Assembly: GCA_965226555.1 (NCBI GenBank) | Contig: CBDDDG010000013.1 | Coordinates: 1-15,932 of the forward strand | DNA: 15,932 nt | Direction of reading: 5' to 3' | From: Salinispira sp. | GTDB taxonomy: Bacteria > Spirochaetota > Spirochaetia > DSM-27196 > Salinispiraceae | In this document: positions 1 through 15,932 of the stretch, in pieces | How the letters are laid out: each line of letters starts with the position of its first letter | Position numbering within the stretch: the first letter of the stretch is position 1 | Translations under genes and position numbers: made by a program | The notes under the pieces: model-generated | Database searches by the model: none | The model's input: the letters and a program-made list of their open reading frames with translations, nothing else | Told to the model about the DNA's origin: nothing

Positions 1-195
1 GTCTCCTTCTTCATACAAGATGGCGAGAACTGTTCCCGATTCCTCACTTTCAACCTCAACCGATGCCTTGTCGGTTTCTACAGAGCAAAGGATATCGCCG
101 CCCGTAACGGTGTCGCCGACTTTGATCCGCCATTCCAGTATGAGACAACTTTCAACTGTATTGCCCTGTTTGGGCATGAGTATTGTGGAAGCCAT
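1..195 (-). CDS. 2-oxo-acid dehydrogenase E2 (dihydrolipoamide acyltransferase), N-terminal lipoyl domain; runs off the left edge
   Basis: Not in the ORF track; translated by hand from ATG at 195: MASTILMPKQGNTVESCLILEWRIKVGDTVTGGDILCSVETDKASVEVESEESGTVLAILYEEGED. ETDKA is the lipoyl-lysine motif. AAGGA RBS lies upstream. pdhC, sucB and acoC cannot be distinguished from this fragment. Confidence 0.9.
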   Translation of the reverse strand, partial: MASTILMPKQGNTVESCLILEWRIKVGDTVTGGDILCSVETDKASVEVESEESGTVLAILYEEGD

Positions 196-258
196 ATATG
201 ATCCTTATAGAAAGTATAGAAGAAAACAGAGAAGAAGATCAAGTGATGGAAAAATTTC

Positions 259-771
259 TCAGGATTCTTCCATCCGATTCTGTTTTTTTGATGATGCCTG
301 TAGTTCACGGTCAAAGGCGGCAGCGAAATTGTGCGCATCGCGGGGGAAAAATCTTCGTTCGCCGCTCCCGATGCCTGCGCCGCGGGCGCTGATTCCGCTA
401 CTGGTGCCGAGCGCGGTGTTTAGGGCATTTTTGCTCATGGAATGACGCTGGCTGAGCAGGGGGCGGATGTTTTCCTGTGTATAACAAACCCCCCGATCAT
501 TAATAACCCTGTTGCCGCGTTCAACAAGTTCGGCAGTGAGGGGGATGTCTCGGGTAATAATAAGATCACCAGTATCAAGCAGTCGGAGAATTTCCCGATC
601 TGCCGCATCATCACCCGCTTCAACCTGAACCATCCGAACTTTGGGAACACGCGGAAGCGGAATAGGCCGCGCTGCTACGAAAAGCGCCGGAATGTTTTGT
701 TTTACGGCGGCTCGAATAATTATCTGCCGTATTCTTGCCGGGCAGGAATCGGCATCAACAAGTATTTTCAT
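259..771 (-). CDS. YaiI/YqxD (UPF0178) family protein
   Basis: MKILVDADSCP...DAAD...IITRDIPL...GVCYTQENI are family motifs. The ATG at 771 overlaps the manA stop (TAATG), consistent with translational coupling. Confidence 0.9.
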   Translation of the reverse strand: MKILVDADSCPARIRQIIIRAAVKQNIPALFVAARPIPLPRVPKVRMVQVEAGDDAADREILRLLDTGDLIITRDIPLTAELVERGNRVINDRGVCYTQENIRPLLSQRHSMSKNALNTALGTSSGISARGAGIGSGERRFFPRDAHNFAAAFDRELQASSKKQNRMEES

Positions 772-2021
772 TACCGCCATTCACCGATGCCATTCACCGA
801 TGCCAGAGCGAATGATGTTTCACATGAACCCGCCCTGACTGAGAGTTCCGCATCATTTGCATTGGAGCAGGCAACAAAGGCAGCTTCACCGGTCTTCAGA
901 AGAAGTTCTTCCCGGGAAGACCGGATTGCTGCTTCACCATTCAGCATGAGTATAATGCCCATATCCTCTCCGAGTTTTTCTGCAGCCCGCAGATTCAGGA
1001 ATGAATCTGCCGGCACATCCATTACTGCAATACGGAATTCAGGCGCAAAACTTTCATACCAGCCCTCTGCGGATCTGAGCGGCCGTGTCGGATCGTCAGC
1101 ATGAAAGTGTATAACAGAGAGCAGCTCAGGAACATCAACATGCTTCTGCGTGCATCCACCCCGAAGAACATTGTCGGAGGTGGCCATAATTTCTAATCCG
1201 GTACCCTGAAGATAGGCATGAAGAATACCAGCCTTCATGAAGAGCGCCTCACCTCTTTTCAGGTTCAGAAGATTAAGATAAAGAGGCGCCAGACATCCCG
1301 GGTCGCCGGGAAACTGCCGGTGTAATTCACGGACCCAGTACCACTGCATTTCGCTGTCTGCACCGTTCCTGCCACGCGCAGCATTCCCGCCACATCCGCG
1401 GGAGGCAATTTCACTGAGAGCAGTTTCCATGAGAAGCGACTGATCCGTTTTTTTACTTCTCATAAGGCTTGAGTAGAATGTTCTGAGTATGGTATCGCTC
1501 TTTGAAGGGGGACTTCCCGCGCCCCCGTCAAGAATTGCAAGGAGTTTCTCGAGAATTGGCGGAGGTGATGTTCCGGCGATTATACGAAAATGTTCTGCGA
1601 TAATACTGGGCTTTCTGAAACCGCTGAGTGCCCAAAAATCTTCCATGGCCACAAGACATTCCGGCTTATAATTCCTATCCCGATAGTTCCGCTCGGGTGC
1701 CCCAATGTCAATTCCCTGTCTGTTTTCACGCTCGAAGCCCAGTTCTGCCTGACCTTTGCTCGGGTGGGCCTGAATGGAGAGGCTCCCATCTGCCGAGAGA
1801 ATTTTGAATAGGAAGGGAAGCTGATGTGTAGGGAGAAGCTGCCGCAGATCGCAGGCGCCCCGTGTTTCCGGTATGAGAATACTCGCTCCACGTTCGTGAG
1901 TGCCGTACCAAAGCTCGGCAACAGGATCATTGCCCGGGTTCGGTATTCCAAAAATTCTTTCAATTCTCTCCCTGCTCCCCCAAGAATAATACATGGCTGC
2001 AGGCTGAATTTTGTAGATCAC
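771..2021 (-). CDS. manA: Mannose-6-phosphate isomerase, class I
   Basis: Motifs YSWGS, ELWYGTH, LPFLFKIL, LSIQAHP, KPE, HAYLQG and EIMATSDNVLRGG. GTG start at 2021 with AGAGGG RBS chosen because the longer ORF-track start runs into the IS end. Confidence 0.93.
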   Translation of the reverse strand: MIYKIQPAAMYYSWGSRERIERIFGIPNPGNDPVAELWYGTHERGASILIPETRGACDLRQLLPTHQLPFLFKILSADGSLSIQAHPSKGQAELGFERENRQGIDIGAPERNYRDRNYKPECLVAMEDFWALSGFRKPSIIAEHFRIIAGTSPPPILEKLLAILDGGAGSPPSKSDTILRTFYSSLMRSKKTDQSLLMETALSEIASRGCGGNAARGRNGADSEMQWYWVRELHRQFPGDPGCLAPLYLNLLNLKRGEALFMKAGILHAYLQGTGLEIMATSDNVLRGGCTQKHVDVPELLSVIHFHADDPTRPLRSAEGWYESFAPEFRIAVMDVPADSFLNLRAAEKLGEDMGIILMLNGEAAIRSSREELLLKTGEAAFVACSNANDAELSVRAGSCETSFALASVNGIGEWR

Positions 2022-2170
2022 GGCATCCCTCTTACCCGCAACACGGGCTTTATGAAAAAGTTTCTCCCATAGTATGCGCACATTGCCGGACATTGTCGAG
2101 TCCGCGCATGGTTGAATTTGCACACACAATCCTGAGTAGTTGACGTATATCTGCATGCGTATTAATATAT

Positions 2171-2194
2171 CAGAACTTCCCCAACAATTTTTTT
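2171..2194. repeat. IS terminal inverted repeat (left in window)
   Basis: CAGAACTTCCCCAACAATTTTTTT is the exact reverse complement of 3773-3796. Preceded by TSD TTAATATAT. Confidence 0.95.
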
Positions 2195-2376
2195 GACGGG
2201 ATTTTGACAGAATAATGGAGGGAGATTTTGCCCTTGAGCAGTGAGTATGTGGCGGGAATACCGGGCGCATAGACCACCCCCGCCGCAGAACCGCCGGTCT
2301 GCGTTGATTGTGTGTTAGTGATATGTAAGAAATCAACTCGGTAGACTGCCCTCGAAAACGACCGATTGTTCACTAC

Positions 2377-3552
2377 TTAGCTCAACACGGACATCCCTCC
2401 TGTGCGAATCTGCCATTTTATTCCCTTCCATATCCACTGCCCTGTTATTTTCCATGTTCGCTTAACAGGAAGCGTTTTTGTTACGACGCTCGCCAGCACA
2501 TGGTTGATACTGGTGAGAAAATTGACCCCCATGGCGATGCAGCTCAACAAACACACAGCGGCGATCTTGTTATGCGTCCGTACTCTCTTGGTGCCGGTAA
2601 GATACGACATGCGCTTAAACTCATCATTCTCTATGCTCCACCGCAGATGCGCAGCTTCCCGCGCAGCAGGCAATGACAGATGTACATCACTCGTAATTAC
2701 CCAGAACGTCTCCTTCCCTTCAGTGACCCGCAGCACCAGCACCGGCACACCATGCCATTCGTCAGGCACTGCCTCAATCTGGTAACTCGTTGATCGTTGA
2801 TAATCATACCCGCTCGCGGTTTGGACTGCATCATCATAGAACCCCAGTTTTTCCATATAGCGGGCTGCGCGATCAAGGAGCAAACGCTCATATTTCCGCG
2901 GAGTTCCATCCCGCTTTACCGAACGAAATTTCACCAGAATATGACGCTTTAATTTCGCGCAGATCAGATGAAGAAAGGGCTCACACAGGTAGAGCCCATC
3001 GAAAGTTAACAATTGCGGCAGGGTATCTCCTTCCCTCAAAAGCATTTCTTCAGACCCGCGCAGTTCGTGCCCTCTGCCCTTTATCGGTCTCACGACCTGC
3101 ACATACGTTCCTGTCTTTGTCGGTCGCGCCAGCACGGTGAACCAGACGCTCCCGAAGACACAGGTGCCATCGACAATACCGATACTCCGATGAACTCCCG
3201 TGTCCAGATAACACGATTCTTCAGCGGTACTCACTGACAACTTCATACTGGTTCCCACCATCGTCGTCACTTCATCCGGTATGATCTGAGGAATCACCCG
3301 TTGTATGGTACTGTCGGAACCGACCATATACCGTTTGCTGCCGAGTAACTTCCGAACATGTTTATTCCGAGCCAGATAATCGAGATCAAACAGACTCTTG
3401 CATGAAAATAATGGCATCGATATAATGAGAGCCATTATTTGTGATAGCTGAACAACCGGTCGTTTCCGAGGGTCGGTTAAATTGGTTGTTTTCAGCATCT
3501 GTCCGAGCCTTTGAATAAAGGTTCGGGCAACACTTTTTTTCTGAGAACACAT
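2377..3552 (-). CDS. DDE transposase (DDE_Tnp_1 / IS4-like)
   Basis: Candidate catalytic motifs GIVDGT, TFDGLY and HLRWSIENDEFK (YREK-like). Lies between the TIRs. Start 3552 chosen for the GGGAGGG RBS at 3556-3562. Confidence 0.9.
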   Translation of the reverse strand: MCSQKKSVARTFIQRLGQMLKTTNLTDPRKRPVVQLSQIMALIISMPLFSCKSLFDLDYLARNKHVRKLLGSKRYMVGSDSTIQRVIPQIIPDEVTTMVGTSMKLSVSTAEESCYLDTGVHRSIGIVDGTCVFGSVWFTVLARPTKTGTYVQVVRPIKGRGHELRGSEEMLLREGDTLPQLLTFDGLYLCEPFLHLICAKLKRHILVKFRSVKRDGTPRKYERLLLDRAARYMEKLGFYDDAVQTASGYDYQRSTSYQIEAVPDEWHGVPVLVLRVTEGKETFWVITSDVHLSLPAAREAAHLRWSIENDEFKRMSYLTGTKRVRTHNKIAAVCLLSCIAMGVNFLTSINHVLASVVTKTLPVKRTWKITGQWIWKGIKWQIRTGGMSVLS

Positions 3553-3572
3553 AGTCCCTCCCATAATTGGGA

Positions 3573-3601
3573 ATTGTACCGCGCATAAGTGGATTTTCGA
3601 A
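3573..3601 (-). promoter_or_regulatory. Putative transposase promoter (pIN)
   Basis: Minus strand TTCGAA-17 bp-TACAAT just upstream of the RBS. Confidence 0.55.
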
Positions 3602-3673
3602 GGGGGGTATGCTCATTTTGCGTGCAAAGAAGACTATGTTCAGGTATAATTTCAGTAAAAGTGAAATTTTTGA

Positions 3674-3702
3674 TTGACACAAAGCTTTTCATTAGGTAAA
3701 AT
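3674..3702 (+). promoter_or_regulatory. Outward-facing sigma70-type promoter inside the IS
   Basis: TTGACA (3674-3679)-17 bp-TAAAAT (3697-3702). A second candidate, GTGCAA-17 bp-TATAAT, lies at 3622-3650. Confidence 0.7.
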
Positions 3703-3772
3703 ACTCAGGAATTCTGTGATGTGTTGATGATTAGTAGATCATGAATGCGTATGAGAGTTCCTGCAATGGTCT

Positions 3773-3796
3773 AAAAAAATTGTTGGGGAAGTTCTG
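3773..3796. repeat. IS terminal inverted repeat (right in window)
   Basis: AAAAAAATTGTTGGGGAAGTTCTG followed by TSD TTAATATAT. Confidence 0.95.
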
Positions 3797-3814
3797 TTAA
3801 TATATGAGAAACTT

Positions 3815-3843
3815 TTGCATTTTGTAAAACTTTGTGATATTAT
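3815..3843 (+). promoter_or_regulatory. Putative native promoter of the lipoprotein gene
   Basis: TTGCAT-17 bp-TATTAT with an extended -10 TG at 3835-3836. Confidence 0.6.
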
Positions 3844-3916
3844 TCAGTAACCTTAGAAATAATGGCGGACGCCGTCAGATTTTTTCTGAGGAAAAATTAC
3901 CTTGGAGGTAACATAT

Positions 3917-5581
3917 ATGAAAATTATGTCATACAGAGGAATAACTCTTTTCACTTTCTGTGCAATGGTTATTGTGTTAATGGCGGGGTGTCCGATGCTA
4001 ACCGCGTCGCCTGCCATGTATTCTCCAACTCTCACAGCGGGAAGCGAACAGCTTACCGCATCGTGGGTTGATCCGACTACATGGAATTGGGGGGAGAACA
4101 ACGCAGGAAACGATATTACTGAATATCATCTGCGTTATCGGGAAGACGGTAGCGAGGGCTGGACGGAGATTACCTCCGGTATTACCGGCACAAGCCACAC
4201 CATTACCGAGCTGACAAACGGTCTCAGTTATGTTGTGCAGGTGCGTGCCGTCAACGCGCAGGGCACCGGCGGCTGGTCGGCATCTGCCACGGCAACACCT
4301 ACTGCGCCCCCTGCCGCGCCGGGTACCATGGCTGCTCCAACCCTTTATGCGGGCACTGGGCGGCTTGTTGCGACATGGACTGCGCCAACCGATACCGGCG
4401 GCAGCCCCATTACCGGGTATGAGCTGCAATATCGCATAGGCGGCGGAGCATGGACACAAATTACCGAAGGCATCACCGGTACATACCACAGCATTACGGG
4501 ACTGACAAACGGCATTGTCTACGGAGTACAGATGCGCGCCGTCAATGCAGTCGGCGCTGGACCATGGTCTCCATTTGCAATAGGAAGGCCGCTACTACTA
4601 CGGACACAGACTCCTGCGGGTACGGCAAGGGTTGTAAGCCTTTCAGATGCCGTTAATGTCATTATTGCCAGTGAAAACCTCAGCGTTTATTTGATTACGG
4701 GCACTCACGGGGTCGATGACTCAGGAAACATTACGGTAAACCCCGCAACGACGCCTGTTGGGGTCACCCCGCCGACAGTTGATGAAAGTACCGGACTTGT
4801 TACGGTTACCGCAGGTACAACGGCAGGAACATATCTGGTATATGGCACTACTGGAACCGGAGATACAGCTACATTCCTGTTTGCCGAATATTTCTATGTT
4901 ACTGAAAGTCCAACAACTAAAGCTGAACTGAGCGCAGCGGTAACTACGGCGATAGGAGTCATCACCGACACCAATGACTCCGGAATCTGGGGCAATACTG
5001 CCGACCTCAACTACATTATTACCACGGCACTAACGGATATACGTGAACTATTCACTGGACAAATCGAATTCAATGGCGATATCTCGGGCTGGGATGTCAG
5101 CTCGGTAACGAATATGAGATCTATGTTCAATTACGCAAGCGCATTCAATGGTGATATCTCAAGATGGGATGTCAGCTCGGTAGAGAATATGCAATTTATG
5201 TTCAATAACGCAAGCGCATTCAATGGCGATATCTCAAGATGGGATGTCAGCTCGGTAGAGAATATGGGTGATGTGTTCAGTTTCGCAAGCGCATTCAATG
5301 GCGATATTTCCGGCTGGGATGTCAGTTTGGTAACGAATATGGGGGATATGTTCAATGGCGCAAGCGCATTCAATGGCGATATTTCCGGCTGGGATGTCAG
5401 TTCGGTAACGAATATGGATGATATGTTCAATAACGCGAACGTATTCGCTCAAGATCTTGAGGAATGGAAGGATCATTTGCCGCTCATTGATGCTTCCGGC
5501 ACATACACCGGAACCAAAAACAATATGTTTACGAATTCCGGCGTGACAGGTGATCTGATTCCCTCATGGTATGCAGAGTAG
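3917..5581 (+). CDS. Surface lipoprotein with two fibronectin type III domains and C-terminal DUF285 (BspA-like, 25-aa) repeats
   Basis: GGAGG RBS at 3904-3908. Signal peptide ends VLMAG-C. Two FN3 units (W..P...ITxYxLxYR...W...HxITxLTNG..Y.VQ.RAVN..G.G.WS). Five FNGDISxWDVSxVxNMxxMF-type repeats. Confidence 0.9.
   Translation: MKIMSYRGITLFTFCAMVIVLMAGCPMLTASPAMYSPTLTAGSEQLTASWVDPTTWNWGENNAGNDITEYHLRYREDGSEGWTEITSGITGTSHTITELTNGLSYVVQVRAVNAQGTGGWSASATATPTAPPAAPGTMAAPTLYAGTGRLVATWTAPTDTGGSPITGYELQYRIGGGAWTQITEGITGTYHSITGLTNGIVYGVQMRAVNAVGAGPWSPFAIGRPLLLRTQTPAGTARVVSLSDAVNVIIASENLSVYLITGTHGVDDSGNITVNPATTPVGVTPPTVDESTGLVTVTAGTTAGTYLVYGTTGTGDTATFLFAEYFYVTESPTTKAELSAAVTTAIGVITDTNDSGIWGNTADLNYIITTALTDIRELFTGQIEFNGDISGWDVSSVTNMRSMFNYASAFNGDISRWDVSSVENMQFMFNNASAFNGDISRWDVSSVENMGDVFSFASAFNGDISGWDVSLVTNMGDMFNGASAFNGDISGWDVSSVTNMDDMFNNANVFAQDLEEWKDHLPLIDASGTYTGTKNNMFTNSGVTGDLIPSWYAE
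5069..5443 (+). repeat. Five tandem 75-bp coding repeats (DUF285 units)
   Basis: TTCAATGG(C/T)GATAT recurs at 5069, 5144, 5219, 5294 and 5369. Confidence 0.92.
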
Positions 5582-5625
5582 TTTCATAGCCCGCAGCGGC
5601 TAATTGAAACGTTGCAATTCAACTC

Positions 5626-5811
5626 AGGCAGGCACGGATTTGCCCCGGACGCATGGGCGAGCAGGAGGCGCAAGCCTCCGACCAGCCCCGTGCCTGCCTT
5701 TTTTCGATAAGACGGCTGGTCGGCGCTCCGCGCTGCTTGCCATGCGTCCGGGCTGATCAAACAGTAATATCCCAAAATAATAAAACTTTTTACAAAGGCC
5801 TCGCGCGGAGC
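5626..5811. other. Highly structured GC-rich intergenic element (candidate ncRNA, attenuator or non-autonomous repeat element)
   Basis: Complementary pairs: 5644-5656/5740-5752 (13 bp), 5665-5669/5674-5678 (GCAA loop), 5678-5687/5714-5723 (10 bp), 5626-5637/5688-5699 (12 bp, running into T6) and 5725-5733/5803-5811 (9 bp). Confidence 0.55.
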
Positions 5812-6251
5812 ATTGTTCCGGGGAGCGTGCGTCAATACACCCTATAATACAGGGCGAATTCAACCATACGCTCACCCCCATTCCTGCCCACTCATCCCTC
5901 CTTCCCCCATTCCCGAAAAAAATTCACACATTTTGCAAAATTCTTTTCAAAAACATAGTCAAGAATGACATTTTACCCGTTATAGATATAGGAGGAATGT
6001 TTATGAAAAAATCATCCCAGAGCAAAGGCCATATCCACGACATAGCCTTCAAGATCGCCTACTACAGAACCCCCCGTATGATTCCCGACCTGCTGCGGTT
6101 GTTCTGTGAGGATACAACTCTTACCAAGCTGGATATGGACAAAATCCGCATTGAAACCCCCAGCTACATTGCAGGAAAAAAGAACCTTCTCTGCGATCTC
6201 GTTGTCAGCGCCCCCTTCCTGTCAGACCCCGACCGGAAGGCCCTGTTCATT

Positions 6252-6380
6252 ACTGAAAATTTTGCGGAGCAAAATTTTCCAATGAGGATTCTCTCATCTA
6301 TACTCTTGATTCTCTCACGGTATAGAAAGTTTTGCCTTGGAAAATTGTGCAAGCACAATTTCCAGTAGCAAAACTTTCGT
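6252..6380. mobile_element. Palindromic insert 1 (129 bp, AC...GT)
   Basis: Hairpin at 6255-6279, 45-bp linker, compound hairpin at 6325-6378. Removal gives ATT|ATT GAA CAT AAA AGC. Confidence 0.8.
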
Positions 6381-6435
6381 ATTGAACATAAAAGCTACCT
6401 GCACAAACACGTTCTCACACAGATTGATGACTATC

Positions 6436-6566
6436 ACAAAGTTTTGCCACAGGCAAAACTTTCTATGAAATAGGAGAATGCTAAGCACAAAGAAAGCATT
6501 CCGAATTTGAAACTTTTGCATTGGAAAATTGTGCAGAGCACAATTTCCAGTAGCAAAAGTTTCTGT
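6436..6566. mobile_element. Palindromic insert 2 (131 bp, AC...GT)
   Basis: AAAGTTTTGCC-ACA-GGCAAAACTTT hairpin, 45-bp linker, compound hairpin at 6509-6563. Removal gives TAT C|AA TAT GCC. Confidence 0.8.
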
Positions 6567-6941
6567 AATATGCCCTCAGAAACAGCAATGTGTACAATGA
6601 AAGGGATGCTATCTATATACTTCTGTTCTACCACGGAAAAAATAAATGGAACCTCCCGCTCACATTTTACAGTTCGCATGGAAATGCTGCTTCCGAATCC
6701 ATGACCGAAGGCACGGTGGATGTCAGGGCGAGAGTATCGTACATTGTGCGCGATCTGAGGCGAATGGACAAAAGGCAGTTGGCATGGCGTTTCGATGGAA
6801 AACGATATACATCAACTTCGTTGTGGTATATAATGCGAGATAATGAAATGAATGTTGAGGGGCTGAAAGAAATTGCGCAGCTCCTGAACGGTCTGTCTTC
6901 ACAAGACTTTACTGATCTGGCAGAGAGTGTGCTGGGCTATA

Positions 6942-7043
6942 ACAAAAGTTTTGCCACAGGCAAAACTTTCTATATCTTGAGAGAATCACGAATAGAGATG
7001 AGAGAATCCAGATTAGAAAATTGTGCGGAGCACAATTTTCGGT
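6942..7043. mobile_element. Palindromic insert 3 (102 bp, AC...GT)
   Basis: Hairpin, 45-bp linker (6971-7015), then GAAAATTGTGC-GGA-GCACAATTTTC. The frame is restored only if one flanking A is also removed (TAT|ATC AAA GAT). Confidence 0.78.
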
Positions 7044-7108
7044 ATCAAAGATCTAGATCCAAAACTGTATGAACAGTTTGAGAAAATTGACAGGGAACTG
7101 TTCCCTAG

Positions 7109-7340
7109 ACAAAGTTTTGCCACAACAAAGTTTTGCCTGAGGCAAAACTTTCTATACCGTGAGAGAATCAAGAGTATAGATGAGAGAATCCTCATTGAAA
7201 AATTGTGCAGAGCACAATTTTTCAGTGGCAAAACTTTCTACAAAATGAGAGAATGCCAAGCGCAACGAGGCATGCCAAATTTGAAACTTTTGCTACTGGA
7301 AATTGTGCTCTGCACAATTTTCCAATGCAAAAGTTTCAGT
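7109..7340. mobile_element. Palindromic insert 4 (232 bp): a 130-bp outer copy with a nested 102-bp copy at 7125-7226
   Basis: The outer copy is homologous to insert 2; the inner copy is homologous to inserts 3 and 1. Removal of the whole gives CCT AG|A GGA GAA AAC AGT ATG. Confidence 0.8.
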
Positions 7341-7353
7341 AGGAGAAAACAGT

Positions 7354-7692
7354 ATGCGGACATATAATATTACCAACGCCTTCGTCAGGGAAGGCATTGC
7401 GAAGGGCCGGATTGAGGGTCTTGAGCAGGGTATCACAAAGGGCCGGGCTGAGGGCATTGAGAAAGGTATTCTGAAAGGACTGCGAACAGGTCGTGAAGAA
7501 GGATTGCAGACAGGTCGTGAAGAAGGACTTCAGAAGGGGCTACAGGCAGGCCGCGCTGAGGGGCATATTGAGGAGCGGAGAAAAAACGCCCGCAGTATGT
7601 TTTTGGAAGGGTTGTCGACCGAGGCTGTTCAGAGAATTACCGGGCTGAGCGATGAGGAAATGCGGACAGTGCGGAACGCGACTACCGGATAA
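7354..7692 (+). CDS. RpnS-like small C-terminal protein from an internal start (putative antitoxin), 112 aa
   Basis: AGGAG at 7341-7345 precedes ATG 7354. EG/KG repeats (ACAGGTCGTGAAGAAGGA at 7486 and 7510) and an ITGLSDEE end. Internal RBS/ATG producing RpnS is established for Rpn genes. Confidence 0.7.
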   Translation: MRTYNITNAFVREGIAKGRIEGLEQGITKGRAEGIEKGILKGLRTGREEGLQTGREEGLQKGLQAGRAEGHIEERRKNARSMFLEGLSTEAVQRITGLSDEEMRTVRNATTG

Positions 7693-7742
7693 TCACCCTT
7701 GTGATATACACGAGGCGCAGCGCGCCAATAAGGAGAATGTAC

Positions 7743-8675
7743 ATGATTTTCAGACGGCATTATATGACTTCTGTTTTTTTCACATTGATAATTACCCTCA
7801 TCGTTACCATGCTGACGCTCAGCGGATGCCCGGCTCCAGACGTAGATGATCCCGGAAATGGAGGCGGTTCTGGTGATGGGGAACCCGCAAAACTGGAATT
7901 TGCTCCTTCCCGTAACAGCAGTCAGGATTTCAATGTTCTGGATCCCTTGAATGTTTTCCCCCAAGGCATCTGGTCAAACGGGACGATAATGTGGGCGGCA
8001 GATAGTAATAGCCTGAAAATCTATGCCTACAATCTGAGTACCAAATCCCGTATGTCAGGCGAAGACATTCCACGCAATGGCGCTACTCTCGGCTATCCTC
8101 CGGGTTATATCTGGTCAAATGGAACAACGATGTGGGTAACAGAGAGCGTGAATGGTGAGAATGATAACATCAATGCCTACAAGCTGAGTGACGGAACCCG
8201 CGATTCAAGCAAAAATTTCACTACCCTTGGGGAACTCCACATAACTACTTCAGGGATATGGTCGGACGGGGAGACAATGTGGATATTGGAAGGTCACCAG
8301 TCTGCTGCCAATGCCTATGCCTACCATCTGCCTGACGGATCCGATGATGATGGTGCCGCCGATTCCGGAAAAACTATCGACCTGGGCAAGCCGTACACTT
8401 CCAAAGGTATGTGGTCAAATGGAACCACACTGTGGGTACTGCGTGATATTTCTGTTCAGGATCTTGGGTTCCTTGGCAGTCAGCTGAGCGCTTACGACAT
8501 ACATACCAGGTCCTCTGACAATGCAAAAACTGTTTATCCCCGTGTTATCGAAACGGGTTTCGAAAACGCATTTGGTTCAGGTATCTGGTCAGATGGAAGA
8601 ACGATGTGGATAGCAAGTTTTGAGCCGGGGAATCCTAAAATCTATGCCTACACCCTGTTTAAGGAAAGTGAATAA
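7743..8675 (+). CDS. Lipoprotein with five (G/Y)(I/M)WS(D/N)GxxMW-type ...AY repeats, probably a beta-propeller
   Basis: AAGGAG RBS at 7730-7735. Lipobox LSG-C, Gly/Asp/Pro tether, five units of about 50 aa. Confidence 0.8.
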   Translation: MIFRRHYMTSVFFTLIITLIVTMLTLSGCPAPDVDDPGNGGGSGDGEPAKLEFAPSRNSSQDFNVLDPLNVFPQGIWSNGTIMWAADSNSLKIYAYNLSTKSRMSGEDIPRNGATLGYPPGYIWSNGTTMWVTESVNGENDNINAYKLSDGTRDSSKNFTTLGELHITTSGIWSDGETMWILEGHQSAANAYAYHLPDGSDDDGAADSGKTIDLGKPYTSKGMWSNGTTLWVLRDISVQDLGFLGSQLSAYDIHTRSSDNAKTVYPRVIETGFENAFGSGIWSDGRTMWIASFEPGNPKIYAYTLFKESE

Positions 8676-8686
8676 GGGAAGGGATT

Positions 8687-10588
8687 GTGAAAACATTTCG
8701 AGAAATGCTTTCTGGAAAAATTCTTGAAGCAGTAGGAGCACTTGCGCTGGAAGAGGGACTTCAGCCTGATCTTTCAGAAATACGGCTGCAGATTGAAATA
8801 CCCCCCCGAGCTGAATTGGGCGATATCTCCTTCCCGATGTTCCCTTTTGCAAAAGTCCTCCGAATGTCTCCCAAAATAATAGCAGAGAAGCTGCTTCCGC
8901 ATCTTGTTTTCCGAAAAATTGATGCCGCGGCAGCAGGTCCCTATATCAATATTCACTATAAACGCGCTGCATACACCGACCGTGTTATAAAAACTCTCCT
9001 GGAAATGCGGGGAGCTCCGCAGGGAGAGCATGCATCAGCAGGAGAAACACACTCAGAAAAGCAGCCTGTATATGGCTCAAGCAGCAATTATGCGGGTGAA
9101 AAAATAATTATTGAATTTTCTTCTCCGAATACCAACAAACCTCTTCATCTCGGGCATCTGCGAAACAATGCCCTCGGTGAGTCGCTGGCCCGCATTCTCA
9201 GAGCAAACGGGGCTGAAGTTCATACAGTGAACCTTATTAATGACCGCGGCATCCACATCTGCAAGTCAATGCTGGCATATCAGGAAGAAGGGGGCGGCCG
9301 AAGCCCTGAAGATGCGGGGATGAAGCCTGACCATTTTGTCGGTACATACTATATCACGTTCAATGAAATAGCTCGGAAAGATCCCGAAGCAGAACAGCGG
9401 GCGCAGGATATGCTCAGGCGCTGGGAAGCAGGCGATGAGGAAACAGTGAAGCTCTGGAAAACCATGAATACCTGGACCATGGAGGGCTTGCTTGAAACAT
9501 ATCGGCGCATCGGGATACGTTTCGACACACTGTATTACGAAAGTGATACATATGCCGTTGGTCGGGAATGTGTGCTGCGCGGTCTGGAGCAGGGGCTGTT
9601 TTATAAAGATGAGAAGGGTACAATTCGGGTCGATCTCAGCGATATCGGACTTGATGACAAGGTGCTGCTCCGCAGCGATGGAACCAGTGTCTACATTACT
9701 CAGGACATTGGCACTGCCATTGCCCGTCATGGAGATTGGCCCTTTGACCGTATGTTCTATGTGGTGGCAAACGAACAAAACTATCATTTTCAGGTACTTT
9801 TTCATGTACTGGGAATGCTCGGCCTCGCCTGGGCGCAGAACCTCCGCCATGTTTCCTACGGCATGGTGAACCTGCCCGATGGCAGAATGAAAAGCCGCGA
9901 GGGCACCGTTGTCGATGCCGATGACCTCCTCAACACCCTCCACCGCCTCGCCCGCGCCCAAATCCGCGAAAAAACCCCTACCGCCGTGCCGCCAACCGAT
10001 CCCGTGCTGCCAACCGACCCCGTGCCGCCATCCAACCCCGCGCCGCCAACCGACCCCGACCCCGCAACCCTCGAGCCGACCACACCCGATCCTGAACATA
10101 TTGCCGAATCGGTTGCGCTGGCTGCGGTAAACTTCTACCTGCTCCAGGTTTCTCCATCGAAGGACATGATATTCCGACAGGAAGATTCCATTTCATTCAC
10201 CGGCAACAGCGGCCCCTATCTGCAATATGTGGGCGCCCGTATTTCCAGTATTTTCCGCAAATACCGCAAGCACCGCTCCGAGCTGCCGCCGCCCGAGACG
10301 ATCAACTGGGGGCTTCTGAACGCTGATATTGAGTGGGAACTCATAAAGACCATTGCCCGTTTTCCGGATATTGTCGAACAGTCCGGCAGAAAATACGATC
10401 CGTCAATTATCACATCTGCCCTTTACGAACTTGGAAAAACCTTTTCCCGCTTCTATCATGATTATCCAATTCTTAACTGCCCCCGCCCCGAACTTCGAGA
10501 TGCCCGCCTGTATATTGCCTGGGCAGTTCGGGAAGTGTTAAAGGAAGGTTTCTTCCTGCTCAACATTCCCTTTCTTGAGAGCATGTAA
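8687..10588 (+). CDS. argS: Arginine--tRNA ligase
   Basis: EFSSPNTNKPLHLGHLRN (HIGH motif), NDRG, LRSDGTSVY, MKSREG, GPYLQY and a C-terminal anticodon-binding domain. Confidence 0.97.
   Translation: MKTFREMLSGKILEAVGALALEEGLQPDLSEIRLQIEIPPRAELGDISFPMFPFAKVLRMSPKIIAEKLLPHLVFRKIDAAAAGPYINIHYKRAAYTDRVIKTLLEMRGAPQGEHASAGETHSEKQPVYGSSSNYAGEKIIIEFSSPNTNKPLHLGHLRNNALGESLARILRANGAEVHTVNLINDRGIHICKSMLAYQEEGGGRSPEDAGMKPDHFVGTYYITFNEIARKDPEAEQRAQDMLRRWEAGDEETVKLWKTMNTWTMEGLLETYRRIGIRFDTLYYESDTYAVGRECVLRGLEQGLFYKDEKGTIRVDLSDIGLDDKVLLRSDGTSVYITQDIGTAIARHGDWPFDRMFYVVANEQNYHFQVLFHVLGMLGLAWAQNLRHVSYGMVNLPDGRMKSREGTVVDADDLLNTLHRLARAQIREKTPTAVPPTDPVLPTDPVPPSNPAPPTDPDPATLEPTTPDPEHIAESVALAAVNFYLLQVSPSKDMIFRQEDSISFTGNSGPYLQYVGARISSIFRKYRKHRSELPPPETINWGLLNADIEWELIKTIARFPDIVEQSGRKYDPSIITSALYELGKTFSRFYHDYPILNCPRPELRDARLYIAWAVREVLKEGFFLLNIPFLESM
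9984..10055 (+). repeat. Four tandem 18-bp repeats encoding a Pro-rich insertion in ArgS
   Basis: ccgtgccgccaaccgatc / ccgtgctgccaaccgacc / ccgtgccgccatccaacc / ccgcgccgccaaccgacc. Confidence 0.9.
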
Positions 10589-10616
10589 ATTCAGGGAAGT
10601 GCGGGCGCGGGTAAAA

Positions 10617-10634
10617 CCGCTGGTACACCAGCGG
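10617..10634. terminator. Hairpin after argS (possible terminator or stabiliser)
   Basis: CCGCTGG-TACA-CCAGCGG. There is no U-tract on the + strand, so the call is weak. Confidence 0.3.
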
Positions 10635-10648
10635 GGTAAACCCCTTCC

Positions 10649-10678
10649 TTGACATGTTCACGGGGAATCACATAAAGT
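10649..10678 (+). promoter_or_regulatory. Putative sppA promoter
   Basis: TTGACA-18 bp-TAAAGT; AAGGAG RBS at 10693-10698. Confidence 0.5.
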
Positions 10679-10706
10679 TTCCATGAGGTAAAAAGGAGAA
10701 ATCAAT

Positions 10707-13103
10707 ATGAAATACATCGCACTCATTACGGCCCTTTGTGCTTTTTTGCTTGCGCCCCTTAGCCCCCTTGCGGCTCTGCCGCCCGGTTCCTTGCCCGGGC
10801 TTGCGGCCACTGGGGACGATTTTCAGGCAGTCATACATAACCCCGCGGCTCTTACCCAGGGCGCGTCTTCGGGCTTCGCGGTACATGCTCAGATCAGCAG
10901 ACAAACAGATATGGGCGGCTCGCTTTCACCGATATATCTGCAATCACTCGATGTTTTTCTCAACAGCGATTTCTTTTCCTACAGTATCGGCTTTGATATT
11001 GAACACACGCTTTTTCGTCATCGGGTAGGGGCGGGTATTCCCATTGGAGACTATTTTTCCCTTGGCTTCTCGGCGCAATGGCCGGAGGATCAGTTCGCGG
11101 TTATGGATATTTCGGGCGCCTTTCTTCTCCGTCCGCTCCCATGGGTATCGCTGGGCGCTGTTGGAGGATTGAAGGGACTCCGATCCCCGTATATCGATTT
11201 TTCGCTCGCTCTCCGTCCCTTCACCGACCGCATAACCCTTGGTGTCGGCTCTTCTTTCGATGGTGAATTTGATCTTCCTCTTATTCAGGCAATTATTGAA
11301 CCGGTCGATGGTATCCGTATTGATGGCGGTTATAATTTTCAGGATAATAGCTGGAATGTCGGGCTCTCCCTCTCCGGTTCCTTCGTGAGAGCCGGAAACA
11401 ATGTACTGGTTGATAGTGAGCTGAACATCGACAGGACGAATGCCTATGTACATATTTCACCGCGGATTTTCGATTCCGTCATTGGTGAACCTCCCGGCCG
11501 CATGGTGGAATATCAGCTTGGAAAAATTACCGAGCAGCAGGACAATTCGCCGGACTTCCCCCTGTTCCCTCCCGTTGACCGGGGGAAGGGATTACTGGAA
11601 ACCATTCATGAAATTCATGAAATGTGCAGCGACCCCAACATCAATGGTATCATTTTCAAACAGGATACGATTTCCATGACAATTGCCAACTACGATGAAG
11701 TGCGGAAAGCATTCGCAGAATGCCGGGAGGCGGAGAAGCAGATAATTTTCTATTCCGATGTGTACGGGAATGTTTCCTATCTCTTTGCCGCTTCTATTGC
11801 CGATGAAATCTATGTGCACCCCAGCGGTTCAGTGCTTTTATTCGGCTATTCACAGGTCGATGCCTATTTGAAGAATTTTCTGGACGAACTCGGTGCCGAG
11901 GTAACTGTTTACAACAGTCATCCCGGAAAGAGCGCCTTCGATACCTTCAGCAAAGAAGCGATGACTCCCTATAAGCGGGAACAGCTTGAAGCCATTGTGA
12001 ATGCCTATTACCGCATTTTCAACGATATGCTCTCTGCGCGGAATCTCACTGTTTCTTCTCAGGAGGCAATAGACGGCGGGCCCTACTTAACTGCCCGGCG
12101 CGCCCTCGAAACGGGTCTTGTCGATGGTCTGATGTACGAGGATGACTTCGATGCCTATGTGGCAGAAAATTACGGTAAGCCCCAACTCCGCCTCAGTGGA
12201 GAACGGGTTGCCCGTTCATGGCCGGATGACGGTAACACAAAGGTTGCATTAATTTATGCGGACGGGCAAATTGTTCCCGGGCTGGGAGTGCCGGGGAGTG
12301 TTATTGGCGATAAGTCGATTATTCCGCTTATTGAGCGCGCGGCTGCTGCCCCGGACATGAAGGCAATTCTTCTGCGTGTTAATAGTCCGGGCGGAAGCGG
12401 GCTTGCCTCTGAGAATGTTGCCCGAGCTCTGGCGAAGGCCGCCGAGAAGAAACCTCTTCTGGTGTGGATGGGGAGTGTCGCAGGTTCCGGCGGCTACTAC
12501 ATTTCTGCGCCCGGCGATCTCATTATTGCCTCACCGGTAACAATTACCGGTTCAATTGGGGTCATTGCGGCCAGGGTTAATCTGGCAGGGCTTTCGGAAG
12601 AACTTGGTATTGTCTGGGACGGTGTGAAGCCTTCGTCCACAGCCAATTTTGATGATCTCTCAAACCTTTTCAGTAAGGAATCGGAACAGGAGGCGGAAAT
12701 TTGGCAGAACACAATTGCCAGTTTTTATGAGACCTTTGTGAATCAGGCTGCTGAATATCGGGGAGTTTCCCCTGCTGAAATTGATGAGGTTGCTCAGGGG
12801 TGGATATGGACAGGAGAGCAGGCGCTGGAGAATGGTCTGGTTGACAAGCTCGGAAATTACCGGGAGGTCATGGAAGAACTTGCGAATGTTCTGGGAAATT
12901 CAAACATTGAGCTTGTGCCCGTTGCGGACAAGAACGGCCGCCATGCTTCACTGTCTTTCCTCGACGCGCTTGCCGAATCCCTGTTTCCCCGTTTGACCCT
13001 TGCGGATAAACTGGAAAAAGAACTTGAAGCAATTGGCCGTCTTATTCAGAATGATATGCAGATATTGTATCTTATGCCGCGGACAGCCGAACGGGTAAAG
13101 TAA
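10707..13103 (+). CDS. sppA: Signal peptide peptidase SppA (S49, tandem-domain type) with an extra N-terminal beta-rich domain
   Basis: Motifs LRVNSPGGS, VAGSGGYY (Ser), TITGSIGV, GKSA (Lys), and GLVD twice. Signal peptide plus about 250 aa of amphipathic beta-strand pattern. Confidence 0.9.
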   Translation: MKYIALITALCAFLLAPLSPLAALPPGSLPGLAATGDDFQAVIHNPAALTQGASSGFAVHAQISRQTDMGGSLSPIYLQSLDVFLNSDFFSYSIGFDIEHTLFRHRVGAGIPIGDYFSLGFSAQWPEDQFAVMDISGAFLLRPLPWVSLGAVGGLKGLRSPYIDFSLALRPFTDRITLGVGSSFDGEFDLPLIQAIIEPVDGIRIDGGYNFQDNSWNVGLSLSGSFVRAGNNVLVDSELNIDRTNAYVHISPRIFDSVIGEPPGRMVEYQLGKITEQQDNSPDFPLFPPVDRGKGLLETIHEIHEMCSDPNINGIIFKQDTISMTIANYDEVRKAFAECREAEKQIIFYSDVYGNVSYLFAASIADEIYVHPSGSVLLFGYSQVDAYLKNFLDELGAEVTVYNSHPGKSAFDTFSKEAMTPYKREQLEAIVNAYYRIFNDMLSARNLTVSSQEAIDGGPYLTARRALETGLVDGLMYEDDFDAYVAENYGKPQLRLSGERVARSWPDDGNTKVALIYADGQIVPGLGVPGSVIGDKSIIPLIERAAAAPDMKAILLRVNSPGGSGLASENVARALAKAAEKKPLLVWMGSVAGSGGYYISAPGDLIIASPVTITGSIGVIAARVNLAGLSEELGIVWDGVKPSSTANFDDLSNLFSKESEQEAEIWQNTIASFYETFVNQAAEYRGVSPAEIDEVAQGWIWTGEQALENGLVDKLGNYREVMEELANVLGNSNIELVPVADKNGRHASLSFLDALAESLFPRLTLADKLEKELEAIGRLIQNDMQILYLMPRTAERVK

Positions 13104-13143
13104 AAAGTAAGACTTTGGCGAATGGCGAATTCGTAGGGATAAT

Positions 13144-13671
13144 ATGGACAGGAAAATAATAATGCTGGTAGTAATACTGGTAATGGTTTCAGGAATAACA
13201 TTTGCTCAGGATGTTTTGGGGGTACAAGTTGTATATCTGAATAGAGGCCATTTTTTTGGAAATGCCGAATTTTGGTATCCTACCGAATTTTGGTATCCGA
13301 CCTTGAATGGTCTTCCAATACATGAGACTGATTTCTATGCAATGATTGAACAGCAAAAGTACCGTAAACTTGCTGAAGAACAATATGAATATATACAAAC
13401 TGCAAAGAAACTCAATACTTCCTTATATTCTTTTATTTATGGTATCGAAATTTTTTCCGCAATATCTTTTATATCTGGTTCTATATATGGATCTGTATCA
13501 GATTTTAAATCAGCTGGTTGGTCGATTTTCATGGCGGTTGGCTCCATAGGAACATCGGTAGGATATATATCCTCATTTGGGATTAAAGATACACAATGGT
13601 ATAATATTGTTTCCGCCGATTACGCTATTGAAATGGCAAACAGGTTTACTTTTCGCGAAGCCTCAAGGTAA
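13144..13671 (+). CDS. Hypothetical exported/membrane protein
   Basis: 175-aa ORF with a signal peptide (TFA-Q) and two hydrophobic/Gly-rich segments. Visibly AT-rich. 18-bp duplication at 13265-13300 (EFWYPT x2). Confidence 0.7.
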   Translation: MDRKIIMLVVILVMVSGITFAQDVLGVQVVYLNRGHFFGNAEFWYPTEFWYPTLNGLPIHETDFYAMIEQQKYRKLAEEQYEYIQTAKKLNTSLYSFIYGIEIFSAISFISGSIYGSVSDFKSAGWSIFMAVGSIGTSVGYISSFGIKDTQWYNIVSADYAIEMANRFTFREASR

Positions 13672-13725
13672 CGTTAGGGAATGGCAACGGCAAAAAACTA
13701 ACGGCTGACAGGAGCGGCCGCATCG

Positions 13726-14001
13726 CTATCTTTGTTCGGCATTACCTTCAAGAAATTTCATGAGGGCATCGGCTGCTTCTGCCTCATCGCTTCCGTTGAA
13801 GGTGAGTGCTACTTCGTGATCCTGCGCGCAGGCGATTTTGATAATTTTTACGAGGCTTTTCGCGTTAACGGCTTCTCCGTTCCGACTGATGTTCTGTATG
13901 GTAATAGTACATTCAAAGGTTTTGGCGATTTTGACAAAGGTGTTTGCGGGCCGTGCGTGCAGACCAACGGCGAATATAATACGGGTAGTTTCTCTGATCA
14001 T
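13726..14001 (-). CDS. ptsH: HPr family phosphocarrier protein
   Basis: GLHARPA (His15), VNAKS (Ser46), GSDEAEA. ATG 14001 with AGGA upstream. Confidence 0.92.
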   Translation of the reverse strand: MIRETTRIIFAVGLHARPANTFVKIAKTFECTITIQNISRNGEAVNAKSLVKIIKIACAQDHEVALTFNGSDEAEAADALMKFLEGNAEQR

Positions 14002-14285
14002 GAATTCCTGATTATGTTCCTTCAATACTGATAATGCTTCCAGCCCGGATAACGCGGGAGTGAAGTTTCCGGCAGGGTGATATCTCCCTGCATTTCAGGA
14101 TCATCCAAGCCGTTATATTTTAATACAAGATGTCCGATGTTTCGTATTTCCGTCCAATTTGCATCAGTTTACGTGAAACTTTTACATAAAGCAAGCGTTT
14201 CAGATGGCACAATACTGCAAAGAGATGCCGTAAAAAGCCGGGAACTGGCTGAAAAAACACGGGAAGGACGGCAGCGATCATCAGG

Positions 14286-15932
14286 TCAAATTAAATTGTA
14301 ATGTTTTGCTGTATTGAATAATTCATTGTTCCAGATTGAATTTCTGAGGAAGAGCCGCTTATCCATTGGTTCATCGATGTTGTTTGAACGTTCCTGAAGA
14401 ATTTTTACAGCTCTGCTGAGGGTGGTAAGCCAATCTCTCTTATTTTCATTTTCTGACGACTGTTCCAACATACAAAAGTACCAGTAAAGAATGATGCTCA
14501 AATGAGGATCGGTTGAAGAAATCTTTTTTTCCCGCGTGAGCCAATGAAAATTTTTGATGCTTTCTGCGGTATTTCCATTCTTTCCCATGGCAAAGGCAGT
14601 AATGGCATAACGGAAATTAATGAGAGTGCTATCTTCCGCAGGATCTGAGACAAGCAGATCTTCAATCCATGAAAAACCGTGTTTCCATGTAAACATAAAG
14701 GAGAATGGGTGCCGCTTCGGTTCTTCCTCTTCCTGCCGGAGAACTGTGAGCGCGTTGCTGAACTGTCCCTGCATAATGAACGATTCAGCCGTAAACAGAA
14801 TTACTTCAGATGTCTGCGGAAGTCGTTTAAGTATTTTCATACCTGCTTTGAACATCCCCTGATACATAAAGCAGCGGGCAATCCATGCGTAAAAGAGCTC
14901 ATGAATTGCCTGAAATCCTCTATGAACGTTGAGTTGCCGTGTAAGGGTAATTTGCGCTTTCTGATACTCTCCCAAAGCAAAGTAGGTCCGCGCCATGAGA
15001 AAGGACGCAGCATCTACCCAACTGTACTGTCCTGTTCGGGTCAATTGCGCGATGAGACCATGTTCGCCTGTGAGTTTGTGCTTGACATCACTGTATCTGC
15101 ACCGTACAAAATTATTCAGCACAGACATAAATTGCGCAAATATACAATTATATTCACCGGCGGTATTGTTTTTTTCTACTATTGAAAAATAGTAAAGAGC
15201 TTCTTGGTGTCTGCTAAGACGATGATAGAGGTATCCGAAGATATTGTTTGCCTGACAGAGGATCTGTTCATCGTTGATCTGCTGGGCAAGAATAATTGCT
15301 TCCTTACAATTGTGCTTTGCCTTGTGAATATCTTCTCCCTGTATGTGGATGCCTGTTTGTATAATGAGCCATTGTTCTTTCCAGAAATTGTCACCTGAAA
15401 ATATACGGGGAATGCGTAATTTTGAAAATGCGCCCGATCCGCCCGATCCGCCGGATGCGCCCGATCCGCCCGATCCGCCGGATGCGCCCGCTTCCAGAGC
15501 AATTCCGGCATTAATAAGATCCTGTGTTTCCCGGTTCAAGGCAGTAGCGGCGATCTGCTGGGCCCGGGCATATTGACGGTGATCAATGAGCATTTTTGCA
15601 TAACGGTATGTGGCAGGCAGATATGTCTGATGTTTACCGAGTTTGCTTATAACATTGATGAGACCATCCTGTAATCGTACCGCATTACCGGGGTCAAATA
15701 TAAATTTCAGCGTATCGGGTATGAGGCCGGTCTGACTATATGTATGAGCGAGTCTGATAATTACATCGGTAAACGCAATGTTGTGCGTATGAAAAATATA
15801 GCCCTTTTCCCTGAGTTCCCGGTACAGTTTACCTGTTTCCGTATGCGATCGTTCCCGCGTATGAAAAAATGCAAAAACCTGATCTCTGCTCAGCCAAGGT
15901 CCAAAAAGCATAAGAAAATACAACAGTTCTCT
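14286..15932 (-). CDS. TPR-like helical protein, C-terminal part (5' end outside the window)
   Basis: The frame is open to the right edge. TPR-like segments such as FGYLYHRLSRHQEALYYF and MARTYFALGEYQKA. Confidence 0.75.
   Translation of the reverse strand, partial: RELLYFLMLFGPWLSRDQVFAFFHTRERSHTETGKLYRELREKGYIFHTHNIAFTDVIIRLAHTYSQTGLIPDTLKFIFDPGNAVRLQDGLINVISKLGKHQTYLPATYRYAKMLIDHRQYARAQQIAATALNRETQDLINAGIALEAGASGGSGGSGASGGSGGSGAFSKLRIPRIFSGDNFWKEQWLIIQTGIHIQGEDIHKAKHNCKEAIILAQQINDEQILCQANNIFGYLYHRLSRHQEALYYFSIVEKNNTAGEYNCIFAQFMSVLNNFVRCRYSDVKHKLTGEHGLIAQLTRTGQYSWVDAASFLMARTYFALGEYQKAQITLTRQLNVHRGFQAIHELFYAWIARCFMYQGMFKAGMKILKRLPQTSEVILFTAESFIMQGQFSNALTVLRQEEEEPKRHPFSFMFTWKHGFSWIEDLLVSDPAEDSTLINFRYAITAFAMGKNGNTAESIKNFHWLTREKKISSTDPHLSIILYWYFCMLEQSSENENKRDWLTTLSRAVKILQERSNNIDEPMDKRLFLRNSIWNNELFNTAKHYNLI
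15428..15490 (-). repeat. 27-bp tandem repeat (2.3 copies, 9-bp sub-period) encoding GASGGSGGS
   Basis: atgcgcccgatccgcccgatccgccgg twice, plus atgcgcccg. Confidence 0.9.

Follow-up and report, generated by a model that had tools for sequence, protein, structure and literature searches.

The rpn gene of the analysed window, a 15,932-nucleotide stretch of DNA from Salinispira sp., is probably a MITE-inactivated and likely antitoxin-only paralogue of a rapidly converting family, with inserts moved by an IS5-family element and likely not spliced out. Four copies of a hairpin repeat, likely a non-coding mini-transposon that a resident IS5-family transposase would move, disrupt the nuclease frame in this member of a group of about 128 rpn paralogues, which are predicted anti-phage nuclease genes. 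The predicted internal RpnS frame stays intact, which would leave a nuclease-dead copy that keeps its antitoxin, and short-tract gene conversion, not splicing, would carry the inserts into and out of paralogues.

The gene (family F1, PF04754) extends over 6003..7692 on the plus strand, is interrupted four times and encodes 364 aa when the inserts are removed. The window is a contig of a 2.98-Mb genome assembled in 26 contigs (93.5% complete, 6.7% contamination). In its present form the gene encodes a 112-aa ORF and a 121-aa stub without the E-x-K motif; the open frame of the stub (6003..6368, plus strand) runs from the start codon into insert 1 and ends before that motif. Coding piece 1 (6003..6251) carries the first two predicted catalytic Asp residues, piece 2 (6381..6435) the IEHKS motif and piece 3 (6567..6940) the empty form of site C, which is filled in 18 other copies; piece 4 spans 7044..7108, all on the plus strand. 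The separate window pieces gave no PF04754 match. An intact paralogue, 90% identical over 262 aa, scored 40.1 bits against the PF04754 (Transposase_31) cut-off of 21, which indicates the Rpn (YhgA-like) domain; the score for NCBIfam TIGR01784 was 46.9 bits against a cut-off of 52.1. The PD-(D/E)XK residues are well kept across F1, with HD in 54 of 54 copies, the second Asp in 48 of 54 and EHKS in 54 of 54. However, F1 reads E-H-K and thus has Lys where RpnA has Gln84, and the available text of PMC5350276 gives RpnA-Q84K as inactive. Because of this Lys, nuclease activity of F1 is uncertain.

The original prediction of four inserts starting with AC and ending with GT was borne out at 6252-6380, 6436-6566, 6942-7043 and 7109-7340, and each insert consists of a conserved core with 4–6 flanking bases. 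Insert 1 (site A, 6252..6380, 129 nt, minus strand) contains a 124-nt MITE core at 6255-6378 and lies opposite in orientation to the other three; its site is filled in 14 F1 copies. Insert 2 (site B, 6436..6566, 131 nt, plus strand; 6 copies) has a 127-nt core at 6437-6563. Insert 3 (site D, plus strand; 6 copies, 3 of them with an extra A) had been located correctly, but its extent is 6941..7043 (103 nt) rather than 6942-7043 (102 nt), made up of a 97-nt core at 6944-7040 plus AAC and GGT. Insert 4 (site E, 7109..7340, 232 nt, plus strand; 17 copies) has a 228-nt composite core at 7110-7337, in whose first hairpin a 98-nt unit with the same AA...AGT ends is nested (7126..7223, plus strand), the un-nested form corresponding to the joint 7124-7227. 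The inserts fold far beyond shuffled sequences (z -7.4, -6.5 and -4.4), and all four carry stops or shift the frame. Excision together with the removal of one A indeed yields the predicted 364-aa stop-free frame, while exact excision alone frameshifts at junction 3. The boundaries also agree with uninterrupted homologues, matching the 28 intact F1 paralogues of the same genome (LFIIEHKS, MRDNE). No full copy of the repeat occurs elsewhere in the window, as had been stated, yet a 27-bp mini-copy of two 11-bp ends and a 5-nt loop is present at 3808..3834, with no strand assigned.

The extra A at position 6941 is real, and its proposed origin as a sequencing error is unlikely because 3 of 6 site D copies and most of the depth of run X1 carry it (14.7 of 45.8 without it). 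It is likewise hardly credible that errors of assembly or polishing among 90–95% identical paralogues created the whole mosaic of inserts and SNPs. A 26-contig assembly with 6.7% contamination and the lack of a public contig spanning the whole stretch would leave room for such an artefact, but contigs of runs X1 and X3 match the right junction of insert 3 and the left junction of insert 4 with zero mismatch. Moreover, proteins from other ENA contigs, possibly of the same sample (P0021, P0110 and P0122), read into inserts at sites C and E, and the differences between neighbours cluster in tracts.

Of the two options originally offered, a MITE-like family or an intron-like lock, the former is supported by a genome-wide family with 5-bp target duplications and a cognate IS5-family element. 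BLASTN of the inserts, which had been proposed as a check, returned 494 merged loci, and a wider repeat library 689, of which 438 have both ends defined. The family has 11-bp imperfect terminal inverted repeats, no ORF and many copies, and is modular, with forms of 25–27, 40, 54, 97–98 and 124–127 nt as well as nested composites. An exact 5-bp target duplication flanks 92 of 437 scored copies, compared with 5 copies for 4 bp, 3 for 6 bp and a shuffle mean of 2.9; the target weight matrix reads c-TNNNA-g. The four window copies themselves are without target-site duplication. A resident 1340-bp IS has ends (GAAACCTTTG..CAAA[AG]GTTTC) near-identical to those of the MITE and an AT-rich 5-bp duplication at 7 of the 10 copies listed, and its transposase scored 228 bits against the cut-off of 140 for NF033581 (IS5). 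L021 and G000 are 96% identical, and a site that carries a perfect-duplication MITE in the former is unoccupied in the latter, which bears indirectly on mobilisation. From these observed features, i.e. the repeat family, its 5-bp duplications and the matching IS ends, we infer that the MITE is likely mobilised by the resident IS5-family transposase.

Other sources for the elements were considered. The second IS of the window (395 aa) is not the partner, since its ends differ and it makes a 9-bp duplication. A TA-duplicating element would fit junctions 1 and 3 only, while the family duplicates 5 bp. Identity as PATE/REPIN, i.e. HUH-type, elements is contradicted, for the family as a whole, by the exact 5-bp duplications of 92 copies and by a search of the 93.5%-complete genome that yielded no Y1 gene. 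Searches of the same genome for RT, IS110 (PF02371), resolvase (PF00239) and RtcB were equally negative; the PF00589 matches, as judged by eye, were three XerC/D-like proteins and one 175-aa fragment. No cognate recombinase for IS110-, IS607- or integron-type recombination was found in the genome. Beyond this genome, insert 2 was not found in 40 other genomes, nor the F1 protein in 98 at E 1e-10. A pattern scan gave 1 locus in genome contigs and 0 in metagenome contigs, none of the 171 metagenome stretches from a protein scan was confirmed, and the genome holding L021 contains the MITE only.

The genomic distribution of the family shows copies strewn through dispensable DNA, an outcome which the original prediction had tied to a MITE-riddled pseudogene. 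Intergenic unique-context copies occur in both orientations (21 vs 20). For 57 of 175 unique-context copies, removal left a long open frame to either side, most of the 57 being gene boundaries or shadow frames in a by-eye assignment for which 8 loci were opened in detail. About 4 of the 175 lie inside single-copy genes, as judged by eye from the 57 candidates, against an expected share of about 40% of target weight in single-copy ORFs. The one copy within an enzyme-like single-copy gene preserves the reading frame and has no stop; the genes with frame-breaking copies look dispensable by eye. Such depletion from single-copy genes would not be expected if the cell removed the elements generally.

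These findings bear directly on the intron-like lock, the second branch of the original prediction, for which support was not found. For the inserts no Rfam family reached threshold, with only sub-threshold matches to miRNA and sRNA hairpins, and the genome yielded no RT, RtcB, HUH, IS110 or resolvase gene; plain null alleles spread in the same manner as the inserts. A group I/II or ligase-dependent intron is thus disfavoured by the lack of an Rfam intron match, of RT and of RtcB. A translational bypass element would have matched take-off and landing codons only at junction 1, those at junctions 2, 3 and 4 being mismatched by inspection. The suggested junction k-mer check did find joints skipping inserts 1–4 in DNA contigs, but offers no proof of excision, because the same 15-mers, occurring 6, 12, 2 and 2 times in the assembly, are supplied by intact paralogues. 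That inserts are removed from RNA, or bypassed by the ribosome, via AC...NGT signals so as to give full-length nuclease from interrupted copies is a proposal with points on either side. The sense bias, the conserved 3' G(T), the strong folds closing near the junctions and the coding pieces, which look selected, would agree with it. So would the four-insert F5 copies without internal stop in the nuclease part and the observation by eye that a single cutting rule, after NGT and 1–3 nt ahead of the core, rebuilds the frame at the inspected sites. We nevertheless regard it as very improbable, considering that units nested in other MITEs bear these ends as well, even in intergenic composites, for which splicing would be useless. 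Furthermore, frame-breaking copies are absent from housekeeping genes, the machinery named above was not found, the codons at junctions 2–4 do not match, and deletion decay is as frequent in insert-bearing copies as in others.

The reading of a MITE-inactivated, converting paralogue has to account for the intact appearance of the joined protein. Five rpn families (60, 42, 7, 11 and 8 members) comprise the 128 long matches in the repeat-excised genome. The five F1 sites A–E are filled in 14, 6, 18, 6 and 17 copies in mixed combinations; the window gene fills A, B, D and E and its nearest copy C and E. In F1 the SNP–SNP r2 falls from 0.25 to 0.05 within 24 nt (54 copies) and reaches background by about 25 nt, and in F2 it falls from 0.42 to 0.10 (38 copies), reaching background by about 50 nt. 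Shared sites and fine-scale mosaicism are thus observed, and they point to recombination within the rpn family with a tract length of roughly 10–25 nt, so that conversion would be the route of spread. Null alleles without a MITE behave alike: a 160-bp frameshifting deletion is found in 8 of 52 F2 loci, 4 of these 8 being MITE-bearing, and the second predicted catalytic Asp is replaced by Ala in 5 of 54 F1 copies, a change comparable to one that abolishes RpnA activity according to the available text of PMC5350276.

Interrupted copies look no more decayed than intact copies, which speaks against this reading, and the neutral decay of coding pieces, which had been named as evidence against an intron-like arrangement, was not seen. 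The 25 full-length interrupted F1 copies have zero stops or frameshifts outside the inserts over the first 262 codons, and 3 full-length uninterrupted ones are frameshifted. Among F1 loci, other lesions affect 10 of the 35 that bear inserts and 15 of the 44 remaining, a count that leaves out 7 of 86 loci (duplicates, spurious matches and contig-end copies) and includes some MITE-end-truncated copies in the second group. The recommended dN/dS comparison was non-discriminating, since the nearly equal pN/pS values of interrupted (0.275) and intact (0.272) F1 copies are confounded by gene conversion. Private changes in F1 (synonymous:nonsynonymous) numbered 16:16 in interrupted copies vs 20:26, and a strict filter left 9:10 and 13:15 (neutral share 0.28; p 0.06 and 0.03), so that the synonymous excess of interrupted F1 copies is weak; in F2, with counts of 4:8 and 10:19, it was not seen. 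The private-variant test is, however, confounded because unsampled donors exist: ten family proteins outside the assembly hold 7 of 43 private residues (1 of 17 from interrupted copies and 6 of 26 from others). The insert cores show about 4 private changes in 7286 positions, as judged by eye, vs 9 in 3975 synonymous sites (p=0.017). Cores at one site are nearly invariant, yet unlinked to SNPs 4–12 nt away (r2 about 0.01). One F5 sub-lineage is represented in the assembly by interrupted copies only. The joined protein would look intact because the inserts are young relative to the diversity of the family and the coding pieces are overwritten from intact paralogues.

Inside rpn genes, the AC...GT ends of the inserts are genuine and non-random. 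We compared 20 rpn sites, located within the genes or at their start (21 rows with one merged duplicate), with insertions elsewhere. The copies at these sites do not resemble fresh IS5 insertions, which counts against the preferred reading. A perfect duplication accompanies 2 of 101 copies in rpn sites vs 32 of 84 elsewhere. The second base beyond the right end is G at 19 of the 20 rpn sites vs 6 of 78 elsewhere (p 4e-14; 6 rpn remnants removed from the latter), and the inserts run in sense orientation at 18 of 20 (p 0.0004); both p values overstate the difference, as some of the 20 sites may share an origin. Apparent targets start with TA at 4 of 20 rpn sites vs 19 of 34 perfect copies, and TANNA seldom fits. 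The sequence added at rpn sites amounts to the core plus about five bases, of which the inner ones are foreign to the target. Ends of the AC...NGT type occur also on units nested in non-coding MITE interiors, including intergenic composites, and this speaks more for a signature laid down at the level of DNA than for a signal used in splicing. It may have arisen through microhomology cassette copying that carries donor junction bases, survival of copies with ends that are no longer excisable, or carry-over of donor overhangs at non-consensus targets, in analogy to piggyBac, where such carry-over occurs. By inspection, none of hairpin template-switching, stop-codon avoidance, in-frame re-initiation or promoter creation covers all 20 sites; promoter-like matches in the MITE score 9 of 12 at most.

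The same signature might instead reflect a second DNA-level route that inserts and precisely removes a core-plus-five-base cassette at fixed rpn sites, with microhomology template switching or the Rpn nuclease itself as the driving force. It would amount to homing without co-conversion and to a reversible toxin-off/antitoxin-on switch. This route is possible but, in our estimation, doubtful. It would account for the N-G-(T) that recurs at the right end (19 of 20 sites), the sense bias at 18 of 20, the absence of any lost target base at those sites for which an empty allele was compared (the extra being 3–6 nt) and the missing linkage between inserts and adjacent SNPs, although conversion tracts that stopped where a large insertion begins would have the same effect on linkage. 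At the homologous codon of family F3 (33% protein identity) lies an insert that is 94.5% identical and shares the CT..GT ends, the near-identical copies C10+500715 and C10+502489 differ by two inserts and 12 SNPs, and at site E bases resembling the element are present in two copies that have no insert (YSVGEN). A driver could be sought in RpnA itself, which is described in the available text of PMC5350276 as promoting RecA-independent recombination. However, the plain deletion allele spreads with mixed flanks too, no candidate recombinase emerged apart from the XerC/D-like genes and the 175-aa fragment, and there is no sign of benefit or regulation. The strongest form of the idea makes the AC...NGT type a dedicated, precisely removable cassette, which homes in sense orientation to fixed rpn sites without flank co-conversion, turns the toxin off, spares the antitoxin and is cleanly removed at the DNA or RNA level. 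We judge it distinctly improbable; if true, it would constitute a transposon-derived, intron-like switchboard over a 128-gene anti-phage arsenal, operating without a known splicing or recombination enzyme.

The antitoxin side of the preferred reading, i.e. inactivation of the nuclease alone, relates to the position of the inserts. All five F1 sites lie upstream of the AGGAG-ATG opening a C-terminal ORF with variable 4-residue repeats. In the window gene the Shine-Dalgarno sequence AGGAG (7341..7345, plus strand) follows directly after insert 4, and an ATG at 7354 opens an intact internal ORF of 112 aa with 4-residue repeats (7354..7692, plus strand), a predicted RpnS antitoxin in the layout given in the available text of PMC10400941. 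The frame is kept across copies, as would suit an Rpn toxin-antitoxin layout, and it is full length in 66 of the 68 rows listed, the other two representing one locus with a MITE inside. A promoter-like TATACA-17-TATAAT (10 of 12 positions; 6806..6834, plus strand), kept in 47 of 54 copies, may serve as an internal RpnS promoter. The SD-ATG frame is thus intact as observed, and a toxin-off/antitoxin-on effect of the inserts would be its consequence.

On the likely reading, the locus is an unusually clear natural case of toxin-antitoxin family pruning, in which MITEs and other null alleles move among more than 100 paralogues in tracts of a few tens of bases and would give rise to antitoxin-only loci. 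In converting families an intact-looking joined frame together with low dN/dS is no proof of splicing. The junction signature, with no duplication, a fixed G and sense bias, points to a second entry route of the MITE into DNA; should this route be reversible or act on RNA, it would represent a new bacterial gene switch and provide a testable role for the recombination-promoting activity of Rpn. A literature search covering mostly open-access papers listed none on MITEs in rpn genes.

Several known systems share part of these features. PATEs and REPINs are short palindromic elements moved by HUH (Y1) enzymes, and the inserts resemble them in being short, strongly palindromic and, inside rpn genes, often without target duplication. 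Rickettsia palindromic elements occur in coding sequence, to which the one 26-bp copy translated in frame in the enzyme-like single-copy gene is comparable, whereas the four window inserts differ by carrying stops or frame shifts. Translational bypass elements (T4 gene 60, byps) are structured inserts in an otherwise intact frame, as here, but the inserts of the window have 103–232 nt and no matched codons at 3 of 4 junctions.

The closest relatives among mobile elements are the IS5-family MITEs with ISNme1/ISPg1-type ends (Neisseria ATR, Porphyromonas BrickBuilt and MITEPgRS), which, in the available text of PMC4596501, are likewise non-coding, multi-copy, AT-rich and folded, with ends nearly identical to those of a resident IS5 element. 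The IS end found here, GAAACCTTTGCA, differs by one base from the GAGACCTTTGCA of the ISNme1/ISPg1 type tabulated in the part of PMC4596501 available. In contrast to the MITEs described there, which number 10–20 copies, the present family reaches several hundred, is built of hairpin modules of 25–27, 54, 98 and 126 nt, places about 100 copies inside the coding sequence of one gene superfamily and shows there a further type of junction, which lacks a perfect duplication, ends in NG(T) and is biased towards sense orientation.

Segmental conversion of Borrelia vlsE, as presented in the available text of PMC9159922, also concerns a spirochaete, very short tracts and mosaic copies, with a mean tract of 16.4 bp to be compared with the loss of linkage by about 25 nt here. 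Unlike vlsE as portrayed there, no single expression site and no silent cassette array were seen in the rpn family, insertions of 100–230 nt travel as alleles, and conversion is deduced from one genome rather than observed. Finally, the RpnL/RpnS genes-within-genes of PMC10400941 share with the present genes, as far as the available text goes, the PF04754 domain, the internal SD-ATG, the variable C-terminal ORF of 4-residue repeats and the tandem arrays, with up to 26 rpn copies cited there compared with about 128 here. Stand-alone RpnS genes are described in that source as well, but the antitoxin-only loci proposed here would, unlike the RpnS loci in its available text, arise through MITE insertion.

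Two uninterrupted paralogues of the interrupted rpn gene in the source genome G000, at C14:64065 and C14:67033, carry junction-like bases (YSVGEN) at site E, one of the five fixed insert positions, and two further uninterrupted copies, at C10:137885 and C14:38591, carry such bases at site A (FITEH). These bases may possibly represent footprints of insert loss or, alternatively, the result of conversion from donors filled at the respective site. Eight paralogues of family F2 in this genome share an identical frameshifting 160-bp deletion at gene position 114, the flanks of which are mixed. One sub-lineage of family F5, distributed over contigs C17, C23, C14, C9 and C16, exists solely as copies with one to four inserts and is about 70 residues away from the two intact F5 copies. 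Contig L021, filed under an Anderseniella genome, is 95.6% identical to C16 over 1.4 kb and, on account of this sequence match, is likely mis-binned.

The cores of the inserts, which belong to a genome-wide hairpin repeat (MITE), differ between copies at sites A, B and C by inversion of the hairpin loops (GGA/TCC and TTT/TAA), and the site C core exhibits a compensatory change in the first hairpin. A 26-bp mini-copy of the MITE is translated in frame within an enzyme-like single-copy gene (C10:38700-38725), and a 127-nt MITE interrupts a transposase-like gene (C21:310740-310866).

The load of insertion sequences (IS) in G000 is very high across the whole genome, with IS3-, IS30-, IS982-, IS1182-, IS481- and IS5-like families of 6–19 ORFs each; the first four are labelled by their ends and motifs. 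The window itself contains a 1626-bp IS (2171-3796) with the ends CAGAACTTCCCC and a 9-bp duplication, present in about ten copies, whose 395-aa ORF has no Pfam match and scores weakly against IS1380 (E 0.01). It is followed by a surface protein gene with FN3 and DUF285 domains (3902-5581); 188 related FN3-type ORFs form one cluster in G000. In argS, a proline-rich insertion is encoded by an 18-nt tandem repeat (9980-10073).

Upstream of the rpn gene, a second, GC-rich repeat occupies positions 5584-5860. It also occurs in frame within genes judged by eye to encode an RseP-like protease and a kinase-like protein (C1:81276-81364 and C10:541125-541163), in the manner of a translated palindromic element.

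What the first reader, a model, noticed from the sequence alone, without database searches (positions are those of the whole stretch)
7109..7340. Nested insertion: one element sits exactly in the hairpin loop of another, with no target duplication
Seen: insert 2 begins ACAAAGTTTTGCCACA-GGCAAAACTTTC. Insert 4 begins with the same 16 bp (7109-7124), then carries a complete AC...GT unit of 102 bp (7125-7226, the same length as insert 3), then resumes GGCAAAACTTTC at 7227. Removing the inner unit leaves a 130-bp homologue of insert 2. This supports the AC...GT ends and TSD-free insertion independently of the reading frame. At smaller scale, an approximately 32-bp hairpin (7295-7326, ACTGG...CCAAT) sits in the loop of another hairpin in inserts 1, 2 and 4. 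Inference: the family is mobile, can target its own loops, and uses a TSD-free chemistry (HUH/Y1-type or recombinase-like) rather than that of the nearby DDE IS.
Basis: partly seen in the sequence, partly recalled or inferred. Interest (0 to 1): 0.8.

Follow-up and report, generated by a model that had tools for sequence, protein, structure and literature searches.

The report
Nested IS5-type minitransposon lacking target duplication
A 102-base hairpin element really sits in the loop of a sister element with no duplicated target, but both belong to a family of about 500 miniature transposons whose other branch makes ordinary 5-base duplications and is likely moved by a resident IS5-type transposase, so the duplication-free branch, which carries 4-5 flanking bases with it, is likely a side route of a known system and not a new enzyme.

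Summary
The nesting is real. An allelic contig has the outer element without the inner one, and three other contigs repeat the nested form. The inferred chemistry is mostly wrong. The inserts belong to a family of about 500 hairpin elements built of 11-bp arms. The arms match the ends of a resident IS5-family IS (NF033581) that has 5-bp duplications in 7 of 11 copies. No Y1, Y2, IS110, IS630 or serine recombinase was found. The scan found this family before, on other DNA of this genome; one note said 5-bp duplication, another said none. Both hold. One lineage has perfect 5-bp duplications at 25 of 38 sites. The other, which includes every insert in this broken rpn gene, has them at 1 of 26. 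That second lineage still adds core+5 (or +4) bases, but the bases next to the arms travel with the element (p=0.0008). Loop insertion traces to at least two events, probably spread afterwards by recombination. The 32-bp hairpin is likely a deletion remnant, not a free unit. Verdict: a new variant of an IS5-type MITE with one unexplained junction class.

The parts
7109..7340 (+). Insert 4: nested composite, 232 bp added to the rpn gene (outer 130-bp element plus inner 102-bp element)
7110..7120 (+). Outer element, left 11-bp arm (TIR-like) of its first hairpin
7125..7226 (+). Inner element (hairpin, 45-bp spacer 2, hairpin), inserted at CACA|G of the outer 5-nt loop with no duplication
   Evidence: fold z=-10.6
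7228..7238 (+). Outer element, right arm of the split hairpin
7284..7338 (+). Double hairpin (arm-arm-loop-arm-arm) holding the 32-mer 7295-7326; likely remnant of an older loop-nested element after internal deletion
   Evidence: origin inferred
6251..6379 (-). Insert 1 (129 bp added; double hairpin, spacer 2, hairpin), duplication-free lineage
6436..6566 (+). Insert 2 (131 bp added; hairpin, spacer 1, double hairpin), duplication-free lineage
6940..7042 (+). Insert 3 (103 bp added; hairpin, spacer 2, hairpin), duplication-free lineage
6003..7692 (+). Host gene: Rpn/YhgA-family nuclease paralog broken by the four inserts; internal GGAG plus ATG at 7355 resembles an RpnS start
   Evidence: PF04754 E=3.8e-10 for an intact paralog; RpnS reading inferred from PMC10400941 passages
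3808..3834 (+). Single 27-bp hairpin copy of the same family
2162..3796 (-). Unrelated DDE IS with its own 9-10-bp duplication; absent from allele C16; not the mobiliser

Best explanation
The inner and outer elements are members of one miniature-transposon family whose 11-bp arms match the ends of a resident IS5-family insertion sequence that likely moves them, and the nested copy belongs to a branch that landed without a target duplication, likely because it carried 4-5 bases of an earlier flank with it and was likely joined into a break or unstaggered cut, after which recombination likely spread the nested module among repeats. Shown: arm match; 5-bp duplication for the IS and for the A-loop lineage; none for the C-loop/spacer-2 lineage; constant core+5 or core+4 addition; junction bases inherited with the element; insert sites shuffled among rpn paralogs. 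Inferred: that the IS5 transposase (or its ancestor) released the C-lineage copies as a circle or fragment holding one old duplication's worth of bases; that this piece was opened inside that spacer and joined at a break; and that hairpin loops and recombining repeats are favoured landing places.
For: IS5A (C1:59247-60589, NF033581 at 228 bits against cut-off 140) has TIR GAAACCTTTGCA, 10 of 11 bases shared with the arm GAAACTTTTGC. It has at least 7 near-identical full-length ORFs and perfect 5-bp duplications in 7 of 11 paired copies. Perfect 5-bp flanking repeats occur at 57 of 335 isolated sites against 0.9% in permutations; 3-, 4-, 6- and 7-bp repeats number 9, 6, 2 and 0. Filled/empty pairs add core+5 in 47 and core+4 in 13 of 68 flank keys (not independent). 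A-lineage 25 of 38 perfect against C-lineage 1 of 26, p=3e-7. At 14 C-lineage sites with empty alleles, mismatches to the target fall on the two bases next to each arm (35 of 56 cells) and not on the distal two (2 of 56). The three bases after the right arm track the internal haplotype over 15 host sites, p=0.0008. All 10 pairs of rpn insert sites show four gametes in 58 paralogs. A precedent exists for a DDE IS landing without a TSD while copying its old 4-bp flank, into a REP (PMC11708052, sections 8 and 10).
Against: No circle, junction read or intermediate was seen. C-lineage copies are nearly absent from unique DNA (21 of 26 in repeats against 21% background), so there may be no current activity to explain. 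A one-event flap or heteroduplex model would change one junction per daughter, but most sites are changed on both sides. No Ku or SbcD_C match in G000, so no named end-joining or hairpin-cutting enzyme supports break capture. The lineages were defined after seeing the alignment, though on internal sequence only. The 64 flank groups merge or split a few sites.
Confidence: 0.5

Rival explanations
1. Every copy was inserted by IS5A with a normal 4-5-bp duplication. The C-lineage junctions were overwritten later by register-keeping slippage or conversion, for example when a loop-nested composite lost its outer arms and kept the loop-junction bases.
For: It explains the constant core+5/+4 budget directly. 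The carried bases (left AA, GA, AC; right AG, AGT) are those at loop-nested junctions (ATTGA, CACAA, CACAC; AGTA, AGTG). Single paralogs keep a target-like junction at two rpn sites. Two spacer-2 derivatives that end in an IS-like arm have a 5-of-5 or 4-of-5 duplication (C10:427572, C1:68072). Loop inversions show that these palindromes rearrange.
Against: Slippage should cross over inside the 11-bp arms and keep the duplication, yet 0 of 31 hairpin-spacer2-hairpin flank sets are perfect. It needs two trims per site. Right flanks GGT and TGA track haplotypes and were not seen at loop junctions.
Confidence: 0.25
2. A separate duplication-free enzyme (HUH Y1, IS110, IS630-like or a recombinase), now lost or unassembled, moved the C-lineage with true ends A...NGT.
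For: Blunt junctions with element-borne terminal bases; hairpins at both ends; weak target preference (20 of 26 sites in open frames, close to the 82% background, against 13 of 38 for the A-lineage); the genome is 93.5% complete.
Against: No Y1_Tnp, Y2_Tnp, DEDD_Tnp_IS110, Transposase_20, Resolvase, RVT_1, DDE_3, IS630 above cut-off or ISAzo13 match. The tyrosine recombinases are XerC/D-like or short. No long element with such ends was recognised among 19 lone arms (read by eye). The two lineages share arms, spacer 1 and the double hairpin with the IS5-type branch.
Confidence: 0.15
3. The hugely expanded Rpn nucleases cut or nick DNA and drive the duplication-free insertions themselves.
For: 138 PF04754 matches in G000 against 0-4 in 7 family relatives; many C-lineage sites lie in rpn genes.
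Against: Rpn loci show no sharp shared ends or element hairpins at their borders (by eye). PMC10400941 (passages) finds no evidence that Rpn proteins are transposases. Survival in a redundant toxic gene family explains the location.
Confidence: 0.07
4. The nested arrangement is an assembly artefact of palindromic repeats.
For: Repeat-rich MAG with 6.67% contamination and allelic contigs; no record spans the whole locus.
Against: The same nested junctions occur on four contigs with their own substitutions, and separately assembled contigs cross both junctions with 0 differences.
Confidence: 0.02

Closest known systems
IS5-family MITEs with ISPg1/ISNme1(IS1106)-type ends: BrickBuilt and MITEPgRS of Porphyromonas gingivalis, ATR of Neisseria (PMC4596501, passages)
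   Same: Gene-less repeats whose 11-12-bp ends match a resident IS5-family IS (published TIR GAGACCTTTGCA; here GAAACCTTTGCA); short duplications; filled and empty alleles.
   Different: Here each end is itself a full two-arm hairpin, units are 27-127 bp and number about 500, and one lineage has no duplication but carries 4-5 heritable flanking bases.
DDE insertion sequences that land in REP hairpins: IS1397, ISPsy8, ISRm22 (PMC1525189, passages)
   Same: Insertion at or near the axis of a palindrome by a DDE system.
   Different: ISPsy8 and ISRm22 make 3- or 6-bp duplications, and these elements target a foreign repeat. Here the target is the family's own hairpin, no duplication is left, and only two independent loop events can be defended.
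TSD-less IS481 and IS5 insertions proposed to enter existing DNA breaks (PMC11708052: abstract, passages, sections 8 and 10)
   Same: A DDE element lands without a duplication, copies its old flanking bases along, and sits in a palindromic repeat.
   Different: Those were single events tied to about 60-kb rearrangements. Here about 25 sites show it with no loss or gain of target DNA, and the carried bases are inherited.
REP/RAYT and IS200/IS605 (HUH Y1) systems, IS110 (defining features recalled)
   Same: Terminal hairpins; no target duplication in the C-lineage.
   Different: No such enzyme was found; the sister lineage has 5-bp duplications; the arms match a DDE TIR; there is no fixed target tetranucleotide.

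Membership tests
IS5-family MITE (ISPg1/IS1106 type) | No coding capacity, small size, many copies | tested here: met
   27-127-bp units in 512 clusters; no Rfam family at gathering score
IS5-family MITE (ISPg1/IS1106 type) | Terminal inverted repeats matching a resident IS5-family IS | tested here: met
   10 of 11 bases shared with the IS5A TIR; NF033581 above cut-off; the inner element's right arm differs at about 3 positions
IS5-family MITE (ISPg1/IS1106 type) | Target duplication equal to that of the partner IS: family level | tested here: met
   A-lineage 25 of 38 sites perfect 5 bp; IS 7 of 11
IS5-family MITE (ISPg1/IS1106 type) | Target duplication: the nested element and its lineage | tested here: not met
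   0 shared bases at the nested site; C-lineage 1 of 26
IS5-family MITE (ISPg1/IS1106 type) | Mobilisation in trans by the transposase | not testable with these tools
   needs a transposition assay
HUH Y1 system (REP/RAYT, IS200/IS605 PATE) | Y1 transposase gene in the genome | tested here: not met
   PF01797 no match at E<=1; genome 93.5% complete
HUH Y1 system (REP/RAYT, IS200/IS605 PATE) | Fixed tetra- or pentanucleotide 5' of the insertion, no duplication | tested here: not met
   targets vary at 14 sites; the sister lineage duplicates 5 bp
IS110 / serine or tyrosine recombinase element | Enzyme present and conserved core at both junctions | tested here: not met
   PF01548, PF02371, PF00239 no match; 3 PF00589 hits above cut-off, XerC/D-like or short; no constant core
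IS630/Tc1-mariner MITE | TA target duplicated; IS630 transposase present | tested here: not met
   TA...TA at only some sites; PF13358 none, NF033545 none above cut-off

The most novel reading that the evidence does not exclude
One IS5-family transposase system gives two products: ordinary 5-bp-duplicated insertions, and a second route in which a mini-element circle holding one old duplication is opened inside that spacer and inserted bluntly, so that flanking bases become heritable new ends, with a bias for the family's own hairpin loops that builds Russian-doll elements.
Probability: 0.2. Interest if true: 0.7.

Novelty: new variant of a known kind. Interest (0 to 1): 0.42.

Why it matters
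Missing target duplications are usually put down to decay, recombination between copies or adjacent deletion (PMC11708052, abstract). Here about 25 sites lack the duplication in a patterned way: the total added length is unchanged and the junction bases are inherited with the element. They stand beside about 25 perfect sites of the same family and an intact candidate transposase. That gives a cheap, direct test of whether a DDE system can insert without a staggered cut and turn old flanks into new ends. It also warns against reading 'no TSD plus hairpins' as HUH chemistry from one locus. If the junctions prove to be later overwriting, the finding is an ordinary MITE with an unusual repair signature.

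Tried and rejected
Relatives: no match to the nested element in 30 other genomes and no exact hairpin pattern in 98 other genomes of the order. One exact 28-nt pattern match in genome contigs, on a 6-kb contig of an unrelated MAG, was not followed. None in metagenome or viral contigs. Two viral loci hold a 29% relative of IS5A, not examined. No RNA holder was listed, so nothing is claimed on expression. Rfam gave only sub-threshold miRNA-like hairpin hits. A constant 2-bp TA core or duplication fits inserts 1 and 3 but fails at the loop and other sites. Random decay of duplications was rejected (35 of 56 against 2 of 56). Palindrome perfection from the adjacent spacer predicts TA/CAAT flanks, not the observed AA/AG (reasoning). 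Ends of the other resident ISs (a second IS5 group, IS1182, IS481-like, IS982, IS3, IS30, the window IS) fit the arms less well. N-terminal fragments were too short to name most IS families in Pfam. Empty alleles of single-copy A-lineage sites in other strains were not obtained; that duplication rests on flanking repeats and on six in-genome filled/empty comparisons at five sites. Paper searches for nested bacterial MITEs or heritable carried flanks listed no report of this junction class. One search returned only arachnid-mite papers, most subscription journals are outside the library, and no supplements were read.

Full report
Observation. The sequence claims hold to the base. The four inserts break an Rpn/YhgA-family gene (6003-7692). 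An intact paralog scores PF04754 at E=3.8e-10, and aligning 64 paralogs to it gives inserts of 129, 131, 103 and 232 bp in the window. Contig C16 is an allelic copy of the window locus (94% over aligned columns). It carries the 130-bp outer element with the loop intact and lacks the inner 102 bp, with no base shared between the junctions. The nested form recurs on C18 and C2 at the same rpn site and on C17 in a different outer element. Contigs of run X3 cross both junctions with 0 differences (30 letters on the short side; possibly the source sample), and the un-nested joint 7124-7227 is seen in X1 and X3. The region folds at z=-10.6.

The family. An 11-bp arm, [C/G]AAA[G/C/A]TT[T/G]TGC, forms 740 hairpins in 512 clusters; a resampled genome gives 3. 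The units are a 27-bp hairpin, a 54-55-bp double hairpin, and two hairpins joined by one of two 45-bp spacers (97-127 bp). The pattern has 347 exact matches in G000 and none in 98 other genomes of the order. Measured from the arms, filled/empty pairs add 5 bases in 47 and 4 bases in 13 of 68 flank keys; these keys are not independent. Perfect 5-bp flanking repeats occur at 57 of 335 isolated sites against 0.9% in permutations, and other lengths are rare (this set includes mis-delimited ends).

The likely mobiliser. A resident IS (C1:59247-60589) encodes an IS5-family transposase (NF033581, 228 bits, cut-off 140). It has at least 7 near-identical full-length ORFs, the TIR GAAACCTTTGCA, and perfect 5-bp duplications in 7 of 11 paired copies. 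Its targets are T/A-rich like those of the perfect MITE sites. The published ends of ISPg1, ISNme1 and their MITEs are of the same type (PMC4596501, passages). The three tyrosine recombinases above cut-off are XerC/D-like or short. The genome is 93.5% complete, so absence is not proven. The DDE IS in the window has other ends and its own 9-10-bp duplication. I reached the IS5 reading before opening earlier notes. One of them (e1-9564733) says the same; another (e1-3869613) says no duplication.

Two lineages reconcile these notes. 168 long copies fall into 64 flank groups (a few groups merge or split sites). Lineage A (first loop starting with A, spacer 1) has a perfect duplication at 25 of 38 groups, lies in repeats at background rate (6 of 38; background 21%), and avoids open frames (13 of 38). 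Lineage C (loop starting with C and/or spacer 2) includes all five window elements. It has a perfect duplication at 1 of 26 groups, lies in repeats at 21 of 26, and in open frames at 20 of 26. The split was noticed on the alignment and is therefore post hoc, but it uses internal sequence only. At 14 C-lineage sites with empty alleles, the left junction keeps target bases 1-3 and the right keeps 3-5 or 4-5. The two bases next to each arm differ from the target in 35 of 56 cells, against 2 of 56 for the distal two. The replacing bases are stereotyped (left AA/AC/A, right AGT/TGT/GGT/TGA), and the right triplet tracks the internal haplotype across 15 hand-picked independent sites (p=0.0008).

Nesting. 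Thirteen loop-nested copies were found: 6 with ATTGA...AGTA and 7 with CACAA, CGCAA or CTCAA on the left. I can defend two independent loop insertions at the same register. Others share inner haplotypes across different outer elements, which points to module swapping. Insert presence is shuffled among 58 rpn paralogs in all 10 site pairs, which shows recombination or conversion. A rough chance for two loop hits among 26 sites is 1e-4 to 8e-3, depending on how much DNA tolerates insertion (it uses today's copy number), so a loop bias is likely but not proven. Of 329 strand hits of the 32-mer, 10 passed the filter for lying outside a loop or spacer; 9 of these are ends of long elements and 1 is free. 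The double hairpin equals a loop-nested element after deletion between two CATTG repeats (sequence; inference). Because lineage-A elements contain this double hairpin, duplication-free insertion predates their burst (inference).

How it most likely works. Shown: TIR match, two junction classes, constant budget, heritable junction bases, spread by recombination. Inferred (0.5): the IS5 system released C-lineage copies with one old duplication's worth of flank, as a circle or fragment, which was opened in that spacer and joined at a break or unstaggered cut. A precedent is an IS481 copy that entered a REP without a TSD while copying its old 4-bp flank (PMC11708052, sections 8 and 10). Against it: no intermediate was seen, no Ku or SbcD_C match was found, and both junctions are usually changed. 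The rivals are later overwriting of normal duplications (0.25), a lost duplication-free enzyme (0.15), Rpn itself (0.07; PMC10400941 passages argue against) and artefact (0.02).

Comparison and verdict. The family is filed as an IS5-type MITE. The nested element fails the duplication test, so it is a variant and not a plain member. DDE insertion into hairpin axes is known (PMC1525189, passages), and MITEs in general are reviewed in PMC3184786 (passages). My searches listed no report of a MITE lineage with inherited flank bases in place of its duplication; the library lacks most subscription journals and no supplements were read. New variant of a known kind; interest 0.42.

Noticed in passing
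G000 genome-wide; window 6003-7692: 138 Rpn/YhgA (PF04754) matches in a 3-Mb genome against 0-4 in 7 family relatives. Of 58 close paralogs, 29 have an intact frame. Tandem arrays and variable 4-residue C-terminal repeats are seen.
   Followed up: partly
window 7341-7692: Insert 4 ends just upstream of an internal GGAG and ATG (7355), so the long toxic form is broken while a putative RpnS antitoxin frame stays open (inference from PMC10400941).
   Followed up: no
G000 C13 vs C16; also C17/C9, C10/C4, C10/C6, C22/C26: The assembly holds allelic haplotypes of several loci at 91-98% identity, useful as filled/empty pairs.
   Followed up: partly
G000 C1:19548-18296 and about 20 other copies: An IS481-like element with TGGGATAT ends; the copy inspected has about 15-bp flanking direct repeats.
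   Followed up: no
family-wide, e.g. insert 2 vs C1:138170; site-581 loops: Loops and the inner hairpin are found in both orientations at the same site, which indicates inversion or template switching between arms.
   Followed up: no
G000 C10:427566, C22:104378, C10:183312, C14:99812: Elements and several IS types often sit exactly 5 bp from another element's end (10 of 16 head-to-head junctions), probably reusing the old duplication as a target.
   Followed up: partly
window 5600-5760: A second, GC-rich modular repeat flanks many rpn genes in mosaic order.
   Followed up: no
window 8016-8636: A 621-bp block of the repeat lipoprotein gene is missing in allele C16, bounded by a direct repeat.
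   Followed up: no
L016 (genome contigs): One exact hairpin-plus-CTA match on a 6-kb contig of an unrelated sea-cave MAG, possibly misbinned DNA of a relative.
   Followed up: no
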